Part shown: positions 1-64,000 of the stretch, piece after piece
Layout: each line of letters begins with the position of its first letter
Position numbering within the stretch: position 1 is the stretch's first letter
Position numbers and translations under genes: made by a program
Notes under the pieces: model-generated
What the model saw: only the letters and a program-made list of their open reading frames with translations
The model's database searches: none
Told to the model about the DNA's origin: nothing
Source: an uncultured Clostridia bacterium
GTDB taxonomy: Bacteria > Bacillota > Clostridia > Tissierellales > DATGTQ01
DNA length: 64,000 nucleotides
Reading direction: 5' to 3'
NCBI GenBank assembly: GCA_964447805.1
Contig: CAYUTQ010000005.1
Coordinates: forward strand, 8,398-72,397

Positions 1-894
1 GGGAAAAACTATTTTCCGGCTAAAAATGCAGGAATTAGAGTAGGAGATAGTATTATAAGTATTAACGGTGAAAAAGTGAGAAATGCTGAACATGTAGTTC
101 AATTATTAAATAATTTGAAGGATAGTGATGTAAAAATAACTATTGAAAGAAATAATATTTGTTTTGTAACGGAGGTAAAGCCAATACAGAGTATTCAAGA
201 CAATTGTTATAGATTAGGAATTTGGGTTAGAGATAAAACTGCTGGTATAGGAACTTTGACTTTTTATGATAAAGAAAATAAATTTTTTGGAGCTTTAGGT
301 CATGGTATAACAGATGTGGATACTGGAAAATTGTTGAATGTAGAGGATGGAAAAATAATGGGTGCCAAAATCGCCAATATAGAACAAGGGAAGAGAGGAA
401 ATCCAGGAGAAATAAAAGGAGTTTTTTATGAAACTAAAAATATTATAGGGGATATTGTGGAGAATACACCTTTTGGAATATATGGAATATTGGATGATGA
501 ATTTTTAAAAAATAATAAAATTAGAGCATTGCCAGTAGGTTTTAGAGATGAAATAAAAGAAGGCAAAGCTTATATATTGACAACTACCACAGATAATAAA
601 ATAGAAAAATATGAAATTGAGATATTAAAAAAACAACAACAATTTTTACCAGAGTCTAAAAGTATGATTTTGAAAGTTACGGACAAAAAATTATTGGGAA
701 AAAGTGGTGGAATAGTTCAAGGAATGAGTGGAAGTCCCATAATTCAAAATGGTAAAATAATTGGAGCTGTAACTCATGTTTTTGTAAATGATCCTACAAA
801 AGGTTATGGTTTATATATTGAATGGATGTTAGAACAGCTAGATTTAAAAGAAAAACAAAATAAAGACCTAAAAAATGTAAAAAAGGATAGGTAA
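1..894 (+). CDS. spoIVB: SpoIVB serine peptidase (S55), 5' end outside window
   Basis: Frame open from base 1 (AGIRVGDSIISINGEKV, PDZ-like), then LGIWVRD..AGIGTLTF, ALGHGI and catalytic GMSGSPIIQ..IGAVTHV; directly upstream of spo0A. Confidence 0.96.
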   Translation, partial: GKNYFPAKNAGIRVGDSIISINGEKVRNAEHVVQLLNNLKDSDVKITIERNNICFVTEVKPIQSIQDNCYRLGIWVRDKTAGIGTLTFYDKENKFFGALGHGITDVDTGKLLNVEDGKIMGAKIANIEQGKRGNPGEIKGVFYETKNIIGDIVENTPFGIYGILDDEFLKNNKIRALPVGFRDEIKEGKAYILTTTTDNKIEKYEIEILKKQQQFLPESKSMILKVTDKKLLGKSGGIVQGMSGSPIIQNGKIIGAVTHVFVNDPTKGYGLYIEWMLEQLDLKEKQNKDLKNVKKDR

Positions 895-915
895 TTTTAC
901 CTATCTTTTTTTTTA
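882..915 (+). terminator. Intrinsic terminator after spoIVB
   Basis: GATAGGTAA / TTACCTATC stem followed by a long T run. Confidence 0.8.
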
Positions 916-955
916 TTGAGAAAAAAAGAAATAATCATATTAATATAGTAATATA

Positions 956-982
956 GGAGGAAAATTCAGTTCTCTGTCGAAT
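956..982 (+). promoter_or_regulatory. SigH promoter of spo0A with overlapping 0A box
   Basis: GGAGGAAAA-N11-GTCGAAT fits RNAGGAWWW-N11-12-RNNGAAT; TGTCGAA at 975-981 fits the 0A box TGNCGAA. Confidence 0.8.
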
Positions 983-1033
983 AAAAGTAATAACAGTAAA
1001 TAATAAAATATGAGAAACAGGGGGGTAATTTGT

Positions 1034-1846
1034 TTGAAAAAAAAGACAATACTAATTGCAGATGACAATAAAGATTTTACTGATATCTTGTGTGAATATT
1101 TATCATTACATGAAGACTTTGAAGTTGTTGGAATTGTTAGGGATGGATTGGAGGCATTAGAACAGATTCCTAAAGTAGAACCAGATGTTTTGATATTGGA
1201 CATTATTATGCCTCATCTTGATGGTTTAGAAGTTTTAGAAAGATTAAATAGTATGATTATTGAAAAATATCCTAAAATAATTGTGTTATCTGCAGTAGGA
1301 CAAGATAAAATAACTCAAAGAGCTATTGAGTTAGGTGCAGATTATTATGTAGTTAAACCATTTGATTTTGAGATTTTTATTAAAAGATTAAAACAAATAT
1401 CAGGTACTATTGAAGAAGAACCGGTAAAACGAAATTATATAAATATACCAAAACAATCAGCAACTGATGTAGAAAATAATAAAAATATTGAGGCAAGGAT
1501 AACTAATATAATACATGAAATTGGTATACCTGCTCATATCAAAGGATATCAATATCTTAGAGAAGCTATTTCTATGGTTATAGAAGATATTGGTTTATTG
1601 GGAGCAGTTACTAAAGAATTGTATCCTAATATAGCAAAAAAATATAATACAACACCTAGTAGAGTTGAAAGAGCTATAAGACATGCAATAGAAGTAGGAT
1701 GGAGTAGAGGAAAAATAGATACGATTAATAATATATTTGGTTATACTGTTCACACAGATAAGGGTAAACCTACCAACAGTGAGTTTATCGCAATGGTAGC
1801 TGACAAATTAAGATTAGAACAAGAAATAGTTGATGATCAGGCGTAA
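1034..1846 (+). CDS. spo0A: Sporulation master regulator Spo0A (likely TTG start at 1034)
   Basis: Receiver [11 protein letters not shown]; C-terminal [16 protein letters not shown] and [16 protein letters not shown]; RBS AGGGGG before TTG. Confidence 0.98.
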
Positions 1847-1905
1847 ACAGCATTAGAGTGAGTAGGAAAATAATTAATAATCATATTTATAAAAGATAAC
1901 TTATT

Positions 1906-1940
1906 AAATATCCTCCCATTAAAAAAGGAGGATATTTTTT
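1906..1940 (+). terminator. Hairpin/terminator after spo0A
   Basis: AAATATCCTCC (1906-1916) / GGAGGATATTT (1927-1937) plus T run. Confidence 0.75.
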
Positions 1941-2096
1941 ATGACAAATTTACATTTTGGAGATGAATGTAATATGATAATTAACATGATTCTGCATAAT
2001 AGGTATGTTTTGGAATAGTTCCGAGCTAAAAAGGTAATGAGATTATTTTTCTTAGATAGTATAATATTAAAGAGAGAATAATCATGAGGTGATGAT

Positions 2097-2771
2097 ATGT
2101 ACAAGATATTTATAGTTGAGGATGACAAAATTCTTTGTGACAATATAAAACAAGGTATTTCTAAATGGGGATATGATACGTTTTCTATAGAAAACTTTGA
2201 AAACGTATTGGAGGAATTTGCAAAGTACAATCCTCATTTAGTTATTATGGATATAAATTTACCTTCTTTTGATGGATTTTATTGGTGCCAAAAAATAAGG
2301 AGTATATCTAAAGTTCCAATTATATTTCTATCGTCAAGGGACAGCAATATGGATATAATAATGGCGGTCAATATGGGGGGAGATGATTTTGTGACAAAAC
2401 CATTTTCCATGGATATATTGCTGGCCAAAATACAAGCTGTCATAAGAAGAACATATTCCTATGGAGAAAATGAAGGCAATATAATAGAATGTCATGGAGC
2501 TATTTTAAACATAAATGATGGGACACTTTTCTATGAGGAAGAGAAAATAGAACTCACCAAGAATGAATTTAAAATACTTCAACTTCTTATGAAAAACAAA
2601 GGCAAGATAATATCCCGGGATAGAATCATGAGAGTGCTTTGGGAAAGTGAGTATTTTATAAGTGAAAACACTTTGACTGTAAATGTAAATAGACTTAGAA
2701 AAAGTCTGGAAGATGTGGGACTTAAGGACTTTATAGTCACTAAAAAATCTCAAGGATATATAATACCATGA
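2097..2771 (+). CDS. OmpR-family response regulator, BceR/GraR type
   Basis: MDINLPSFDGFYWCQKIR, SNMDIIMAVNMGGDDFV, ENTLTVNVNRLRK; first gene of RR-HK-ABC unit. Confidence 0.92.
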   Translation: MYKIFIVEDDKILCDNIKQGISKWGYDTFSIENFENVLEEFAKYNPHLVIMDINLPSFDGFYWCQKIRSISKVPIIFLSSRDSNMDIIMAVNMGGDDFVTKPFSMDILLAKIQAVIRRTYSYGENEGNIIECHGAILNINDGTLFYEEEKIELTKNEFKILQLLMKNKGKIISRDRIMRVLWESEYFISENTLTVNVNRLRKSLEDVGLKDFIVTKKSQGYIIP

Positions 2772-3799
2772 GTTTCTTTAAATATATAAAAGACTCACTT
2801 TGGACAATTCTTTATTTTATAGGAGTAATATGTATAATTAATCTAATACTTATAAGCAGTACAGCTTTGAATAAGTCCATAGACGATATTTTGTATATGA
2901 ATATACTTATTTTCTCTATTTCTTTATTGTTTTTAATCCTAGACTATATAAAATGGAAAAATACCTACAAGGATTTTAGAAATGCTCTCTATAATAAAGA
3001 AGATATTGATGATTTTCTCCCCAATGGTGAAAATTTGGAACAAATCCTTATAAGAGAGACAATAGATTTCAAGAATGAAGAAAAATTGAGAGAAACCAAA
3101 GAATTGAAAGAGGATTTAAAAGAGATAAATGATTATATAACAAAATGGGTTCACGAGATTAAGATACCCTTATCCGTATGTGAGCTTATAGCTGATAAAA
3201 TTGAGGAAGAAGAACTATATGATATTTCAGAAGAATTGAGAGGAGAATTAGAAAGAATAAATTTTCTCACCAATCAAGTACTGTATACTAGCAGGGCTTC
3301 AAGCTATTCCGAAGACTTTGCAATAGAAGAAATAAATCTATATACATTAGTCAAAAGTGTAATTAAAAACAATATGAATTCTTTTATATCTAAAAAGATA
3401 GAAGTAGAAATGGATAATTTAGATTTTAATGTATTTTCAGATAGCAAATGGACTTTTTATGTATTAGATCAAATAATAAATAATGCTTGCAAATATACTG
3501 ATATGCATGGGAAAATTAAAATTTTTGCAAGTGAAGATGAAGAAAGTGTAAAACTTTTTATAAAAGACAATGGTATGGGCATACCTCCTAAAGATATAGA
3601 AAGAATTTTTGACAGGGGATTTACAGGATATAATGGAAGAAAAACAACCAAATCCACAGGTATGGGGCTTTATATATGTAAAAAAATTGCAAATAAGCTA
3701 AATTTCAATATAGAAGTATCTTCTCAAGTATCACAATACACAGAATTCAAAATAACTTTTTATAAAATAGCTGATTATTTCAATGTGACAAAGATGTAA
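2768..3799 (+). CDS. Intramembrane-sensing histidine kinase, BceS/GraS type
   Basis: Two N-terminal TM helices with a short loop, H-box KWVHEIKIPLS, QIINNACKY, DNGMGI, STGMGLY. Confidence 0.92.
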   Translation: MSFFKYIKDSLWTILYFIGVICIINLILISSTALNKSIDDILYMNILIFSISLLFLILDYIKWKNTYKDFRNALYNKEDIDDFLPNGENLEQILIRETIDFKNEEKLRETKELKEDLKEINDYITKWVHEIKIPLSVCELIADKIEEEELYDISEELRGELERINFLTNQVLYTSRASSYSEDFAIEEINLYTLVKSVIKNNMNSFISKKIEVEMDNLDFNVFSDSKWTFYVLDQIINNACKYTDMHGKIKIFASEDEESVKLFIKDNGMGIPPKDIERIFDRGFTGYNGRKTTKSTGMGLYICKKIANKLNFNIEVSSQVSQYTEFKITFYKIADYFNVTKM

Positions 3800-3819
3800 T
3801 ATTAAATCCTATATTGTCA
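3786..3819 (+). promoter_or_regulatory. BceR-type binding site overlapping the HK stop codon
   Basis: TGACA-aaga-TGTAA (3786-3799) matches TnACA-N4-TGTAA; second TGTCA half-site at 3815-3819. Confidence 0.75.
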
Positions 3820-3930
3820 CTATAAATGATGGCATAAAGACAGAGAAAATACTAGAATATAGACAAATACTAAATAAAAAATCTCTTTTAGATCAAGAGA
3901 GATTTTTCAAATGATATAGGAGGTTAGAAA

Positions 3931-4695
3931 ATGGACGTGGTACTTGAAACCAAAAATTTAAGAAAAGAATATGGCTCAAAAGGAATGACTTTTACAGCTG
4001 TAGATGATATTGACTTAAAAGTATATAAGGGTGAATTTTTAGGAATAATGGGGCCATCTGGAGCAGGAAAGACTACACTTTTAAATATGTTATCTACTAT
4101 TGACAGACCTACTTCTGGAGAAATATATTATGAAGGAAATAGTATTTTAAATATGGAAAACAAGGAGCTTTCCGTATTTAGACGAAATAATATAGGTTTT
4201 ATATTCCAAGATTTTAATTTATTGGACAGCATGTCTATTGAGGACAATATGGCTTTGCCTCTTGCTCTTTCAAAAGTAGATATAAGAGAAATAAATGAAA
4301 AGATAGAAAACCTAAGCAAATTTTTTGGATTAAAAGAACACTTAAAAAAATATCCCTATCAATTGTCAGGAGGACAAAAGCAGAGAGTAGCAGCAGCAAG
4401 GGCACTCATTACTTCTCCTTCCATAGTTTTTGCAGATGAACCTACTGGAGCATTGGATTCAAAATCTTCTCAAGAATTGTTGCAATGCTTATCTCAAATG
4501 AATAAGGAATTCAACACGACTATTATCATGGTTACTCATGATGCATTTGCAGCTAGTTATTGCAAGAGGATTTTGTTTATTAAAGACGGAAAAATTCATG
4601 CAAGAATAGACAAAAATTCATCTAGAAAAGAATTCTTCAAGAGGATAATTGATTTTCTTGGTTCTATGGGAGGTGGAGTAGATGAGTTCTTTTAA
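3931..4695 (+). CDS. ABC ATPase, BceA type
   Basis: GPSGAGKTT, LSGGQKQRVAAARAL, ADEPTGALDSKSS. Confidence 0.93.
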   Translation: MDVVLETKNLRKEYGSKGMTFTAVDDIDLKVYKGEFLGIMGPSGAGKTTLLNMLSTIDRPTSGEIYYEGNSILNMENKELSVFRRNNIGFIFQDFNLLDSMSIEDNMALPLALSKVDIREINEKIENLSKFFGLKEHLKKYPYQLSGGQKQRVAAARALITSPSIVFADEPTGALDSKSSQELLQCLSQMNKEFNTTIIMVTHDAFAASYCKRILFIKDGKIHARIDKNSSRKEFFKRIIDFLGSMGGGVDEFF

Positions 4696-6544
4696 AATAG
4701 CCATCATGAATTTCAAAAGAAATATAAAGACTTACAGCTTGTATCTGATGGCAATGATTTTTTCTGTAGCTGCTTATTACAATTTTTTGTCTATGAGATA
4801 CAATCCTCAATTTTTAGAATTTAAAGAAGTATCAACTTATGTTGAAGGGACATCCTATATGGCTTCCATGCTTATGATAATGTTTTTGATATTTTTCATA
4901 GTGTATTCCAGCAATTTTTTCTTAAATCAAAGAAAAAAGGAAATAGGTGTTTATGCTTTCATGGGAATTGACAATTATAAAATAGCACTTATCTTTGCTT
5001 CTGAAGGGCTATTACTTGGGATGTTGTCTTTAGTCATTGGATTAATAGTTGGAATACTATTTAGCAAATTGTTTATGATGATACTTGCAAAAGTAGCTCT
5101 TTTAGATATGACAATTAAGTTTTTCATATCAAAAAAAGCTATTGTTGGAACAATCATTGCCTATTCAATTATTTTGATTATTACATTTTTAAAAGGATAT
5201 TTTGATATCGTAAGAACTAATTTAATTGATTTGTTAAATTCATTAAAAAAAGAAGAAGAACTTCCAAAAGTTAATTACTTTAAAGGAATTGCTTCAATAA
5301 TAATTATTGGCGTAGCATATTTTATTGCAATTAACTATGAAAAATTGGGTTTTGATATAACTTTTTTAGTTACAGTACTTCTTATTGTATGGGGAACTTA
5401 TTGGCTATTTGGCTCTTTTTTCTCCATGGTCATAAGGCATTATATAAACAAAAAAAGTTATCTTTATAAAGAGGTAAATATCATAAGTGTTTCAAACATA
5501 GCTTTTAGAATAAAAAACAATTATAGAACCCTTGCAGCAGTAGCAGTTTTAATAACAACTTGTATAACTTGTTTTGGAACAGTTAGCTCTCTTAAATATT
5601 ATGTGGGGAAAAACCACAAAATAGAAGTTCCCTATACTATTTCTTATATTTCTAATGATGAAGAAGAAATAAAAAAAGTAGATGAAATTGTGGAAAATTC
5701 AAATCATAAAGTAGAACTTAAAGAAAAGGCCAATTTCTTATATTTACCTGATCGTGAAGTTGTAGTATTGAAGTTTTCTGATTTTGAAAATATATTGTTA
5801 GATTTAAAAGTTGAGAATAGAGAAAAAATAACATCTAAATTCAATTTATCAAAAGGTGAAGCAATATATATAGAAAGACCTAAAACAATGCTAACTACAT
5901 TAGAAAAACAGAAAAGTATTGCTATAGGAGATAAGAAATATAATATAAAAGTTAATACCAAAGTTCCTCTTTTAGGTAATGGGGTGCCTTTTCCTTGCAT
6001 AGTTGTAAACGATAAGGAATATGAGGTATTGAAATCACAATTTGATGAAAGTGGGTTCAATGGGATTATATTGGATAATCCAGATGATACAAAAGATTTA
6101 ATTTTTAAATTAGCTGAAACACTTCCAAAAGAATCTAGCCTATATGGCTATTGGGTAGCTGGTGCAACATTTTATGATTTTGCAGGAATTGTTTATTTTA
6201 TAGGTGCTTTTTTATCTCTTGTATTTGTGTTTGCTACTGGTAGTATAATCTATTTCAAGACCTTGAGCGAATCCTTCAGAGATAAGAACAAATATGAAAT
6301 ACTCAAAAAATTAGGAACTACAGATTTTGAGATATACAAATCAGTTTCAAAACAGGTGGGAATCTTTTTTATACTTCCACTCATAGTTGGAGCAATTCAC
6401 AGCATGGTTGCTATTTCAGTATTGAGTGATTTGATGGACTATAGTTTAGTTGTACCAACAATTATAAGTATAGCTGTATTTGCATTGGTATACGGTATAT
6501 TTTATATGTTTACTACAAAAAAGTTTATAACTGTGGTTCAATAA
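4682..6544 (+). CDS. FtsX-like ABC permease, BceB type
   Basis: About 10 hydrophobic segments, RKKEIGVY..MG motif, large extracellular domain, KYEILKKLG; overlaps the ATPase stop. Confidence 0.9.
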   Translation: MSSFKIAIMNFKRNIKTYSLYLMAMIFSVAAYYNFLSMRYNPQFLEFKEVSTYVEGTSYMASMLMIMFLIFFIVYSSNFFLNQRKKEIGVYAFMGIDNYKIALIFASEGLLLGMLSLVIGLIVGILFSKLFMMILAKVALLDMTIKFFISKKAIVGTIIAYSIILIITFLKGYFDIVRTNLIDLLNSLKKEEELPKVNYFKGIASIIIIGVAYFIAINYEKLGFDITFLVTVLLIVWGTYWLFGSFFSMVIRHYINKKSYLYKEVNIISVSNIAFRIKNNYRTLAAVAVLITTCITCFGTVSSLKYYVGKNHKIEVPYTISYISNDEEEIKKVDEIVENSNHKVELKEKANFLYLPDREVVVLKFSDFENILLDLKVENREKITSKFNLSKGEAIYIERPKTMLTTLEKQKSIAIGDKKYNIKVNTKVPLLGNGVPFPCIVVNDKEYEVLKSQFDESGFNGIILDNPDDTKDLIFKLAETLPKESSLYGYWVAGATFYDFAGIVYFIGAFLSLVFVFATGSIIYFKTLSESFRDKNKYEILKKLGTTDFEIYKSVSKQVGIFFILPLIVGAIHSMVAISVLSDLMDYSLVVPTIISIAVFALVYGIFYMFTTKKFITVVQ

Positions 6545-6568
6545 TGTTTTAGAGAAATATATTTATAT

Positions 6569-6625
6569 AAGTTGATATTAGTATAAAATATGTTTACATT
6601 ATTATACTAATATCAACTTTTTTTA
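6569..6625 (+). terminator. Long-stem terminator
   Basis: 18-bp perfect IR AAGTTGATATTAGTATAA (6569-6586) / TTATACTAATATCAACTT (6602-6619), then T run. Confidence 0.75.
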
Positions 6626-6777
6626 CTTGGACAAAAATCTATTGATTTATATACTACATCACGTAGAATATAAAGAACTCTTTTATTTTATCATTTATTA
6701 TATCATCTGTAGGAGCAATAGGAAGTGGCTTTTTAAAGAAAAGTCGTTGTATGATAAATTTTAACATGAGCAATTAG

Positions 6778-6889
6778 TTAGTAGCCTAATGGAAAAACTC
6801 ATAAATATTATAGTCAATATATATTGACAAATGTATATTGACTATAATATTTAATGGTGGTAATATTAATTATATATTTAGCTGGCTAA
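6778..6889 (+). promoter_or_regulatory. Promoter with palindromic operator candidates upstream of marR
   Basis: TTGACT(6838)-N17-extended TG-n-TAATAT(6861); TTAGCTGGCTAA (6878) and TTAGTAGCCTAA (6778); perfect palindrome GTCAATATATATTGAC (6813-6828). Confidence 0.55.
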
Positions 6890-6913
6890 TTGTATAATTA
6901 GGAGGTGGAAGTT

Positions 6914-7357
6914 GTGAATGAAATAGATAAGGATTCACTATACTTCATATTTTTAGAGATATTGAGACTTCATTATTATCGTACTCATGTACTTCTTGAG
7001 GAAGTAGGTATTTATCCTGGTCAACCACCTATGCTTTTTATTTTAAATAAAGAAGATGGGCAGAGCCAGAGTGAATTGGCAGACAAATTACAAATAAAGC
7101 CTTCTACCATAACAGTAATGTTGAAAAGAATGGAGAAGGAAAACATAGTAGAACGTAGGAAAGATGAATTGGATCAGAGGGTAACTAGAGTGTATATAAC
7201 TGAAAAGGGAAGAGAATTGTGTGATGAGGCTATTAAAGTAATGGATAAAGTTCAAGGCGAGTGTTTTGCAAATATTACAGCAGAAGAAAAGGTAATTCTC
7301 AGGAGATTATTTATGCAGATGAGGGATAATCTCAATAATGCACTTGAAGAAGAATAG
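6914..7357 (+). CDS. MarR-family regulator
   Basis: GIYPGQPPML..L...DGQSQSELA..L.IKPSTITVMLKRMEK..IVERRKDELDQRVTRVYIT; AGGAGG before GTG 6914. Confidence 0.93.
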   Translation: MNEIDKDSLYFIFLEILRLHYYRTHVLLEEVGIYPGQPPMLFILNKEDGQSQSELADKLQIKPSTITVMLKRMEKENIVERRKDELDQRVTRVYITEKGRELCDEAIKVMDKVQGECFANITAEEKVILRRLFMQMRDNLNNALEEE

Positions 7358-7408
7358 GAGATTTAGGAAAGCAAGAAAAAAAATCCAGATAATGTAGGGA
7401 GGAAATCT

Positions 7409-9664
7409 ATGTTTAGGATAATAAAGGAGCTTAGGCCATTTCGTATATTGGTCTTTATAATAGTAGGCTTGCTTTTTGCTCAGGCGATGACAGACCTTGC
7501 TCTTCCTGATTATATGTCAAATATAGTCAATGTAGGAATACAGCAAAATGGGATAGAAAATGCAGTACCTGAAGTAATTAGAGCTACTGAAATTGGGAAA
7601 ATAAAAATGTTTTTAACTAAAGAAGAAAAAAGTTTGATAGATAACAATTATAAAGTTATAAACAAAGAAAATTTAAGTAAAGAGGAATATAAGGATTATT
7701 CTAAGAAATATAAGGCTTTGGAAAAAGAAAGCTTATATATTTTAAATACATCTTTTGAAGAAGATATTGAAAAGATGAATTCCTTTTTAGGGAAAGCTAT
7801 GCTTATTGTATATGGCTTAGAAGAGGGTACAACGCAAGGTATTGTTTCACAAGATGAAAACAAGGAAGAGAATCCTTTTGCAAACTTTCCAAAAGGGACA
7901 GATCCTTTTATAGTACTTGAAAATTTACCTAAAGAGCAGTTGGATCTTATGAAAGAGGAAGTAGATAAACAATTTAAAGATATACCAGATAGTATGATAA
8001 CCCAGTCTGCAATAAGCTATATAAAACTTGAGTATGAGGCTGTAGGAATAGATATGAACAAGCTCCAGTCCCGATATATTTTATCTACTGGTGGCAAAAT
8101 GTTACTTATTGCTCTATTGGGAATGGTAGCATCAGTAATTGTAGGATTCTTAGCTGCAAGAATTTCAGCTTCCCTTGGGAGAAATTTGAGGGATAAAGTG
8201 TTTAAAAAGGTTACATCCTTTTCAAGTGTAGAATTTGATAATTTTTCAACTGCTTCTTTAATAACAAGAAGTACCAATGATATACAGCAGGTACAGATGT
8301 TCGTGATGCTATTATTGAGGATGGTGTTCTATGCTCCAATACTTGGAGTTGGTGGAGTAATAAGAGCTCTTGATACAAATACTTCTATGGCATGGATAGT
8401 GGGAGTAGGAGTTATAGCTATTTTGACCCTTGTAATAATTCTTTTTGCTATTGCTATGCCAAAGTTTAAAAAGGTTCAAAAATTTGTTGATAAAGTAAAT
8501 TTAGTAATGAGGGAATCCCTTAGTGGAATAATGGTTGTAAGAGCCTTCAATACGCAGAAATTTGAAGAAGAAAAGTTTGATAGTGCAAACAAAGGTTTAA
8601 CTAAAACACATTTATTTGTTTCAAGAATAATGACTGTGATGATGCCAACTATGATGCTTATAATGAATGGCATAACATTGTTAATAGTATGGGTGGGAGC
8701 TCATGAAATAGATAAAGCTAATATTCAGGTTGGAGATATGATGGCATTTATGCAGTATGCAATGCAGATAATTATGTCTTTCCTTATGATATCCATGGTT
8801 TCATTAATACTTCCAAGGGCTTCAGTATCAGCTCAGAGGATAGCAGAAGTATTGGATGAAGATATAACAATTAAGGATCCTGAAATTCCAAAACAATTAA
8901 ATAGTGATGTAAAAGGGCTAATTGAATTTAAAAATGTGTGCTTTAAATATCCAGGAGCAGAAGAATATGTACTTGAAGATATATCCTTTATGGCAAGACC
9001 TGGAGAAACTACTGCCTTTATAGGAAGTACAGGAAGTGGTAAATCTACTTTGATAAATTTAATCCCTAGGTTTTATGACGTTACAAGTGGAGAAATTCTT
9101 TTTGATGGTGTAGATATTCGAAATATTTCCATTAATGATTTAAGAGAAAATATAGGATATGTTCCTCAAAAGGGAGTACTATTTACAGGGACTATAGAAA
9201 GCAATTTAAAATATGGAAAAAACTTTGATGCTACTGATGAAGATATCTCAAAATCTATAGAAATAGCTCAAGCGAAAGAACTTATAGAAGAAAAGGAGAA
9301 AGGAATATTATCTGAGATAGCCCAAGGTGGAACCAATGTATCAGGAGGACAGAAACAAAGGCTTTCAATTGCAAGGGCATTGGCTAAGAAGCCAAAGGTA
9401 CTTGTATTTGATGATAGTTTTTCGGCTCTTGATTTTAAAACAGATGTTGCATTAAGAAAAGCAATTAATAAAGAAATTAAAAATAGAACAATGCTTATAG
9501 TAGCTCAAAGGATAAATACAATAAAAAATGCAGAAAAGATTGTTGTTTTAGATGAAGGAAAGATAGTAGGCATTGGGACTCATAAAGAATTATTAAAACA
9601 GTGCAGAGTATATAAGCAAATAGCGTTATCGCAGCTGTCAGAGGAGGAACTAGCGTATGAGTAA
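7409..9664 (+). CDS. ABC-B exporter subunit 1 of a heterodimer (degenerate site), with large extracellular insertion
   Basis: TMD+NBD, GSTGSGKST, SGGQKQR, degenerate Walker B FDDSFSALD and AQR switch. Confidence 0.9.
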   Translation: MFRIIKELRPFRILVFIIVGLLFAQAMTDLALPDYMSNIVNVGIQQNGIENAVPEVIRATEIGKIKMFLTKEEKSLIDNNYKVINKENLSKEEYKDYSKKYKALEKESLYILNTSFEEDIEKMNSFLGKAMLIVYGLEEGTTQGIVSQDENKEENPFANFPKGTDPFIVLENLPKEQLDLMKEEVDKQFKDIPDSMITQSAISYIKLEYEAVGIDMNKLQSRYILSTGGKMLLIALLGMVASVIVGFLAARISASLGRNLRDKVFKKVTSFSSVEFDNFSTASLITRSTNDIQQVQMFVMLLLRMVFYAPILGVGGVIRALDTNTSMAWIVGVGVIAILTLVIILFAIAMPKFKKVQKFVDKVNLVMRESLSGIMVVRAFNTQKFEEEKFDSANKGLTKTHLFVSRIMTVMMPTMMLIMNGITLLIVWVGAHEIDKANIQVGDMMAFMQYAMQIIMSFLMISMVSLILPRASVSAQRIAEVLDEDITIKDPEIPKQLNSDVKGLIEFKNVCFKYPGAEEYVLEDISFMARPGETTAFIGSTGSGKSTLINLIPRFYDVTSGEILFDGVDIRNISINDLRENIGYVPQKGVLFTGTIESNLKYGKNFDATDEDISKSIEIAQAKELIEEKEKGILSEIAQGGTNVSGGQKQRLSIARALAKKPKVLVFDDSFSALDFKTDVALRKAINKEIKNRTMLIVAQRINTIKNAEKIVVLDEGKIVGIGTHKELLKQCRVYKQIALSQLSEEELAYE

Positions 9665-11501
9665 AGATAATAACACAAATCAAGGCCCAAAGGGTCATGG
9701 ACCTATGGCTGTGAGGTTTGAAAAGCCAAAAGATTTTAAAGGGACTTTCTCCAAACTTCTTGATTATTTAAAACCTTATAGATTAAAACTAATTATAGTT
9801 ATAATTTTTGCTATAGGGAGTACTATTTTTGCCATAGCAGGGCCTAAAATACTTGGGAAAGCAACAACTAAAATATTTGAAGGACTGATTTCAAAGATAT
9901 CTGGTGGCAAAGGAATTGATTTTTCCTATATAGGAGATATAATTTTAACTTTAATAGGATTGTACCTATTGTCCGCACTATTTTCTTATATACAAGGTTT
10001 TATAGTAACTGGAGTTTCACAGAAGGTATCTTATAAATTAAGAAAAGAAATTTCACAGAAGATAAATAGATTACCTCTTAAATATTTTGATTCAATAAGT
10101 TACGGAGAAGTATTATCTAGAGTTACCAATGATGTGGATACAGTAAGTCAATCATTAAACCAGAGTTTAAGTCAGATAATAACATCTGCTACTACTTTGG
10201 TAGGAGTACTCATTATGATGTTATCTATATCTTGGCAGATGACTATTGTTGCAATTTTGATATTACCTATATCAATGATTGTAGTAATGGGAGTAGTTAA
10301 TAGAAGTCAAAAATATTTTAAGGCACAGCAGAAGTCTCTTGGTGAAGTTAATGGACATATAGAAGAAGTATATGGTGGATACAATATAATGAAAGCTTTC
10401 AATGCTAAGGAACAAGTAGTTTCTGAATTTGAAGATATCAATACTGAACTTTATGATTCGGCTTGGAAAGCTCAATTTTTATCAGGGTTGATGATGCCTA
10501 TTATGAACTTTGTTGGCAATTTAGGATATGTTGCAGTTTCAATATTAGGTGGATGGCTTGCTATTAAAAAGACTATAGAGGTAGGAGATATACTTTCCTT
10601 TATTCAGTATATAAGGAGTTTTACTCAGCCAATAACTCAAGTGGCTCAAATAAGTAATGTATTGCAATCTACTATGGCTTCAGCTGAAAGAGTATTTGAA
10701 TTTTTAGCTGAGGAAGAGGAAGCTACAGAATCTCAAACACCTATCAAACTGGAAGAAGTAGAGGGAAGGGTAACTTTTGAAAATGTTAAGTTTGGATACA
10801 ATGAAGATGAAGTTATAATAAAGGATTTTTCTCAAGACATTAGTGAGGGACAAAAAGTTGCCATTGTTGGGCCTACGGGAGCAGGAAAGACTACCATTGT
10901 TAAACTTCTAATGAGATTTTATGATTTAAATGGTGGTAGAATACTTCTTGATGGTCATGATATAGTGGATTTTTCTAGGGGTGATTTGAGAAGCAATTTT
11001 GGTATGGTTCTTCAGGATACATGGCTTTTTAGTGGTACTATAATGGAAAATATAAGATATGGAAGACTTGATGCTACAGATGAAGAAGTAATTCAAGCTG
11101 CAAAATTAGCCCATGCTCATAGGTTCATAACTACCTTACCAGATGGATACAACATGGTTATAAATGAAGAGGCAAACAATATATCCCAAGGGCAGAAACA
11201 GCTTCTTACTATAGCAAGGGCAATTCTTTCAAATCCAAAGGTGCTTATATTAGATGAAGCTACATCTTCTGTAGATACTAGAACTGAAATACTCATACAA
11301 AAAGCCATGGCAAATCTTATGAAAGGGAGAACAGCATTCATTATTGCTCATAGACTTTCAACTATAACAAATGCAGATTTGATCTTGGTTATGAATGATG
11401 GAGATATTATAGAACAAGGTAGTCATGAAGAACTTCTATCAAAAGGTGGATTCTATTATTCCCTTTATAATAGCCAATTTGAAGGAGTAAAAGTGTCGTA
11501 A
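9657..11501 (+). CDS. ABC-B exporter subunit 2 of a heterodimer
   Basis: GPTGAGKTT, SQGQKQL, LDEATSSVD, IAHRLST; overlaps previous stop. Confidence 0.92.
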   Translation: MSKDNNTNQGPKGHGPMAVRFEKPKDFKGTFSKLLDYLKPYRLKLIIVIIFAIGSTIFAIAGPKILGKATTKIFEGLISKISGGKGIDFSYIGDIILTLIGLYLLSALFSYIQGFIVTGVSQKVSYKLRKEISQKINRLPLKYFDSISYGEVLSRVTNDVDTVSQSLNQSLSQIITSATTLVGVLIMMLSISWQMTIVAILILPISMIVVMGVVNRSQKYFKAQQKSLGEVNGHIEEVYGGYNIMKAFNAKEQVVSEFEDINTELYDSAWKAQFLSGLMMPIMNFVGNLGYVAVSILGGWLAIKKTIEVGDILSFIQYIRSFTQPITQVAQISNVLQSTMASAERVFEFLAEEEEATESQTPIKLEEVEGRVTFENVKFGYNEDEVIIKDFSQDISEGQKVAIVGPTGAGKTTIVKLLMRFYDLNGGRILLDGHDIVDFSRGDLRSNFGMVLQDTWLFSGTIMENIRYGRLDATDEEVIQAAKLAHAHRFITTLPDGYNMVINEEANNISQGQKQLLTIARAILSNPKVLILDEATSSVDTRTEILIQKAMANLMKGRTAFIIAHRLSTITNADLILVMNDGDIIEQGSHEELLSKGGFYYSLYNSQFEGVKVS

Positions 11502-11505
11502 AATT

Positions 11506-11535
11506 AAGCCTTGATTAGTTTCTTAATCAAGGCTT
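11506..11535. terminator. Bidirectional terminator
   Basis: AAGCCTTGATTA / TAATCAAGGCTT between convergent genes. Confidence 0.85.
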
Positions 11536-11549
11536 TTATAAATATAAAT

Positions 11550-12050
11550 TTAATATCTATAATGTATTTCGGCATCCTCTTTAGTTTTATGAATTGTGCC
11601 ATGTGGATGTTCAGGTGGTGCATAAATAGAATACAATTTTAGTGGAGTACAACCTATATTGATTAGATTATGCCATTTACCTGCAGGTATCAATATTACA
11701 TAATCAGCAAAAACCCTTTCTTGGAACCATAATCTATCTTTACTATCTCCTATCATGATCAGGCCTTCGCTTTCTTCGATGCGTATAAATTGATCCACAT
11801 TTGGATGCATTTCTAAACCTATATCCTCTTTTGCATTGATATTCATTAAAGTAAGTTGCAAATAATTTCCTGTCCATAGAGCTAATCTATAATTATAATT
11901 TTGATTAGCGGCTTTCTCAATATTAATTACATATGGTTCTGATCCATAATCCCTTAAATAGATGCATTGTTCATGATAATCCCAATAGTTAGTTGGGTTG
12001 TTATTCCAACAAGGATGTTGACGAATATACATATTATAATCGTTATTCAT
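11550..12050 (-). CDS. Cupin-domain protein
   Basis: GLEMHPNVDQFIRIEE and IPAGKWHNLIN cupin motifs; YSIYAPPEHPHGT; RBS GAAGGG. Confidence 0.88.
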   Translation of the reverse strand: MNNDYNMYIRQHPCWNNNPTNYWDYHEQCIYLRDYGSEPYVINIEKAANQNYNYRLALWTGNYLQLTLMNINAKEDIGLEMHPNVDQFIRIEESEGLIMIGDSKDRLWFQERVFADYVILIPAGKWHNLINIGCTPLKLYSIYAPPEHPHGTIHKTKEDAEIHYRY

Positions 12051-12078
12051 AATACCCTTCTTTTCATCGGCTTTCTAA

Positions 12079-12106
12079 TATTATATGTTTTATGATTTAG
12101 AATGTG
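12079..12106 (-). promoter_or_regulatory. SigK/SigE-like promoter for the cupin gene
   Basis: Minus strand CACA-N15-CATATAATA, close to mACm-N16-CATAnnnTA. Confidence 0.45.
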
Positions 12107-12248
12107 ATATAAATAAAATCATGGGATGTTTATCTTTTGTTATGAAATATCCTGATGCATAGGCATTGGGGTATTGCTTTTTTAGTATGGTAGTTGATGA
12201 AAGATGGATGTGATTTATGATATAATTTATTTTAGAAGGTGATGGGGA

Positions 12249-12977
12249 ATGTCAGATACTATAAATGTAGCTATATGTGAGGATGAAAAAGTACAGGTTG
12301 AGCTCTTGGAAAAGCATGTGAAAATTTGGGGAGAACAAAGAAATATAAAGGTTATAATAGAGACTTTTTATAGTGCTGAAAGTTTTGATTTTAGCTGGAG
12401 CATGGACAAAAGATATGATGTACTTTTATTGGATATTCAGATGCCAGGGCAAAATGGCATTGAACTGGCAAAGAAAATAAGAGAAGAAGACGATATAATA
12501 AATATAATCTTCATCACTGCTATACCTGATTATATTCAAGAGGGTTATGATGTAGAGGCAATAAATTACCTAATCAAACCAGTAGATGAAAAGAAACTAT
12601 ATGAATGTTTGGATAGGGCCCTTGAAAAAGTTCCAAAGGAGGAGAAGATAGTTCTTATAGAGGAGCAAGGAGAGATTTATCGAATAATACAGAATGATAT
12701 ATTGTATGTTGAGTCTTTCGGACATGATGTAGAAATAAAAACTATAGATGAAAAATATATTATCAGAAAAAATATGGGTACCGTAGAGAAGGAACTGGAT
12801 GAGAATAGTTTTGTAAGATGTCATAGATCCTATATTGTTGGATTGAAGCATATAAAAAGAATAGGAAAAGATGAGTTGGAATTGGATAATAAGGTTACAA
12901 TTCCTGTGAGCAGGAGACAATACTCTAAAACCAATATGGCATTTATAAGATACTATAGAGGTGAAGTAGATGAATGA
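12249..12977 (+). CDS. LytTR-family response regulator
   Basis: LLDIQMPGQNGIELA receiver; FVRCHRSYIV and IPVSRR LytTR motifs. Confidence 0.95.
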   Translation: MSDTINVAICEDEKVQVELLEKHVKIWGEQRNIKVIIETFYSAESFDFSWSMDKRYDVLLLDIQMPGQNGIELAKKIREEDDIINIIFITAIPDYIQEGYDVEAINYLIKPVDEKKLYECLDRALEKVPKEEKIVLIEEQGEIYRIIQNDILYVESFGHDVEIKTIDEKYIIRKNMGTVEKELDENSFVRCHRSYIVGLKHIKRIGKDELELDNKVTIPVSRRQYSKTNMAFIRYYRGEVDE

Positions 12978-13704
12978 GGGAAAGATAGTTGGGATAATTG
13001 GCATTATTTTAGTTTCATGTATTTTCCTATTTTTCATCATTAGGCATATATTATATAGGCTAGTGGATAAGCGTATTGCTAACTATCAGGATGACCTTAT
13101 GACAAAGCATTATAATGAAGTTGAGAATATCTATAGGCAGATGAGAGGCTGGAGGCATGACTATCACAATCATATACAACTAATGAAGGCATATCTTGAT
13201 TTGGAGAAATATGAAGAAATGGCGGAATATTTAAATAACTTGGATAGGGATTTGACCAATATAGATACAGTTTTGAAAACAGGGAATGTTATGGTAGATG
13301 CAATACTAAATAGTAAACTATCTTTGGCAATTAATCAGGATATAAATATAAATGCAAAGGCAACAGTTCCTAAAAGTCTTCAGATAGCAGATATAGATCT
13401 ATGTGTTATCATTGGAAATTTGATGGACAATGCTATGGAGGCTGCAACTGAGTTGAAAAATCCAGAAGATAGGTTTATAAGGGTGTACATAAGAGAGATG
13501 AAGGGGCAATTATATATTTCCATAACTAATTCCATGAAAGGTAATGCTAAAAAGGCAGGTTTGGAATATATAACCACAAAGTTAGGGAAAAATCATGGTT
13601 TTGGTCTAAAGAGGGTAGACAGCATTGTTGATAAATATGAAGGCTTTATAAATAGACAAAGTGAAGAAGGAGTATTTGTGACAGAGATAACTTTGCCTAT
13701 ATAG
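12970..13704 (+). CDS. Short GHKL/AgrC-like histidine kinase with one TM helix
   Basis: WRHDYHNH H-box, GNLMDNAMEA, NHGFGLKRV; 244 aa. Confidence 0.92.
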   Translation: MNEGKIVGIIGIILVSCIFLFFIIRHILYRLVDKRIANYQDDLMTKHYNEVENIYRQMRGWRHDYHNHIQLMKAYLDLEKYEEMAEYLNNLDRDLTNIDTVLKTGNVMVDAILNSKLSLAINQDININAKATVPKSLQIADIDLCVIIGNLMDNAMEAATELKNPEDRFIRVYIREMKGQLYISITNSMKGNAKKAGLEYITTKLGKNHGFGLKRVDSIVDKYEGFINRQSEEGVFVTEITLPI

Positions 13705-13705
13705 T

Positions 13706-13736
13706 ACCACTGGTGTCAGAAAAGGAACCATTGGTG
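13706..13736 (+). promoter_or_regulatory. LytTR-type direct-repeat operator
   Basis: ACCACTGGTG (13706) and ACCATTGGTG (13727), 21-bp period, upstream of the ABC pair. Confidence 0.65.
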
Positions 13737-13782
13737 CTTTTTTTATATATAAAATGATCTTTATTGCTATTATATAGTTGAG

Positions 13783-15612
13783 GTGATGAAAATGGTCAAA
13801 TATTCTACTTGGGAAAATACTTTTTATCTATTAAAAAATATTTGGAAATGGGATAAAGTGTTGTTTTTATTATCCGCAATACAAGTCCCTGCTACGGTAA
13901 TCATACCTTTGCTGGGAATATATTTGCCAAAAGTATTGATAGATTCTATTGCAGAGAGTGTATCTATTTCACAATTGATGATAAATATTGGAGTACCTAT
14001 TATTGGTATAATTGCTTTAAATATTATACTAAAGGCTTCATCAGAAGGTATAGTTGGCAAAAAAATCTTTCATAGAATGAAATATGTAAGATTGCTAATG
14101 TATAAGCAAATGGATACAGATTTTGAAAATATAGATGGTCCAGAGGCACAAGAAAAATCTATGAAAGCAAATATGGCTACAAATCAAAATTCTGCTGCTA
14201 CTGAGGCAATAATAGATACTAGCATAGAATTTTTCTCCAATATTTTTGGTTTTATACTATATGCAGGGATAATATTTACAATCCATCCTCTAATAGTTGG
14301 ATTTATCATTCTATCATCGGTTATAAATTATTTTGTAGGGAAATATGTAAATAATTATGAACATAAGAACAAGGACAATTTAGCACCTATAGAAAGGAAA
14401 CTTAGATATATAAGATTTAAGACAGGAGATTTTAAATCAGCTAAGGACATGAGACTTTATAATATGTCTCCTTGGTTTCAAGGTATGTACCATAAACTTT
14501 TAAATAGAAGAATATATTTTCAAAAGAAAAATGTATCTCGTAGATATTTTTCTAATATAGTAGATGGAATATTGCTTTTTATAAGAGATGGAATGACCTA
14601 TGGATTTCTTATATATTCAGTTTTATATAAAAACATGCCTATAGGGGACTTTGTATTATATTTTGGTGCAGTAACTGGACTTTCTACATGGTTATCAGGG
14701 ATTGTAAAAAATCTAAATGAATTAAATTCTATGAGTCTTGCGACAAATGATTTGAGGGAATTCCTTGAAATGAAAGATAATATGAATAGGGATGAGGGGG
14801 TAGATTTGCCAAAATCCTATGAGCTACCTTGCGATATAGAACTTAAAAATCTATATTATAAATATCCTGAGGCTAAGAACTACACTATTAAAGATATAAG
14901 TCTTCATATTAAAAAGGGAGAAAAATTAGCGTTGGTAGGGGTTAATGGGGCAGGAAAAACCACATTAGTAAAACTTATTTGCGGACTATATACTCCTACA
15001 AAAGGTGAAATATATATAAATGGAAAGAAATCTAGTCTTTACAATAGGGATGAATACTATACCTTGTTTTCTGTGGTATTTCAGGATACCTATCTATTGC
15101 CTGTATCCATAGAAAAGAATATTGCATTGGTTCCAGAAGAAGATATTGATGATGAAAAGATGGATAAAGTTCTTAATATGTCAGGCTTGATGAATAAGAT
15201 AAAATCCTTGCCAAATGACAGAAAGACTTTACTGGTTAAATCCGTATATGATGAGGCCATAGAGTTATCAGGAGGGGAGACTCAAAAGCTAATGCTTGCT
15301 AGAGCTTTGTATAAAGATGCCCCTATAATAATACTAGATGAACCAACAGCGGCATTGGATCCTATAGCAGAAAATGAAATATACCAAAAGTATAATGAAT
15401 TAACAAAAAATCATACTAGCGTATTCATATCCCATAGATTATCTTCTACAAGATTTTGCGATAGGATAGTGTTTTTAGAAGATGGCAGGATAGTGGAAGA
15501 AGGAGATCATTATAGCCTGATGGAGAAAAACGGGAGATATAGGCAGATGTATGATGTTCAATCTTATTATTATAAAGATGATATAGGTGGTGAAGAATAT
15601 GCAGAAGAATAA
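13783..15612 (+). CDS. ABC-B type exporter (TMD+NBD)
   Basis: GVNGAGKTT, ELSGGETQK, LDEPTAALDP, ISHRLSS. Confidence 0.92.
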   Translation: MMKMVKYSTWENTFYLLKNIWKWDKVLFLLSAIQVPATVIIPLLGIYLPKVLIDSIAESVSISQLMINIGVPIIGIIALNIILKASSEGIVGKKIFHRMKYVRLLMYKQMDTDFENIDGPEAQEKSMKANMATNQNSAATEAIIDTSIEFFSNIFGFILYAGIIFTIHPLIVGFIILSSVINYFVGKYVNNYEHKNKDNLAPIERKLRYIRFKTGDFKSAKDMRLYNMSPWFQGMYHKLLNRRIYFQKKNVSRRYFSNIVDGILLFIRDGMTYGFLIYSVLYKNMPIGDFVLYFGAVTGLSTWLSGIVKNLNELNSMSLATNDLREFLEMKDNMNRDEGVDLPKSYELPCDIELKNLYYKYPEAKNYTIKDISLHIKKGEKLALVGVNGAGKTTLVKLICGLYTPTKGEIYINGKKSSLYNRDEYYTLFSVVFQDTYLLPVSIEKNIALVPEEDIDDEKMDKVLNMSGLMNKIKSLPNDRKTLLVKSVYDEAIELSGGETQKLMLARALYKDAPIIILDEPTAALDPIAENEIYQKYNELTKNHTSVFISHRLSSTRFCDRIVFLEDGRIVEEGDHYSLMEKNGRYRQMYDVQSYYYKDDIGGEEYAEE

Positions 15613-17461
15613 ATTTAAGCAAAATATTAAAACATTAAGTATTGGTCTAAACGAAATTCATGAATTGCAGCCATGGACATTGTTTGTTTATATATTTGAT
15701 GCTCTTTTTGAATCTTTAGCACCTTTTATAAATATATATATGGTATCAAGAATCATTGATGAATTGACGGGAGGAAAGGATGTAGATAGACTTATATTTT
15801 TGGTGGGACTTACCATAGGATTAAACTTGATAGTTCATTTAATATCTACTGGATTAGGTCATTTAATGCTTATGCTTATGGATATAGTAAGTGAGAATCA
15901 AGATATGAAGATGAACGAAAAGATAATAAATATGGACTATGAACATGTTGAAAACCCGGAGACACATAATCTTCGTACTAAGATAACTGAGTCACAAAAT
16001 TTTAATGATGGAGGAATTATAGGTCTTCTAAATTATTTAAGATTATTTGTGAAAGGTTTGGCTACAGTTATTATATCTATTGTATTAGTTGTAGAATTGT
16101 TTAAACCAGATACAATAGCAGGTGGGAATTTATCTTTTATGAACACAAGATTATTTTCTTATGTTTTTTTGGCACTGGTTTTAGCAGGGACTACAATTAA
16201 TTTATATTTAAAGACCACAACAGATAAAAAGATTTTTGGCTATTTTAGTGGGATAATGGATTTTAATAGAATCTTTAGTTTTTATTTTGAACAAGTTTTA
16301 GACTATAATGTTGGAAAGGAAATAAGACTATATGATCAAAAACATATATATGATAAAGAAATAGAATCATTTATCCAAGGCTCGGATGGAACATTAAAGG
16401 GTATAGAAAGTATTAGCACTAAATACGGGGGGATAAGTGCATTTATATCCTCATTAATAGGTGGATTAGTCTATATATTTGTTGGACTGAAGGCTGTAGC
16501 AGGAAGTATATCCATAGGAAGTATAGTTCAATATACAGGAAGTATAAATCAATTCATATCTGGAAGTACTTTAGTTTTAACTTCTATAAATAGTATTATA
16601 AATAATAATCAATATCTACAATTGTATATAGATTTTCTAAATATAGAAGGGGAAAAATACAAGGGAACTTTACCAGTGGAAAAAAGGGATGATGATGAAT
16701 ATGAGATAGAGTTTAGAAATGTATCTTTCAAATATCCAGGGACAGATGAATATGTATTAAAAAATGTGTCAATAGAGCTAAATATTGGGGAACGTTTGGC
16801 AATAGTAGGTATGAATGGTTCTGGAAAGACTACTTTTATCAAACTTTTATGCAGATTGTATGATCCAGATGAAGGGGAGATACTTCTAAATGGTATAGAT
16901 ATTAAAAAATATGATTATGAAGAATATATGAATTTATTTTCTATAGTATTTCAAGACTTCAAATTATTTTCATTCTCATTAGGTCAAAATGTGGCAGCAT
17001 CAGTAGATTATGATGAAAAAGAGGTTGAAGATGTTCTAGAGAAAGTTGGTTTCAAAGAAAGATTAGATACTATGCCAAAGGGTGTACAAACACCATTATA
17101 TAAGGATTTTGATAAAATTGGGGTGGAGATTTCTGGAGGAGAGGCTCAAAAAATAGCATTGGCTAGAGCATTGTATCGTGATGCACCTATTATCATACTA
17201 GACGAACCAACAGCAGCATTGGATCCTATAGCTGAGTTTGAAATATATTCTAAGTTCAATGAAATAGTAGGTACAAAAACTGCTTTCTATATATCTCATA
17301 GACTTTCATCTTGCAGATTTTGTGATGAGATAGCAGTATTTCATGAAGGCAGGATAATCCAAAAAGGAACTCATGAAGAATTATTAGAAGATGAAGAAGG
17401 AAAGTATTATGAACTATGGCATTCACAAGCACAATATTATAATGATGAAAAAAGTGCATAA
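15599..17461 (+). CDS. ABC-B type exporter (TMD+NBD), partner of the upstream gene
   Basis: GMNGSGKTT, EISGGEAQK, LDEPTAALDP; likely ATG 15599. Confidence 0.92.
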   Translation: MQKNKFKQNIKTLSIGLNEIHELQPWTLFVYIFDALFESLAPFINIYMVSRIIDELTGGKDVDRLIFLVGLTIGLNLIVHLISTGLGHLMLMLMDIVSENQDMKMNEKIINMDYEHVENPETHNLRTKITESQNFNDGGIIGLLNYLRLFVKGLATVIISIVLVVELFKPDTIAGGNLSFMNTRLFSYVFLALVLAGTTINLYLKTTTDKKIFGYFSGIMDFNRIFSFYFEQVLDYNVGKEIRLYDQKHIYDKEIESFIQGSDGTLKGIESISTKYGGISAFISSLIGGLVYIFVGLKAVAGSISIGSIVQYTGSINQFISGSTLVLTSINSIINNNQYLQLYIDFLNIEGEKYKGTLPVEKRDDDEYEIEFRNVSFKYPGTDEYVLKNVSIELNIGERLAIVGMNGSGKTTFIKLLCRLYDPDEGEILLNGIDIKKYDYEEYMNLFSIVFQDFKLFSFSLGQNVAASVDYDEKEVEDVLEKVGFKERLDTMPKGVQTPLYKDFDKIGVEISGGEAQKIALARALYRDAPIIILDEPTAALDPIAEFEIYSKFNEIVGTKTAFYISHRLSSCRFCDEIAVFHEGRIIQKGTHEELLEDEEGKYYELWHSQAQYYNDEKSA

Positions 17462-17473
17462 GGGCAGAATGTG

Positions 17474-17506
17474 ACAGCAGGGGTGGTGAACCGTTCCTGC
17501 TGTTTG
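17474..17506 (+). terminator. Probable terminator
   Basis: ACAGCAGG / CCTGCTGT stem followed by TTG. Confidence 0.55.
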
Positions 17507-17576
17507 TATTATATTTGTTATGGTATAATGTACTAAAAAGGTGGTAAGGTGAAATGGGTAGGAAGGTGGAAACAGC

Positions 17577-18263
17577 ATGGTTAATGAGAATGATTCAAGA
17601 ATACTTATTGTTGAAGATGATACAAATATCAACAATTATATTTTTGAAAGTCTTTTAGTTAATAATTATAATTGTAAACAGGCTTTTTCTGGAACGGAAG
17701 CTTTGATTTATTTAGAAAAATATGATTTTGATATTATTTTGCTTGATTTAATGCTTCCAGGAATTTCAGGAGAACAATTAATATCAGAAATAAAAAAATT
17801 GACGGACTCCTCTATCATTGTTATTTCTGCGAAGGATGAATTAGAAAACAAAGTTGATGTATTAATGTTAGAAGCGGATGATTACCTTACAAAGCCCTTT
17901 AAAATAGAAGAATTAAAGGCTAGAATGTTTGTGCAATTAAGAAATAAGAACAAGAAAGTGAATAATAAATTGATGAAATATAAAAATCTGACACTAGATA
18001 GATCTTTGCATAAGGTAATGATTGAGAATCATGAAGTGGATTTAACTCCGCAAGAATTTAAAATTTTAGAATTATTATTAAGCTTTCCTAATAGGGTATT
18101 TTCAAAGCAAGATATCTATGATTTCGCATGGGACGAATACTTTGAAGGAGAAGATAAAACAGTAAATGTACATATTAGTAATATAAGAAAAAAGTTCAAA
18201 AAGTATACAGATGAAGAATATATAGAAACAGTTTGGGGAATAGGATTTCGGTTAAGCAAATAA
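17577..18263 (+). CDS. OmpR-family response regulator
   Basis: LLDLMLPGISG, ADDYLTKPF, VNVHISNIRKK, IETVWGIGF. Confidence 0.95.
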   Translation: MVNENDSRILIVEDDTNINNYIFESLLVNNYNCKQAFSGTEALIYLEKYDFDIILLDLMLPGISGEQLISEIKKLTDSSIIVISAKDELENKVDVLMLEADDYLTKPFKIEELKARMFVQLRNKNKKVNNKLMKYKNLTLDRSLHKVMIENHEVDLTPQEFKILELLLSFPNRVFSKQDIYDFAWDEYFEGEDKTVNVHISNIRKKFKKYTDEEYIETVWGIGFRLSK

Positions 18264-18264
18264 A

Positions 18265-18282
18265 TCTTTAACAATTCTTTAA
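18265..18282 (+). promoter_or_regulatory. OmpR-type tandem direct repeat
   Basis: TCTTTAA at 18265 and 18276 (11-bp period); TATAAT at ~18315. Confidence 0.55.
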
Positions 18283-18350
18283 TTTTTATTTTCGAATTGT
18301 TAAACTTTTTCTTTTATAATGTAAGTGATTATAAGAGAAGGAGGTTAAAA

Positions 18351-19274
18351 ATGAATTATTTACTTTCAGTTCAAAACTTATCAAAAAAATATAGCAATCA
18401 ATTTGCCATTAATAATATAAGCTTAAATTTAAAAAAAGGCGAAATTTATGGGCTAATTGGGAAAAATGGAGCAGGGAAAACAACACTTTTAAAGATTATA
18501 GCAGGATTGGTAAAACCTAGCGATGGGGATGTTGCTTTATTTGACTATAGTGGGGCTAGCAGGAAAAAGGTTTTATCAAGAATAGGTACATTGATAGAAG
18601 CTCCTGGACTATATTCAAATTTAACAGCATATGACAACTTGAAGTTAAAGTGTTTATGCTTAGGGATAAATGATCCTAAATATATTGGTTCTATCTTAGA
18701 AATTGTTGGGCTAGAAGGGGAGTCAAACAAAAAGGTGAAACAATATTCTTTAGGAATGAAACAGAGATTAGGAATTGCTATGGCATTAGTAGGAGAACCA
18801 GATTTGTTATTATTAGATGAACCTATAAATGGACTAGATCCACAAGGGATAAAGGATGTTAGAGATATTGTATTGAAACTCAACAAAGAGTTGGGGATAA
18901 CAATGATAATTTCAAGTCACATTTTGGATGAATTGTTAAAGATCGTTGATAGGTTTGGAATAATCAATGATGGAAGGCTATTAAAAGAAATATCGAAGGC
19001 AGAGCTTAAGGAAATATGTTGCAATCATATTGAAATAAAGATAGAAGAACCTAAAAAAGCAATTGTAGTCCTAGACAAATTAGGATTTAACAATTACAAG
19101 GTAATAGATAATCATACGATAAATATTTATGAAAGATTAAATGATAGTGGATTAATCTCAATGGAATTATATAAGAATAATATTTCTATTAACAGCATTT
19201 GCATAGAATCTATTTCCATAGAGAATTATTTTATTCATTTGACGGGAGGGAATATTGATGAACAATCTAATTAG
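18351..19274 (+). CDS. ABC ATPase, BcrA/LanF-like
   Basis: GKNGAGKTT, YSLGMKQRLG, LDEPINGLDPQG, ISSHIL; AGGAGG before ATG 18351. Confidence 0.93.
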   Translation: MNYLLSVQNLSKKYSNQFAINNISLNLKKGEIYGLIGKNGAGKTTLLKIIAGLVKPSDGDVALFDYSGASRKKVLSRIGTLIEAPGLYSNLTAYDNLKLKCLCLGINDPKYIGSILEIVGLEGESNKKVKQYSLGMKQRLGIAMALVGEPDLLLLDEPINGLDPQGIKDVRDIVLKLNKELGITMIISSHILDELLKIVDRFGIINDGRLLKEISKAELKEICCNHIEIKIEEPKKAIVVLDKLGFNNYKVIDNHTINIYERLNDSGLISMELYKNNISINSICIESISIENYFIHLTGGNIDEQSN

Positions 19275-20428
19275 GATGGATTTTTATCGTATGAGAAAAA
19301 GTAAAACCACATGGATTATTTTGATGTTTTTGATATTAATGATGTTTGCCTCTGTTTATATGTCTTATTCGGATATAGAGTATTACAAGAACAATCCATC
19401 TGCATTAGAAAATCTAAAATCATCTTCGGAGGAAGTTAATTGGGGAATGTATATAGGGAGTGTTTCGGCAAAGTGGTGCGAAGATAATAAAGTTCCCGTT
19501 GATGGATTAATCAAAATAAATATTCAGAGCAAAATTGTACTAATGTTTTTAGTTGTGTTATTGTGGGTTTTGTAAGTAAAGAAAATACTTCTGGTTTTAT
19601 TAAAAATATTGCAGGACAAGTATCAAATCGTGGATTTATATTGTTGTCTAAAATGATTATCGTAGGGATATATTCATTAATTTTATTGGCAGTAGCAATT
19701 GTAACAATATTTGTAAGTAGTAAAATATTGTTTGGATATGTTTTTGAGGAGAATTTAGGATTGTTGATAAAATATATTCTTTATCAATGGATATTGCATG
19801 TGGCATTTGGATCATTTATGATATTTTTAATTACACTTTTAAAAAATGAAATTGCAAGTTTATTGATAGGAATTTTAGTTTCTGCTGGTATACTACAAAT
19901 TGTTGATGCTTTCATAAAATCAAATAAAAAAAGTATAATGTACTTTTTAAATTCAGGAAACATTGGACGATTAAGTTTGGGAGATTGTAGACCATTACTT
20001 ATAGCGGTTGTTTCAATGACAATATATATGGCAATTAGTATGTATGTTATCAATAATAGAGATATTCAATAAGGAGAGTATTAGGATGAAGTTTGCGTTA
20101 ATTATTATCATTATTATTTTATTTATTGCTATATTATATTTATATAATTATTGGAAACAAGTTCGTTCTATTGCTGAGCAATTAAAATTTATTATTTCAC
20201 ATGATACAAATAAAATTATTTTTTGTAATATGAAAGATAAAGAAATAAACAAATTAGCTAGAGAAATTAATGAATTGATTAATCAATCAAAGGGTTTAAA
20301 AAAGGAATATGTAAATAAAGATATTTATTTAAAAAACACTTTAACAAGCTTATCTCATGATATAAGAACTCCGTTAACTTCCTTAGATGGTTATATTCAA
20401 TTACTAAAAGTAAGTGATGATTTGAATA
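19190..20428 (+). repeat. 1,239-bp direct repeat, copy 1
   Basis: Line-by-line match to 29431-30669 (offset 10,241); only 3 mismatches seen (19201, 19202, 19224). Confidence 0.97.
19258..20072 (+). pseudogene. ABC-2-type permease split by a 1-nt deletion
   Basis: 106-aa and 169-aa ORFs overlap at 19563-19575; adding one T at GTGTTA (~19557) gives VVFIVGFVSKENTSGFIKN and a 271-aa protein. Confidence 0.85.
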
Positions 20429-20985
20429 AAAAGGATTATTATACAGATATATTACAAGATAGGGTAAATGTCCCAAATTACATGATTGAGAATTTGTTTA
20501 TATATTCAAAGCTTCAAAATCAAACATTTCATTTGGAATTAGAAACATGTGATTTAAAGAAAATTTTAGTTAATACAATTTTTCAATACTATGAAGAATT
20601 TCAAAAAGAAAACATTGATTTATCAATTGAATTTAATGAAGATGAAGATTATTATATTGTTTCAAATGAAACAGCTTTGATTAGAATTATACAAAATAGC
20701 ATTAAAAATATTTTAGAACATGCTAAAGATAGTGCGGTAATAACAATGTCAAAAGTAAACAATGAAATTACAATAGAATTTAAAAATAAATTTGACAGCA
20801 ATGATAAGGTTGATCCAAATAGGATTTTTGACTTGTTTTATAAAAGTGATTCAGCAAGAAGTAAAAGTTCTAGTGGCATAGGGTTAACTGTTGTAGAAGA
20901 ATTAGTTAGACAAATTAATGGAGATATCAAATGTGAAATAAATGGGGCTGAGTTTAGTTTGATACTAACATTTTTGGCTAAATAA
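20086..20985 (+). CDS. Histidine kinase, single N-terminal TM
   Basis: SHDIRTPLTS H-box, RIIQNSIKN, FYKSDSARS..SGIGL; AGGAG before ATG 20086. Confidence 0.9.
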   Translation: MKFALIIIIIILFIAILYLYNYWKQVRSIAEQLKFIISHDTNKIIFCNMKDKEINKLAREINELINQSKGLKKEYVNKDIYLKNTLTSLSHDIRTPLTSLDGYIQLLKVSDDLNKKDYYTDILQDRVNVPNYMIENLFIYSKLQNQTFHLELETCDLKKILVNTIFQYYEEFQKENIDLSIEFNEDEDYYIVSNETALIRIIQNSIKNILEHAKDSAVITMSKVNNEITIEFKNKFDSNDKVDPNRIFDLFYKSDSARSKSSSGIGLTVVEELVRQINGDIKCEINGAEFSLILTFLAK

Positions 20986-21059
20986 TAGGAAAATTAAATT
21001 ATATTAAATGTTATAATATTAATTAATATATAATTTATGTGGAAGGAGATATAGATATA

Positions 21060-21563
21060 ATGAAAAAAGCAGAAGTAAGTAATTTTAAAAGTTGTTTAAA
21101 GCCAACTGTGGATATTTTGGTTTCTTGTAAAGGGAAAAATGGAGAAGTTAATGCATTAGCTGTTGGATATGCTGGTAATTGTAGTTATGATCCTCCAATG
21201 GTTATGGTTGGAATTGTACCTAGCAGATATTCTCATCATATGATTAAAGAAACTGGAGAATTTGTTGTAAATCTTGTACCAGAAAATCTAAGAGAAAAAT
21301 ATGCTTATCTAGGTAGTACTAGTAGAAAAGATGAAGATAAGCTTACTACAGTAGAAATGAAATATGAAAAAGGTGTAAAAGTGAATGCACCAATACTTTT
21401 AGATTGTCCAGTCAATATTGAATGTACAGTAGTTGACTCTATAATGACCGGTTCTCATGAAATGTTTGTTGGAAAGGTTGAATATATTCATGCAGATGAA
21501 AATCTAGTAGACAATAAAGGTAACATTGATTATTCTAGAATTGATTTATTAAAGTTTAGATAA
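21060..21563 (+). CDS. Flavin reductase-like FMN-binding protein
   Basis: PPMVMVGIVPSRYSHHMIKETGEFVVN, APILLDCPVNIEC, GSHEMFVG. Confidence 0.9.
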   Translation: MKKAEVSNFKSCLKPTVDILVSCKGKNGEVNALAVGYAGNCSYDPPMVMVGIVPSRYSHHMIKETGEFVVNLVPENLREKYAYLGSTSRKDEDKLTTVEMKYEKGVKVNAPILLDCPVNIECTVVDSIMTGSHEMFVGKVEYIHADENLVDNKGNIDYSRIDLLKFR

Positions 21564-21661
21564 AATTGAATTGATTTTTACCAAACAGCAGGAATCATAT
21601 CTTCTGTTTGGCATAAATTAAATTTTTATTTATCAAATATATTTTGTAGAACTAAATATGT

Positions 21662-21686
21662 AGGGGCGGTCTTTGACCGCCCTTTT
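21662..21686. terminator. Bidirectional terminator
   Basis: GGGCGGTC-TTT-GACCGCCC then T run; between convergent genes. Confidence 0.85.
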
Positions 21687-21689
21687 ATA

Positions 21690-24613
21690 TTACTTTTTCA
21701 ATTTAACAATATTATTAAATACTTCTTCATTTTCCTTTATCTTATTTTCATTACCCAATACACATAGATAATCTTGTTTCATTGTATTTTCAAGAATAAG
21801 TGAAAGGTCTCTTATGTTTTCAAGTTTTGTGCTTAGCACTTCATCTCTTGTTCTTTGTATTTCATCTTGACTAATATTTGAAATATATCTTATTGTTGCA
21901 ATTTGTCCCTTCATGTGAGGAGTCAAAGCTGGATCTAGACGACTCATGGTTCCTATTATGAATGTTGTCAAATCAGATTCATCTAGGTTTAAGTTTTTAA
22001 TATAATCTGCCATACTATCATAAGTATTTATAGTTTCTTTTAGATTAGGGTCCCTATAGGAGTACGTAACTACATGACCTGTAGTATCAAAGGATATACC
22101 TGCACCGTAAGCTCCCCCTCGTGCTCTAATTCTATTGTGAAGGTAATCCCCATTTAATATAGTAGCTAGAACTAACATACTACCATTGTAGTCATATCCA
22201 AGCTTTTTAAAATTATAGCCTTTAGATACATATTGGACATTGCCAGATGAAAATATTCCTTCATTCAATTTTTCTTCAGAAAAACTAAATTTCTTACTTT
22301 CTATTTTTTCTGTATTGAGTGATTTTGTTACAACTTTTAGATTGTCTTTAATAATGGAGAAGTCTTCCTTATCTCCCGTGAAGGATACAATTAAATTATT
22401 AATATTAAATATCTTTTTGTAAACTGAATTGAGATTGGACATGATTTCTTCACTATTTTCATCAAAGTTTTCTAGTATATCTGAAAGAAACCAATAGAAA
22501 TCTAGTCCATTTACTTTATCCATATATCTCATAGTAGGTGAGAAATAGGAACCAACTCTTACAGATGCTATAGAATGACCCATATCATATATAACCATTT
22601 CTATTCTTGATTTAAGTTGTTGAAGCAATTCTTTAACTCGTTTTTTGTCTTCTAATTTAGTTTCTGTAATCAATGTATTTGTAAGTTCTAATAATTTAAC
22701 TATATTATCTCCTATAGCTTTGCCATTGATGTTAAACTTAGGATGGAAAACTTCGTTACACCCATTTTCTCCATATGCATTGACATTAAAATTAATTCCA
22801 CCAGTATTTACATATATTTCATTTGAGAGATCTGAATAAGTCATATTCTTTGTATCCATTTTTCCTAGAAGCCAAGTCAATATATTTGCATATGGAATTA
22901 ATTCATCATCAAGCGTGCTTATATCAAAATAAAAGTCTACATAGGCAATCTTACTAGTAAAAATATCATGATAAAGTATAGTATAGTTATCTTTTTTGAT
23001 TATATTTTGAGGAATAACTAAAGCTTTAGGCTCTACATCAGCTAAAGATAGCCTTGGAATTGTAGCTTTAGCTTCTTCAGTATCATCAGACAATTGAATT
23101 GTTTTAAGTTTTTCATTTTGTGCAATTAAATTATTAATGTCATCTTCAGCAAGGGATTGTTTATAAGCAGCTAACTTTTTCTTTGTTTCATTAATTTTTT
23201 CTTCTCCCAATCCTTTTTTAGGTTCTATAATGACCATAGAACTATGGGAGTTATTAATTATTCTCTCTTCAATGAATTTTTCAAAGTAACCATTATTAAT
23301 ATTATTTCTAAGTTTTTTTATGGTTTCATCATATTGTAGATGAGTTGTAGGGCTACTATCATACAACCAGCTATCCAAGGACTGTATATTATATATATAA
23401 GTCCTTTAGTTGGGAATTTTCCAGCTTCTCTTAGATTGTATTCAACTATATTTATGCAAGCTTCTATTAGTTTTTTATCGATACCTTCTTTAACTAATTT
23501 GTTTAGAGTATCATAAACTATTTTTTCAAATTCATCTTTTTTGTCTATTGATGTATTTTTTGCAACAATGCCAAACCCTAGCTGTATACTATCTGTTACC
23601 ATAGGCAATATATCTTCTCCTATTCCACCGTTGATTAATGCTATTTTAAGTGGAGCAGCTTGAGATTCTATTAATAATTGACTTAATATACTACTCATTA
23701 AATAAGTTTCTGGATCTGTTTTTTCCCCCAATACAAAGTTTAAGCTTAAATAAGTACGGTTTTCTGCACTTTCATCTATTGATATAGGGTAGTAATCCAT
23801 TAATTCATTTCTAGATGTAAAAGGTTTTTGAACATCAATATGAGAATCTACTTCTATTTTATCAAATTTGGATAGATAGTTTTCATCTATAAATTTAAGA
23901 TGTTTTTGTATATCTCCATTGCCATATAAGTATATATAGCTATTTGATGGATGATAGAATTTTTTATGAAAATCCAAAAAAGATTTATAACTAAGTTCTG
24001 GAATAACATCAGGATTGCCACCAGAGGAATATTGATAACAAGTATTTGGATAGAGGGATTTGCTTATATTTTCTTCTAGAATTGTTTCAGGAGATGAATA
24101 GGCTCCTTTCATTTCATTATATACAACACCTTTATACTCTATATCATCTTCATTATTAAATAATTCATAATGCCAACCTTCTTGCATAAATATTTCTGGT
24201 ATTTCATATATACTAGGATAAAAAACTGCATCTAAATAGACATCCATGAGATTTAAAAAGTCTTTTTCATTTCTACTAGCTATGGGAAATATCGTCTTAT
24301 CACTAAAGGTCATGGCATTAATAAATGTTTGTAATGATCCCTTTAACATATCCATAAAAGGTTCTTTAGTTGTGTATTTTCTAGAACCAGATAGAACACA
24401 ATGCTCTATTATATGTGGAACCCCAGTACTATCTGATGGAGGTGTTCTAAATCCAATGGAAAATACTTTATTGTCATCATCATTTTCTAGATGTAGCAAT
24501 TTTGCACCTGATTTTTCGTGTTGAAATATTCTTGCAATTGATTGTATTTCTTTTACTTCATACTCATCTACTAAATTAAATCCAAAATAATTTTTACCAA
24601 TTTTAAAAGTCAA
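21690..24613 (-). pseudogene. Insulinase-family (M16C, PreP-like) metallopeptidase, frameshifted by a 2-nt insertion
   Basis: HIIEH zinc motif, INAMTFSDKT, GVVYNEMKGA, IRARGGAYG; 2,924 nt is 974 codons plus 2 nt; shift in the (AT)4 tract at 23391-23398. Confidence 0.9.
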
Positions 24614-24767
24614 ATTAAGACCCCCTTTAATATAAATTGTGTAATAATCACTATTATAACATATATGACAGGGTACAGTTTTATAAATTCAGGACAAGCA
24701 TACTAGTAGTTATCAAAAGCTTACAATGTGCTATAATATTTGTTATAAATAATAAATAGGTGAAATT

Positions 24768-24917
24768 ATGAATAACAAAAAATTAATAATCATTAGATAT
24801 TTTATATTGGCCACTTTGATATTTAGCATTGTAGGATATAAAGAAAATGTAGATGTTTATAATGTTATTTCAGTACTTAATTTTTCGCAATGTTTTACCA
24901 AAAGAAATAAGATTTAA
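24768..24917 (+). pseudogene. 49-aa ORF, probably a decayed lipoprotein gene
   Basis: MNNKKLIIIRYFILATLIFSIVGYKEN...; RBS AGGTGA; extended -10 TGCTATAAT upstream; IVGY is one base from the lipobox IVGC. Confidence 0.4.
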
Positions 24918-24965
24918 ATCCATAAAAACACTTCCTATAAAATATACGTAAATAATGTAAACAAA

Positions 24966-25013
24966 AACCTACTTTAAAGTAGGTTGAATTATATACATTT
25001 ATTGTATATAATT
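24966..25013 (+). promoter_or_regulatory. Sigma-A promoter with two adjacent palindromes
   Basis: TTGAAT(24984)-N17-TATAAT(25007); perfect 20-bp palindrome AACCTACTTTAAAGTAGGTT (24966-24985); 11-bp IR AATTATATACA-N5-TGTATATAATT (24987-25013). Confidence 0.75.
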
Positions 25014-25047
25014 ACAAACAATAGAACAAGCAGGGTGATGTTGAAAA

Positions 25048-25191
25048 ATGAAGAAGAAACTGTTAGTACTGATAGCGTTATTTACAATGACATTAGGGGT
25101 TGTGTTAAACCGTGGACAACCTGTTAAGTATGTGGTTCAGGATGATGGAGAAATTGAATGGAATAGTTACATTGAAGGAGAACTATTATAG
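25048..25191 (+). CDS. 47-aa secreted-type small peptide (not in the ORF track)
   Basis: MKKKLLVLIALFTMTLGVVLNRGQPVKYVVQDDGEIEWNSYIEGELL; RBS AGGGTGA; its own promoter; basic N-terminus, hydrophobic core, acidic tail. Confidence 0.7.
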   Translation: MKKKLLVLIALFTMTLGVVLNRGQPVKYVVQDDGEIEWNSYIEGELL

Positions 25192-25215
25192 TATAGAATA
25201 TCAGATTTATTTTTA

Positions 25216-26175
25216 ATTAATTATGTTAATATAATATTTTAGGCACGATTTTCCGAACGCTATAAAATGTAGTTAAGAAAGAAGTGTCTAAAGTGGTAAA
25301 AAGAGATATACAGAAGAACATAAGAGTTTGGCTGTAGAACTTTATAATGCTAGTAAATTCCTAAAAAATGTTAGCGCCGAATATGGCTTATCTAAATTCA
25401 CAATATTAATATGGGTAAAAAAGCTGATTCTATAGCAATCAATAAAAATGAAGTAATTACTCAGGCTGATTATGAGGTTTTATTAAAGAAAATAGCTAGA
25501 GTAGAAGGGAAAAATGAAATACTAAAAAAGCAATGGTCATATTTACATAGTATTTAAGAAGTTTAAATCTTTTATTTTAAAAAGCAGGGTAGAAAGTAGA
25601 GAAAATATAATAAATAGAGATTTCTCTAATACTGACATTAACCAAAATAGGTAACTGATATTATCTATATTCATGACATTAAAGATGGTTGGTGTATCTA
25701 GTTTCTGATATGGATCTTAACAGCAGAAAGGTAATTAGAGGTCTCCATGTCTAAGAATATGTATACTAAATTAACTATTAAAGCAGTAAAAAAATATTTA
25801 TAAATTTCATAAACCTAATGAAAACTTAATATCTCATAGTGATTTAGAAAGTCAATATACAAGTTGTGAATTTGAAGAATGTATTAAAAAGCTTAGAATA
25901 ACCTATTCCTTTAGTGGTAAGGGCAATTCTTATGATAATGTTTGTATCGAATCCTTCCATTCTGTATTAAAAACGGAAGAGGTTAATTTAGTTAAATATT
26001 TCGATTTTGATGCTACAAGATTTTCAATATTTGAATACATTGAATCATGGTACAACAGAGAAAGAATACACAGCTCTTTGGGCTATATTAGCCCCCAAGA
26101 GTGGGAAGATAATACTAAGAGAGGATCATAAAAAAGCATTCGAAAAGATATATCTATTTTATTGACATAAGTCCA
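25216..26175 (+). mobile_element. Degenerate IS3/IS150-family element
   Basis: orfA remnant GKKRYTEEHKSLAVELY...EYGLS...EILKK; rve remnant HSDLESQYTS...KGNSYDNVCIESFHSVLK...WYNRERIHSSLGY; right end ...ATTGACATAAGTCCA; left-end core TTATGTTAATATAATA matches 14/16. Confidence 0.9.
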
Positions 26176-26198
26176 TTATATGCAAAAGATTGGAGGGG

Positions 26199-26735
26199 AT
26201 GAAGATAAAAATAATAAGTAAATTTACTCATAAACCAGATATAACAACTCAATGTAGATTAAATTCTATTGCTGATATATTCCAATATAATGGAATAAAA
26301 TTAAGTGAAGAAATGTGTTTTGGTTTAGGTGAAGCTTTAACTTTTGAGTACTGGTTAGATACAAGCAGTAAATTTCCTACAATCATAATAAATGGATTTG
26401 ATTTTAATATGGAAAATAGGTTATTTAATAAATTTAACGTTAAAAGAATAATTCATTATAATAGTAAAATAGATAATGAAGATATAATTAACTGTATAAA
26501 TAAAAATGATTTAGTAATGGTAGATTTAGATAGATATTATCTAGAGTATCTTGATATAACGAAGGCACACTTTGGATTTCATTCAGTAATTATAATAGGG
26601 TATAAAATTGAAAATAAAATTTTATATTGGGGAATTATTGATGGATTTAAAAAAGAATTGATATGGTATCCAGATAAAAAATTACGTATTGCAAGAGATT
26701 CAACTTGTGGAATTTTAAAATCTAATAAGCTGTGA
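26199..26735 (+). pseudogene. BtrH N-terminal-like (papain-fold) protein, truncated
   Basis: TQCRLNSIAD..G..LSEEMCFGLG, DRYYLEY, HFGFHSVIIIGY, IIDG; ends at TGA just before the IS630 remnant; RBS GGAGGGG before ATG 26199. Confidence 0.75.
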
Positions 26736-26842
26736 CTGCTAGTATTTATAATACAAGCAGCAATCCTTAAAGATTAATAAAGGTGGTAACAAGCTAATTT
26801 TACTTATTATATTAATATAGATAAACAAGTTTAAAAATCAAA

Positions 26843-27369
26843 CTATTTATAATAATATCTAGCATTAACAAGAGATTTAGTTTCAGCTTTATTAGAGTTG
26901 GCATAATTAAAATAATCTGAAATGAAATCTTTAATTTCATCAATTGTGGTTTTTGCTTTATATTCATAGGAATAGGATTTTAATTTATTCCATATATTTT
27001 CTTGTAAATTCAACATTGGTGAATAAGATAGAAGATTTTAAATAAATAATTTCTCCTCATGCTGGCTAATAAATTCTTGAACAGCTTTTGAAGCGTGAAC
27101 TCTAGCATTATCCCAAATCATGAACACTCTTTTATTCTTGTTTATGTTTAGTAGTTTTTTAAAAAATTTAATAATTGCGTTAGAAGTAATTCTCTCATCG
27201 GAAGAGTACACATTTACAATTGAATCAAAGTTTTTGCTAATCTCAGCAGCACTGATGATATTAACGCTTTTACGGCTACCATTTCTTTCTATTGCAGGGG
27301 GTTTCCTATGGAACTCCAACTGCGATAGTTATTGGATCCTACTTTGATTTTGGTTTTATCTTGAATATA
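26843..27369 (-). mobile_element. IS630-family transposase remnant (3' half only)
   Basis: YIQDKT..RSWS, 1-nt frameshift, PPAIERNG, IWDNARVHASK, in-frame TAA, then LLSYSPMLNLQENIWNKLK (degenerate LPxYSPxLNPxExxW). Confidence 0.88.
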
Positions 27370-27370
27370 T

Positions 27371-27577
27371 AAATATGGACAAATTCCTATAGCATTTGTA
27401 AAAGTACTTAAAAAAAATATAACAAATGAAAATGATATTTTAATGTATTGCTTTAAAAGACTTTCAAACTATAAATGTCCACAAAAAGTTATATTTGTAG
27501 ATGACATACCTAAAAATGTTATGGGTAAAGTAGATAAAAAACAGTTGTTTGAATCTTATAAGTTTAAATTAATTTAA
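27371..27577 (+). pseudogene. C-terminal stub of an AMP-dependent synthetase/ligase
   Basis: KYGQIPIAFV...CFKRLSNYKCPQKVIFVDDIPKNVMGKVDKKQL matches the AMP-binding C-terminal (A10 PxxxxGK) pattern; no start codon, abuts the IS630 remnant. Confidence 0.85.
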
Positions 27578-27684
27578 GTATATAACATTTTCATGAACAT
27601 ATGACAATTAATTATAATAATATTAATTTCTAATATACTCAAACACTGTTGTAGATTAAATATTATAAAAAATGGGGGATTTAT

Positions 27685-28953
27685 ATGAATATAAAACTAC
27701 TGAAACAAAAAGACTTTTTTCTACTCATAATGGGGGAGACAGTGTCGCTTATAGGAACAATAATGCAAAATTTTGCATTATCATTATATGTACTTGCAAT
27801 AACACATTCAACTGTTAAATTTGCTTCAGTAACAGCTATAACAATATTCCCTAAACTTATTTTAGGTCCATTTTCAGGGGTCATTGCAGATAGATTTAAT
27901 AGGAAGAAAATTATTGTAGGAACTGATTTAATAAATGGCATTTTAATGGGGATTTATGCTCTGTTATTTTTTATAAATGGACATTTAAGCTTATTGAGTA
28001 TATACATATTAGTTATTTCAATTACAATAACTAATATTATTTTTGAACCTGCAATTCAAACTGTAATTCCTTCAATAGTAGAGAAAGAATCATTAGTTGA
28101 TGCAAATTCAATAGATACATTATTTTCAAGCCTTTCAAATATATTAGCATTAGCTCTTGGTGCAATTTTATATGATAATTTAGGAATAGGTGTTATATTT
28201 ATAATAAATTCTATCAGTTTTATATTATCTGCTATTAGTGAAATTTTTATAAACATACCTAAAAACAATCTAAAAAATGATAAATTAAACTTAAAAATGT
28301 TCTTTTCCGATTTTAAAGAAGGCATCACTTGCATTAAAAATGAAAAATTAATATTTAACATTTTGATTATAATGATTTTCATAAACTTTGCTTTTAATCC
28401 AATCTTTAAAATTGGTTTACCATATATATCAATAAAAGTCTTGGATGGGAATGGAATACAGTACTCTGTTCTACGTATAGCAATAATTTTATCTGGAATA
28501 ACTGCTTCTTTAATCTCATCTAAATTGTGCAAAAAATACACAATAAACAAACTTCTAATTAGAAGTGGTTTAATAATATCACTATGTATGTTTTTGATAT
28601 CTTTTTCTATATCAAAAATTTATTTAAATATTTTTTCAAATACTATAGTACCTTTTATTACGATATTAATTATATGTTTTTTAATGATGCTGATAGCTAC
28701 TTTATGCAATATAGCGGCTGGCACAATAATCCAAGAAACAATTTCATTAGATATGCTTGGAAGAATACAATCAGTAATTATGATGGTATGTACTATAGCT
28801 GTTCCTGCAGGTGAGATGTTCTTTGGATTTATGTTTGATGCTACTAGCCCTGCGATAACAATAGGAATATCTTCATGTATTATATTTGTAACTGTTTTAT
28901 TATCAAGTAAGTATTTTTTAATTTCAAATAATAAACAAAAAATTAAAAATTAA
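27685..28953 (+). CDS. MFS exporter (DHA3/macrolide-efflux-like)
   Basis: 12 hydrophobic segments, GVIADRFNRKKIIV motif A, MLGRIQS. Confidence 0.9.
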   Translation: MNIKLLKQKDFFLLIMGETVSLIGTIMQNFALSLYVLAITHSTVKFASVTAITIFPKLILGPFSGVIADRFNRKKIIVGTDLINGILMGIYALLFFINGHLSLLSIYILVISITITNIIFEPAIQTVIPSIVEKESLVDANSIDTLFSSLSNILALALGAILYDNLGIGVIFIINSISFILSAISEIFINIPKNNLKNDKLNLKMFFSDFKEGITCIKNEKLIFNILIIMIFINFAFNPIFKIGLPYISIKVLDGNGIQYSVLRIAIILSGITASLISSKLCKKYTINKLLIRSGLIISLCMFLISFSISKIYLNIFSNTIVPFITILIICFLMMLIATLCNIAAGTIIQETISLDMLGRIQSVIMMVCTIAVPAGEMFFGFMFDATSPAITIGISSCIIFVTVLLSSKYFLISNNKQKIKN

Positions 28954-29012
28954 CAAATGGTTGGGAGATAAGCGTCAAATCCACTAGAAATGTTTTCTAT
29001 GAGACAATACCC

Positions 29013-29429
29013 TTAAATATCACTAATAAGAGAGGTTATCTCAAATGAAGGAAGAAGAAAAATTTCTCTACAGTTACTTATAATTTTATTTTTTAACTCT
29101 TTTTGTCCAAATGCTTCACATAAAACTATGGATGTTTCAAGCGATTTCTTATATTCTATTTTATTCAATTTATATTCAGCAATTCCTTTCCCATAGTATA
29201 GAATACTTAATCCATTAAAATTTCCTATTTCTTGACAAGCATCAATTCCCATATTAGAAAACTTCAATGCTTTTTCAAAGTTTTTATTTCTTCTGTAAAC
29301 TCCAGCTAAGTTGTGACACAGTTTAGGATACATTTCATCATTAGAATCTACTGAGTTTATACAAAATTCCATTATTTCTTGATATTTGTCTTTATGTCCT
29401 AATCCGTTTAATACAAAAGCTATATTCAT
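29013..29429 (-). pseudogene. C-terminal TPR half of a probable XRE-TPR (RRNPP-like) regulator, 5' part missing
   Basis: Helical repeats KLCHNLAGVYRRNKNFEKALKFSNMGI and LSILYYGKGIAEYKL; sequence is cut at the repeat junction (29430); no RBS. Confidence 0.65.
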
Positions 29430-29430
29430 A

Positions 29431-30669
29431 TAACAGCATTTCTATAGAATCTATTTCCATAGAGGATTATTTTATTCATTTGACGGGAGGGAATATTGAT
29501 GAACAATCTAATTAGGATGGATTTTTATCGTATGAGAAAAAGTAAAACCACATGGATTATTTTGATGTTTTTGATATTAATGATGTTTGCCTCTGTTTAT
29601 ATGTCTTATTCGGATATAGAGTATTACAAGAACAATCCATCTGCATTAGAAAATCTAAAATCATCTTCGGAGGAAGTTAATTGGGGAATGTATATAGGGA
29701 GTGTTTCGGCAAAGTGGTGCGAAGATAATAAAGTTCCCGTTGATGGATTAATCAAAATAAATATTCAGAGCAAAATTGTACTAATGTTTTTAGTTGTGTT
29801 ATTGTGGGTTTTGTAAGTAAAGAAAATACTTCTGGTTTTATTAAAAATATTGCAGGACAAGTATCAAATCGTGGATTTATATTGTTGTCTAAAATGATTA
29901 TCGTAGGGATATATTCATTAATTTTATTGGCAGTAGCAATTGTAACAATATTTGTAAGTAGTAAAATATTGTTTGGATATGTTTTTGAGGAGAATTTAGG
30001 ATTGTTGATAAAATATATTCTTTATCAATGGATATTGCATGTGGCATTTGGATCATTTATGATATTTTTAATTACACTTTTAAAAAATGAAATTGCAAGT
30101 TTATTGATAGGAATTTTAGTTTCTGCTGGTATACTACAAATTGTTGATGCTTTCATAAAATCAAATAAAAAAAGTATAATGTACTTTTTAAATTCAGGAA
30201 ACATTGGACGATTAAGTTTGGGAGATTGTAGACCATTACTTATAGCGGTTGTTTCAATGACAATATATATGGCAATTAGTATGTATGTTATCAATAATAG
30301 AGATATTCAATAAGGAGAGTATTAGGATGAAGTTTGCGTTAATTATTATCATTATTATTTTATTTATTGCTATATTATATTTATATAATTATTGGAAACA
30401 AGTTCGTTCTATTGCTGAGCAATTAAAATTTATTATTTCACATGATACAAATAAAATTATTTTTTGTAATATGAAAGATAAAGAAATAAACAAATTAGCT
30501 AGAGAAATTAATGAATTGATTAATCAATCAAAGGGTTTAAAAAAGGAATATGTAAATAAAGATATTTATTTAAAAAACACTTTAACAAGCTTATCTCATG
30601 ATATAAGAACTCCGTTAACTTCCTTAGATGGTTATATTCAATTACTAAAAGTAAGTGATGATTTGAATA
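29431..30669 (+). repeat. 1,239-bp direct repeat, copy 2
   Basis: Matches 19190-20428. Confidence 0.97.
29499..30313 (+). pseudogene. Duplicate of the frameshifted permease
   Basis: Identical 106-aa and 169-aa ORFs. Confidence 0.9.
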
Positions 30670-30698
30670 TGAGGAAAAAAGTTGATACTATTTTTTAA
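30327..30698 (+). pseudogene. Duplicate histidine kinase truncated after the H-box
   Basis: Identical to 20086 up to VSDDLN, then unrelated MRKKVDTIF*; no ATPase domain. Confidence 0.9.
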
Positions 30699-30812
30699 AA
30701 AATATAAAAAGCATATGATTTAATATTATGCTATAATAAATGGGGGAGTTTAGAAAGTTTTTTAGATATAGATAAACAATTTATTATTAATTGTAGAAAA
30801 CGGAGGAGTAAT

Positions 30813-31934
30813 ATGTTTGTTAGAGGTACTATAAAAAAAGATAAAGTAACTAAAAATTTGACTAAACGACTAGAGACAGGTGACATAGCATTAATTGCTC
30901 ATAAAGATTTAGATGAAATTGCAGCTACCTCATTAGTGGAGAAAAGGGTTAAATGTGTCATAAATACTAAAGAAACAATTAGTGGTAAATATCCTAATCA
31001 AGGACCTATGATTCTTTTGAAGGCAGATATTCCCATTTTTGAGACTTTAAATGAAGAAATTTTTGATATTATAGAAGAAGGAAATAAAATAGAAATACAA
31101 AATGAAAAAATTATTTATGCTAATAAAGTAATAGGAGAATGTAAATTATTAGATGAAGAAAAAATTGAAAAATTACTTAATAAAGGGTATGAAAATATTG
31201 AAGGAGAATTAGATAAATTTATAGAGAATACCCTTGAATATGCAAAAAAAGAAAAAGGTTTAGTTACAGGTAAAGTTAAAATACCAGATATAAAAACTAA
31301 AATAAAAAGCAAACATGTATTGATTGTTGTAAGAGGAAAAGATTACAAAAGAGATTTGGCAGCAATTCAATCATATATTAATGAAGTTCATCCTATTATG
31401 ATAGGAGTGGATGGAGGGGGAGATGCACTATTAGAATTTGGATATATGCCAGATATGGTTGTAGGTGATATGGACAGTGTTAGTGATAAATGTTTAAAGA
31501 TTGCTAAGGAAGTAGTTGTACATGCATATCCAGATGGAAGAGCACCTGGACTTGAAAGAGTTAAAAAATTAGGTGTTGAACCAGTGATATTTCCATCTCC
31601 AGGTACTAGTGAAGATATTGCATTGTTACTTGCATATTCTAATGATGCTGATTTAATTGTTGCAGTAGGTACTCATAGTAGTATGATTGATTTTTTAGAA
31701 AAAGGAAGAAGCGGTATGGCAAGTACATTTTTGGTAAGATTAAAGGTAGGATCTAAATTAATTGATGCTAAAGGTGTAAATAAACTTTATAGAAGTCATT
31801 TTAAATTAAAATATGTAATAGGACTATTAATTGCAGCTTTAATACCAATATTAGTTATAACTTTAATGTATCCACCTATGCAGCAATTAATAAAGTTAAT
31901 TAAAATTAGATTAAGAATAATGTTTGGATTATGA
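30813..31934 (+). CDS. steA: SteA-family protein (thiamine-pyrophosphokinase-like domain, C-terminal TM)
   Basis: IAHKDLD, GVDGGGDAL, GDMDSVSD, HAYPDGRAPG, GTSED, DFLEKGRSGMASTFLVRLKVGSKLIDAKGV. Confidence 0.85.
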   Translation: MFVRGTIKKDKVTKNLTKRLETGDIALIAHKDLDEIAATSLVEKRVKCVINTKETISGKYPNQGPMILLKADIPIFETLNEEIFDIIEEGNKIEIQNEKIIYANKVIGECKLLDEEKIEKLLNKGYENIEGELDKFIENTLEYAKKEKGLVTGKVKIPDIKTKIKSKHVLIVVRGKDYKRDLAAIQSYINEVHPIMIGVDGGGDALLEFGYMPDMVVGDMDSVSDKCLKIAKEVVVHAYPDGRAPGLERVKKLGVEPVIFPSPGTSEDIALLLAYSNDADLIVAVGTHSSMIDFLEKGRSGMASTFLVRLKVGSKLIDAKGVNKLYRSHFKLKYVIGLLIAALIPILVITLMYPPMQQLIKLIKIRLRIMFGL

Positions 31935-31945
31935 GGGGTGATATT

Positions 31946-32830
31946 TTGATACCAGATATAAAATATTATGTAATATCTATTGCGGCAATTTTTTTGGCTT
32001 TAGGAATAGGCATATATATAGGTTTCACCTTAGATGCACATAATTTATTGATCGAACAAAAAGATGATATGGTAACCAAAATAGAGGAGAAACTTGACTA
32101 TTTAAATAATGAAAATAATAATTTAAAAAAAGATATTGATGAATTAAATAAAAAGAATGATCAATATCAAGATTATGCAGAGGATGTTTATTCATTTGTA
32201 ATTAAGGATAGACTAGATGATGTCAATATTGCCATTGTAGAAACGAATGATGATTATGTATATTCAGGTATAGGTAAAACTTTAGAACTGGCTGGAGCAA
32301 ATGTTGTAAATATAACAACTATTACAGATAAATTTTTAAATGAAGAACTATTAAAAAATATTTGTGCTAATTCATCAAAAGAATCAAATACAAAAGGTAA
32401 TGTAATCGAAAAAGGGATAGTTGAATTAACAAGAGGATTAATAGAGGGGAAAAATACTGATTTCATACAAAAACTTAAAGAAAATGAGATAATTAATATT
32501 GTTGGAGATTATGATAAACCAGTAGATTTTATAATTATTGCTGGAGGCAGTGAGGATAAAAATTTAAATAGGATATCTAAAATTGATAAGAATATAGTAA
32601 ATATTGCTAAAAAATCTGATATTCCTATTATCGGAATAGAAAAGGAAAAAGTAACTTATTCTTATATTAAAGATTACAAAAATTTGCGTATATCTACAGT
32701 AGATAATGTAGATAGTGTTATTGGTAAAACAGCATTAATATTTTCTATGGAAGGAAGACCTGGTAATTATGGAGTAAAATCTGAAGCTGAAGAACTTTTA
32801 CCTAGTATAAGTAATAATATTTCTGAGTAG
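31946..32830 (+). CDS. SteB/MctB (DUF3186) family membrane-anchored protein
   Basis: KYYVISIAAIFLALGIGIYIG, coiled coil, ISTVDNVDSVIGKTALI, GNYGVKSEAEELLP; likely TTG 31946. Confidence 0.82.
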   Translation: MIPDIKYYVISIAAIFLALGIGIYIGFTLDAHNLLIEQKDDMVTKIEEKLDYLNNENNNLKKDIDELNKKNDQYQDYAEDVYSFVIKDRLDDVNIAIVETNDDYVYSGIGKTLELAGANVVNITTITDKFLNEELLKNICANSSKESNTKGNVIEKGIVELTRGLIEGKNTDFIQKLKENEIINIVGDYDKPVDFIIIAGGSEDKNLNRISKIDKNIVNIAKKSDIPIIGIEKEKVTYSYIKDYKNLRISTVDNVDSVIGKTALIFSMEGRPGNYGVKSEAEELLPSISNNISE

Positions 32831-32844
32831 GCAGGGGATGTTTT

Positions 32845-33525
32845 ATGGGGAATAAAAACAAAGTAGTAGCAGTAGTGCCAGTATTTAATGAAGAAAATAA
32901 AATTAAAGAGACTATTGAAACTTTAAAAGAAATAGCTATTATTGATAATATATTTGTAGTTGATGATGGTTCTACAGATAATACCTATAATATTATTAAA
33001 GAATTGAATGTTGATAAAATAAGATTAGAAAAAAATTCTGGGAAGGGTTGTGCAATTAAAAAAGCTCTTAAGATAATAGAATATGATTACTTAGTTTTAG
33101 TTGATGGAGATTTAGGGAAAAGTAGTTATGAGATACAAAAACTGATTTGTCCAGTCATCAATAATGAAGCAGATGTAACAATAGCAAAATTTCCACCACC
33201 TAAAAAGAAAGGTGGTTTTGGGTTAGTAAAAGGGTTGGCAAAGAAAGGTATTCGTTTTTATACAGGAAAAAATATTGATTCTGGATTATCTGGACAAAGA
33301 GTTTATAAAAAAGAAGTAATTGATAGTATAGAATATATACCTAATAAATTTGGAGTAGAAGTAGCTATGACAGTAGAAACTTTAAGGAAAGGCTATAATA
33401 TTAAAGAAGTTGCTGTAAATATGACTCATAGTGAAACTGGAAGAGATATTAGAGGTTTTCTTCATAGGGGAAAGCAATTTATTAATATATTATCAACTTT
33501 AATAATATTAGGGTTTAGAAGGTGA
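32845..33525 (+). CDS. GT2 glycosyltransferase
   Basis: VVPVFNEE, VVDDGSTD, GKG, VDGDL, DSGLSGQR, FGVEVAMT. Confidence 0.9.
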   Translation: MGNKNKVVAVVPVFNEENKIKETIETLKEIAIIDNIFVVDDGSTDNTYNIIKELNVDKIRLEKNSGKGCAIKKALKIIEYDYLVLVDGDLGKSSYEIQKLICPVINNEADVTIAKFPPPKKKGGFGLVKGLAKKGIRFYTGKNIDSGLSGQRVYKKEVIDSIEYIPNKFGVEVAMTVETLRKGYNIKEVAVNMTHSETGRDIRGFLHRGKQFINILSTLIILGFRR

Positions 33526-34340
33526 TGATAATGAATATTATAAGTTATCTAATAAGTTTAATATTATCTATAATAGCTATACCGTTTTTATTGGATATGC
33601 TTATGGAAAATAACTGTATTGATTTAAATTATAAAAAAGAAAAGATTCCTACGAGTTTAGGAATACTTTTTATAATTGTTCAGACAGTAACAATTAGTAT
33701 TATATCCATAGTTAAAAATTATCATGTAGATTTAATTATGACTTATTTGGTTGCATTTACATTAATGGGTTTAGTGGGAATTTTTGATGATATGGTAGGA
33801 GATACAAATATTAAAGGTTTTAAAGGGCATATTTTTGCATTATTTAAAGGAAAACTAACTACTGGTGGGTTTAAGGCAGGAATGGGATTTTTTTTGTCCT
33901 TTATGGTTTCATTGTTAGTATCTAATAGTTTTATAGAACTTATTGTAAATACTTTATTAATAGCATTATTTACTAATTTTACTAATCTTTTTGATTTGCG
34001 ACCAGGAAGGGCATCTAAAGTTTTTATATTTTTGTCTATAATATTACTTATAACAAATAATAAAGCTCATTATGTGGATTTTATTTTGTTTTCTTTTTTT
34101 GGTATAATGACTCGATATTTACCTATTGATTTAAAAGCTAAAGCTATGATGGGAGATGCAGGTTCTAATAGTTTGGGATTAACTTTAGGAGTATATTGTG
34201 TTTTTAGTCATAGTTTAAAGGTAAGAGTGATATATTTAATTATTTTAATAATATTACAAGTAGTAGCTGAATTTGTATCTTTTTCTAAGATAATAGAAAA
34301 AAATAAGATATTGAGTTTTATTGATAATATTGGTAGATAG
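33522..34340 (+). CDS. MraY/WecA-like (GT4/PNPT) membrane protein
   Basis: GIFDD, NFTNLFDLRPGRA, MMGDAGSNSLG; multiple TMs. Confidence 0.82.
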   Translation: MMIMNIISYLISLILSIIAIPFLLDMLMENNCIDLNYKKEKIPTSLGILFIIVQTVTISIISIVKNYHVDLIMTYLVAFTLMGLVGIFDDMVGDTNIKGFKGHIFALFKGKLTTGGFKAGMGFFLSFMVSLLVSNSFIELIVNTLLIALFTNFTNLFDLRPGRASKVFIFLSIILLITNNKAHYVDFILFSFFGIMTRYLPIDLKAKAMMGDAGSNSLGLTLGVYCVFSHSLKVRVIYLIILIILQVVAEFVSFSKIIEKNKILSFIDNIGR

Positions 34341-34351
34341 GAGGGGTAGAG

Positions 34352-35440
34352 CTGTTAAGTTATAAAAAAGGAATTGTTATTGAGGTTGTAGAAGAAGATA
34401 ATATTGACTGGATAAAGGTAAAAATTGATAATGAAGTTGAAAAAGCAGTGAATTATAAAAAAATAACAGGAAATATAAAAGCAGGGGACACTGTTATTGT
34501 AAATACAACTGCTGTTGAGCTTTCTTTAGGTACTGGAGGATATCATTATGTAATATATAATTATAGTAATGATAGGAAGAATTTAGAAGGCAAAGGGCAT
34601 ATTATGAAATTAAGGTATACTCCTTTACAGATGAAATGCTTTACAGTAGAAGAAGAAGATAGTCCATATCATGAAAAATTTACAAATTTTAAAAGTTTAA
34701 ATAGTTCAATTTATGTACTAGGGACATTACATAGTATGCTTGCTCCTCTTGCTTGTATGATGAAATATATTAATCCAACTCTTAATATAAATTATATAAT
34801 GACTGATGCAGGAGCTTTACCTATGGATTTTAGTAAAACAGTAAAGCAATTAAAAAACAAAAAAATAATCAATAAAACTATAACTGTAGGTCACGCTTTT
34901 GGTGGAGATTTAGAGTGTACAAATATTTATACTGGATTGATTGCAGCAAAAGAAGTCTTGAATAGTGATATAACTATAATTACTATGGGACCAGGAATAG
35001 TAGGAACAGGTACTAAATATGGCTTTACTGGAATAGAACAAGGCTATATAGTGGATGGAATAAATACACTAGGAGGTTTACCAGTAGTTGTACCTAGAAT
35101 AAGTTTTGCAGATAAAAGGGAAAGACATAAAGGTATTAGCCATCATACTATTACTATTCTTAGTGAAATGTGTAAAACAAGTGCTAATGTTATTTTCCCA
35201 ATACTTGATGAAAAAAAATTAAATATATTGAAAAAACAAATTTCTAAATATAGTATTGATAAAAAACACAAATTAATTTATGAAAGAGGTGAAAATATAG
35301 AAAAAGCTTTAAAAAATTATGAAATGAAAGTGACAACAATGGGCAGAGATTATAATGCTGATAAAGAATATTTTATTACTTTAGGTGCTGTAGGCGAGGG
35401 TGTAGTTAAAATTTTTAATGAAGGGGAGGAAAAGACTTAG
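34352..35440 (+). CDS. DUF3866-family protein, probable CTG start
   Basis: GDTVIVNTTAVELSLGTGGYH, GHIMKLRYTPLQ, LHSML, IMTDAGALP, GHAFGGD, RHKGISHH; frame open from 34337. Confidence 0.82.
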   Translation: MLSYKKGIVIEVVEEDNIDWIKVKIDNEVEKAVNYKKITGNIKAGDTVIVNTTAVELSLGTGGYHYVIYNYSNDRKNLEGKGHIMKLRYTPLQMKCFTVEEEDSPYHEKFTNFKSLNSSIYVLGTLHSMLAPLACMMKYINPTLNINYIMTDAGALPMDFSKTVKQLKNKKIINKTITVGHAFGGDLECTNIYTGLIAAKEVLNSDITIITMGPGIVGTGTKYGFTGIEQGYIVDGINTLGGLPVVVPRISFADKRERHKGISHHTITILSEMCKTSANVIFPILDEKKLNILKKQISKYSIDKKHKLIYERGENIEKALKNYEMKVTTMGRDYNADKEYFITLGAVGEGVVKIFNEGEEKT

Positions 35441-35441
35441 T

Positions 35442-35981
35442 ATGAATTTTGAAGAGAAAACAATGAAGACAGAACATATTTATAAAGGCAAATTGTTAAA
35501 CTTGAGAATTGATACAGTAGAATTACCAGATAAAAAGTACTCTAAAAGAGAGATAGTAGAGCATCCTGGTGCAGTAGCTATTGTTCCTATTACGGAAGAA
35601 AATGAAATAATTCTTGTGAAACAATATAGAAAAGCAGTTGAGAGTCATCTTTTAGAAATACCAGCTGGGAAAATAGAAATTAATGAAGAACCAAGGGAAA
35701 CTGCTATTAGAGAACTTAAAGAAGAAACAGGAGTTACAGCAAAAAAAATAGAATACATTTTTGAATTTTATACGTCTCCTGGATTTTCAAATGAAAAAAT
35801 GTATTTGTTTGTAGCAACAGAGTTGTGTGAGGGCTCAATGGAACTAGATAATGATGAATATATTGAAGTTACGAAAATTGAAATGAATGAGTTAATAAAT
35901 ATGATTAAAAAAGGACAAATATTAGATAGCAAAACAATAATAGGTGTTTATGTAGCTCAAAAATTTTTAGAAAATAAATAA
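35442..35981 (+). CDS. ADP-ribose pyrophosphatase-like NUDIX hydrolase
   Basis: VEHPGAV, EIPAGKIE..E...TAIRELKEETG Nudix box, FYTSPGF. Confidence 0.93.
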   Translation: MNFEEKTMKTEHIYKGKLLNLRIDTVELPDKKYSKREIVEHPGAVAIVPITEENEIILVKQYRKAVESHLLEIPAGKIEINEEPRETAIRELKEETGVTAKKIEYIFEFYTSPGFSNEKMYLFVATELCEGSMELDNDEYIEVTKIEMNELINMIKKGQILDSKTIIGVYVAQKFLENK

Positions 35982-35992
35982 AAATTACTTAG

Positions 35993-36021
35993 TGATATTA
36001 TCCTCCTTATATGCATAAGAT
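35993..36021 (+). promoter_or_regulatory. SigE-like promoter for spoIIM
   Basis: TGATATT-N14-CATAAGAT. Confidence 0.55.
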
Positions 36022-36064
36022 TTTCATATAGGGCTTGTATGTTGTATGAAGGGAGGATAAATTC

Positions 36065-36700
36065 TTGCAATATAGAATAAAAAACTGGTTTCGAAGACAG
36101 TTCCAAGATAATTTTATAGTTTATTTTACTATGATGATTTTTTTAATTGTAGGGATAATTATTGGTTCAATAACTATCAAAGTATTAAATGGAGAACAAA
36201 AAAGTGAAATATTAAATTTTTTTAATTCTTTTTTTAAAACATTATCTAATAATGAATATGATAATATACAAATTTTTAAACAATCTATTTTGGACAATTT
36301 TAAAACTATTTTTATCATTTGGATAACTGGTATTCTTATAATTGGGATACCAATAATTCCTATTATTGTATTATTGAGAGGGTTTGCATTGGGTTTTACA
36401 GTTGGTTTTTTAGTAAATGAATTTGGTTTTAAAGGTTTTCTTTTTTCTCTACTTGCTATATTACCTCAAAATTTATTTATTCTTCCAGGTATTATTTCAG
36501 TATCATCTTCAGGATTAATTTTTTCTTTAAAACAAGTAAGTGGTAATAAAATTAGGACTCGTAGAGAAAGCATATTGCAGGATTTTATTAATTATTCTAT
36601 TACAACTTTAATGTATTCTATTATTATAATTATTGGTAGTTTAATAGAAGGATATATTACACCTAATTTTATAAGATTATTGTCAGAGTATTTTTCTTAG
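36065..36700 (+). CDS. spoIIM: Stage II sporulation protein M
   Basis: RGFALGFTVGFLV, LPQNLFILP, GSLIEGYITP; between NUDIX and xerD. Confidence 0.9.
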   Translation: MQYRIKNWFRRQFQDNFIVYFTMMIFLIVGIIIGSITIKVLNGEQKSEILNFFNSFFKTLSNNEYDNIQIFKQSILDNFKTIFIIWITGILIIGIPIIPIIVLLRGFALGFTVGFLVNEFGFKGFLFSLLAILPQNLFILPGIISVSSSGLIFSLKQVSGNKIRTRRESILQDFINYSITTLMYSIIIIIGSLIEGYITPNFIRLLSEYFS

Positions 36701-36713
36701 AGGAGAATTTTAT

Positions 36714-37604
36714 ATGGAAGATTTAATTGAAAAATATGATGAATATCTCAAAGAATATAAGCAGTTATCAATTAATACATTAGATGCTTATATAAGCGAT
36801 GTATTGCAGTTTAAAACATATTTAGATAATATTGGTCCAATTAGTTTATTAGAAGTAAATAAAACTCATATAATAACATATTTGATGTTTTTACAAAAAG
36901 AAAATATGGCAGTATCTACTATAAATAGAATTTTATCATCTTTAAGATGTTTTTATCAATATTTATTAAACAATAAAATGATTTGTGAAGATCCAACTTT
37001 TAATTTGAAAGCACCTCAATACGAGAAAAAACTTCCTAATATACTGACTCTTGAGGAAGTTGATTTGTTTTTATCTTTGCCTCAAGATGATAAATTTAAA
37101 GGTGCTAGAGATAAAGCTATGTTAGAGTTATTGTATGGGACGGGAATGGGAGTATCAGAAATTGTATCATTAAATTTGGATAATATAGATTTAGATATAG
37201 GGTATGTAAATATTAATAAATCCAAATCTAATGAAAGAGTAATTCCCATAGGTAAAATTGCTTTAGAATGCTTAGAAAATTATATTTATAATTTTAGAGA
37301 TTGTATTGTAGATGATAAAAATGAAAAGGCTTTATTTGTGAATTATAGAGGTAAAAGATTAACTAGACAAGGATTTTGGAAAATTGTAAAACAGTATACT
37401 AAAAAATCGGGTATTGCTAAAAAAATAACTCCTCAAATTTTAAGACATTCTTTTGCAGTACATTTATTACAAAATGGAGCAGATTTAAAAACTGTTCAAG
37501 AAATATTGGGACATTCAGATATTTCAACGACTAATTTTTATTTTTCATTTCTAAAGGATACTCCGTTGAGAGACATTTATAAAAAAACACATCCAAGAGC
37601 ATAG
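36714..37604 (+). CDS. xerD: XerD/RipX-like tyrosine recombinase with degenerate active site
   Basis: RDKAMLELLYGTG, LTRQGFWKI, LRHSFA, LGHSD, HPRA; Gly146 in place of catalytic Arg, Gln241 in place of His. Confidence 0.88.
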   Translation: MEDLIEKYDEYLKEYKQLSINTLDAYISDVLQFKTYLDNIGPISLLEVNKTHIITYLMFLQKENMAVSTINRILSSLRCFYQYLLNNKMICEDPTFNLKAPQYEKKLPNILTLEEVDLFLSLPQDDKFKGARDKAMLELLYGTGMGVSEIVSLNLDNIDLDIGYVNINKSKSNERVIPIGKIALECLENYIYNFRDCIVDDKNEKALFVNYRGKRLTRQGFWKIVKQYTKKSGIAKKITPQILRHSFAVHLLQNGADLKTVQEILGHSDISTTNFYFSFLKDTPLRDIYKKTHPRA

Positions 37605-37614
37605 GAGGTATAAT

Positions 37615-38433
37615 ATGAACTTTTTAGAAAAGATTAATGAAAGTGCAGAATATATTTTAAAAAATTGTGATTATAAACCTAACATAGGTATTGTGTTAGG
37701 TTCTGGTTTAGGAGAATTGGGAGAGAAAATAGAAGAGTCAACTGTGATTGATTATAGTGATATACCTAATTTTCCCATTTCAACAGTAGAGGGACATAAA
37801 GGAAGATTAATTATTGGTAAACTTGAGGGTAAAAATGTTTTGGCTATGCAAGGAAGATTTCATTATTATGAAGGTTATCCCATAAAAGATGTGACTTTTC
37901 CTATTAGAGTAATGAAAGCAATAGGTATAGAAACATTGATAGTAACGAATGCAGCAGGAGGTTGTAATATTAATTTTAAACCTGGAGATTTGATGATAAT
38001 AAAGGATCATATTAATTTTGCAGGAGTTAATCCATTGATAGGAAAAAATTATGATGAATTAGGTATAAGATTTTTGGATATGAGTAGAGCTTATGATAGA
38101 CAATTGATACAATTAGCCAAAAATGTGAGTAAAGAAATAGATATTGATTTAAAAGAAGGTGTATATATGTGGTTTTCAGGACCTACTTTTGAAACTCCTT
38201 CAGAGATAAAAATGGCCACATTGTTAGGAGCTGATGCAGTTGGTATGTCAACTGTACCTGAAGTAATAGTAGCTAATCATGGAGGTATGCGTGTATTAGG
38301 TATTTCATGTATAACAAATATGGCAGCAGGAATTTTAGATAAGCCTTTGAACCATGAGGAAGTTATTGAAACTACTAAAAAGGTTAGAGAAAAATTTGAA
38401 CAATTAATTAGAAAAATAATTGAAAATATGTAA
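37615..38433 (+). CDS. punA: Purine nucleoside phosphorylase
   Basis: VLGSGLG, MQGRFHYYEG, TNAAGG, GPTFETPSE, VGMSTVPE, TNMAAG. Confidence 0.95.
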   Translation: MNFLEKINESAEYILKNCDYKPNIGIVLGSGLGELGEKIEESTVIDYSDIPNFPISTVEGHKGRLIIGKLEGKNVLAMQGRFHYYEGYPIKDVTFPIRVMKAIGIETLIVTNAAGGCNINFKPGDLMIIKDHINFAGVNPLIGKNYDELGIRFLDMSRAYDRQLIQLAKNVSKEIDIDLKEGVYMWFSGPTFETPSEIKMATLLGADAVGMSTVPEVIVANHGGMRVLGISCITNMAAGILDKPLNHEEVIETTKKVREKFEQLIRKIIENM

Positions 38434-38449
38434 TGAAGGTGTAGAAATT

Positions 38450-39775
38450 ATGAATATGTATGATATTATTAAGAAAAAAAGGGATGGTTTAGAGTTAACT
38501 ACAGAAGAAATAAATTTTTTTATAGAAGGTTATACTTTTGATAGAATACCAGATTATCAAGTATCGTCGCTGCTAATGGCAATATATTTTAATAAGATGA
38601 ACAAAAGAGAAACTTTAGATTTAACTAAAGCTATGATTAATTCTGGTGATAAAGTAGATTTGTCAAGTATTCAAGGGATTAAAGTAGATAAACATAGTAC
38701 TGGGGGAGTAGGTGATAAAACTACAATAGCATTAGCCCCAATGATTGCAGCTTGTGGTGTTCCTTTTGTCAAGATGTCTGGTAGAGGTTTAGGGCATACT
38801 GGAGGAACATTGGACAAATTAGAATCAATAAAAAATTTTAGAGTGGAATTAACTGAGGAAGAATTTGTATCGTTGGCAAATAAGAATGGTTTAGTAATTT
38901 GTAGTCAAAGTGCTAATATTACACCTGCAGATAAAAAGTTATATGCACTTAGAGATGTGACGGCAACTGTTGAAGATATTTCTTTAATTGCAAGTAGTAT
39001 AATGAGTAAAAAATTAGCAATTTCATCGGATGCTATATTATTAGATGTAAAGGTTGGTTCTGGTGCTTTTATGAAAAACATAGATGATGCATTGTTATTA
39101 GCAAAAGAAATGGTAGATATAGGATGTGGCTATGGTAGGGAGACTGTTGCAATTATTACAAATATGGATGAGCCTTTAGGTTCGGCAGTAGGTAATGCAT
39201 TAGAGGTAAAAGAAGCAATTCATACTTTGAAAGGTGAAGGGCCTAGAGATTTTCACAATTTATGTATAGAATTAGGTTGTAGATTATTGCTATTAGCACA
39301 AAAAACTTCAGATATTTTAGAGGCTAAAAAGATGTTAGAGGAAGTTATATATAACGGAAAAGCTTATAAAAAATTATTGGAAATGGTAGAAAGTCAGCAG
39401 GGAGATATTAGGTGTATAGAAGATACAGATATTCTTCCAAAGGCTAAATTTAAATTTGAAGTTAAAAGCTCGAAGGATGGATTTATTAAATCAATAGATG
39501 CTGAAAAAGTAGGCCAATTAGCATTATTATTAGGGGCAGGTAGAGAAGTTAAAGAAAGTAATATTGATTTAGCTGCAGGAATTGAAATTAAAAGAAAAGT
39601 TGATGATAAAGTAAATAAAGATGATACATTAGCAATAATACATAGTAATAATATAGATAAAGGAAAAATTGTTCAACAGGAAATATTAAAAGTAATAAAG
39701 ATTGGTAATAAAAATAAAACAGCTAAAAAGTTAATATATGGGGAAGTAACAAAAGATGGAAAGAGGTTTTATTAG
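38450..39775 (+). CDS. pdp: Pyrimidine-nucleoside phosphorylase
   Basis: DKHSTGGVGDKT, KMSGRGLGHTGGTLDKLES, LYALRDVTATV, GNALEV. Confidence 0.95.
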   Translation: MNMYDIIKKKRDGLELTTEEINFFIEGYTFDRIPDYQVSSLLMAIYFNKMNKRETLDLTKAMINSGDKVDLSSIQGIKVDKHSTGGVGDKTTIALAPMIAACGVPFVKMSGRGLGHTGGTLDKLESIKNFRVELTEEEFVSLANKNGLVICSQSANITPADKKLYALRDVTATVEDISLIASSIMSKKLAISSDAILLDVKVGSGAFMKNIDDALLLAKEMVDIGCGYGRETVAIITNMDEPLGSAVGNALEVKEAIHTLKGEGPRDFHNLCIELGCRLLLLAQKTSDILEAKKMLEEVIYNGKAYKKLLEMVESQQGDIRCIEDTDILPKAKFKFEVKSSKDGFIKSIDAEKVGQLALLLGAGREVKESNIDLAAGIEIKRKVDDKVNKDDTLAIIHSNNIDKGKIVQQEILKVIKIGNKNKTAKKLIYGEVTKDGKRFY

Positions 39776-39835
39776 AAACCTCTTTTTAATGGAAAAATTT
39801 TATAATAATTAATTATAGCCTCTGTTTTTAATATT

Positions 39836-39865
39836 GAATAACTACAATATTTAATGGTTAATCTA
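39836..39865 (+). promoter_or_regulatory. SigF/SigG-like promoter for dacF
   Basis: GAATA-N15-GGTTAATCTA. Confidence 0.45.
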
Positions 39866-39896
39866 AAAGTAAATAGATAAGATAGGAGGCTATACA

Positions 39897-41051
39897 GTGA
39901 ATAAAAGAGAAAAAATATTTGTTCCCCTAATATTAATAGTGGTTATATTTTTATTAAGTATAAACATGGGGTTTTCTGAAGGAAATTTTGATATTAATGC
40001 TAAGTCAGCATTACTTATGGATTTTAGTACAGGTGAAGTAATTTATGAGAAAAATTCACATGAAAAATTGCCACCTGCAAGTGTTAGTAAAATAATGGTT
40101 TTATTGTTGACTATGGAAGCATTAGAAGATGGAAAGATCAAACTAGATGATGAAATAGTAATTAGTAATTATGCTGCATCTATGGGAGGAAGTCAAGTAT
40201 TTTTGGAAGAAGGAGAGGTACAAAAAGTAGAAGATTTAATAAAGGCAGTTAGTACTAGATCTGCAAATGATGCTAGTGTTGCATTAGGAGAATGTATTGC
40301 TGGTAATATAACTGCTTTTATAGATATGATGAATAATAGAGCTAAAGATTTAGGAATGAAAAATACAAATTTTGCAAATGCTACAGGTCTACCAGATGAA
40401 AATCATTATACTTCAGCTTATGATATAGCACTTATGTCACGAGAGTTACTTAAACATCCTAAAATACATGATTGGATAATGCCTTGGATGACTGAAATGA
40501 AAGTAGGAAAAAACAAAGATATAGTTCAAAGCTTAGTAAATACTAATAGGTTAATAAAAGATTATGATGGAGCAAATGGGATAAAAACAGGTTCTACTCA
40601 AGAAGCAGGCTTTTGTCTTTCTGGTGCAGCTAAAAGAGGAAATTTGCAACTTATATCAGTAGTATTAGGTTGTGAAAATTCTAAAATTAGATTTGAAGAA
40701 AGTAAAAAATTATTAGATTATGGTTTTGCAAATTATAATTCAACTATTGTAGGAAAAAAAGGTGATATAATTACTAAGATAAAAGTAAATAAAGGAAATA
40801 AAGAATTTGTAAATCTTATTTTGGAAAGGGATAGCTTTGTGCTTACACCTAAAGATACTTCTTCAAATATTGAAAAAGTGATTAATATACCTGAAACAAT
40901 AGAAGCACCGTTGGAATTAGAGGATATTGTAGGTGAATTGGTTTTGAAGATAGATGGTAAAAAAGTAGATAAGGTTAATTTGTTATGTGAAGAAAAAGTT
41001 GAAAAGGCAAATATATTTGATATGATTAAAAAAATTATAAAGTTATACTGA
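39897..41051 (+). CDS. dacF: D-Ala-D-Ala carboxypeptidase, DacF type
   Basis: PPASVSK (SxxK), SANDA, KTG, C-terminal PBP5 domain. Confidence 0.85.
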   Translation: MNKREKIFVPLILIVVIFLLSINMGFSEGNFDINAKSALLMDFSTGEVIYEKNSHEKLPPASVSKIMVLLLTMEALEDGKIKLDDEIVISNYAASMGGSQVFLEEGEVQKVEDLIKAVSTRSANDASVALGECIAGNITAFIDMMNNRAKDLGMKNTNFANATGLPDENHYTSAYDIALMSRELLKHPKIHDWIMPWMTEMKVGKNKDIVQSLVNTNRLIKDYDGANGIKTGSTQEAGFCLSGAAKRGNLQLISVVLGCENSKIRFEESKKLLDYGFANYNSTIVGKKGDIITKIKVNKGNKEFVNLILERDSFVLTPKDTSSNIEKVINIPETIEAPLELEDIVGELVLKIDGKKVDKVNLLCEEKVEKANIFDMIKKIIKLY

Positions 41052-41055
41052 TATC

Positions 41056-41118
41056 AATAAGCTAGATATAATTGTTTTTTTCTTTAATTAGTTATACAAT
41101 ATATCTAGCTTATTTTTT
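41056..41118 (+). terminator. Long IR/terminator
   Basis: 15-bp IR AATAAGCTAGATATA (41056) / TATATCTAGCTTATT (41100), then T run. Confidence 0.6.
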
Positions 41119-41133
41119 GAAAGAGGGTTTGTT

Positions 41134-41727
41134 ATGAGTTTGGATAAAATAATTTCTTTGCCAGGTTTATTTATTGCTATTATTTTTCATGAATGTGCTC
41201 ATGGTTATGTAGCCTACAAGTTAGGAGATCCTACTGCAAAGAATGCTGGACGTTTGACATTAAATCCACTAAAACATATTGATTTAGTAGGATTTTTGTG
41301 TTTATTAATTTTTAAATTTGGGTGGGCCAAGCCTGTTCCTATTAATTCTACATATTTTAAAAATAGAAAAAGAGATACTATACTAGTCTCTTTGGCAGGT
41401 CCAATAACAAATTTTATATTAGCATTAATATTTGGATTAATAATTTCTACTGGTTTAATTAAAAATGAGATAATACTTCAAATATTGATTATTACTGTTT
41501 GGTATAATATAATGTTAGGGATATTTAATTTGCTGCCTTTTCCTCCCTTGGATGGTTCAAAAGTGTTAGCAAGTTTATTGCCTACAAAATATGAATATTA
41601 TTTTTATAAGTATGAACGATATTTAAATTTGATTTTAATTATTTTAATATTGACTAATACCATTGATAAAATATTGAGTCCATTAATAAATTTGGGATTA
41701 AATATGATGTTAAGAATACTAGCATAA
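41134..41727 (+). CDS. Site-2 (M50) intramembrane protease
   Basis: HECAH, GWAKPVP, LAGP, FNLLPFPPLDGS. Confidence 0.92.
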   Translation: MSLDKIISLPGLFIAIIFHECAHGYVAYKLGDPTAKNAGRLTLNPLKHIDLVGFLCLLIFKFGWAKPVPINSTYFKNRKRDTILVSLAGPITNFILALIFGLIISTGLIKNEIILQILIITVWYNIMLGIFNLLPFPPLDGSKVLASLLPTKYEYYFYKYERYLNLILIILILTNTIDKILSPLINLGLNMMLRILA

Positions 41728-41741
41728 TTAGGGGTAGTGAT

Positions 41742-42482
41742 ATGGAGTATAAAGTAATATTAGAAACTTTTGAGGGACCTTTAGATCTTTTATTGCATTT
41801 AATAGAAGAAGCAGAAGTAGATATTTATGATATTCCTATAAGTGAAATTACAGAACAATATATAGATTATTTAAAAAAAATGCAAGAATTGGATTTAGAG
41901 GTGACTAGCGAATTTTTAGTTATGGCATCAACTTTATTAGAAATAAAATCAAAAATGCTTTTACCGAATGTAAAAAAAGACGAGAAAACTGAAAATGAAG
42001 AAAATGAAGCTGATGAAGATCCTAGAGCAGATTTAGTAAAAAGATTAGTGGAATACAAAAAATATAGAATGGTTTCAAATAAATTAAAACAAAGAGAGAA
42101 AATTCAAAATAAAATATTTTATAAGCCAAAAGAAGATTTAAGTTATATTGAAGAGGATAATGATAATCTAGAAGATTTAGATTTGAACCAATTGGTTATG
42201 ACATTAAACAATATATTAAAACGGAGAAGTGATAACTACAAGCCTTTGAAATTTGATGAGATACATCGTGATGAATATACTTTAGATGAGTGTATAAAAA
42301 AAGTAAAAAATGAAGTGGAAGAAAAGAATAAAATTAAATTTACTCAATTGTTTCATAAAGAGACTACTAGGACTGAAATAGTAGTTACATTTTTATCTAT
42401 TTTAGAACTTGTACGATTAAAGTACATAATTGTTAAACAAGAGGAAAATTTTTCTGATATTTTTATTGTAAAACGAATGTAA
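41742..42482 (+). CDS. scpA: Segregation/condensation protein A
   Basis: FEGPLDLLLHLI, EFLVMASTLLEIKSKMLLP, VVTFLSILEL. Confidence 0.96.
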   Translation: MEYKVILETFEGPLDLLLHLIEEAEVDIYDIPISEITEQYIDYLKKMQELDLEVTSEFLVMASTLLEIKSKMLLPNVKKDEKTENEENEADEDPRADLVKRLVEYKKYRMVSNKLKQREKIQNKIFYKPKEDLSYIEEDNDNLEDLDLNQLVMTLNNILKRRSDNYKPLKFDEIHRDEYTLDECIKKVKNEVEEKNKIKFTQLFHKETTRTEIVVTFLSILELVRLKYIIVKQEENFSDIFIVKRM

Positions 42483-42501
42483 AGAGGTGACTGTTAAAAA
42501 T

Positions 42502-43038
42502 ATGGACAAAAGAGAAATAAAATCAATAATTGAAGCTTTATTATTTGTTTGGGGGGATCCTCTTTCATTAAAAGATATAGCTAATGTATTGGAAATAAAA
42601 GAAAAAGATTTAGAGTCTATTATAGATGAAATGATAAATGAATATGATTATGAAAGAAGGGGTGTAAGAATAAATAAAATTCGTAATAGTTATCAATTAG
42701 GAACTAGACCTGAACATTTTGATTGGATTAAAAAACTTTGTGTACCTAAAGGGAAAAAAAATCTTTCAAATGCAGCAATGGAAACATTATCCATAATTGC
42801 TTATAGACAACCTATTACAAAAGTTGAAATAGAAGCTATAAGGGGAGTAAGGTGTGATAGAGCAATAGAAACTCTTATTGATAGAGAGATTATTGAAGAA
42901 AAGGGAAGGCTAGAAAGAACTGGAAGACCAATAATATATGGTACTACTAATAAATTTTTACAATATTTCGGCTTGAAAAATTTAAAAGAATTACCACCTC
43001 TTTCTGAAGTAGATGAAGAATTTGATGAAGGAAAATAA
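42502..43038 (+). CDS. scpB: Segregation/condensation protein B
   Basis: IIEALLF, LSNAAMETLSIIAYRQPITK.EIEAIRGV, YGTT..FL..FGL. Confidence 0.96.
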   Translation: MDKREIKSIIEALLFVWGDPLSLKDIANVLEIKEKDLESIIDEMINEYDYERRGVRINKIRNSYQLGTRPEHFDWIKKLCVPKGKKNLSNAAMETLSIIAYRQPITKVEIEAIRGVRCDRAIETLIDREIIEEKGRLERTGRPIIYGTTNKFLQYFGLKNLKELPPLSEVDEEFDEGK

Positions 43039-43097
43039 TACAAATTTGTATTATTTTCCTTTTTTTATGGGCATTATAGCTTTAAAGAGGTGAACAA

Positions 43098-43667
43098 ATG
43101 GTTTGGTTAATAATATTATTGATTATGTTAATTATATTATTATTTCCAGTAAAAGTTTACATAAGATATAAAAATGAAGATAGAGATAAAATAAAAATAG
43201 AAATTACTTTAATAAAAGATTTAATTAATATTCCTGTTAATATTAAAAAAAATAAAAATATAATGGAATCTAAAACAAAAAAATATAATTATTTTTCAAA
43301 ATATTATAATTTATATAAGAAACCTGCTAAATATTTTTGGAAAAACATTAAGTCAGTAACGATTAAATGGATAACTAATATAGGTTTTAATGATGCTGCT
43401 ACAACTGGAATTATATCAAGTGTTTTGTGGACGTTGAAGTATACTATTTTATCTTTTGTTTTTAAAGAAAAACTAATAAAGAATATTTATATTGATGTAA
43501 TACCAGAATTTAACGAAAATAAATTCAAAACTAAATTTGTTTGCATAATTGAGAGTAAAGTTGTTCATATTATTATTGTAAGTCTATGGATTTTAATACT
43601 AAATAAAGGTGGTGAAGGTTTTGTTAGAACATCCAATAGAAGGCTTAATGACAACAACAATGAATAA
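43098..43667 (+). CDS. YtfI/DUF2953 protein
   Basis: N-terminal TM, IGFNDAATTGIISSVLW; upstream of gerW. Confidence 0.75.
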   Translation: MVWLIILLIMLIILLFPVKVYIRYKNEDRDKIKIEITLIKDLINIPVNIKKNKNIMESKTKKYNYFSKYYNLYKKPAKYFWKNIKSVTIKWITNIGFNDAATTGIISSVLWTLKYTILSFVFKEKLIKNIYIDVIPEFNENKFKTKFVCIIESKVVHIIIVSLWILILNKGGEGFVRTSNRRLNDNNNE

Positions 43668-44079
43668 TTTAAAAGAAATGATAGATGTAAATACGATAGT
43701 TGGAGATCCAGTTCAATCTCCAGATGGTTTAATTATTATACCTATTTCTAAAGTATCTTTTGGTTTTGCAGCTGGAGGTACTGAATTTAATTTTGTTACG
43801 CATAAAAAGAATGTAGATGAACAAAATATGGGAAAACTCCCCTTTGGAGGAGGAAGTGGTGCTGGTGTGTCATTGCAACCAGTTGGGTTCATAGTAGTTG
43901 GAAATGATCAAATAAAATTAATGCCCGTAGATGAAGGAAATAATGCGTTGATAAGTTTCTTTGATTTTATAAATTCTATGGCCAAAAATTTGCAAGATAT
44001 AGTAGATAAAAAAAATAATAATAAAACTACTATAAAAGTAAAGAAAAATTTTGATTATGATGAAAAAGATGATAGTTGA
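43621..44079 (+). CDS. ytfJ: GerW/YtfJ sporulation protein
   Basis: EHPIEGLM, MIDVNTIVGDP, IIPISKVSFGFAAGG, FGGGSGAGVSLQPVGF. Confidence 0.92.
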   Translation: MLEHPIEGLMTTTMNNLKEMIDVNTIVGDPVQSPDGLIIIPISKVSFGFAAGGTEFNFVTHKKNVDEQNMGKLPFGGGSGAGVSLQPVGFIVVGNDQIKLMPVDEGNNALISFFDFINSMAKNLQDIVDKKNNNKTTIKVKKNFDYDEKDDS

Positions 44080-44129
44080 GAAGCAGAAAAGTTCTGCTTC
44101 TATTATTTTTAGGAAATGGAGGGTTATAG

Positions 44130-45236
44130 TTGAAGATTAAATTAGTATTTATATTAAGTTTAATCATTATACTAAATAGTGGAATTTCCTATGGTAATAA
44201 TTTAAATATAAATGGAACAAGTGCTATATTAATTGATTCAATGTCTGGGAGAGTATTATATAAATTAAATCCCTATATAAGACTACCTATGGCTAGTACT
44301 ACTAAAATTATGACGGCATTAATTGCATTAGAAAATGGAAAATTAAATGATAAAGTGAATATTGAAAAAGAATGTGTTGGAATAGAAGGTTCAAGTATAT
44401 ATTTATATGAGGGAGAAAAAATAACATTAGAAGATTTATTATATGGATTGATGCTTAGATCAGGCAATGATGCTGCTATAGCTATTGCAAACTTTATAGG
44501 AGGAACTGTGGATCATTTTATAGTACTTATGAATAAAAAAGCTAAAGAAATAGGGGCATTGAATACAAATTTCACTAATCCCCATGGATTAAGTAATGAT
44601 AATCATTATACAACGGCTTATGATCTAGCTATTATAACTAGAGAGGCTTTTAAAAATAGTAATTTTAGAAAAATTGTAGGAACCCAATTATGGACATCTG
44701 GCAGAGATAAGAATAAATACTTTTATAATAAAAATAAGGTCTTATGGCAATATGAAGGAGGCAATGGTGTTAAAACAGGTTATACTAAAATAGCAGGTAG
44801 GTGTTTAGTTGGAGGTGCTAAAAGAAAAAATATGCAGTTAATAGCAGTAGTATTGAATGATAGTAATTGGTTTAATGATTGTTATGAACTTTTTGACTAT
44901 GGGTTTAATAATTATTCGTCAAAAATCATATATGATTCGGGACAATATATTGATAGTGTAAATGTAATCAATGGAAATAAAAACAAAATTCCAATAATTA
45001 CAGGTGATAAATTTATTTATCCATTAGCAGAGAATGAAAAAAATAATATAAAAGTTTTTTATGATATGCCTACAGAAATAGAAGCACCTATTGTAAAGGG
45101 AGAAAAAATAGGGAATATTTCTGTATATTTAAATGGAAAATTAATTCATTCTGAAAAATTAATATCAAAAGAGAATATAAATAAACTTAATGTATTAGAA
45201 AAAATCATTAGAGAGTTTAAAGAAAAGTCTAATTAA
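44130..45236 (+). CDS. dacB: D-Ala-D-Ala carboxypeptidase, DacB type
   Basis: PMASTTK, SGNDAA, NPHGL, KTGYT. Confidence 0.85.
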   Translation: MKIKLVFILSLIIILNSGISYGNNLNINGTSAILIDSMSGRVLYKLNPYIRLPMASTTKIMTALIALENGKLNDKVNIEKECVGIEGSSIYLYEGEKITLEDLLYGLMLRSGNDAAIAIANFIGGTVDHFIVLMNKKAKEIGALNTNFTNPHGLSNDNHYTTAYDLAIITREAFKNSNFRKIVGTQLWTSGRDKNKYFYNKNKVLWQYEGGNGVKTGYTKIAGRCLVGGAKRKNMQLIAVVLNDSNWFNDCYELFDYGFNNYSSKIIYDSGQYIDSVNVINGNKNKIPIITGDKFIYPLAENEKNNIKVFYDMPTEIEAPIVKGEKIGNISVYLNGKLIHSEKLISKENINKLNVLEKIIREFKEKSN

Positions 45237-45361
45237 TTGTATTTAAAAATAATTGGTACAACAGCTATATGGCTGTTGTTTTTTATTAGACTTTTTTATT
45301 TGTAACAAATTAATTAAATATTAATATTCTAATATAAAGAGAAAAATAAGGTGGGATATTT

Positions 45362-46306
45362 ATGTTCAAATATTGGGAATGTGTGGATGCAGGTAGTGAG
45401 TATTGTCCTTGCCATTTGGCTGAAACAAAAGATTGTATAGCTTGTTCTCAATTAAGAGGAGAAGAATTTTGTGATTGTCAATGGAATGGAGTTTGTATTT
45501 TGAATGAATATGTGAATAATATGAGAAAGGTGAATTTTAGGAAAGAATATTATGAAGGATATATAATTGAAGAACAAGAATTAGAGGAAAATTTAGTATT
45601 TATTAAAATAAATACTGATAAAAATTTAATAAATAAATTAAAAGAACCTGGTTCTTATATTTTTATTAGAGGAGTTGATGATCAACATTATTTTGAAACT
45701 CCTATGGTTGTTTTTAAAATAGATTCTGAGGATTCTTTTTGTATTGTTTATCAAAAAGTCGGTTGTAAAACAAAAAAAATAGGACGAAATTTTAAAATTG
45801 CCATAAAAGGTCCTTATTGGAATGGAATTTTAGGTAGCAAATACTTAAAAAATATAGCTAATGAGAAATGTTTAATTATTGCAAGAGGAATTGGACAATC
45901 ATCAATATTATTGCCTATTGAAAAATTGATATCTAATAATAATAGTTTGTTAGTATTATTAGATAAGGGCAAATTAGATAGCTTGTACAGTTATGATTAT
46001 ATTAAAAGTTTAAATAATATAATTATTAAAGAAATAAATATTTTTGAAGTAGAAGGAGATGAATATATTAGTAATATATTAAAAGAAGAAAACATAAAAC
46101 TTGTATTAAGTGCAGGTTCTAATATGCTTCACAGGACAATTAGTAATAAATTAAAACAGTTAGATAAAAAGCCATATTTTTTGACATCAAATAATGGACC
46201 GCTTTGTTGTGGTGAAGGGGTATGTGGTTCTTGTACTATGAAGACCATAGATGGTTCTAGAGTTAAATTATGCAAAACTCTTATTACTCCAAATAGGTTA
46301 TATTAA
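45362..46306 (+). CDS. PyrK-like FAD/NAD-binding protein with a Cys-rich N-terminus
   Basis: N-terminal CVDAGSEYCPCHLA...CIAC...CDCQWNGVC; GPYWNG, RGIG; C-terminal CCGEGVCGSC. Confidence 0.75.
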   Translation: MFKYWECVDAGSEYCPCHLAETKDCIACSQLRGEEFCDCQWNGVCILNEYVNNMRKVNFRKEYYEGYIIEEQELEENLVFIKINTDKNLINKLKEPGSYIFIRGVDDQHYFETPMVVFKIDSEDSFCIVYQKVGCKTKKIGRNFKIAIKGPYWNGILGSKYLKNIANEKCLIIARGIGQSSILLPIEKLISNNNSLLVLLDKGKLDSLYSYDYIKSLNNIIIKEINIFEVEGDEYISNILKEENIKLVLSAGSNMLHRTISNKLKQLDKKPYFLTSNNGPLCCGEGVCGSCTMKTIDGSRVKLCKTLITPNRLY

Positions 46307-46321
46307 TGGGAGGTAATTAAA

Positions 46322-47599
46322 ATGTGTACAGTAGTAGTGATAGGTGGTGGATGGGCTGGTTGTGCAGCAAGTATTAGTGCTAAGAAAGCTGGTGCTAAGG
46401 TAATACTTATAGAAAGAACTGATTTGTTATTGGGACTTGGAAATGTTGGTGGTATAATGAGAAATAATGGTAGATTTACAGCCACAGAAGAAAATATTTT
46501 GTTAGGAGCAGAAGAATTATTTAAAATAACTGACAAGTTTTCAAGGCACAAAAATATAAATTTTCCTGGACATAAACATGCTAATTTGTATGATGTGAAT
46601 AGAGTTGAACCAGAAGTAAGAAAGTTATTAGAAAAAATGGATATAGAAATTATGTTCAAAAAAAGAGCAATAGATGTAATAATGAGTAACGATGAAATTA
46701 GGGGAGTTGTATTAAATGATGAAAATATAGTTTGGGGAGATGTATTTATTGAAACTACAGGGACTACAGGTCCTATGGGAAATTGTTTTAGATATGGTAA
46801 TGGATGTTCTATGTGTATTTTGAGATGTCCAACATTTGGTCCTCGGGTGAGTATAAGTAATAAAGCAGGTGTGAATGATATAGTTGGAATGAAAAAAGAT
46901 GGTTCTATTGGCGCTTTTAGTGGTTCTTGTGAATTAAATAAAGATTCTTTAAAGGAAGAAGTAAGAAAAAAGTTAAATGATGAAGGTGTTGTAATTTTAC
47001 CTGTTCCAAAAGAAGAAATAAACATGGAAAAATTAGATAAAAAAGTTTGCCAACAATATGCATTGCGAGAATATGCTGAAAATATTATACTCTTGGATAC
47101 AGGTCATGCAAAAATGATGACTTCTTTTTATTCATTAGAAGAATTAAGAAAAATAGATGGATTAGAAAAAGCTAAATATGAAGATCCTTATTCTGGAGGT
47201 GTTGGAAACTCCATAAGATACCTTTCAATGGCGCCTAGAGATAATAAAATGAAAGTAAAAGGTATAAAAAACTTATTTTGTGGTGGAGAAAAGGCAGGAT
47301 TATTTGTAGGGCATACAGAAGCAATATCTACAGGAAGTTTAGCGGGACACAATAGTGTGAGATTTATTAAAGATAAACCTTTAGTTGAATTTTCAACTAA
47401 ATTAGCAATAGGTGATATAATAAATTATACAAATGAAATTATGAATACTGAAAATGGTTTAAGAGATAGATATACTTTTGCAGGTGGAAATTTTTTTGAA
47501 AGAATGAAGGCAAAAGGATTGTATACTACCAATATAGATCATATACGCAAGAGAATAGATGATGAAGGTGTATTAGGCATATATAATTCTAAATTTTAA
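46322..47599 (+). CDS. GidA/TrmFO-like FAD-dependent oxidoreductase
   Basis: IGGGWAGCAA, NLFCGGEKAG..GHTEAISTG..AG; CSMCILRC motif. Confidence 0.78.
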   Translation: MCTVVVIGGGWAGCAASISAKKAGAKVILIERTDLLLGLGNVGGIMRNNGRFTATEENILLGAEELFKITDKFSRHKNINFPGHKHANLYDVNRVEPEVRKLLEKMDIEIMFKKRAIDVIMSNDEIRGVVLNDENIVWGDVFIETTGTTGPMGNCFRYGNGCSMCILRCPTFGPRVSISNKAGVNDIVGMKKDGSIGAFSGSCELNKDSLKEEVRKKLNDEGVVILPVPKEEINMEKLDKKVCQQYALREYAENIILLDTGHAKMMTSFYSLEELRKIDGLEKAKYEDPYSGGVGNSIRYLSMAPRDNKMKVKGIKNLFCGGEKAGLFVGHTEAISTGSLAGHNSVRFIKDKPLVEFSTKLAIGDIINYTNEIMNTENGLRDRYTFAGGNFFERMKAKGLYTTNIDHIRKRIDDEGVLGIYNSKF

Positions 47600-47633
47600 T
47601 AAAACAAAAGAAAAATTGAAAGGGGCACAATTA

Positions 47634-48341
47634 ATGCGATTACAAAAGTATATGGCATTGGCAGGTGTTGCATCTAGAAGAAAATCTGAAAAAATAATAT
47701 TACAAGGTAAAGTAAAAGTAAATGGAAAGGTTATTAAACAACTGGGAACAAAAATAGATCCTAACAAGGATATTGTTATGGTAAATGATAAAAAGATAGA
47801 AATTGAAGAACAAAATATATATATTATTTTAAATAAGCCAGTAGGATATGTAACCACTGTAAAGGATCAATTTAATAGAAAAACAGTTTTGGATCTTATA
47901 AAAAATGTAAAAGAAAGGATATATCCAGTAGGTAGATTAGATTATGATACTTCAGGTCTTCTCTTATTGACTAATGATGGAGATATAACTTATAAGTTAA
48001 CTCATCCTAGTTATGAAATTGATAAAACATATGTTGCAACTGTAGAGGGTACTCCTACAAAAAAAGAAATGAAAAGATTTGAAGAAGGTTTAATAATTGA
48101 TGGATATAAAACTTCAAAGGCTAAAATTAAAATAATAAGAAAAAATTTAAATAATTCAATACTTAAAATAACAATTCATGAGGGTAAAAATAGGCAAATT
48201 AGAAAGATGTGTCAATCAATAAATCATCCAGTAATTTGTTTAAAAAGAATTAGCATGGGAGAAATAAAATTAGGGTCCTTAGAAACTGGAAAATGGAGAT
48301 TCTTATCGAAAAAAGAAATACAATATCTTAAAAATATTTAG
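47634..48341 (+). CDS. rluB: rRNA pseudouridine synthase (RluB/RsuA family)
   Basis: RLQKYMA.AGVASRR S4 domain, YPVGRLDYDTSGLL, EGKNRQIRKM. Confidence 0.92.
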   Translation: MRLQKYMALAGVASRRKSEKIILQGKVKVNGKVIKQLGTKIDPNKDIVMVNDKKIEIEEQNIYIILNKPVGYVTTVKDQFNRKTVLDLIKNVKERIYPVGRLDYDTSGLLLLTNDGDITYKLTHPSYEIDKTYVATVEGTPTKKEMKRFEEGLIIDGYKTSKAKIKIIRKNLNNSILKITIHEGKNRQIRKMCQSINHPVICLKRISMGEIKLGSLETGKWRFLSKKEIQYLKNI

Positions 48342-48521
48342 CATTGTAGATATATAATTTACTACAATGATATTATTTTAGCTTTTAAAATTACAGTTAT
48401 ATTGTTATAATGGATTTAGTGAATGAAAAATATGGTATATTATAAAATATAATTGTAGAAATAGTAAAATATCTAGTACAATAAAAATTGAATATGTTTT
48501 TTTATTTTGGAGTTGATTTAA

Positions 48522-49106
48522 ATGTTTTGTAAAGATGTAAATAATGTACTTAATATATCTAAAATTATAATGAATTTAGCAATAGAGGCAGGAGATATAG
48601 TAATTGATGCAACTATTGGAAATGGTAATGATACTATATATATGGCAAAATTAGTAGGGGATAAGGGAAAAGTTTACGGCTTTGATATACAAAATACTGC
48701 TATTAATATTACAAAACAAAAATTGCAAAAAGCAGGATTTTACGATAGAGTGATACTTATAAATTCAGGACATGAAAAAGTAGATATTTATATAAAGGAA
48801 AAAGTAAAATTAGTTGTTTTTAACTTAGGTTTTTTACCAGGTAGTGATAAAACAATAAAAACTCAGCCAAATACAACTATTATAGGTATTGAAAAATCTT
48901 TGGATTTATTGATGAATAATGGGGTATTACTTGTTATTTCCTATACAGGTCATGAAGGTGGTTTGGAAGAAAAGAACGCCGTAGAGAATTATTTAAAAAA
49001 ACTTAATCAAAAAGAGTATAATGTATTTAAATTTCAATTTATAAATCAAATTAACAATCCGCCTATATTATTTGGCGTAGAAAAAAGATCTTTTGAGGAG
49101 GGTTAA
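48522..49106 (+). CDS. Class I SAM methyltransferase (YtqB-like)
   Basis: IDATIGNGNDT, YGFDIQ, FNLGFLPGSDK, YTGHEGG. Confidence 0.88.
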   Translation: MFCKDVNNVLNISKIIMNLAIEAGDIVIDATIGNGNDTIYMAKLVGDKGKVYGFDIQNTAINITKQKLQKAGFYDRVILINSGHEKVDIYIKEKVKLVVFNLGFLPGSDKTIKTQPNTTIIGIEKSLDLLMNNGVLLVISYTGHEGGLEEKNAVENYLKKLNQKEYNVFKFQFINQINNPPILFGVEKRSFEEG

Positions 49107-49111
49107 TTAAA

Positions 49112-50509
49112 ATGTCAGGAGTCAAAATAACAGAAACAATTTTAAGGGATGCACATCAATCATTAATTGCAACAAGAATGAAAACTGATGAAATGCTTCC
49201 AATAGCAGATAAACTAGATAGAGTAGGTTTCTACTCTCTGGAAGTATGGGGGGGAGCTACATTTGATTCTTGTTTAAGATTTTTAAACGAGGATCCTTGG
49301 GAAAGATTAAGAAAATTAAGGAAAGCATTTAAAAACACAAAACTTCAAATGTTATTAAGAGGTCAAAATCTTTTAGGTTATAGACATTATTCAGATGATG
49401 TAGTTGAAGAATTTGTGAAAAGATCTATTGAAAATGGAATAGATATTATAAGGATTTTTGATGCTTTGAATGATCCAAGAAACTTGAGGACTTCTATTGA
49501 AGCAACAAATAAAGCTGGAGGACATGCACAAGCAGCAATATCATATACTGTAAGTCCAGTACATAATATTGATTATTATGTAGATTTGGCAAAAGAATTA
49601 GAAAATATGGGTGCTGATTCAATATGTATTAAAGATATGTCTGGTATATTGCTTCCATATGTAGCAGAAGAATTAGTAACTAAAATGAAGGACAAAGTTT
49701 CGGTGCCAATTCAAATACATTCACATTTTACAAGTGGAATTGCTAACCAAACTTATATGAAAGCTATAGAAGCCGGAGCTGATATAATAGATACTGCTAT
49801 TTCACCTTTTGGTATGGGAACTAGTCAACCTGCTACGGAATCTATGGTAGCATCGTTGAGAAACTCACCTTATGATCCTGAGTTAGATATGGATTTACTT
49901 TTGGAAATTGCCGAGTATTTTAAAGGTATAAGGGAGAAGTATGAAAAAGAAGGACTTTTAAGTCCAAAGGTATTAATGGTAAATGCAAAAACATTGAAAT
50001 ACCAAGTACCTGGTGGTATGTTATCAAATTTAGTATCTCAATTAAAAGCACAAGGTGCTTTAGATAAGTTTGATGAAGTACTAGAAGAAGTTCCAAAAGT
50101 AAGGGAAGACCTAGGATATCCACCATTAGTTACTCCTATGAGTCAAATAGTTGGTACACAATCAGTTTTTAATGTAGTGTTAGGGGAAAGATACAAGATG
50201 GTACCTAAAGAAGCTAAAAACTACGTTAAAGGTCTTTATGGCAAACCAACAGTGCCTATTAAAGATGAAATAAGAAAAAAAATAATTAACAATGAAGAAG
50301 TTTATACAGATAGACCTGCAGATTTATTAGAACCTGAATTAGATAAACTTAAGGCTGAAATTAAAGAATATATGGAACAAGATGAGGATGTACTAAGTTA
50401 TGCATTGTTTCCATCAGTTGCAGTTGATTTCTTTAAGTACAGACAAGCAAAAAAATATAAAATAGATAGTAATTTAGTAAATGATGAATTTAAAACTTAT
50501 CCAGTATAA
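49112..50509 (+). CDS. Oxaloacetate decarboxylase alpha / pyruvate carboxylase B carboxyltransferase, no biotin domain
   Basis: LRDAHQSL, WGGATFD, LRGQNLLGYRHY, IKDMSG, HSH, PPLVTPMSQIVG. Confidence 0.92.
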   Translation: MSGVKITETILRDAHQSLIATRMKTDEMLPIADKLDRVGFYSLEVWGGATFDSCLRFLNEDPWERLRKLRKAFKNTKLQMLLRGQNLLGYRHYSDDVVEEFVKRSIENGIDIIRIFDALNDPRNLRTSIEATNKAGGHAQAAISYTVSPVHNIDYYVDLAKELENMGADSICIKDMSGILLPYVAEELVTKMKDKVSVPIQIHSHFTSGIANQTYMKAIEAGADIIDTAISPFGMGTSQPATESMVASLRNSPYDPELDMDLLLEIAEYFKGIREKYEKEGLLSPKVLMVNAKTLKYQVPGGMLSNLVSQLKAQGALDKFDEVLEEVPKVREDLGYPPLVTPMSQIVGTQSVFNVVLGERYKMVPKEAKNYVKGLYGKPTVPIKDEIRKKIINNEEVYTDRPADLLEPELDKLKAEIKEYMEQDEDVLSYALFPSVAVDFFKYRQAKKYKIDSNLVNDEFKTYPV

Positions 50510-50536
50510 AAAACAAGCCGTACGGCTTGTTTTTTT
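50508..50536 (+). terminator. Intrinsic terminator
   Basis: AAAAAACAAGCC-GTAC-GGCTTGTTTTTT. Confidence 0.85.
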
Positions 50537-50674
50537 GAATAATGATGAAACAAAACTTGCATATTTTATAGAAATTATTTAAAAATGAAATAAATCTTGC
50601 ACATAGTATATAAATTTGATATTATTTAATTGAACAAATAATATTATAATAAAAAATAATGAGGGGGAAAAGGA

Positions 50675-50875
50675 ATGGCTACAAAAATAGAAAAAATCCT
50701 CTACATAGATAAAGATTGGTGTAAAGGTTGCGGAATATGTGTAGCATTTTGTCCTAAAGATGTTCTTGAAATAAAGAACGGAAAAGTAAATATTATAAAT
50801 AGGGATCAATGTATAGGCTGTGGACAGTGTGAATTAAGGTGTCCTGACTATGCTATATATTTAGGAGGTAAATAA
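50675..50875 (+). CDS. 2[4Fe-4S] delta subunit of a 2-oxoacid:ferredoxin oxidoreductase
   Basis: CKGCGICVAFCP and CIGCGQCELRCP. Confidence 0.93.
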   Translation: MATKIEKILYIDKDWCKGCGICVAFCPKDVLEIKNGKVNIINRDQCIGCGQCELRCPDYAIYLGGK

Positions 50876-50876
50876 T

Positions 50877-52001
50877 ATGTTAAAACTTATGCAAGGTAAT
50901 GAAGCTTGTGTAGAAGGTGCAATGACTGCTGGAATGAGGTTTTATGCTGGTTATCCAATAACTCCATCAACAGAAATTGCAGAAATTTCTGCAGCTAAAT
51001 TGCCTAAAATCGGAGGTAAATTCCTACAAATGGAAGATGAATTAGCTAGTATGGGGGCAGTTATAGGAGCTTCATTGGCAGGATATAAGTCAATGACAGC
51101 AACTAGTGGTCCTGGATTTTCATTAAAACAAGAAAATATTGGGTATGCAGCAATGGCAGAAATACCCTGTGTAATTGTTGATGTTCAAAGAGGAGGTCCT
51201 AGTACAGGATTACCTACATCTCCTGCACAAGGGGATATGATGCAAGCAAGATGGGGAACTCATGGGGATCATCCTGTTATAGCATTATATCCATCTACAG
51301 TTAGAGAAATTTATGATACTACTATACAGGCTTTTAATTTAGCAGAAAAATATAGGACTCCAGTTATACTTTTAATGGATGAAGTAATTGGACATATGAG
51401 AGAAAAAATTGAAATTCCAGATAAATGCGATATGGAAATTATCAATAGAATTAAACCAACAGAAAATCCTGAAAATTATAATCCTTATGAAGTCAAAGAA
51501 GGAAAGCTAGTTCCATCGATGCCAGCTTTTGGTGAAGGATATAGATTTCATGTTACAGGATTAGTTCATGATAAAACAGGTTTTCCGACTAATGACAATA
51601 AAATTGCTGAGGAATCAATTAAAAGATTAGTTAATAAAGTAAATGATAATGTTGATGATATTGTTTCTTATGAAGAATACAAATTAGATGATGCAGATAT
51701 AGCTATTGTAGCATATGGTTCAACTTCTAGATCTGCAAAAAGTGCTGTTGATATGGCCAGAGAGCAGGGGATTAAATTAGGTTTATTTAGACCTATAACT
51801 ATTTGGCCTTCTCCAGAAAAACAGATTGAAGAATTATCTAGAAAAGTTGAAAAAATAGTTGTTGTTGAAATGAATTTAGGACAATATTTTTTAGAGGTAG
51901 ATAGAATAGCTAGTAAAAATACTATCGTTCGTAAATATGGTCGTGTTAATGGAGAACTTATTACTCCACATGAAATTTTATCTATAATTAAGGGGGTTTA
52001 A
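50877..52001 (+). CDS. korA: 2-oxoacid:ferredoxin oxidoreductase alpha subunit
   Basis: YAGYPITPSTE, QMEDE, ATSGPG, QRGGPSTGLPT. Confidence 0.9.
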   Translation: MLKLMQGNEACVEGAMTAGMRFYAGYPITPSTEIAEISAAKLPKIGGKFLQMEDELASMGAVIGASLAGYKSMTATSGPGFSLKQENIGYAAMAEIPCVIVDVQRGGPSTGLPTSPAQGDMMQARWGTHGDHPVIALYPSTVREIYDTTIQAFNLAEKYRTPVILLMDEVIGHMREKIEIPDKCDMEIINRIKPTENPENYNPYEVKEGKLVPSMPAFGEGYRFHVTGLVHDKTGFPTNDNKIAEESIKRLVNKVNDNVDDIVSYEEYKLDDADIAIVAYGSTSRSAKSAVDMAREQGIKLGLFRPITIWPSPEKQIEELSRKVEKIVVVEMNLGQYFLEVDRIASKNTIVRKYGRVNGELITPHEILSIIKGV

Positions 52002-52004
52002 AAA

Positions 52005-52817
52005 GTGCCAAGTGAATTAGTAAAAAAATATTACAGATCAAATAGATTACCTCACATTTGGTGTCCAGGGTGTGGCAACGGGATTGTTACAAGATCCATT
52101 GTAAAGGCAATAGATAATCTTGGTTTGAATAAAGATGAAGTATGTATAGTATCTGGTATTGGGTGTTCATCAAGGGGTTCTGGATATTTAGATTTTAATA
52201 CTATTCATACAACTCATGGTAGAGCTCTCGCTTTTGCTACAGGTATAAAATTTGCTAATCCTAAACTAACTGTAATTGTAATAACAGGTGATGGTGATAG
52301 TGCTGCTATAGGCGGGAATCATTTAATACATGCAGCAAGAAGAAATATTGATATTACTACTGTTGTATATAATAATAATATTTATGGTATGACAGGAGGG
52401 CAGTATTCTCCTACAACTCCTACTGGTGATAAGGGAACTACAGCACCTTATGGAAATATAGATAGCAATTTTGATCTTTGTAAATTATCACAAGCTGCAG
52501 GAGCTACATATGTTGGAAGAGGAACTGTTTATAATCCAAATCAAATTATTCAGTTAATAGAAGAAGGAATAAAAAGTAAGGGATTTTCTTTTGTTGAAAC
52601 TGTAACTTTATGTCCTACATATTATGGACGTAAAAATAAAAAAGGTAATGCAGTAGATATGATGAATTTTCTAAAAGAAAATACTATAAATGTGAAAGCG
52701 GTTAAAAAACTTCCTAAAGATAAAGTAAAAGATAAAATTATAGTTGGGGAGTTGTATAAGGAAAGTCGTCCTGAGTATACAGAGAAGTATAATAAATTAG
52801 TAAAATCATTTTGTTAA
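52005..52817 (+). CDS. korB: 2-oxoacid:ferredoxin oxidoreductase beta subunit
   Basis: WCPGCG, SGIGCS, HGRA, GDGD, NNNIYGMTGGQ.SPT. Confidence 0.9.
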   Translation: MPSELVKKYYRSNRLPHIWCPGCGNGIVTRSIVKAIDNLGLNKDEVCIVSGIGCSSRGSGYLDFNTIHTTHGRALAFATGIKFANPKLTVIVITGDGDSAAIGGNHLIHAARRNIDITTVVYNNNIYGMTGGQYSPTTPTGDKGTTAPYGNIDSNFDLCKLSQAAGATYVGRGTVYNPNQIIQLIEEGIKSKGFSFVETVTLCPTYYGRKNKKGNAVDMMNFLKENTINVKAVKKLPKDKVKDKIIVGELYKESRPEYTEKYNKLVKSFC

Positions 52818-52831
52818 AGGAGAGATGTTTT

Positions 52832-53392
52832 ATGCATAATGAGTTAAGATTAAGTGGTTCTGGGGGACAGGGGTTAATATTGGCAGGTATTATACTTGCT
52901 GAAGCTGCTCTACATGATGGAAACAATGTTGTTCAATCTCAATCTTATGGTCCAGAAGCTAGAGGTGGGGCAAGTAAGGCAGAAGTAATTATAAGTGAAA
53001 ATGGAATTAATTATCCTAAAATAGAAAAATGTAATATTTTATTATGTTTAACAGAAGTAGCATACAATAAATATGTAAATAGTTTAGAAAAAGGTGGCAC
53101 ACTTATTTTGGATAGCAATATTTCTAAGAGACCTAATAGAGATGATTTGAAAATTTACAGTGTTCCTATATTAGATACTGCTAAAAACGAGTTAAAAAGA
53201 TCTATGGTTGCTAATATTGTGGCTTTGGGAAGTATTTATGGGTTAACTAAGGTAGTGAGTAGAGAATCATTGGAAAAAGCGGTATTAGCTAGAGTACCAA
53301 AAGGTACAGAAGAACTTAATAAGAGAGCTCTTGAGGCAGGGTTTAGCTTAATATCAAATGTTGAGGAAGATTCGTATGGAGCGGTATGTTGA
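52832..53392 (+). CDS. korC: 2-oxoacid:ferredoxin oxidoreductase gamma subunit
   Basis: SGSGGQGLILAG, SYGPEARGG, ANIVALG. Confidence 0.9.
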   Translation: MHNELRLSGSGGQGLILAGIILAEAALHDGNNVVQSQSYGPEARGGASKAEVIISENGINYPKIEKCNILLCLTEVAYNKYVNSLEKGGTLILDSNISKRPNRDDLKIYSVPILDTAKNELKRSMVANIVALGSIYGLTKVVSRESLEKAVLARVPKGTEELNKRALEAGFSLISNVEEDSYGAVC

Positions 53393-54254
53393 TTTAATAA
53401 AATTACTTCAAAACAATTTCAAAAAACTAAGCAAAGGTCAAAAACTTATTGCGGAATATATTATGGAAAACTATGATAAAGCAGCTTTTATGACAGCATC
53501 AAAATTGGGAAAAACAGTAGGTGTAAGCGAATCTACAGTTGTAAGATTTGCTAATACTTTAGAATATGAAGGTTATAGAGAATTACAAAAAGACTTACAA
53601 GAGTTAATAAAAAACAAATTAACTACAGTTCAAAGAATATCTTTAACAGATGATTATTCTATTACAAAGGAAAATTCTTTGAGAAAGGTATTGAAAAAAG
53701 ATATAGATAATATAAATAGAATTATTGATGAAATAGACTATGAAAGTTTTGATGATGCTATTGAGAGTATTCTAGAAGCAGAAACAGTTTATGTGGTAGG
53801 TCTTAGGAGTTCCACATTTTTAGTGGGATATTTAGGATTTTATTTAAATTTTATTGTTGATAATGTAAAAACAGTAACTGCAGCACCTAACGATGTTTTT
53901 GAACAATTATTGAAGGCTAAAAAAGATGATGTTGTTATTGGTATTAGTTATCCTAGATATTCTAAAATAACTTTGGAAGCTTTGAATTATGTTAAAGGAA
54001 AAGGATGTAAAATAATTTGTATTACAGATAGTTTAATTTCACCTGCTGCTCAAATAGCAGATATTAATCTTATTGCAGGAAGTAATATGGTTTCTTTTGT
54101 GGATTCTTTAGTAGCACCAATGAGTTTAATAAATGCGCTTATAGTAGGTGTAGGAATGGAAAAAAAAGAAGATATTACTAGGTATTTTGAGGCTTTAGAG
54201 GGTATATGGGATAAACATAATGTGTACGGAGGAACTAATAATACAAATAAATAA
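53376..54254 (+). CDS. MurR/RpiR-family regulator
   Basis: LSKGQK.IA.YI, VSESTVVRFA..L.Y.GY.ELQ; SIS domain. Confidence 0.93.
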   Translation: MERYVDLIKLLQNNFKKLSKGQKLIAEYIMENYDKAAFMTASKLGKTVGVSESTVVRFANTLEYEGYRELQKDLQELIKNKLTTVQRISLTDDYSITKENSLRKVLKKDIDNINRIIDEIDYESFDDAIESILEAETVYVVGLRSSTFLVGYLGFYLNFIVDNVKTVTAAPNDVFEQLLKAKKDDVVIGISYPRYSKITLEALNYVKGKGCKIICITDSLISPAAQIADINLIAGSNMVSFVDSLVAPMSLINALIVGVGMEKKEDITRYFEALEGIWDKHNVYGGTNNTNK

Positions 54255-54275
54255 AAGGTTATTAGATACCTATAT

Positions 54276-54307
54276 AATAAAATGCACCTTTAAAGGTGCA
54301 TTTTATT
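54276..54307. terminator. Palindromic terminator
   Basis: AATAAAATGCACCTTT / AAAGGTGCATTTTATT. Confidence 0.8.
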
Positions 54308-54364
54308 ATTACTCTCAAATATTTGTTATAATAAGTACATAATAAAAAATATTGGAGGTTTGTT

Positions 54365-54994
54365 ATGAGAAGAATATACTTGACGAGACATGGTGAATCA
54401 AAATGGAATAAATTTAAAAAAATTCAGGGTCAACAAGATATTGATTTAACTTCTAAAGGAAAGAATCAAGCAAAAATATTAGCTAAAAGATTGAAACAAG
54501 AAGATATTGATATTATATTCTCAAGTGATTTAACAAGAGCTTATGATACAGCACAAATAGTAGGAAATGAAATTAATGTAGATATAATAAAATTGGAAGA
54601 ATTAAGAGAAATTAAATTTGGTCCTTGGGAAGGAGTAAGGACTGAAGAATTAGTTAATAATTATGGAGAAGAATATAAATTATGGCTAAAAACGCCTCAT
54701 AAATTTAAATTTGAAAATATAGAGACAGTGAAAGAACTAATAAATAGAGCTTATAAAGCTTTAGATATTATCTTAGACAATAATGATTTTGAAAATATAT
54801 TAATTGTTTCGCATGGTACTTTTTTAAAAGCAATACTTTTGGTTCTTTTAGATTTAGATATTTCAAGTTTTAGCAAATTTGCTATAGATAACGTGAGTTT
54901 AAGTATTGTAGAATGTAGAGAATACAACAATGTTCTAAAATTATTTAATGATACTAATCATTTGAGGGAGGTTTATACTTATAATGACAGATAA
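54365..54994 (+). CDS. Histidine phosphatase (phosphoglycerate mutase family)
   Basis: LTRHGES, SSDLTRAYDTA, LREIKFG.WEG, VSHG. Confidence 0.92.
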   Translation: MRRIYLTRHGESKWNKFKKIQGQQDIDLTSKGKNQAKILAKRLKQEDIDIIFSSDLTRAYDTAQIVGNEINVDIIKLEELREIKFGPWEGVRTEELVNNYGEEYKLWLKTPHKFKFENIETVKELINRAYKALDIILDNNDFENILIVSHGTFLKAILLVLLDLDISSFSKFAIDNVSLSIVECREYNNVLKLFNDTNHLREVYTYNDR

Positions 54995-56207
54995 AATTTG
55001 CGTTATTGGAGGAGGACCAGCTGGAATGATTTCAGCAGGATATGCTGCAAATAAAGGTAAAGAAGTGACTTTGTTTGAGAAAAATGAGAAACTTGGGAAA
55101 AAATTATACTTAACTGGAAAAGGGAGATGTAATATTACTAATAATGCTCCTATAGAAAATTTTTTTGACAATGTAATGACTAATAAAAAATTTTTATATA
55201 GTGCTTTTTATAGTTATACTAACAAAGATATCATCCAATTATTAAAAAAGTATGGACTAGAAATAAAAGTAGAAAGAGGAGATAGAGTTTTCCCAAAATC
55301 AAATAAATCTAGTGATGTAATTAAGACTTTTGAAAAATTTTTAATAGATAAAAAAGTAAATATTGTTTTGAATAATAATATAAAATATATAGAAGAAATG
55401 GGGAAAGGATTTTTAATTAAATTAGAAAATAAAGGCCAATATTATTTCGACAAGATTATATTAGCAACTGGAGGTAAATCCTATCCTTCTACAGGTTCAA
55501 CTGGTGATGGCTATAATTTTGCTAAAAACTTTGGACATACAATTAAAAAATTAAAACCTGCACTTATTCCTATTGAGTTGAAGGACACTTGGATATCTTC
55601 TTTACAGGGTTTATCATTAAGAAATGTTACATTATATGCTAAAGTCAACAATAAAATTGTTTGTGAAGAATTTGGAGAAATGTTATTTACTCATTTTGGA
55701 ATATCTGGTCCTATAGTTCTTTCATTGAGTAATCAATTAAACAAATTTCCTTTTAAAAAAATAAATTTATATTTAGATTTAAAACCTGCTCTTTCAAATG
55801 AAAAATTAGAAAAAAGAATATTAAGAGATTTTAATAAATACAATAATAAGCAAATAAAAAATGGTTTGAAAGATTTGTTACCCCAAAATTTAATACCTAT
55901 AATTTTAAAATTTGCTAATATTAATTATGAAAAACCAGTTCACCAAATTACAAAAACAGAAAGGCAGAAATTAGTTGATACAATAAAAAATCTACCATTA
56001 CAATTTTCAAAATTTAGGCCAATTGAAGAGGCTATTGTAACTTCTGGTGGAATTTCAACAGAAGAAATAGATTCCTCTACTATGGAATCTAAAATTAAAA
56101 AGGGTTTATTTTTTGCTGGTGAAATCATTGATATTGATGCATTAACAGGGGGATATAATTTGCAAATTGCTTATTCTACAGGGTATTTAGCAGGAATGAA
56201 TGTTTGA
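54984..56207 (+). CDS. HI0933/BaiN-family flavoprotein
   Basis: IGGGPAGM, GKKLYLTGKGRCNITN, LATGG.SYP.TGSTGDG, LFTHFGISGP, TGGYNLQ.A.STG. Confidence 0.92.
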   Translation: MTDKICVIGGGPAGMISAGYAANKGKEVTLFEKNEKLGKKLYLTGKGRCNITNNAPIENFFDNVMTNKKFLYSAFYSYTNKDIIQLLKKYGLEIKVERGDRVFPKSNKSSDVIKTFEKFLIDKKVNIVLNNNIKYIEEMGKGFLIKLENKGQYYFDKIILATGGKSYPSTGSTGDGYNFAKNFGHTIKKLKPALIPIELKDTWISSLQGLSLRNVTLYAKVNNKIVCEEFGEMLFTHFGISGPIVLSLSNQLNKFPFKKINLYLDLKPALSNEKLEKRILRDFNKYNNKQIKNGLKDLLPQNLIPIILKFANINYEKPVHQITKTERQKLVDTIKNLPLQFSKFRPIEEAIVTSGGISTEEIDSSTMESKIKKGLFFAGEIIDIDALTGGYNLQIAYSTGYLAGMNV

Positions 56208-56283
56208 TATTATCTGACTAGTATACATGATTTCTTTTAATAATGCATATTATAATTATATAATATGTTTTAGGAGGAATTAT

Positions 56284-56733
56284 ATGCAAAGAATATTCCA
56301 CATATTGGAAATAGCGATTTTAACTTTAACCATTATAAGTATTTTGTTTTTGACATTTGTTCAAATTATATTACCTGAAGACAATAATTTAATATCTACT
56401 GTAAGTAAATATCATAGTGAAAAAAAACTTGTTCCTATAAATAAAATAAGTGGTGAGGGGAAAGGTATTATTGTTTTAAAATTACTAAATTTTGATTTAA
56501 AAGATGTAGAGATAATTATTAATGGAGATATAGTTAATAGTTTTGATGAAAAAGATGAAATTAGTGTTGAAGTTTATAATAATGATGTAATAGAAATAGA
56601 TGGTACTAAATATATGGATAAAGTAAAAGTACAGGTAGTAGGAATAAGTAAGAACATAGAATTACCTAAATTAAATGCGAAGGTTGAAACTTCACAAAGT
56701 ATTGAAATGTTAGGACGGGTTAAATTTAAATAG
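56284..56733 (+). CDS. Hypothetical membrane-anchored protein
   Basis: AGGAGG RBS, N-terminal TM, soluble beta-rich C-terminus. Confidence 0.7.
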   Translation: MQRIFHILEIAILTLTIISILFLTFVQIILPEDNNLISTVSKYHSEKKLVPINKISGEGKGIIVLKLLNFDLKDVEIIINGDIVNSFDEKDEISVEVYNNDVIEIDGTKYMDKVKVQVVGISKNIELPKLNAKVETSQSIEMLGRVKFK

Positions 56734-56784
56734 CTTGAGTCAATTAGTTTTTTAATATATAATAAAAAAAGAAAGTGGTGTATT

Positions 56785-57147
56785 ATGAGTATTGTTGCTA
56801 TTAGAGGTGCTATAACAGTAGACAGAAATAACAAAGATGAAATTTTAAAAAATACTAAAAAACTTATTTTAGAAATGGAGAAAGCAAATAATATCCAGAG
56901 AGAAAAAGTTATAAGTATTATATTTACTGCAACTAAAGATTTAAATGCTGATTATCCAGCTAAAGCTGCAAGGTTACTTGGTTATATCCATACTGGATTA
57001 ATGTGTTTTAATGAGATGGATGTTGTGAATAGTCTAGAAAGATGTATAAGAATAATGATACTATATGATGGAGAGTTTTGTCAGGGCGAGGTTAAGCATG
57101 TTTATTTAAAAGATGCAAAAATACTTCGACCAGATTTAATTTTATAA
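56785..57147 (+). CDS. aroH: AroH-type chorismate mutase
   Basis: AIRGAITV, IIFTAT.DL.A.YPA.AAR, LERCIRIM, HVYL.DA..LRPDL. Confidence 0.93.
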   Translation: MSIVAIRGAITVDRNNKDEILKNTKKLILEMEKANNIQREKVISIIFTATKDLNADYPAKAARLLGYIHTGLMCFNEMDVVNSLERCIRIMILYDGEFCQGEVKHVYLKDAKILRPDLIL

Positions 57148-57201
57148 AAAGTAACAAAACCACCACAAGGTGGTTATAATTTTATGTGAGAGGAGTATAC
57201 T

Positions 57202-57861
57202 ATGAGTGAAAATATTTCTATAGCTATAGATGGTCCTGCAGGTTCTGGCAAAAGTACTATAGCTAAAATAATTAGTAAAAAATTGGAGTTTGAATACATA
57301 GACACAGGTGCTATGTATAGGGCTTTAACTTTAAAAGTTTTAAATGAAAATATTGATTGTGAAGATGTATCTTCAATAGTAAAATTATTTAAAAAGACAG
57401 ATATTGATTTTAAATGTAATCATATTTTTTTAGACGGAATAAAAGTAGACAAGCAGATAAGAAAAAATTTTATTAATCAAAATGTTTCTATGATAGCTAA
57501 GATTGAAAAAGTTAGAAAAATTATGGTGGAGAAACAAAAAAATATTGCAAAAAATAAAAATATTGTCATGGATGGACGAGATATAGGAACAGTTGTATTA
57601 CCAAATGCAGAGTATAAATTTTTTATTACGGCATCTATAGAAGAAAGGGCAAAAAGAAGATATTTAGAGTTGAAGAAAAAAGGAGAAAAAAATATAAATA
57701 TTGATCAAATAAAAGAAGAAATTCAAATGAGAGATAAAATTGATAGTACTAGAAAAGTTGGGCCATTATTAAAAAGTCCAGATGCACATATTGTAGATAC
57801 AACTGAAAAAAGTATAGACGAAACTGTTGAAGAGGTTTTAGATATTATTGAGGGGAGGTAA
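57202..57861 (+). CDS. cmk: Cytidylate kinase
   Basis: IAIDGPAGSGKST, DTGAMYRA, DGRDIGTVVLP. Confidence 0.97.
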   Translation: MSENISIAIDGPAGSGKSTIAKIISKKLEFEYIDTGAMYRALTLKVLNENIDCEDVSSIVKLFKKTDIDFKCNHIFLDGIKVDKQIRKNFINQNVSMIAKIEKVRKIMVEKQKNIAKNKNIVMDGRDIGTVVLPNAEYKFFITASIEERAKRRYLELKKKGEKNINIDQIKEEIQMRDKIDSTRKVGPLLKSPDAHIVDTTEKSIDETVEEVLDIIEGR

Positions 57862-57865
57862 CTAA

Positions 57866-58450
57866 TTGTTTTTTTATAAGTTTTGCAGGGGGATAGGAAA
57901 TGTTTTATTTAGGATTATATTTAGGTTTAAAGTAATAGGTAAAGAAAACATACCTAAGGAAGGTAGAATTATAATATGTGCCAATCATATTAGTAATATT
58001 GATCCTGTTACATTAGGCTTGGCTGTTCCGAGACCCATACGTTTTATGGCTAAAAAAGAGTTGTTTGAAAAGAAGTTTGTAAAAGGATTAGTAGAAAAAC
58101 TAGGAGCTTTCCCAGTAGATAGAAAAAAAGTGGATTTATCTGCTATTAGAACTTCAATGAAAGTATTAAAAAATGAAGAAGTTTTAGGAATTTTTCCAGA
58201 GGGGACTAGAGTAAAGGTACCTGATATTGAAAAGGCAAAACCAGGAATTACTTTAATAAGTATAAAAGCAGAAGCTCCAATTGTTCCTGTATATATAGAT
58301 TCAAATTATAAACCTTTTAGAAAATTAGTTGTAAAAATTGGAAAACCTATGAAATTTGATGAGTTTTATAATCAAAGATTAGATACTAAAGATTACAAGA
58401 ATTTAAGTAAAAATGTTATGAAATCAATTTATGATTTAAAATATAAATAG
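57866..58450 (+). CDS. plsC: 1-acyl-sn-glycerol-3-phosphate acyltransferase
   Basis: NHISNID, FMAKKEL, IFPEGTR. Confidence 0.92.
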   Translation: MFFYKFCRGIGNVLFRIIFRFKVIGKENIPKEGRIIICANHISNIDPVTLGLAVPRPIRFMAKKELFEKKFVKGLVEKLGAFPVDRKKVDLSAIRTSMKVLKNEEVLGIFPEGTRVKVPDIEKAKPGITLISIKAEAPIVPVYIDSNYKPFRKLVVKIGKPMKFDEFYNQRLDTKDYKNLSKNVMKSIYDLKYK

Positions 58451-58461
58451 GAGGATGTAAA

Positions 58462-60444
58462 TTGAAGATTATATTGGCTGATCATGCAGGTTATTGTTTT
58501 GGTGTGAAAAGAGCTGTGGATTTAGCATTGGAAACATTAAAAACATCTAATGATAGTACAGATGTTTATTCATTGGGACCATTAATTCATAATAAACAGG
58601 TTGTAGAGCATTTAGGTAGTTTAGGTTTAAAGGTCATAGATGATATTGTTGAAGAGGGAAATGGAAAAGTAATTATAAGAGCTCACGGTGTGCCTTACGA
58701 AAGATATAAAAAAACTGAAGAGTTAGGATATGAAGTTGTAGATACAACATGTCCTTTTGTAAAAAATGTTCATAAAAAAGTTCAAGAATACAATGATAAA
58801 GGTTATAAAATTATTATTATTGGCGATCCTAATCATCCAGAAGTAATTGGTATCAATGGATGGTGTAATAATGAAGGGAAAATAATAAATACAGTTACGG
58901 ATGCTAAAAATTTGAAAGAATTTGAGAAAATATGCATTGTTTCACAAACGACCAATACCTTAGAAAAATTTGAGGAACTTTCTAAAATTGTGAAAAGCAA
59001 AGGGCAAGATGTAAAGATTTTTAACACAATATGTAATGCTACAAAACTTCGACAAGATGCTTGTAGGGAAGTTGCAAAACAAGTTGATGCTATGGTAGTT
59101 GTTGGGGGATTTAATAGTTCAAATACTAATAAGTTGGCAATAATAGCAAAAAAATATTGTTCTAATGTATATCATATTGAAACTATAAACGATTTACCTT
59201 TGCAAGATTTTAAAAAATTTAATACAATAGGTATAACCGCAGGTGCTTCTACACCTGATTGCATAATTAAGGAGGTTGTAGAAATAATGGAGAATACAAA
59301 TAATGATATTAATAACAAAGAAATGTTAGAAGCTATAGAAAATTCTTTTGTAAAAATTAGTAAAGGCGATATAGTTAAAGGACAAGTTATAGCAGTAACA
59401 GATAATGAAGTTATGGTAAATATAAACTATAAATCTGATGGTATTGTCTATAAAGAAGAGCTTTCAAATGATTTAGAAGCAGAACCTAAAGACTTATATA
59501 AAGAAGGAGATGAAATTGAAGTTTATATATTAAACTTAGATGATGGAGAAGGAAATGTATTATTATCTACAAAAAAAATTGAAACTATTAAAAATTGGAA
59601 TACTTTAGAAGAATATTTTGAGCATAATAAGCCTATAGAATGTAAAGTTGTAGAAATAGTAAAAGGTGGAGCTATTGGTTTAGTAAATAATATAGATGGT
59701 TTCATTCCTGCATCTCATATATCTACTAAATATGTTAGGGATTTAAATATTTTTAAAGATGAAATTTTTGAAGTAAAAATTATTGATTTTAATAGAAATA
59801 AAAAAAGAGTAATATTATCAAGGAAAGAGTTAGAATTAGAGAAAATAAAAAAGAAGAAAGATAAAGTATGGGAATCATTAGAAATAGGGAAAATTATTGA
59901 AGGAAAAGTAAAACATTTAACTAATTTTGGTGCTTTTGTCGATTTAGGAGGTGTGGATGGCCTTATTCATATATCTGATTTATCATGGATAAGAATTAAT
60001 CATCCATCAGATGTAGTAGAAGAAGGTCAAAAAGTTGAAGTAGTTGTATTGGATTTTGATAAGGAAAGAAATAGGATATCACTTGGATATAAACAAACAT
60101 TACCAAAACCATGGGATATGTTCATAGAAAAAAGAAAAGTAGGAGATATTGTTGAAGGAGCTGTAGTTAATTTATTAGATTTTGGGGCATTTGTTAGATT
60201 GGAAGAAGGAGTAGATGGATTGGTTCATGTTTCAGAAATTTCTAATGAACATGTTAACAAACCAAAAGATGTTTTAGAATTGAATGAAAAGGTAGAAGTA
60301 AAAATAATTGATATAAATGAGGAAGATCAAAGAATAAGTTTAAGTATGAAAGAAGTATCTCAAGAACAAGAAGTTGAGGAATACAACAAGGCTAATGAAG
60401 AAACAGATGTTACTATTGAAGATATGATTGAAGATAGAGAATAA
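58462..60444 (+). CDS. ispH: IspH - ribosomal protein S1 fusion
   Basis: GYCFGV, LIHN, RAHG, DTTCPFV, TICNAT, SSNT, GITAGASTP, then S1 repeats (FGAFVDLGGVDGLIHIS). Confidence 0.95.
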   Translation: MKIILADHAGYCFGVKRAVDLALETLKTSNDSTDVYSLGPLIHNKQVVEHLGSLGLKVIDDIVEEGNGKVIIRAHGVPYERYKKTEELGYEVVDTTCPFVKNVHKKVQEYNDKGYKIIIIGDPNHPEVIGINGWCNNEGKIINTVTDAKNLKEFEKICIVSQTTNTLEKFEELSKIVKSKGQDVKIFNTICNATKLRQDACREVAKQVDAMVVVGGFNSSNTNKLAIIAKKYCSNVYHIETINDLPLQDFKKFNTIGITAGASTPDCIIKEVVEIMENTNNDINNKEMLEAIENSFVKISKGDIVKGQVIAVTDNEVMVNINYKSDGIVYKEELSNDLEAEPKDLYKEGDEIEVYILNLDDGEGNVLLSTKKIETIKNWNTLEEYFEHNKPIECKVVEIVKGGAIGLVNNIDGFIPASHISTKYVRDLNIFKDEIFEVKIIDFNRNKKRVILSRKELELEKIKKKKDKVWESLEIGKIIEGKVKHLTNFGAFVDLGGVDGLIHISDLSWIRINHPSDVVEEGQKVEVVVLDFDKERNRISLGYKQTLPKPWDMFIEKRKVGDIVEGAVVNLLDFGAFVRLEEGVDGLVHVSEISNEHVNKPKDVLELNEKVEVKIIDINEEDQRISLSMKEVSQEQEVEEYNKANEETDVTIEDMIEDRE

Positions 60445-60532
60445 TTATATGGGTCATGATGTATAAAAAAAGAGGCCTTTGGCAATAATAGTATTGACCT
60501 CACAAACTACATCAAGACCCCCTTTACATTAA

Positions 60533-60566
60533 TTCTGTGGTTTATTTGCCACAGAACTTTTTTTTA
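60533..60566 (+). terminator. Intrinsic terminator
   Basis: TTCTGTGG / CCACAGAA stem plus T run. Confidence 0.8.
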
Positions 60567-60613
60567 TGTTAAAATATTAGTAATATATTAAAATATAGTA
60601 AAGGGGTCGCTAA

Positions 60614-61390
60614 ATGGATAAATATGAAGTTTTTAAAAAGCAAATTAATGATTTAGTAAATATTGATTTAAATTATTATAAAGAAAAACAAATGAAGAGA
60701 AGAATAACATCATTGTTAACAAGAAATAATTTTGAAGATTTTGATGACTATTTTATAGGATTAAGAAATAATAAAGAATTATTAGAACAATTTATAAATT
60801 ATCTAACAATAAATGTATCTGAGTTTTATAGAAATCCAAATCAATGGAAAGTTTTGGAGCAAGAAATATTACCAGATTTAATTAAAAAAACAAAAAAAAC
60901 TCCTAAAATATGGAGTGCTGCTTGTTCAACAGGGGAAGAACCTTATTCAATGGTGATGCTTCTTACAAAATTTTATGATATTAAAGAAATAAAAATCTTT
61001 GCATCTGATATAGATTTACAAGCTATGAATAAAGCCAAAATAGGATTATATAATGAAAAGTCATTGAAAAATTTACCAGATGGATTTAAAAATAAATTTT
61101 TCACTAAAATAGGGGATTCATATAAAATAATAGATAATGTTAAAAATTGCGTAGAATTTTCACAAATTGATTTGCTAAAGGATAATTTTCCTCAAAATAT
61201 TGATTTGATTTTATGTAGAAATGTTATGATATATTTTACAGAAGAAGCAAAGGATCTATTATATAAAAAATTTTATAAAAGTTTAAATGATAATGGAGTA
61301 TTTTTTGTTGGAAGTACAGAGCAAATTATACTTCCGGATAGATATAAATTTAAAACATTGAAAACCTTTTTTTATGAAAAAGTTATTTAG
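60614..61390 (+). CDS. cheR: Chemotaxis methyltransferase CheR
   Basis: TINVSEFYRNP, IWSAACSTGEEPYS, SDID, LILCRNVMIYF. Confidence 0.95.
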   Translation: MDKYEVFKKQINDLVNIDLNYYKEKQMKRRITSLLTRNNFEDFDDYFIGLRNNKELLEQFINYLTINVSEFYRNPNQWKVLEQEILPDLIKKTKKTPKIWSAACSTGEEPYSMVMLLTKFYDIKEIKIFASDIDLQAMNKAKIGLYNEKSLKNLPDGFKNKFFTKIGDSYKIIDNVKNCVEFSQIDLLKDNFPQNIDLILCRNVMIYFTEEAKDLLYKKFYKSLNDNGVFFVGSTEQIILPDRYKFKTLKTFFYEKVI

Positions 61391-61447
61391 TGAATTTAGA
61401 TAATTTTATTTTGTGATATAATTATATTTATAAATAAGGGGGGAGTA

Positions 61448-62506
61448 ATGTTGGAAACAAAAGATTTTCTAGAAATATTAAGTAATTCTACAGGTGTTTC
61501 TGGGTTTGAACATAATCTAAAAAATACAATAATATCTGCAATGGAAAATTATACAGATGATAATTTAATTGATAATCTAGGTAATATTATATCTATAAAA
61601 AAAGGTACAAATAATAAGCATAATTTAAAAATTATGCTAGCAGCTCATATGGATGAGATAGGTTTGATTATTACTTATATAGAGGATAATGGTTTTTTAC
61701 GTTTTTCCAATATTGGAGGTATTGATCCAAGAACTTTATTAAGTCAGGAAGTAGTAGTTCATGGGAAAGAAGATATATTAGGAGTAATAGGTGCTAAGCC
61801 ACCACATTTTCAAAGTTCTGATGAAGCTAATAAAGCAATAAAAATGGAAGATATGACTATTGATGTTGGTTTGCCAAAGGAAGAAGTTGAAAAATTAGTA
61901 CGAATTGGTGATAGTGTAACAATAAAACGTAATTTTACTAGATTACAAGAAAATAGAGTTACGGGTAAAGCTTTAGATGATAGGGCAGGTGTAGCAACTT
62001 TATTAGAATGTGCAAAGGAATTGAAACATCTACATCATGAATCAGATGTTTATTTTGTTTCTACAGTACAAGAGGAAGTTGGCACGAGAGGAGCAGTGAC
62101 TAGTACCTATAGTATAGATCCTGATATAGGTATAGCTATAGATGTGGGCTTTGGTGCTACTCCAGAGTTGCCAAAAGAACATACTTTAGATATGGGTAAA
62201 GGTCCTGGAATTACAATAGGTGGTAATATACATCCAACTTTAAGAGAACATTTAACAGAGGTAGCAAAAGAATATAATATTCCCCATCAATTTGAAGTAT
62301 CACCAGGTCCAACAGGTACAGATGGCTGGGCTATTCAAATAACAAGATCAGGTATTCCAACTTTGTGTATATCAATACCATTGAGGTATATGCATACATC
62401 AGTAGAAATTGTTGATATGATGGATATAAAAAACACAGCAAAATTATTAGCATTATTTATAACATCCATATCTAATGAGAATTTGGAGGAGATATTATGT
62501 TATTAA
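61448..62506 (+). CDS. M42 (TET) metallopeptidase 1
   Basis: GVSGFE, AAHMDEIG, KALDDRAG, VQEEVG, AIDV, RYMH. Confidence 0.93.
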   Translation: MLETKDFLEILSNSTGVSGFEHNLKNTIISAMENYTDDNLIDNLGNIISIKKGTNNKHNLKIMLAAHMDEIGLIITYIEDNGFLRFSNIGGIDPRTLLSQEVVVHGKEDILGVIGAKPPHFQSSDEANKAIKMEDMTIDVGLPKEEVEKLVRIGDSVTIKRNFTRLQENRVTGKALDDRAGVATLLECAKELKHLHHESDVYFVSTVQEEVGTRGAVTSTYSIDPDIGIAIDVGFGATPELPKEHTLDMGKGPGITIGGNIHPTLREHLTEVAKEYNIPHQFEVSPGPTGTDGWAIQITRSGIPTLCISIPLRYMHTSVEIVDMMDIKNTAKLLALFITSISNENLEEILCY

Positions 62507-63528
62507 AAAGATTAACTGAAGCTTCTGGAGTATCTGGAAATGAAAAAGAAACTAGAGATTTAATTGTAGATGAAATAAAAGATTATGTAAGTAATGTTAA
62601 AATAGATAAAATTGGAAATGTAATTGCATATAAAGAAGGTAAAATAAAAACACCAAAGCTAATGGTTACAGCACATTTAGATGAAATTGGACTTATGGTA
62701 ACTGGTATTAATGATGCAGGTCTTATAAAATTTACAACTGTAGGTGGTATAGATAAAAGAATATTAGTTTCAAAAACAGTAAAAGTAGGAAAGAATAAGA
62801 TACCGGGTGTGATAGGAGCTAAACCTATACATTTACAAAAAAGAGAAGAATGGACTAAAGCTTTAAATATTGATGAGTTATATATTGATATTGGAGTCAG
62901 CAGTAAAGAAAAAGCAGAAGAATTAGTTTCTGTAGGTGATTATATTGTTTTTGATAGTGATTATTTAGAATTTGGAGACAATTTAGTAAAAGCTAAAGCC
63001 TTAGATAATAGAGTTGGATGTAGTTTACTTGTAGATTTATTAAAAGAAGAATTAGATTTTGGCTTTTATGGTGTTTTTACAGTTATGGAAGAAATAGGGC
63101 TTAGAGGAGCTGGGCCTGCTGCCTATAGTGTGGAACCAGATATAAGTATTATATTAGAAGGGACACTTTGCTCTGATATACCAAAGGCTAAAGGGCATCA
63201 AGTTTCTACCTACATAGGAAAGGGTCCTGCAATTTCAATAATGGATAGAACTACTATTTATGATATTCATTTAAGAAATAAAATTGTTAAAATAGCTGAA
63301 GAAAACAGTATTCCTTATCAATATCGAAAAACTACTTTTGGTGGAAATGATTCTGGTAGTATTCATTTGGTAAAGGGAGGCAGTATAACGACTACTATAT
63401 CGGTGCCTTGTAGGTATATACATTCACCTGTTTCAGTAATGTCTAAAAGCGATTATGAAAACACCTTTAAACTTTTAAAAGCTATTTTAAAAGAAATAAA
63501 AAAAGGAGGATTTACAAGTGAAATTTGA
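62497..63528 (+). CDS. M42 (TET) metallopeptidase 2
   Basis: GVSGNE, AHLDEIG, KALDNRVG, MEEIGLRGA, PCRYIHS. Confidence 0.93.
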   Translation: MLLKRLTEASGVSGNEKETRDLIVDEIKDYVSNVKIDKIGNVIAYKEGKIKTPKLMVTAHLDEIGLMVTGINDAGLIKFTTVGGIDKRILVSKTVKVGKNKIPGVIGAKPIHLQKREEWTKALNIDELYIDIGVSSKEKAEELVSVGDYIVFDSDYLEFGDNLVKAKALDNRVGCSLLVDLLKEELDFGFYGVFTVMEEIGLRGAGPAAYSVEPDISIILEGTLCSDIPKAKGHQVSTYIGKGPAISIMDRTTIYDIHLRNKIVKIAEENSIPYQYRKTTFGGNDSGSIHLVKGGSITTTISVPCRYIHSPVSVMSKSDYENTFKLLKAILKEIKKGGFTSEI

Positions 63529-64000
63529 TAGTAATTTAATGAGAAAATTAACAGATATATATTCACCTTCTAGTAATGAAAATAAAATAAGAAAATTTAT
63601 TAGCAATGAAATTAAATCATATGTAGATGAAATAGAAATTGATCCATTAGGAAATTTAATTGCAAGAAAAAAAGGTAATGGGAAAAGAATAATGATAGCT
63701 GCTCATATGGATCAAATAGGACTTATGATTACAGATATAGATGATAATGGGTTTTTAAGATTTACAAATGTAGGCGGAATATCTCCAATTGTTACTATGA
63801 GTCAAAAAGTTGTTTTTGAAAATGGTACTGTTGGAGTTGTATCTTTAGAACCATTAGAAGATTCATCAAAACTTAAGTTGGAAAATATGTATATAGATAT
63901 TGGTGCTTTTAATAAAGAGGAAGCAGAGAAAAAAGTAAAAATAGGTGATATCTGTGTTTATAAGTCTGGATATGAAGAAAATGAAAATGTTATTTTTTCT
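63518..64000 (+). CDS. M42 (TET) metallopeptidase 3, runs off the window
   Basis: GTG start after AGGAGG; PSSNE, GNLIARKKG, IAAHMDQIG, FTNVGG. Confidence 0.9.
   Translation, partial: MKFDSNLMRKLTDIYSPSSNENKIRKFISNEIKSYVDEIEIDPLGNLIARKKGNGKRIMIAAHMDQIGLMITDIDDNGFLRFTNVGGISPIVTMSQKVVFENGTVGVVSLEPLEDSSKLKLENMYIDIGAFNKEEAEKKVKIGDICVYKSGYEENENVIFS

Follow-up and report, generated by a model that had tools for sequence, protein, structure and literature searches.

BtrH, CtaG, and AsbE are carrier-protein-dependent transacylases with a Cys-His-Asp triad and a two-domain build (PMC12865890, PMC7183216). These enzymes and DarH consist of a BtrH_N domain and a helical C-terminal domain, are encoded next to an adenylating enzyme and a carrier protein of their own, and belong to non-ribosomal pathways (butirosin, closthioamide, petrobactin, and aryl-polyene/dialkylresorcinol esters). 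Among ribosomal peptides, ranthipeptides and SCIFF peptides are made from short Cys-rich precursors with an acidic leader, encoded beside radical SAM (rSAM)/SPASM maturases of the PapB and ScfB/CteB type in anaerobic Firmicutes. The lipidated RiPPs (selidamides, lipolanthines, goadvionins, lipoavitides, and aphotorhaptins) have thioether rings and an acyl group supplied by dedicated fatty-acid/polyketide-type genes. All of them use GNAT-family acyltransferases, according to a paper of October 2026 (PMC13647313).

The locus described here lies in a stretch of 64,000 nucleotides (the window). Positions 24880-29430 are likely to be the defunct remains, eroded by deletions, of a peptide-antibiotic-like RiPP cluster controlled by quorum sensing; an intact form exists in the sister strain Sporanaerobacter acetigenes DSM 13106. 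In such a cluster, a tiny Cys-rich peptide and a radical SAM enzyme are combined with an acyltransferase of an unusual, probably carrier-protein-dependent kind. No published description of it was found, in agreement with a preliminary description of the window in which it was not recognised as a known cluster, and the BtrH-rSAM-precursor family looks undescribed.

Remains of the cluster in the window

All elements named in the preliminary description (the 47-aa ORF, IS3 and IS630 remnants, a BtrH-like gene, the end of a ligase gene, an MFS gene, and a TPR fragment) are present. The features of the region are as follows.

24880..24923, minus strand: remnant of the left regulator copy, start codon plus ~14 codons (MDLNLISFGKTLRK), aligning with the regulator 5' ends of loci L005, L003, and L016
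24966..24985: perfect palindrome AACCTACTTTAAAGTAGGTT, candidate regulator operator, directly adjoining the -35 hexamer of the promoter-like sequence
24984..25012, plus strand: sigma-70-like promoter TTGAAT-17-TATAAT, a consensus match only (10/12 positions)
25048..25191, plus strand: intact 47-aa ORF (MKKKLLVLIALFTMTLGVVLNRGQPVKYVVQDDGEIEWNSYIEGELL) with a signal-peptide-like N-terminus
~25216..26174, plus strand: IS3-family transposase debris with broken frames (rve_3 4.6e-11 and rve_2 6.5e-11 on 25796-26128)
26199..26735, plus strand: truncated gene of a BtrH-like papain-fold transacylase (BtrH_N E=2.5e-22, above the Pfam cut-off)
26729..26742, plus strand: right edge of deletion 1, a precursor gene scar of the last 14 nt (GCTGTGACTGCTAG, ..CDC-stop)
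26846..27319, minus strand: IS630-family transposase remnant, 158 codons, stop-broken (DDE_3 9e-10, transpos_IS630 1.8e-11)
27364..27372: junction of deletion 2, placed by overlapping blastn segments and the junction sequence
27371..27577, plus strand: acyl-AMP/ACP ligase stub, last 68 codons, a pseudogene (AMP-binding_C 3.2e-9)
27685..28953, plus strand: intact MFS exporter of 422 aa (MFS_3/MFS_1, EntS/Mef-like)
29013..29429, minus strand: right regulator copy, C-terminal 138 codons (residues 176-313 of 313), with weak TPR and RNPP_C matches

The BtrH-like ORF represents residues 1-177 of a 340-residue protein and is 99.4% identical to the same residues in S. acetigenes DSM 13106 (locus L005). 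Its DUF4872 domain is lost and the frame closes with one foreign codon and a stop. The fragment keeps the catalytic Cys, His, and Asp, which occupy invariant columns of the BtrH-like alignment; its predicted structure has a pLDDT of 36. The ligase stub corresponds to residues 442-509 of the 509-aa L005 ligase (98.5% identity), which agrees with the ~68 terminal codons recognised earlier. The MFS gene, also correctly called intact, is 99.3% identical to those of L003 and L005 and is the sole enzyme or transporter gene of the cluster that is still complete. Homology of the left regulator remnant to L005 starts at 24880. The right fragment is 97% identical to residues 176-313 of the L003 regulator, and its HTH half has been deleted with a breakpoint at 29430. 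In total, the losses comprise the precursor, rSAM, and acyl carrier protein (ACP) genes, the DUF4872-encoding half of the BtrH-like gene, and 87% of the ligase gene, and there is no second copy of them within the window. With these losses and with both regulator copies truncated, the window copy can make no product.

The intact cluster and its family in Clostridia

Aligned by blastn with the S. acetigenes DSM 13106 contig (L005), the window gives three collinear blocks of 97.5-99% DNA identity, separated by two gaps (756 and 3381 bp). The intact order, present in L005 and L006, is regulator, 47-aa ORF, IS3 debris, BtrH-like gene (340 aa), 41-aa precursor, IS630 debris, rSAM/SPASM maturase, ACP, ligase, MFS, and regulator. 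This order recurs in a second relative, L001, whose DNA is 72-83% identical; synteny between it and S. acetigenes covers the BtrH-like, ligase, MFS, and regulator genes. Thus the neighbourhood comparison proposed earlier recovers a complete gene set, including the ACP that had been predicted as missing, and the pieces belong to one ancestral unit. The ACP has the DS motif, and the ligase is complete.

Deletion 1 removed 756 bp relative to L005, as seen when its junction is compared with L005 positions 2937-2950. Deletion 2 removed 3381 bp, i.e., the rSAM and ACP genes and ligase codons 1 to ~441, and has a short A/T-rich microhomology at the join. The IS630 remnant, called a scar in the preliminary description, shares 96.8% identity with its L005 counterpart, which lies between the precursor and rSAM genes. 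It does not mark the event that removed the genes: the IS elements are not the cause of gene loss, because the same IS3 and IS630 debris is found in the strain in which every cluster gene is complete; there are instead two plain, IS-independent deletions. The IS3 debris is also matched by tblastn against L005 products, and homology to the IS3-free relative L001 resumes exactly at 26175, which independently supports the right edge of the debris. The spacing of 47 nt proposed between the 47-aa ORF and the BtrH-like gene without IS3 is arithmetically right but hypothetical. Because this debris lies inside the operon, the S. acetigenes cluster itself may be weakly expressed or not at all.

Two central genes were absent from the earlier gene list, both deleted in the window: the true precursor and the rSAM/SPASM maturase. 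The L005 precursor ORF (2825-2950) encodes 41 residues, is Cys-rich, ends in GSGCGCDC, and lies between the BtrH-like and rSAM genes. Judged by sequence conservation across Clostridia, this precursor is the real biosynthetic substrate. The conserved form is ..E[IL][ED]ELE..(V)TP followed by G-x-G-[F/C]-G-C-x-C, frequently repeated as 2-7 tandem copies; a precursor was not identified in loci L009 and L100. The maturase has Radical_SAM, Fer4_12, and SPASM domains; among 20 clade members, neither its CX3CX2C motif nor any of seven additional Cys varies. The in-clade loci examined represent 11 cluster types and come from S. acetigenes, C. akagii, R. hungatei, A. cellulosilytica, and metagenomes. 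In all of them a BtrH_N/DUF4872 gene adjoins the rSAM gene, and this linkage was checked starting from both the rSAM and the BtrH side. Neither a BtrH-like gene nor the precursor motif was found in out-clade rSAM/SPASM control loci (0/79).

Regulator and 47-aa ORF

The full-length HTH-TPR regulator (AlphaFold model, pLDDT 90.7) has PlcR-PapR (E=1.2e-8), Rgg2, ComR, and PrgX as its best Foldseek matches, with a sequence identity of only 12-17%, and many of its homologs carry the Pfam RNPP_C domain. By its modelled fold it is an RRNPP-type peptide sensor, as the TPR fragment had suggested.

The palindrome occurs once in the window (0 expected by chance). Its core CTACTTTAAAGTAG does not vary among L005, L003, and L016, the last being a paralogous regulator locus. 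The promoter-like site is oriented toward the 47-aa ORF and the operon that once followed it; there is no excess of such sites in the region as a whole. The 47-aa ORF is 91% identical to an ORF in L005 and L006, is truncated in L003, and has no family match in Pfam or NCBIfam. It is divergent from the adjoining regulator, behind a palindrome and promoter that are conserved even in the paralogous locus. PapR is similar to it in size and signal peptide. Position and signal-peptide shape indicate that the ORF probably encodes a secreted pro-peptide, the signal of the RRNPP regulator, and not the RiPP precursor.

Proposed pathway and comparison with known systems

The divergent RRNPP-type regulator would act at the palindrome and promoter, the latter driving the 47-aa pro-peptide, the regulator's likely signal, and the downstream operon of BtrH-like transacylase, 41-aa precursor, rSAM/SPASM maturase, ACP, AMP-forming ligase, and MFS exporter. 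The precursor consists of an acidic leader and the 8-residue core GSGCGCDC, which the rSAM enzyme would cross-link, most probably via thioethers. The ligase is predicted to load a carboxylic acid onto the ACP. Using its active-site Cys, the BtrH-like enzyme may then pass this acyl group from the ACP to the peptide, and the MFS protein would export the product. Gene content, synteny, the two deletions, the co-occurrence across the family, and the modelled regulator fold are shown directly. No family member has an observed product, so all of this chemistry is inferred from homology and context, as are the acyl identity and the part of the 47-aa peptide in signalling. An operon making and exporting an acylated metabolite or peptide under peptide sensing had been proposed before; this outline stands, while its substrate was another and the rSAM enzyme was missing from it.

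It may be asked whether the pieces are instead unrelated fragments brought together by IS3/IS630 activity, since two IS remnants lie between them and neighbouring genes are also broken. This has next to no probability and is refuted by the synteny of complete genes in L005, L006, and L001; moreover, the debris is common to the intact strain, and the BtrH-rSAM-precursor linkage is kept across distant Clostridia. It is also very unlikely that the 47-aa peptide is the operon substrate, acylated by the ligase and BtrH-like enzyme and then exported by the MFS protein, as its description as a biosynthetic peptide implied. It is indeed the ORF nearest to the promoter and precedes the BtrH-like gene in both the window and L005. 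However, it is limited to Sporanaerobacter loci, no other locus of the RiPP family has it, L001 has the cluster without it, and its Sec-type signal peptide and divergent position behind the conserved palindrome speak for a signal, while Cys-rich precursors adjoin the rSAM gene in nearly all loci.

The role of the BtrH-like protein is less clear-cut. It could be a C39-like leader peptidase, the product being a plain unacylated rSAM-cross-linked peptide and the ACP and ligase an add-on or of other purpose. Weak Peptidase_C39_2 matches in the window protein, L011, L099, and L100 point this way, as do the cluster types L010, L012, and L101, which have no ACP or ligase within 8-10 kb on each side, and the Sporanaerobacter clusters, in which no leader peptidase or other protease is recognisable. 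Yet the best models are BtrH_N with DUF4872, the transacylase two-domain build, and DarH, most clusters own an M50/HExxH leader protease similar to those of daptides and epipeptides, and in C. akagii, L011, L014, and L100 the BtrH-like gene is overlapped or directly adjoined by the carrier gene. A peptidase is therefore rather unlikely. With carrier-protein or acyl-activation genes in 8/11 cluster types, gene context suggests that the transacylase likely takes its acyl donor from a carrier protein.

The BtrH-like enzyme shares domain build, conserved Cys-His-Asp, and neighbouring carrier and adenylating genes with BtrH, CtaG, AsbE, and DarH, but its presumed acceptor is a ribosomal, rSAM-modified peptide, and the BtrH-like proteins score 37-70 bits against the DarH cut-off of 300. 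For regulation, the nearest parallel is found in the Rgg/SHP-controlled RaS-RiPP operons of streptococci (e.g., streptide), where the gene of a small secreted peptide likewise neighbours an RRNPP regulator and has a promoter that continues into an rSAM-RiPP operon, as in the Sporanaerobacter cluster. The fold is that of PlcR, Rgg2, and ComR despite the low identity, with the Sporanaerobacter peptide as putative signal. Unlike Rgg/SHP and PlcR/PapR, other members of the Clostridia RiPP family use an AgrA-type LytTR system.

In NCBIfam, the rSAM enzyme comes closest to the PapB and SCIFF maturase models; it scores far under their equivalog cut-offs (176 bits vs 340 and 161 vs 425) and below every other curated cut-off. 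The BtrH-rSAM family differs from these systems in its distinct 8-residue core G-x-G-[F/C]-G-C-x-C, in always having a BtrH-like enzyme, and in usually having an ACP and an acyl-activating or acyl-building enzyme; to our knowledge, PapB and SCIFF clusters have no BtrH-like enzyme or ACP/acyl genes. Like the lipidated RiPPs, the family is predicted to make a ribosomal peptide with thioether rings and an acyl group from dedicated genes. No GNAT is found in the gene lists of its clusters; the candidate acyltransferase is instead a papain-fold, ACP-dependent enzyme, and an rSAM enzyme, not a lanthionine synthetase, would form the rings.

The window copy and its intact relatives

Each of the elements that the preliminary description named is present in the window, as found by ORF listing and family scans; the list below adds a remnant of the left regulator copy:

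24880-24923, remnant of the left regulator copy, about 14 codons
25048-25191, 47-aa ORF, signal-peptide-like start MKKKLLVLIALF..., no family match in the ORF listing and family scans
downstream of the 47-aa ORF, IS3 debris, with rve_3/rve_2 at 25796-26128
26199-26735, truncated BtrH-like ORF, BtrH_N E=2.5e-22
26846-27319, minus strand, IS630 debris
ending at 27577, ligase stub, AMP-binding_C only
27685-28953, intact MFS gene, MFS_3/MFS_1
29013-29429, minus strand, TPR regulator fragment (residues 176-313), weak RNPP_C match

The cluster region is AT-rich (G+C 23-31%), the same as its surroundings. The ligase orthologs carry the AMP-binding N-domain together with AMP-binding_C, of which the window ligase keeps the second alone. 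Elsewhere in the window, the lost genes have no further copy. The window copy is non-functional and makes nothing.

Relatives were sought from the window's BtrH fragment by two entry searches. The pattern scan of named genomes found none, and the protein search found a single one, P0002 (78% identity, 303 aa, BtrH_N and DUF4872). Its contig (L001, 9.8 kb) carries the genes missing from the window: besides the BtrH-like gene it has a 54-aa ORF ending GSGCGCDC, a 450-aa rSAM/SPASM protein, IS66 debris, an 82-aa ACP, a 508-aa AMP-ligase, and a 421-aa MFS protein. With the L001 rSAM protein as the query, a 77%-identical protein is found in Sporanaerobacter acetigenes, on FQXR01000028.1 (L005). The full gene set, with the missing ACP that the preliminary description had proposed to look for, is found in L005 and L001.

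L005 and the window share three collinear blocks with 97.5-99% DNA identity (L005 330-2180, 2937-3580, and 6962-9027, equal to window 24880-26728, 26729-27372, and 27364-29430, respectively), which places the window in a close relative of S. acetigenes. The two differ by two deletions. One, of 756 bp, removed residues 178-340 of the BtrH-like protein and the precursor gene except its last 14 nt. The other, of 3381 bp, removed the rSAM gene, the ACP gene, and ligase residues 1 to ~441, and has a short A/T microhomology at its join. L005 has a regulator copy on each side of the cluster, and both are truncated in the window. The IS3 and IS630 debris exists at identical places in L005 and in L006, another locus with the complete cluster, where all cluster ORFs are complete. 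Therefore, the IS elements are not the cause of the gene loss, which came about through the two deletions.

Two other copies show damage of their own. At L003 1-8748 (a 203.9-kb ENA contig of a Sporanaerobacter MAG), the cluster adjoins a block of phage tail, baseplate, and integrase genes. The BtrH-like gene is reduced there to its final 71 codons, with precursor, rSAM, ACP, ligase, MFS, and regulator genes intact, and this erosion route is different from that of the window. In L001, the BtrH-like gene (83% DNA-identical to that of the window) has ATA at the position of the window's ATG start (L001 1197-1320), and the IS66 debris lies between the rSAM and ACP genes (4810-6082); this copy may also be decaying. 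One lineage presents the cluster in several stages of erosion: L005 and L006 with all genes, L003 with the BtrH-like gene lost beside a phage, L001 with a lost start codon and IS66 debris, and the window with the core deleted. Both ends of the L005 contig lie inside a regulator gene. A circular element was considered and set aside, because two paralogous regulator copies explain the contig ends equally well; compared with the complete gene in L003, 149 nt are missing between the ends.

Genes on both sides of the window copy are also broken. An M16C/PreP-type metallopeptidase gene (21690-24613, minus strand) is split into overlapping ORFs of 431 aa (Peptidase_M16 and M16_C) and 562 aa (M16C_assoc and PreP_C), which suggests a frameshift near 23318-23378 and therefore a pseudogene or else a sequencing error. 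To the right (29496-30698, plus strand), an ABC-2 permease is split into ORFs 29496-29816 and 29804-30313, and a histidine kinase (30285-30698) is cut to 137 aa with only the HisKA start left. From 21.7 to 30.7 kb, the whole zone has the look of a decaying island amid an otherwise dense plus-strand gene array. With the window copy reduced to a graveyard of pseudogenes, what makes it valuable is the gene-cluster family to which it points.

Precursors, maturases and acyl-supply genes across the family

The precursor gene deleted from the window (L005 2825-2950) encodes a 41-aa peptide, MKGELIEELQNAIKDNPIDIDNIDLLRGPAGASGSGCGCDC. This peptide, and not the 47-aa ORF as first described, is the precursor. 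While the proposal of a single ancestral operon, exporting an acyl-peptide and controlled by a peptide sensor, holds up, the peptide, the central rSAM enzyme, and the cause of decay were mistaken or missing in the preliminary description. Cys-containing precursor homologs are found beside the maturase in nine cluster types besides L005. The precursors form one family, in which an acidic leader (..E[IL][ED]ELE..(V)TP) is followed by G-x-G-[F/C]-G-C-x-C and sometimes by a short tail. Their tandem copy number ranges from 1 to 7. In Ruminiclostridium hungatei DSM 14427 (L012 9784-12064), five near-identical tandem precursor genes (MDNKKIPVENLIEKVDVSEIDELESTVTPACGGGCG[AG]GC) lie on a 162-bp repeat, and two divergent precursor-like ORFs exist as well, one on either side of the BtrH-like gene.

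The maturase gene is wholly deleted from the window. Its orthologs have the Radical_SAM, Fer4_12, and SPASM domains, and the CX3CX2C motif (C82, C86, C89) and seven further Cys are invariant in 20 clade members. The nearest curated models are the PapB ranthipeptide and SCIFF thioether maturases, with scores far under the equivalog cut-offs (PapB, 176 vs 340 bits; SCIFF, 161 vs 425; CcpM, 132 vs 500). No NCBIfam equivalog covers the rSAM protein, the precursor, or the BtrH-like protein. Among the acyl-supply proteins, the ACP carries the DS phosphopantetheine motif, and the complete ANL-type ligase most resembles fatty-acid ligases.

A BtrH_N/DUF4872 gene is found in the cluster of every rSAM-clade member whose contig was looked up, with only the C-terminal part on the contig in L009. 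The acyl-supply genes vary among the clusters as follows.

Acyl-supply genes of the family loci (rSAM identities are against the L001 query)
Sporanaerobacter, and L001: ACP and ligase
L007, C. akagii, rSAM 45%: adenylation-ACP fusion
L099, metagenome, rSAM 35%: adenylation-ACP fusion
L011, metagenome, rSAM 40%: ACP, ketosynthases, and FabA-like dehydratase
L100, Anaerocolumna cellulosilytica, rSAM 37%: ACP, ketosynthases, and FabA-like dehydratase
L014, further family locus: ACP, ketosynthases, and FabA-like dehydratase
L009, metagenome, rSAM 42%: PPTase and acyl-ACP thioesterase
L010, metagenome, rSAM 37%: no acyl-supply genes nearby
L101, NCBI assembly GCA_040961595.1, rSAM 31%: no acyl-supply genes nearby
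L012, R. hungatei: no acyl-supply genes nearby

The association is also seen from the other side. When named genomes are searched with the BtrH-like protein, all four matches (R. hungatei, C. akagii, and two Clostridium MAGs) adjoin the same rSAM clade. As a control, 80 rSAM/SPASM loci (1.29 Mb) were picked from named genomes by generic motifs. The sole in-clade locus is the only one with a BtrH-like gene or the precursor motif; the other 79 (≤33% identity) have neither. Clustered at the 90% level, the distinct rSAM sequences of the family number roughly 60, and cultured type strains having it are S. acetigenes DSM 13106, C. akagii DSM 12554, R. hungatei DSM 14427, and Anaerocolumna cellulosilytica.

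In L011 (14763-17347), L014 (11041-12545), and L100 (14795-17272), the BtrH-like gene is followed by genes for an ACP, a ketosynthase, a FabA/ApeI/ApeP-like dehydratase, and a second ketosynthase, which suggests that in this branch an unsaturated or polyene-type acyl chain is made within the cluster.

The regulator and the 47-aa ORF

The regulator has 313 aa when complete, and its family includes at least 308 homologs, many of them with Pfam RNPP_C. The full-length ortholog has an N-terminal HTH_19/HTH_3 domain and an all-helical model; the window keeps residues 176-313 alone. Sequence comparison with solved structures gives generic HTH and TPR matches alone. With the AlphaFold model (30 homologs, pLDDT 90.7), the top Foldseek match is PlcR with PapR (3u3w, E=1.2e-8, TM 0.57-0.63), and Rgg2, ComR, and PrgX follow. 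The modeled fold, matching all four, points to a peptide-sensing regulator of the RRNPP type.

The 47-aa ORF is divergent from the left regulator copy. Between them is a perfect palindrome, CTACTTTAAAGTAG (24966-24985), which abuts the -35 box of a TTGAAT-17-TATAAT site (24984-25012). Neither the palindrome core nor the promoter varies among L005, L003, and L016, a paralogous regulator locus. Homologs of the 47-aa peptide are found by tblastn, among all fetched loci and the window, in Sporanaerobacter alone, and L001 has the cluster without this ORF, beside an AgrA-type LytTR fragment. Because of its divergent placement, the conserved palindrome and promoter, the restriction to Sporanaerobacter, and the cluster without it in L001, the 47-aa ORF is read as the putative secreted pro-peptide of the regulator. 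In streptococci, shp heads rSAM-RiPP operons, and the 47-aa ORF at the operon head would be its counterpart.

Another such pair is found in the metagenomic locus L099 (3871-4922), where an unrelated 47-aa ORF comes after an RNPP_C-type regulator gene; its start, MFKKLCVIFLSVCIATAMILGVNFSC..., resembles that of a signal peptide or lipoprotein. The pair fits the pattern in Sporanaerobacter. It adjoins a RiPP cluster of the same family with an A-ACP fusion and a TldD/PmbA protease. In L016 (5835-5955, from a fermentation metagenome), a 9-codon relic of the small peptide ORF (VKKKLLVII-stop) stands behind the same palindrome and promoter, beside an 85%-identical regulator paralog facing an S41-peptidase/ABC operon. 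Since the palindrome, the promoter, and the peptide relic are kept at this paralogous locus, the regulator-operator-peptide cassette seems to be a reusable module.

The BtrH-like protein and the predicted pathway

BtrH_N matches the window ORF with 80 bits (cut-off 29.7). DUF4872, the helix-rich C-terminal domain, is present in P0002 and the L005 ortholog; the window copy ends at residue 177 and has lost it. The intact form has the same two-domain build as the carrier-protein-dependent papain-like transacylases BtrH, CtaG, and AsbE (PMC12865890, PMC7183216). The Cys of the xCR motif is kept in all four alignment rows covering the site (P0002 is without that N-terminal stretch), and H124/H128 and D148 are invariant in a five-member alignment of diverse members. 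They correspond by position alone to C11/H128/D144 of CtaG (PMC7183216), and all the triad residues are still in the window fragment. The carrier protein and loading enzyme expected for the BtrH/CtaG class are found in the clusters of relatives; the window keeps the ligase tail alone. The AlphaFold model of the window's 178-aa fragment, from a two-sequence alignment, has a pLDDT of 36. A profile search against solved structures gave nothing useful, the best match being a C39-like peptidase (E=0.3).

In the main alternative, the BtrH-like protein would act as a leader protease. Weak C39_2 matches, three loci without carrier genes, and the Sporanaerobacter type of cluster, which has an MFS exporter and no protease, speak for this function. 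Most clusters encode an M50/HExxH membrane protease, resembling the leader proteases of daptides and epipeptides, together with ABC/FtsX exporters, and in many cases a carrier gene overlaps the BtrH-like gene or directly adjoins it. A leader protease is considered unlikely, and transacylation is the preferred function.

NCBIfam DarH and DarW matches raised the known 'Dar' RiPP system, which was rejected, every score being far under its cut-off. In the darobactin literature, DarH is a halogenase. Because 'BtrH-like' is a term found in a dialkylresorcinol/aryl-polyene paper (PMC3949708), the DarH of NCBIfam probably denotes the transacylase in that non-ribosomal pathway.

Beyond the gene content, order, deletions, co-occurrence, and regulator fold, which are shown by the analysis, a pathway can be proposed. 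The RRNPP quorum-sensing cassette would activate the cluster in Sporanaerobacter. The rSAM/SPASM enzyme would cross-link the minimal core G-x-G-[F/C]-G-C-x-C, presumably by thioether formation. The acyl group would be supplied on an ACP by the cluster-encoded ACP and ligase, the A-ACP fusion, or the ACP, ketosynthase, and dehydratase set. The BtrH/CtaG-class papain-fold carrier-protein-dependent transacylase, and not a GNAT, would move the acyl group onto the peptide, and the product would be exported. The intact relatives may represent an undescribed RiPP class of anaerobic Firmicutes, in which an rSAM-cross-linked core is acylated by a BtrH/CtaG-class transacylase, RRNPP-switched in Sporanaerobacter; this assignment is held tentatively, at slightly under even chances. 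If true, it would be the first link of thiotemplated transacylation with ribosomal peptides.

The family is a coherent and apparently uncharacterized variant of rSAM RiPPs with a predicted carrier-protein-dependent transacylase. It would join rSAM cross-linking of a ribosomal peptide with carrier-protein-dependent papain-like transacylation, two chemistries not known to meet. In publications on CtaG-class enzymes, the pathways listed are all non-ribosomal (PMC12865890, PMC7183216). A published rSAM RiPP with a BtrH-like, papain-like, or ACP-dependent acyltransferase was not found in the full-text literature, a scope with subscription journals mostly outside it. If the prediction holds, the clusters would offer a further enzymatic way of making ribosomal lipopeptides, new in that every route described so far uses a GNAT, and a compact, genetically encoded 8-residue scaffold with variable acyl-supply modules usable in engineering. 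The lipidated RiPP classes listed as of October 2026, selidamides and lipolanthines among them, are all GNAT-dependent (PMC13647313). The gene lists of the examined loci contain no acetyltransferase/GNAT Pfam family.

Follow-up and report, generated by a model that had tools for sequence, protein, structure and literature searches.

What does an unannotated ORF of 47 codons do at positions 25048–25191 of the 64-kb stretch of DNA analyzed here (the window)? The original prediction of a 47-aa reading frame at this position agrees exactly with the ORF list, and the translation (MKKKLLVLIALFTMTLGVVLNRGQPVKYVVQDDGEIEWNSYIEGELL) has the layout that was described: an MKKK n-region, hydrophobic residues 5–20, and an acidic tail with a net charge of approximately −5. 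The gene and its two distinguishable parts are as follows.

25048–25191, plus strand: 47-aa propeptide gene with an ATG start, stop codon counted (ORF list and sequence)

25048–25116, plus strand: signal-like N-terminal part, residues 1–23 (MKKKLLVLIALFTMTLGVVLNRG; family alignment)

25141–25170, plus strand: conserved core DDGEIEWNSY, residues 32–41 (family alignment, dN/dS)

First, we asked whether this ORF is a gene at all. Pfam and NCBIfam contain no match for the 47-aa peptide. A profile search over 1.84 billion representatives returned 41 matches at E ≤ 0.001, about 37 of which are peptides of 45–52 aa that share the same design. Two close homologs are 76 and 72% identical to the peptide. 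The family amounts to about 40 cluster representatives, and the alignment shows what its members have in common: they begin with an MKK(K/R) n-region, continue with about 16 hydrophobic residues and end in a polar tail with a near-invariant D-x-x-I-E-W core. The hosts include Sporanaerobacter, Tissierella, Wansuia and many metagenome lineages from digesters and fermenters. The dN/dS ratio is 0.20–0.31 for the whole gene and drops to 0.04–0.18 across codons 23–42. Since homologs, profile matches and purifying selection coincide, 25048–25191 is a real gene and more than a chance ORF. A lack of homologs or of purifying selection, along with a missing transcript from the 24984–25012 promoter, had been named beforehand as grounds for dismissing the peptide; the roughly 40 representatives and a dN/dS of 0.2–0.3 are the opposite result.

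Several other searches delimit this finding. A scan of GTDB species genomes with the peptide gave a single spurious match in Elusimicrobia, and a scan of JGI metagenomes with a narrower peptide alignment gave no matches. IMG/VR and PLSDB contain no relatives, and we discarded a phage or plasmid origin on this basis. Rfam has no match to the peptide-gene region on either strand, which led us to dismiss a small RNA in place of a peptide. We also rejected an ORF in another frame (24984–25127), which starts inside the promoter and differs from the conserved frame. The stretch 24400–29495 was recovered in independent public assemblies. The sequencing runs that contain it are DNA only and labeled "fossil metagenome"; no RNA runs with this stretch were found.

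The homology search that had been suggested as a check revealed a conserved core in the C-terminal half of the peptide. E37 is the same in all 37 aligned sequences, and D33, I36 and W38 are conserved in at least 90% of them; the residue after Trp is N, H or Q. Residues 1–23 keep their layout throughout the family while varying in sequence, and most of the nonsynonymous changes are located there. A variable tail of 5–7 residues follows the core. In three loci (L034, L036, and L040) the core is present twice within a single precursor, as two DDGLIEWN copies. This duplication suggests that the core is the active unit and is released as a short peptide. We presume that DDGEIEWNSY marks the region of the mature pheromone.

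The N-terminal part of the window propeptide is probably a signal for export through the Sec pathway. The c-region (LNRG/QP) does not contain a canonical AxA signal-peptidase site, so this N-terminus could also be a membrane anchor. The hydrophobic stretch would then be a signal anchor, and the product might be a small protein, secreted or anchored in the membrane, that does something else: it could modulate the regulator from the membrane, provide immunity or an accessory function, or act as an unmodified bacteriocin. We consider such a role unlikely. The duplicated core favors a short unit that is released, and pairing with a PlcR-fold receptor next to an autoregulatory-looking dyad (see below) is the signature of a pheromone gene. 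In addition, class II bacteriocins are cationic, unlike the acidic tail of about 25 residues found here.

The DNA that precedes the gene contains three elements.

24968–24983, strand-neutral: perfect 16-bp palindrome CCTACTTTAAAGTAGG, which abuts the −35 element

24984–25012, plus strand: sigma-A-type promoter (promoter scan) with −35 TTGAAT at 24984–24989, a 17-nt spacer and −10 TATAAT at 25007–25012

25032–25038, plus strand: RBS AGGGTGA, 9 nt 5' of the ATG

The RBS is present as predicted, and homologs have GGAGG-type sites at this position. The near-consensus sigma-A promoter of the original prediction needs a more careful reading. The TTGAAT-17-TATAAT arrangement scores 10/12, but the scan found 7 such sites against 8.4 in shuffles of this AT-rich DNA, so that the match alone is no better than chance. 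The promoter is made credible by conservation: −35, −10, RBS and the 16-bp palindrome are kept at identical spacing in loci that are about 78% identical. The promoter is conserved in L005, L010 and L017, and its distance to the ATG is equal in more distant loci. A transcript made from it would be expected to begin near 25019. CCTACTTTAAAGTAGG is the sole copy of this palindrome in the window, where 0.02 copies would be expected. A dyad that abuts −35 at this fixed position, with at least 7/8 paired positions, is found in 13 of 18 loci. The arms of these dyads differ between loci and covary (CCTAC/GTAGG, GCGAC/GTCGC, CGGAC/GTCCG, CCGAT/ATCGG, and CCAGA/TCTGG). We presume that the dyad is the operator of a dimeric regulator, through which the peptide promoter would be autoregulated. 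A "terminator-like" match on the minus strand (24985–24966) is the same palindrome; it is situated between divergent genes, and we therefore rejected it as a terminator.

Which regulator might bind there? At more than 20 loci in relatives, an HTH regulator of about 303 aa adjoins the peptide gene. The two genes are divergent in L005–L010, L017, L024, L026, L034, L036, L038–L040, L051, L059, L083, and L103, and convergent in L030, L035, L068, L076, and L090. A scan with the regulator alignment gave 80 loci. We counted the fetched loci that have at least 400 nt of flanking DNA on either side and a regulator sharing 45% identity or more with the query; by this count of our own, 14 of 18 contain a match to the peptide HMM. 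More distant regulators have recognizable variants of the peptide alongside, and the peptide is missing or truncated next to some close regulators (L019, L012, L022, L025, and L071).

We modeled a homolog of this regulator (P0052) rather than the broken gene of the window. The AlphaFold2 model (pLDDT 91) consists of an HTH followed by 11 helices. The best Foldseek match in the PDB is the PlcR-PapR7-DNA complex (3u3w, E 5e-9, TM 0.69/0.74), and Rgg2, ComR, PrgX and Rap come next; the probability is 1.00 for PlcR, Rgg2, ComR, and PrgX. Matches to RNPP_C in Pfam are weak and below the cutoff, and a sequence-only search of the PDB detects the HTH alone. On the strength of the model, the regulator is an HTH protein with a TPR-type receptor domain of the five-TPR "clan A", closest to PlcR. 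These associations point to a family of conserved secreted signal-peptide precursors that are paired with PlcR/Rgg-like receptors and usually lie 5' of antimicrobial-peptide clusters.

With a probability of roughly three in four, we propose that ORF 25048–25191 encodes the precursor of a secreted signaling peptide from a quorum-sensing cassette of the RRNPP type (PlcR/Rgg-like, "clan A"). In intact members of the family, the basic and hydrophobic N-terminus would direct the propeptide out of the cell, where trimming would leave a short acidic peptide with a D-G-(E/I/V)-I-E-W core. This peptide would be reimported, presumably through an oligopeptide permease, and bind to the TPR domain of the neighboring regulator; its expected place is the concave groove that PapR7 occupies in 3u3w. 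A dimer of the regulator may then bind to the 16-bp dyad at −35 and control, most likely activate, the peptide gene together with the operon that follows. This operon is most often a RiPP cluster of the radical SAM/SPASM or the class I lanthipeptide type.

The genes 3' of the peptide vary from locus to locus. A radical SAM/SPASM maturase gene, the commonest immediate neighbor (5 distinct loci), follows directly in L005–L009, L026/L027, L038, L039, and L051; the Clo7bot peptide maturase model fits it best, with 367 bits against a cutoff of 600 bits. LanC/LanB genes follow in L017 and L024, HD-domain genes (HD_5) in L034 and L040, a subtilase gene (S8) in L059, and a PadR gene in L103 (Wansuia hejianensis, GCA_014385225.1, contig JACRTK010000003.1). 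The pair in L103 is intact, with regulator P0068 and the 47-aa gene at 6718–6861. In L030, L035 and L068, the peptide gene stands without an enzyme gene, convergent with the regulator.

The frequent radical SAM neighbor raises the possibility that the peptide is itself a RiPP precursor. In this case the radical SAM/SPASM enzyme or another maturase would modify I-E-W-x-S-Y, for example by a Trp or Tyr cross-link, and the product would be an antimicrobial or a pheromone in modified form. With its strong conservation, the aromatic and acidic motif does look like a site of recognition or modification. We regard this explanation as quite improbable. The constant partner of the peptide is the regulator and no enzyme, and the obligate co-occurrence with a maturase that would be expected of a radical SAM/SPASM RiPP precursor is absent for this family. 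The peptide is free of Cys, yet Cys-rich peptides are the substrates of the nearest maturase families. Some of these loci contain separate candidates for a dedicated precursor: in L017, a Ser/Thr/Cys peptide with an FDLD leader precedes LanC, and both L039 and L005 encode Cys-rich peptides, among them a 49/64-aa neighbor of the L005-type maturase. Furthermore, a Sec-type N-terminus is atypical for the leader of a RiPP that matures in the cytoplasm. Because the downstream genes vary and the loci own separate precursors, a pheromone precursor is the better description of this peptide than a RiPP substrate.

We then turned to the window, where the cassette is no longer complete. The features that document its present state are the following.

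24768–24917, plus strand: 49-aa ORF, an N-terminal remnant of a HisKA_3 kinase that is joined to the cassette relic at approximately 24886

24885–24923, minus strand: relic of the regulator 5' end, codons 1–13 (MDLNLISFGKTLR...; blastn against L005–L010 and L012, alignment, tblastn)

27685–28953, plus strand: MFS_3-type transporter gene (Pfam; 98.8% aa identity to a Sporanaerobacter acetigenes protein)

29013–29429, minus strand: C-terminal fragment of the regulator (tblastn, blastn 97%, subthreshold RNPP_C/TPR matches in Pfam)

Judging by DNA homology, 350 bp of the cassette are left (24869–25218). They comprise the first 13 regulator codons, which are divergent from the peptide gene, as well as operator, promoter and peptide. 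A maturase operon is missing behind the peptide gene. The ORF at 29013–29429, for which the peptide had been proposed as the signal, encodes 124 residues that are 96% identical to residues 176–299 of an intact 304-aa protein from S. acetigenes (tblastn). By this alignment it is the C-terminal third of a broken gene, about 4 kb from the peptide. It ends at 29430, the start of a duplicated segment, and this junction is present in independent contigs. Searches with tblastn found regulator residues 14–175 nowhere in the 64-kb window, from which we conclude that the local circuit has been dismantled. The proposed pairing thus holds at the level of the family, where the peptide does have an RRNPP partner, but the ORF that was named is a fragment. 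Within the window, the pairing survives as the 13 receptor codons that adjoin the peptide on the minus strand.

The rest of the neighborhood is in a similar state. Around the peptide gene we found a split M16 peptidase, the kinase stub, a BtrH_N domain, a DDE_3 piece, and an AMP-binding_C piece. The 49-aa ORF was considered as a second peptide and rejected as the kinase stub: window positions 23436–24886 align with L012 16378–14927 and end inside the kinase gene. By eye, ORFs at 25328–25557 resemble fragments of IS3-type OrfA; Pfam gives no match for them. The MFS_3 gene lies tail-to-tail with the regulator fragment, as it does in S. acetigenes. This species carries several copies of the operator/promoter module, one of them directly upstream of the MFS_3 gene (L012 12956–13118), and the transporter may be part of the regulon.

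The same surroundings bear on the second role in the original prediction, which made the peptide a substrate of a BtrH-like acyltransferase and an AMP ligase in the window. To this proposal we give almost no credence. Only proximity speaks for it (BtrH_N at 26190–26735 and the AMP-binding_C piece at 27443–27577, both by Pfam). Both genes are truncated, one to the BtrH_N domain and the other to a C-terminal piece of 44 aa, and a fragment of a DDE_3 transposase lies between them. Cassette homology stops at 25218, and nothing corresponds to the segment 25219–27668 in S. acetigenes or in any of about 100 related loci.

By these alignments, the copy in the window is a stranded remnant of the cassette in which operator, promoter, RBS and ORF are intact. 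It may well be that this gene has no function at present and is an intact-looking leftover of a decayed cassette; we hold this for a serious possibility, somewhat short of an even chance. This reading bears only on what the gene does today and leaves the family assignment untouched. The brevity of the surviving cassette, the split regulator and the many gene fragments nearby are in line with a leftover. The 64 kb contain neither a radical SAM nor an esterase-like gene. Erosion of this kind is also seen in related loci: L005 contains an IS21 element, the peptide of L019 is reduced to 9 codons, and that of L012 is truncated or fused. Evidence to the contrary comes from the gene itself, since the ORF, the RBS, −10, −35 and the perfect dyad are intact, and relatives have an identical core. 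Our view is limited to 64 kb, so an intact paralogous regulator may exist elsewhere in the genome; S. acetigenes has several copies of the module. The window copy would produce the peptide at most from basal promoter activity, and only a paralogous or foreign receptor could respond to it. For annotation, the peptide gene, the "TPR regulator" ORF and the 49-aa ORF should be corrected to pieces of a single eroded locus.

As the precursor of an RRNPP-type signal, the peptide has one uncommon property. RRNPP pheromones normally diversify into pherotypes. In this family, receptors that share as little as about 45% identity go with a near-constant core. Such a combination is unusual for RRNPP systems, would be expected rather of a motif for recognition or modification, and counts against the assignment. 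This near-constancy across several genera opens the possibility of a public signal. We entertain as a long shot that D-G-x-I-E-W is such a cross-species signal, which would synchronize RiPP production in anaerobic communities, or that it is a Trp-modified pheromone. If the former were true, copies that lack a receptor and retain the promoter would be signal-only emitters that manipulate their neighbors. The latter would amount to a modified pheromone that is read by a PlcR-fold receptor.

With this assignment, a 47-codon ORF that had no annotation becomes part of a defined gene family, whose triad of ligand, receptor and operator can be tested in poorly studied anaerobes, namely Tissierellia and their relatives in digesters, fermenters and the gut. 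Since the cassette usually fronts silent-looking radical SAM/SPASM and class I lanthipeptide clusters, a synthetic core peptide could serve as an inducer in RiPP discovery. The constant Trp-acidic core, the precursors with two cores and the covarying dyads provide material for studying the specificity of RRNPP systems.

Among known systems, PlcR/PapR of the Bacillus cereus group comes closest in structure. The receptors share an XRE-type HTH and about five TPR-like helix pairs, with 3u3w as the best structural match. PapR, too, comes from a propeptide of about 48 aa that begins with basic and hydrophobic residues; its active region is in the C-terminal half, as is presumed for the present peptides. 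In both systems the promoter of the peptide gene has a palindromic box, pointing to autoregulation. In contrast to the divergent or convergent genes described here, papR follows plcR in the same orientation. The box for PlcR reads TATGNAN4TNCATA, unlike CCTACTTTAAAGTAGG and the variants that covary with it. PapR in its mature form is the C-terminal heptapeptide; in the present family, the variable tail comes after the core. Sequence identity is about 17%, and the hosts are anaerobic Tissierellia and Clostridia. Because orientation, dyad sequence and core position differ, we regard the new pair as a structural relative and not as an orthologue of PlcR/PapR.

The genetic arrangement recalls streptococcal Rgg/SHP systems with RaS-RiPP operons (streptide, tryglysin), where the genes are also divergent and a radical SAM RiPP operon lies directly 3' of the peptide. 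Rgg2 and Rgg3 are strong structural matches to the regulator model. Unlike the Sec-like precursors described here, with their acidic Trp-containing core, SHPs are shorter and hydrophobic; PptAB exports them and Eep cuts them. Outputs in the present family extend further, to lanthipeptide, HD-domain, subtilase and PadR genes. A further likeness would be the density-dependent production of a modified peptide (PMC8092268, PMC9389541, PMC13361665).

Phr/Rap, NprX/NprR and Qsp/Qsr (the last from C. acetobutylicum) start, as is proposed here, from Sec-type propeptides of about 40–60 aa and release the mature peptide from the C-terminal half; some Phr precursors even contain the active unit at an internal position, as proposed here. 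Their receptors (Rap, NprR and QssR type) are nine-TPR proteins of clan B (PMC12700828), in contrast to the five-TPR HTH protein of the present family. The peptide differs from AgrD-type precursors in that it contains no Cys and no AgrD-type motif, as had been predicted. It has no AgrD match in Pfam, and none of the loci we examined has an AgrB-like neighbor.

A similar pair comes from the RRNPP_detector catalogue of Bernard et al. 2023 (PMC10075063), in which 196 BGCs are predicted to be under RRNPP control. The motifs IEWNSY, EIEW and IIEW are absent from the supplements of this paper, and two matches to "VIEW" are ordinary words. One entry, a precedent for the proposed cassette, is a "subfam_03_PlcR" receptor from Keratinibaculum paraultunense (Tissierellaceae), QQY79072.1, with 310 aa by its coordinates. 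By this computational prediction, its propeptide of 50 aa has an SP(Sec/SPI) signal and is encoded divergently at a distance of 120 bp, beside a class II lanthipeptide cluster. The propeptide is a possible member of the I-E-W family, and in geometry, sizes and taxon this pair is the same as the cassettes described here.

The 47-aa peptide originally predicted to be a quorum-sensing propeptide, or a substrate of BtrH-like and ligase enzymes, is indeed encoded in the window. Its translation is identical to that first given, and the ribosome-binding site and near-consensus promoter claimed for it are present.

24984-25012, + strand, promoter-like site TTGAAT-17-TATAAT
9 nt 5′ of the peptide start, + strand, ribosome-binding site AGGGTGA
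25048-25191, + strand, 47-aa peptide ORF, translation checked

The promoter match by itself is no better than those in shuffled DNA (7 matches in this AT-rich DNA versus 8.4 expected), and only its conservation in relatives lends the site credibility. Pfam and NCBIfam gave no match for the peptide, no Rfam family matched either strand of its gene, and the c-region of its putative signal lacks an AxA site. Records of the exact protein are confined to contigs labelled "fossil metagenome"; among these, L001 matches window 21018-29611 at 100% identity. Two close homologs share 76% and 72% identity. A profile search over 1.84 billion representatives returned 41 matches at E ≤ 0.001, about 37 of which are peptides of 45–52 aa with the same layout. 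They open with MKK(K/R), continue through about 16 hydrophobic residues to N-x-x-Q-P and end in an acidic tail centred on D-G-(E/I/V)-I-E-W-(N/H/Q)-S-Y. The homolog search proposed with the prediction recovers a conserved core, D-G-(E/I/V)-I-E-W; all 37 aligned sequences have E37, and conservation is 90% or higher at D33, I36 and W38. Nei–Gojobori dN/dS among three close DNA copies, although based on small counts, is 0.20–0.31 for the whole ORF and 0.04–0.18 for codons 23–42. These ratios and the breadth of the family indicate that the ORF is a real gene under purifying selection.

The peptide gene travels with a regulator. The regulator alignment retrieved 80 metagenome loci, and a peptide HMM detected the gene in 22 of them, in every case adjoining the regulator gene. 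It is divergent from the regulator start in, for example, L024, L026, L034, L038-L040, L051, L059 and L083, and convergent with the regulator end in L030, L035, L068, L076 and L090. Where the regulator shares 45% or more identity with the query and each flank measures 400 nt or more, the peptide is present in 14 of 18 loci by hand count. Variants such as EEDAIDLHY and EKDIIDWHS lie beside more distant regulators, and the cultured isolate Wansuia hejianensis carries an intact, previously called 47-aa gene divergent from its regulator. In the related loci L005-L009 the genes run XRE-HTH (minus strand), peptide, radical SAM/SPASM maturase, small Cys-containing ORF and erythromycin-esterase/Tiki-like lipoprotein; there, an IS21 element has shortened the HTH gene. 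Homologs in which this HTH protein is intact are about 303 aa long. The 308 matches are spread over Sporanaerobacter, Tissierella, Proteiniborus, Proteinivorax, Wansuia, Isachenkonia and numerous metagenomes from digesters and fermentations; for many of them RNPP_C matches were already precomputed. An AlphaFold2 model of one intact homolog (P0052; 45-sequence alignment, mean pLDDT 91) consists of an HTH of five helices and, after it, 11 further helices. In a Foldseek search against the PDB, the first match was PlcR-PapR7-DNA (3u3w; E 5e-9, TM 0.69/0.74, 294 columns), followed by Rgg2, ComR, PrgX and Rap-Phr. This predicted fold and ranking place the partner of the peptide among the RRNPP receptors with five TPRs and an HTH, termed clan A (PMC12700828).

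The promoter carries a putative operator directly upstream of its -35 hexamer.

24968-24983, perfect 16-bp palindrome CCTACTTTAAAGTAGG

This sequence occurs once in the window (0.02 copies expected). The best 16-mer dyad (at least 7/8 pairs) is found at the identical position in 13 of 18 loci, abutting a TTGNNN (or TTTATT) hexamer 63–75 nt before the ATG. Its arms change between loci with the symmetry kept (GCGAC…GTCGC, CGGAC…GTCCG, CGGGC…GCCTG, CCGAT…ATCGG, CCAGA…TCTGG). The dyad is centred near -43.5, where class II activators and Rgg proteins bind. We infer that a regulator dimer binds the 16-bp dyad and that the peptide gene is autoregulated, by either activation or repression. By the established RRNPP paradigm, the propeptide would be exported through its N-terminal signal, trimmed extracellularly to a short peptide containing DG(E/I/V)IEW, re-imported in an Opp-dependent manner and bound in the TPR groove of the regulator, and transcription from the dyad promoter would change in a regulator-dependent way.

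The next gene downstream of the peptide varies among loci.

L005, L026, L038, L039, L051 (five distinct loci), radical SAM/SPASM
L017, LanC then LanB
L024, LanC
L034, L040, HD_5 protein
L059, S8 subtilase
Wansuia, PadR/DUF2812
Convergent arrangement, nothing

The RiPP loci hold separate precursor candidates of their own.

L017, before LanC, 59-aa candidate precursor with FDLD leader box and Ser/Thr/Cys-rich core
L039, before the rSAM gene, two Cys-rich peptides with strong ribosome-binding sites
L005 4663-4857, after the rSAM/SPASM gene, 49/64-aa ORF (three Cys, GGG-Cys motif), candidate precursor of ranthipeptide or sactipeptide-like type
L005 4905-6263, after the 49/64-aa ORF, erythromycin-esterase/ChaN/Tiki superfamily lipoprotein

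Against the Clo7bot maturase model, the L005 maturase reaches 367 bits, under the 600-bit cut-off, and may therefore represent an undescribed family. Cys-rich peptides are the substrates of the nearest maturase models (Clo7bot, Cys-rich families); the peptide with the I-E-W core has no Cys, and its constant partner is a receptor, not an enzyme. Some precursors contain the core twice (…DDGLIEWNS…DGLIEWND…).

L034 5582-5794, L036 568-786, L040 3640-3858, two-core precursors (DDGLIEWN twice)

This duplication within single precursors points to the core as a released unit. The gene following the two-core precursors of L034 and L040 encodes an HD-domain protein, not a RiPP enzyme. Given the varied downstream genes, the separate RiPP precursors, the lack of Cys, the constant receptor and the doubled core, we read the peptide as a pheromone precursor whose regulated output is the variable downstream operon. 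A near-invariant core despite diverged receptors is atypical for pheromones and would suit a modification or recognition motif, to which we assign a low probability. Pairing with a PlcR-fold receptor, the promoter dyad and the variable outputs support the quorum-sensing role.

In the window itself, homology to the cassette of regulator, operator, promoter and peptide is limited to 24869-25218 (350 bp, 78% identity), which contains regulator codons 1–13 and the peptide, with operator and promoter between them.

19180-20428 and 29422-30669, 1,249-bp direct repeat (99.5% identity), ABC-2 permease and 5′ part of a histidine kinase
21690-24613, - strand, M16/PreP peptidase in two overlapping ORFs (562 and 431 aa; overlap 23318-23378)
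24768-24917, 49-aa ORF, stub of a HisKA_3 kinase
24885-24923, - strand, first 13 codons of the regulator
29013-29429, ORF equivalent to residues 176-299 of the Sporanaerobacter acetigenes regulator (96% identity)

The last ORF, proposed as a TPR regulator, is RRNPP-type sequence, but only a fragment of a protein that is intact in S. acetigenes (304 aa, L012 10701-11615). Regulator residues 14-175 were found nowhere in the 64-kb window, and neither was an rSAM or esterase-like gene. The fragment lies tail-to-tail with an MFS_3 transporter, almost identical and identically arranged in S. acetigenes, and stops at 29430, where the repeat of 19180-20428 starts. In independent Logan contigs 24400-29495 is one continuous piece, and assembler depth doubles from 29431, so the repeat is real and no artefact of the window. 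The repeat brackets the whole 9-kb region around the peptide gene; its second kinase copy is truncated (137 versus 313 aa). The M16/PreP orthologue in S. acetigenes is a single 973-aa protein, so the split gene is probably a frameshifted pseudogene. In S. acetigenes, a module of regulator 5′ stub, dyad and promoter sits directly on the MFS gene; the window has an extra 2.6 kb (25052-27668) between module and MFS start codon. The 2.45-kb stretch 25219-27668 is absent from S. acetigenes and all fetched loci. By eye, its short ORFs resemble IS3 OrfA pieces, with no Pfam support, and its BtrH_N-only ORF has a weak DarH-like match. This BtrH_N domain stands by itself; after it come a fragment of a DDE_3 transposase and an AMP-binding C-terminal fragment of 44 aa, and the stretch resembles the debris of another small biosynthetic locus. 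The solitary BtrH_N domain, the Cys-free peptide and the separate precursors of the RiPP loci leave the proposed role as RiPP or BtrH substrate unsupported. Self-comparison of the window also revealed a perfect 36-bp palindrome (54274-54309) and a 52-bp inverted repeat (6802-6853, 88% identical).

The window thus holds a dismantled cassette. The near-consensus promoter is still present, and the peptide could still be made from it; it would find neither receptor nor output locally, and so is either a dead relic or serves as a signal for some paralogous or foreign receptor. Such erosion recurs in other loci.

L005, IS21 in the cassette
L022 (Proteiniborus), IS fragments
S. acetigenes, peptide truncated after QPV at the junction with esterase-like sequence
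L019 7762-8000, peptide ORF ending after 9 codons (MKKKLLVII*), dyad and promoter intact

L019, a relative from a metagenome with 85% regulator identity, is the receptor-only counterpart of the peptide-only window; S41 peptidase genes follow its peptide stub. In S. acetigenes (GCA_004349435.1) three copies of the module of regulator 5′ stub, dyad and promoter lie within 6 kb, at L012 12956-13118, 10499-10744 and 7829-8044. One copy lies directly upstream of the MFS transporter gene and another adjoins an internally deleted 125-aa regulator (P0007). The number and placement of these copies suggest recombination between them and that the MFS gene is part of the regulon.

Our search turned up no description of the I-E-W peptide family as such. 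In the accessible portions of the supplements of Bernard et al. 2023 (PMC10075063), IEWNSY, EIEW and IIEW are absent, and two matches to VIEW are ordinary words. That study, which predicts RRNPP cassettes beside RiPP clusters on a large scale, does include in its table a Tissierellaceae genome with a divergent PlcR-subfamily pair, whose 50-aa Sec-type propeptide lies beside a lanthipeptide cluster. Three further reports document such cassettes for streptococcal Rgg/SHP (PMC8092268, PMC9389541, PMC13361665). An RRNPP cassette next to a RiPP cluster is hence a known kind of system. The system is no strict PlcR/PapR orthologue, since it differs in how the genes are ordered, in the box sequence and in where the active region lies. 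The logic of a pheromone precursor with a regulated output is the same as in PlcR/PapR and in Rgg/SHP-controlled RaS-RiPP operons.

Follow-up and report, generated by a model that had tools for sequence, protein, structure and literature searches.

A XerD ortholog with an eroded active site, probably retained as a non-catalytic terminus-binding protein in a Tissierellales bacterium that encodes a second, catalytically complete Xer

Together with XerC, XerD makes up the enzyme XerCD, which resolves chromosome dimers. The window analysed here, a stretch of 64,000 nucleotides from an uncultured member of the Tissierellales whose genome is 2.1 Mb in size with 28% GC and 99.65% completeness, carries on its forward strand a xerD gene (positions 36714–37604) that encodes 296 amino acids without a frameshift or stop. 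A Shine-Dalgarno sequence, read directly as GAGGAG (36701–36706, + strand), lies 8 nucleotides 5' of its ATG, and its 5' neighbour on the same strand is spoIIM (36065–36700; PF01944, 107 bits), which has its stop at 36700 and is probably part of the same operon. On the 3' side, again on the forward strand, xerD is followed by a punA-type purine nucleoside phosphorylase gene (37615–38433; PF01048) and, 4.1 kb downstream of xerD itself (41742–43038), by the genes for the SMC kleisin ScpA (41742–42482; PF02616, 124.9 bits) and for ScpB (42487–43038; PF04079, 203.6 bits), a proximity that is weakly suggestive of a link between xerD and scpAB. The xerD product has the two-domain fold of tyrosine recombinases, matching PF02899 with 63.4 bits and PF00589 with 145.8 bits (residues 111–277), and the solved structure that it matches best is that of Escherichia coli XerD (1a0p, E 8e-50). 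It passed the PRK00283 subfamily model (297, cut-off 279) and missed the TIGR02225 XerD equivalog model, which spans residues 7–296 of the 296, only marginally (328.2 bits, cut-off 329.6); its orthology is backed by synteny, since the NUDIX-spoIIM-xerD-punA context is conserved, with a single match per genome in 114 genomes. In most relatives, 35–45 kb separate the block that includes xerD from the terminus.

Alignment of the protein to 1a0p with HMMER required no gap in the relevant regions and, together with the intact reading frame, bore out the residue changes that a preliminary description had read from the window, as well as its statement that the remaining active-site residues and the C-terminal tail are kept. 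The codon GGA (37149–37151, + strand, as for all xerD positions below) places Gly146 at the catalytic Arg-I position, Arg148 of E. coli XerD, and is one A-to-G transition away from the arginine codon AGA; Glu149, the glutamate of the RxSE motif, is kept. The β-hairpin loop reads NKSKSNER (37215–37238) in place of GKGNKER, so that Ser170 aligns with the catalytic Lys172 of E. coli XerD and is flanked on either side by Lys169 and Lys171, which might substitute for it, a point that counts against the reading favoured below. At His-I of the HxxR motif, His244 in E. coli XerD, the codon CAA (37434–37436) specifies Gln241. Retained are Arg244 (Arg-II, 37443–37445), invariant in 120/120 and 125/125 homologs, His267 (His-II, 37512–37514), Tyr276 at the position of the nucleophile (37539–37541) and the HPRA tail of XerD (37590–37601). 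Mutagenesis of Cre provides a scale for these changes (PMC2943603): at Arg-I only lysine or histidine leaves any activity and other substitutions are devastating, the hairpin lysine and the tyrosine are strictly required, and the H289Q protein is active, which means that His-I tolerates glutamine. On this scale Gly146 would be the decisive lesion and the loop is ambiguous, and Gln241 alone is not expected to inactivate the enzyme because Cre H289Q is active. With glycine at Arg-I, no conserved hairpin lysine and glutamine at His-I, the XerD of this genome is most likely unable to cleave DNA. As regards a sequencing error, which had been raised as a way in which the observation might fall, the identical protein was assembled independently from two other public runs of the same population with 99.98–100% DNA identity; the GGA codon is therefore not a one-off assembly error.

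To place these changes among the relatives, we compared homologs within and beyond the order. Gly146 was found only here, namely in 1 of 120 close homologs, 1 of 30 genomes of the order and 1 of 125 cluster representatives (~270 homologs), and among the 120 close homologs position 146 is otherwise arginine (109) or lysine (10). Hence the idea that the arginine-to-glycine change might be clade-wide did not hold: it is species-specific, and the nearest relatives have lysine or arginine. That Gly146 is known from a single species, for which the closest available comparison is a relative at 69% identity, counts against the reading favoured below. The histidine-to-glutamine change, by contrast, is widespread, with 81 histidines and 37 glutamines at position 241 in the 120 close homologs, and is common to all seven nearest relatives (66–69% identity), with the qualification from Cre that the change is not inactivating alone. 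Of these seven, one has Lys146, four have Arg146 and two have an 8-residue deletion that removes the tyrosine. Loss of the lysine loop likewise proved to be real and, at the same time, an old trait of the order that is not special to this gene: GKG is absent from the whole order, the hairpin loop is hypervariable across the Tissierellales, with many members having no lysine there, and Lys169 and Lys171 are not conserved even in the nearest relatives. Throughout the class Clostridia the loop has one residue fewer and no GKG, the lysine of xKER being kept, and the Bacilli and some other classes of Bacillota retain GKGxKER. Among 124 cluster representatives, all five other catalytic residues are intact in 34 of the 36 with GKG as against 29 of the 88 without it; the latter nonetheless have Arg-II in 88/88 and the tyrosine in 85/88. 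More drastic forms occur as well. Three species of one genus have a 260-residue XerD that ends before His-II and the tyrosine, in a second genus the frame is stopped immediately ahead of the tyrosine position, and such truncated, tyrosine-less proteins were found in five genomes of these two genera plus two further genomes; in single genomes XerD is without the tyrosine or has lost its frame, four others lack only the tail, and no XerD ortholog was found in any of the 27 sampled genomes of four Tissierellales families. Judged from these alignments, Gly146 is the extreme, among full-length members, of an erosion of the XerD active site that extends across the order.

Selection on xerD was assessed from column conservation and from dN/dS by the Nei-Gojobori method (NG86). 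Conservation reaches 95% or more in 99 columns of the alignment of the remaining 119 homologs, and the query agrees with 98 of these, departing only by Arg28Ser. Against the nearest relative, which is 69% identical and at a dS of ~0.9 so distant that a sister pair and the truncated genus have to stand in for the recent branch, we obtained dN 0.196, dS 0.91 and an omega of ~0.22, and the same comparison gave 0.17 for punA, 0.08 for pdp and 0.11 for the M50 protease gene. In the sister pair, whose proteins are 92% identical and share Gln241 and the absence of the loop lysine, omega was 0.11 for xerD, 0.06 for punA and 0.09 for spoIIM. The dN/dS check proposed at the outset therefore came out in favour of purifying selection, and by these measures xerD in this genome is not decaying. 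Moreover, the truncated 260-residue form has an omega of 0.066; since this form has no tyrosine, a XerD that is unable to cleave is maintained by selection within the order.

A XerD that is probably cleavage-deficient raises the question of what other recombinases the genome encodes. An inventory revealed four intact tyrosine recombinase genes (two for phage-type integrases, xerD, and a Xer-type gene on contig C44) and a broken one. The C44 gene, the only other one of Xer type, encodes a protein of ~320 amino acids in which all six catalytic residues are present, and these are invariant in 20/20 orthologs. This second Xer is better conserved than XerD, with identities in the same genome pairs of 82 versus 66%, 74 versus 59% and 63 versus 38%. 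Its scores remained below the cut-offs for XerS (142 versus 267 bits), XerC (225 versus 335) and XerA (200 versus 220), and also below that for XerD. GC skew is very strong in this genome, and on C44 the cumulative skew reaches its maximum at ~8.2 kb, next to the second Xer gene, 5' of which two conserved palindromes are found that we call sites A and B. Site A (positions 6434–6463 of locus L039 on contig C44) consists of GTCACAAAA, a 6-bp variable centre and TTTTGTGAC; it lies ~30 bp before the probable start codon of the second Xer, and its invariant arms of 9–14 bp are perfectly symmetric. Of 41 genomes of the order, 27 contained site A as a single exact copy, some of them genomes devoid of XerD, and every copy stood next to the second Xer gene; the cumulative GC-skew maximum fell 0.2–2.8 kb from it in 9/9 loci, which include five complete genomes. 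Site A was absent from all 146 genomes searched in the other orders of the class, and a class-wide motif was accordingly rejected. A recombinase gene that adjoins its own site is a hallmark of the single-recombinase XerS and XerH systems (PMC5357621), and the C44 gene combines the features of such a module, namely a full catalytic set, an adjacent unique palindrome and a location at the terminus. We infer from this arrangement that site A is a putative single-recombinase dif of the second Xer. A 28-bp dif of the Bacillus subtilis type, with a XerC arm and a XerD arm, was not found in a whole-genome search; the best match, at position 7115 of contig C25, has six mismatches, lies inside an open reading frame and is not accompanied by a skew switch, and was rejected. 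The search for other Xer genes and for dif, which the preliminary description had named as a check, thus yielded one further Xer-type gene, fully catalytic and with a dif-like site, and no classical dif.

Site B is a perfect palindrome of two 11-bp XerD arms separated by a 5-bp spacer (L039 6155–6181, contig C44); it is positioned ~280 bp from site A at the GC-skew switch, a place that would be ~38 kb away from xerD should C44 come next after the contig of the window. When set against the published XerD arms of the dif sites of Staphylococcus aureus and E. coli (PMC11040001), its arms are one base off both, and those of the relatives are identical to the S. aureus arm. It has no XerC arm, and its layout, in which 5 bp separate one XerD arm from an inverted second one, matches that of the XerD-specific sites (XDS) of B. 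subtilis, which comprise a XerD site, a centre of 5–6 bp and, from a second XerD site, the inner bases, and which are bound independently of XerC (PMC9226527). No further copy of site B turned up in this genome, even when the XDS-type search pattern was relaxed. Lone XerD-arm 11-mers occur in three exact copies, one of them in the window (43154–43164, – strand, inside a DUF2953 open reading frame); none has an inverted partner and, going roughly by base composition, chance alone would yield several, so they were rejected as candidates. In relatives one to three such sites were detected per genome, and exact copies are within ~3 kb of the second Xer gene, sometimes on both sides of it. When 151 genomes of the order were searched, 45 had an exact site B, compared with 3–4 for a reversed control pattern, and it was present in 43 of 114 XerD-positive and 2 of 37 XerD-negative genomes, counts that overstate the support for co-occurrence because the genomes are related and not phylogenetically independent. 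Both XerD-negative genomes with the site are incomplete and come from families that normally have XerD, none of the 27 genomes of the four XerD-less families contained it, and all five genomes of the two genera with a tyrosine-less XerD did. Conversely, many genomes with XerD have no exact site B, among them all 17 of one family (f2), and this counts against XerD being kept for it. The flanks of site B co-vary such that the hairpin is lengthened, and the site follows the stop of the upstream gene, so it may also be a transcript terminator, another point against the reading favoured below.

Considering these observations together, we favour as the most likely explanation, with confidence that goes only somewhat beyond an even judgement, that XerD is a non-catalytic terminus-binding protein kept under selection and that the second Xer resolves dimers at site A. 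The notion of non-catalytic retention with dimer resolution handled elsewhere, already put forward in the preliminary description, is in this way supported in part: selection on forms of XerD incapable of cleavage, a second catalytic Xer with a dif-like site at the terminus, and a XerD-arm palindrome that co-occurs with XerD all speak for it. Chromosome dimer resolution would probably have been taken over by the second Xer at the adjacent site A; the catalytic constraint on XerD would have been lost across the order, probably following that takeover; and XerD may have persisted as a sequence-specific DNA-binding protein with site B as its likely target. Gly146 would then represent one lineage's version of the release from catalytic constraint. 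As for the retained role, it could be SMC unloading, by analogy with Bacillus, or a marking of the terminus, such as stopping FtsK, and the genome encodes potential partners for either in SMC, ScpAB and a single FtsK that has a gamma domain. To our knowledge, B. subtilis and S. aureus are the only bacteria whose XerD is known to release SMC at the terminus, and in both the two jobs reside in one active enzyme. Karaboja et al. reportedly found in 2021 that SMC unloading by XerD is independent of its catalytic residue. On the other side of the balance, Arg-II, His-II, the tyrosine and the RxSE glutamate are conserved in most full-length XerD members of the order, which is unexpected if catalysis is fully dispensable and therefore counts against the favoured explanation, as does the detection of one site in this genome where B. 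subtilis has several XDS.

A related possibility is that XerD, though non-catalytic, is an architectural or FtsK-responsive accessory of recombination that stops FtsK or licenses the second Xer to act on dimers only, with no action on SMC. The spacing of 280–550 bp between sites A and B in many genomes, the occurrence of site B on both sides of the module in some (G012, G036 and G040, for example), the FtsK gamma domain, and the HPRA tail kept by the query and most members are all consistent with this. In E. coli XerD an RQ-QQ motif that contacts FtsK stands just before the C-terminal tail (PMC1914069, PMC5357621). Alignment to the XerD-FtsK-gamma fusion structure 5dcf, however, showed RD-KK as its counterpart before HPRA here, and site B is still present in several lineages whose XerD is without its tail or its entire C-terminus. 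Furthermore, the second Xer and site A are kept in families without XerD, which indicates that this module does not need XerD, and we regard an accessory role as unlikely.

The main rival to the favoured explanation holds that Gly146 is a recent loss-of-function or slightly deleterious allele in a gene en route to loss, and that the relatives still need Arg146 or Lys146 for catalysis or for a tight phosphate contact. Its rarity among the homologs, with lysine or arginine in the nearest relatives, and its origin by a single transition fit such a history, as do the provenance of every copy of the glycine allele from one near-identical population, an in-frame TAG eight codons before the end of xerD in the sole genome of the same family, and the absence of XerD from whole families. 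The gene, however, has no frameshift or stop and a strong ribosome-binding site, its conserved columns are intact with the one exception, and the long branch that separates it from its nearest relative has an omega of ~0.2. Since forms of XerD without the tyrosine are kept under selection elsewhere in the order, loss of catalysis need not mean loss of function, and a recent defect appears to us improbable. Finally, we regard it as very improbable that XerD has remained a working recombinase that acts on a classical two-arm dif, where the second Xer would take the part of XerC and other residues would compensate for Arg-I and the hairpin lysine, because the retained Tyr276, Arg244, His267 and Glu149, the lysines flanking the aligned catalytic position and the tolerance of Cre for glutamine at His-I are set against a residue at Arg-I that is neither lysine nor histidine and would be devastating in Cre, flanking lysines that the nearest relatives do not conserve, the six mismatches of the best dif match and its position in an open reading frame away from any skew switch, and a sole XerD-arm site that has two identical arms around a 5-bp spacer.

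Extending the favoured explanation to the order, we tentatively propose, as an idea that could well be wrong, that the Tissierellales terminus is a three-part module composed of a new single Xer, an adjacent symmetric dif and one or two double XerD-arm palindromes, where XerD would be a dedicated non-catalytic terminus marker, either an SMC unloader or an FtsK stop, whose active site is free to decay or whose gene is free to be lost. If true, this would make the order a natural separation-of-function series and the non-recombinase role of XerD old and self-sufficient. The members could then be regarded as natural mutants that split the two jobs of XerD, being without Arg-I (the query), without the tyrosine, without the tail or without any XerD, all of them accompanied by a single-recombinase dif module that looks self-contained and by a candidate site for XerD that is simple and unique. 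This makes it testable which parts of XerD are needed non-catalytically, whether it binds as a symmetric dimer, and whether SMC or FtsK is the target at the terminus site. In practical terms, proteins annotated as 'site-specific tyrosine recombinase XerD' in the Tissierellales, and perhaps in much of the Clostridia, may not be recombinases, and dif predictions made from the XerD arm may pick a site that does not recombine.

Degenerate XerD relatives beside a single recombinase are already known from streptococci (PMC1914069), as is non-catalytic action of XerD from B. subtilis. The literature that we searched contained no report of a degenerate XerD or of a single-recombinase dif in Clostridia or Tissierellia, the supplements of Kono et al. 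held nothing on Tissierellia, and we likewise found no report of an order-wide, graded decay of a true XerD ortholog, of XerD paired with a palindromic double XerD-arm site, or of a new Xer type with an adjacent symmetric dif-like site.

Compared with the canonical XerCD/dif systems of E. coli and B. subtilis, the XerD described here has the same fold, domain order and C-terminal tail, and the XerD-arm motif is shared; it differs in the missing Arg-I and GKG lysine, and the genome in having a second Xer with its own symmetric site where no 28-bp dif with XerC and XerD arms was found. The C44 gene resembles the genes of the XerS/difSL and XerH/difH systems (PMC5357621) in standing beside a unique terminus palindrome with A/T runs at the inner arm bases and in its complete catalytic set, whereas its putative site, known from sequence, has perfectly symmetric arms around a 6-bp variable centre and is confined to the order. 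The nearest parallel to the eroded XerD is the streptococcal and lactococcal XerD-like protein YnbA (NF002685), which accompanies XerS/difSL (PMC1914069): there too a lineage in which dimers are resolved by one recombinase next to its dif has kept a degenerate relative of XerD, and some members of the Tissierellales are C-terminally truncated and without active-site residues in the same manner. The resemblance pointed out in the preliminary description is nevertheless one of analogy, as YnbA has ~245 amino acids and is without the extreme C-terminus, while the query has 296, keeps the tyrosine, Arg-II, His-II and the HPRA tail, scores 61.9 bits on NF002685 (cut-off 178) but 328 on true XerD, and occupies the ancestral NUDIX-spoIIM-xerD position; the erosion of this XerD is an independent event. 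The closest functional comparison is with B. subtilis and S. aureus, in which XerD acts at XDS to unload SMC, a finding of Karaboja et al. (2021) that two reports summarise (PMC9226527, PMC12322038). Here, too, the XerD ortholog occupies its ancestral place on the chromosome, a candidate site of XDS layout without a XerC arm is present in the terminus region, and the genome encodes SMC-ScpAB, the scpAB genes being 4 kb away from xerD. In Bacillus, however, XerD also works at dif, whereas here its active site is broken and dimer resolution is apparently the business of another enzyme; and in place of the several XDS of B. subtilis, one site was detected, right next to the dif-like module and with both of its arms at full length.

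The genome that carries the query XerD also encodes, on contig C44, a second Xer-type recombinase with the full catalytic set (locus L039, 6495-7457), which lies at a GC-skew switch and is preceded by a unique dif-like palindrome, site A (6434-6463), composed of GTCACAAAA, a variable 6-bp centre and TTTTGTGAC. The sequence of site A is restricted to the order Tissierellales. At a distance of 280 bp from site A lies site B (L039 6155-6181), in which two putative XerD-binding arms and the 5-bp spacer between them form a perfect palindrome that is unique in this genome; flanks that co-vary across genomes lengthen its hairpin. The XerD-arm palindrome of another genome, G034, occurs in three identical exact copies on separate contigs (C83, C138 and C155), one of them with a near-copy 100 bp away; there the palindrome may belong to a repeat or mobile element. 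In the window, a lone 11-mer exactly identical to the Staphylococcus aureus XerD arm is located on the reverse strand at 43154-43164, within a DUF2953 ORF just 3' of scpB; an inverted partner is absent, and the match is probably fortuitous.

Loss of C-terminal XerD residues was observed in several relatives of the query. In the only other genome of the same family, xerD (L008, contig C79 of G001, around position 2360) contains an in-frame TAG eight codons from its end, at a position that holds a tyrosine in relatives; the codon may truncate the HPRA tail, may be read through or may be a sequencing error. A 260-residue XerD lacking His-II, the tyrosine and the tail is conserved in three species (L152-L154 in G008, G039 and G197), with a dN/dS of 0.066, and shares with the query an otherwise rare Arg28-to-Ser substitution in the N-terminal domain (AYISD in the query vs AYLSD in the short proteins). 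Within the clade nearest to the query, an 8-residue deletion has removed the tyrosine-bearing segment from P0010 and P0014, and one protein of this pair is present on five contigs. Among the best representative matches were also proteins of 645-750 amino acids with two XerD-like halves (P0127, P0133, P0134, P0141 and others), which may be tandem-fused Xer recombinases. A tyrosine integrase gene on contig C25 (L006/L005, about 15.5-16.1 kb), broken by TAA and TAG stops, is apparently the remnant of a prophage or island.

In none of the 27 genomes sampled from families f7, f15, f3 and f6 of the order (G007, G015, G024 and G030, for example) was a XerD ortholog detected; one of them, G006, carries a XerD-like fragment of 250 amino acids at the start of a contig. 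In family f5 (L044 and L050; G005 and G037), XerD and the second Xer are both present and neither site A nor site B was found; other palindromes, such as AGGTAACCT, 5 bp, AGGTTACCT, adjoin the second Xer there and may be diverged forms of these sites. The members checked of the XerD-less families (G003, G015, G024 and G030) have kept both the second Xer and site A. Judged from sequence, this pair looks like a single-recombinase dif module of a kind not described before.
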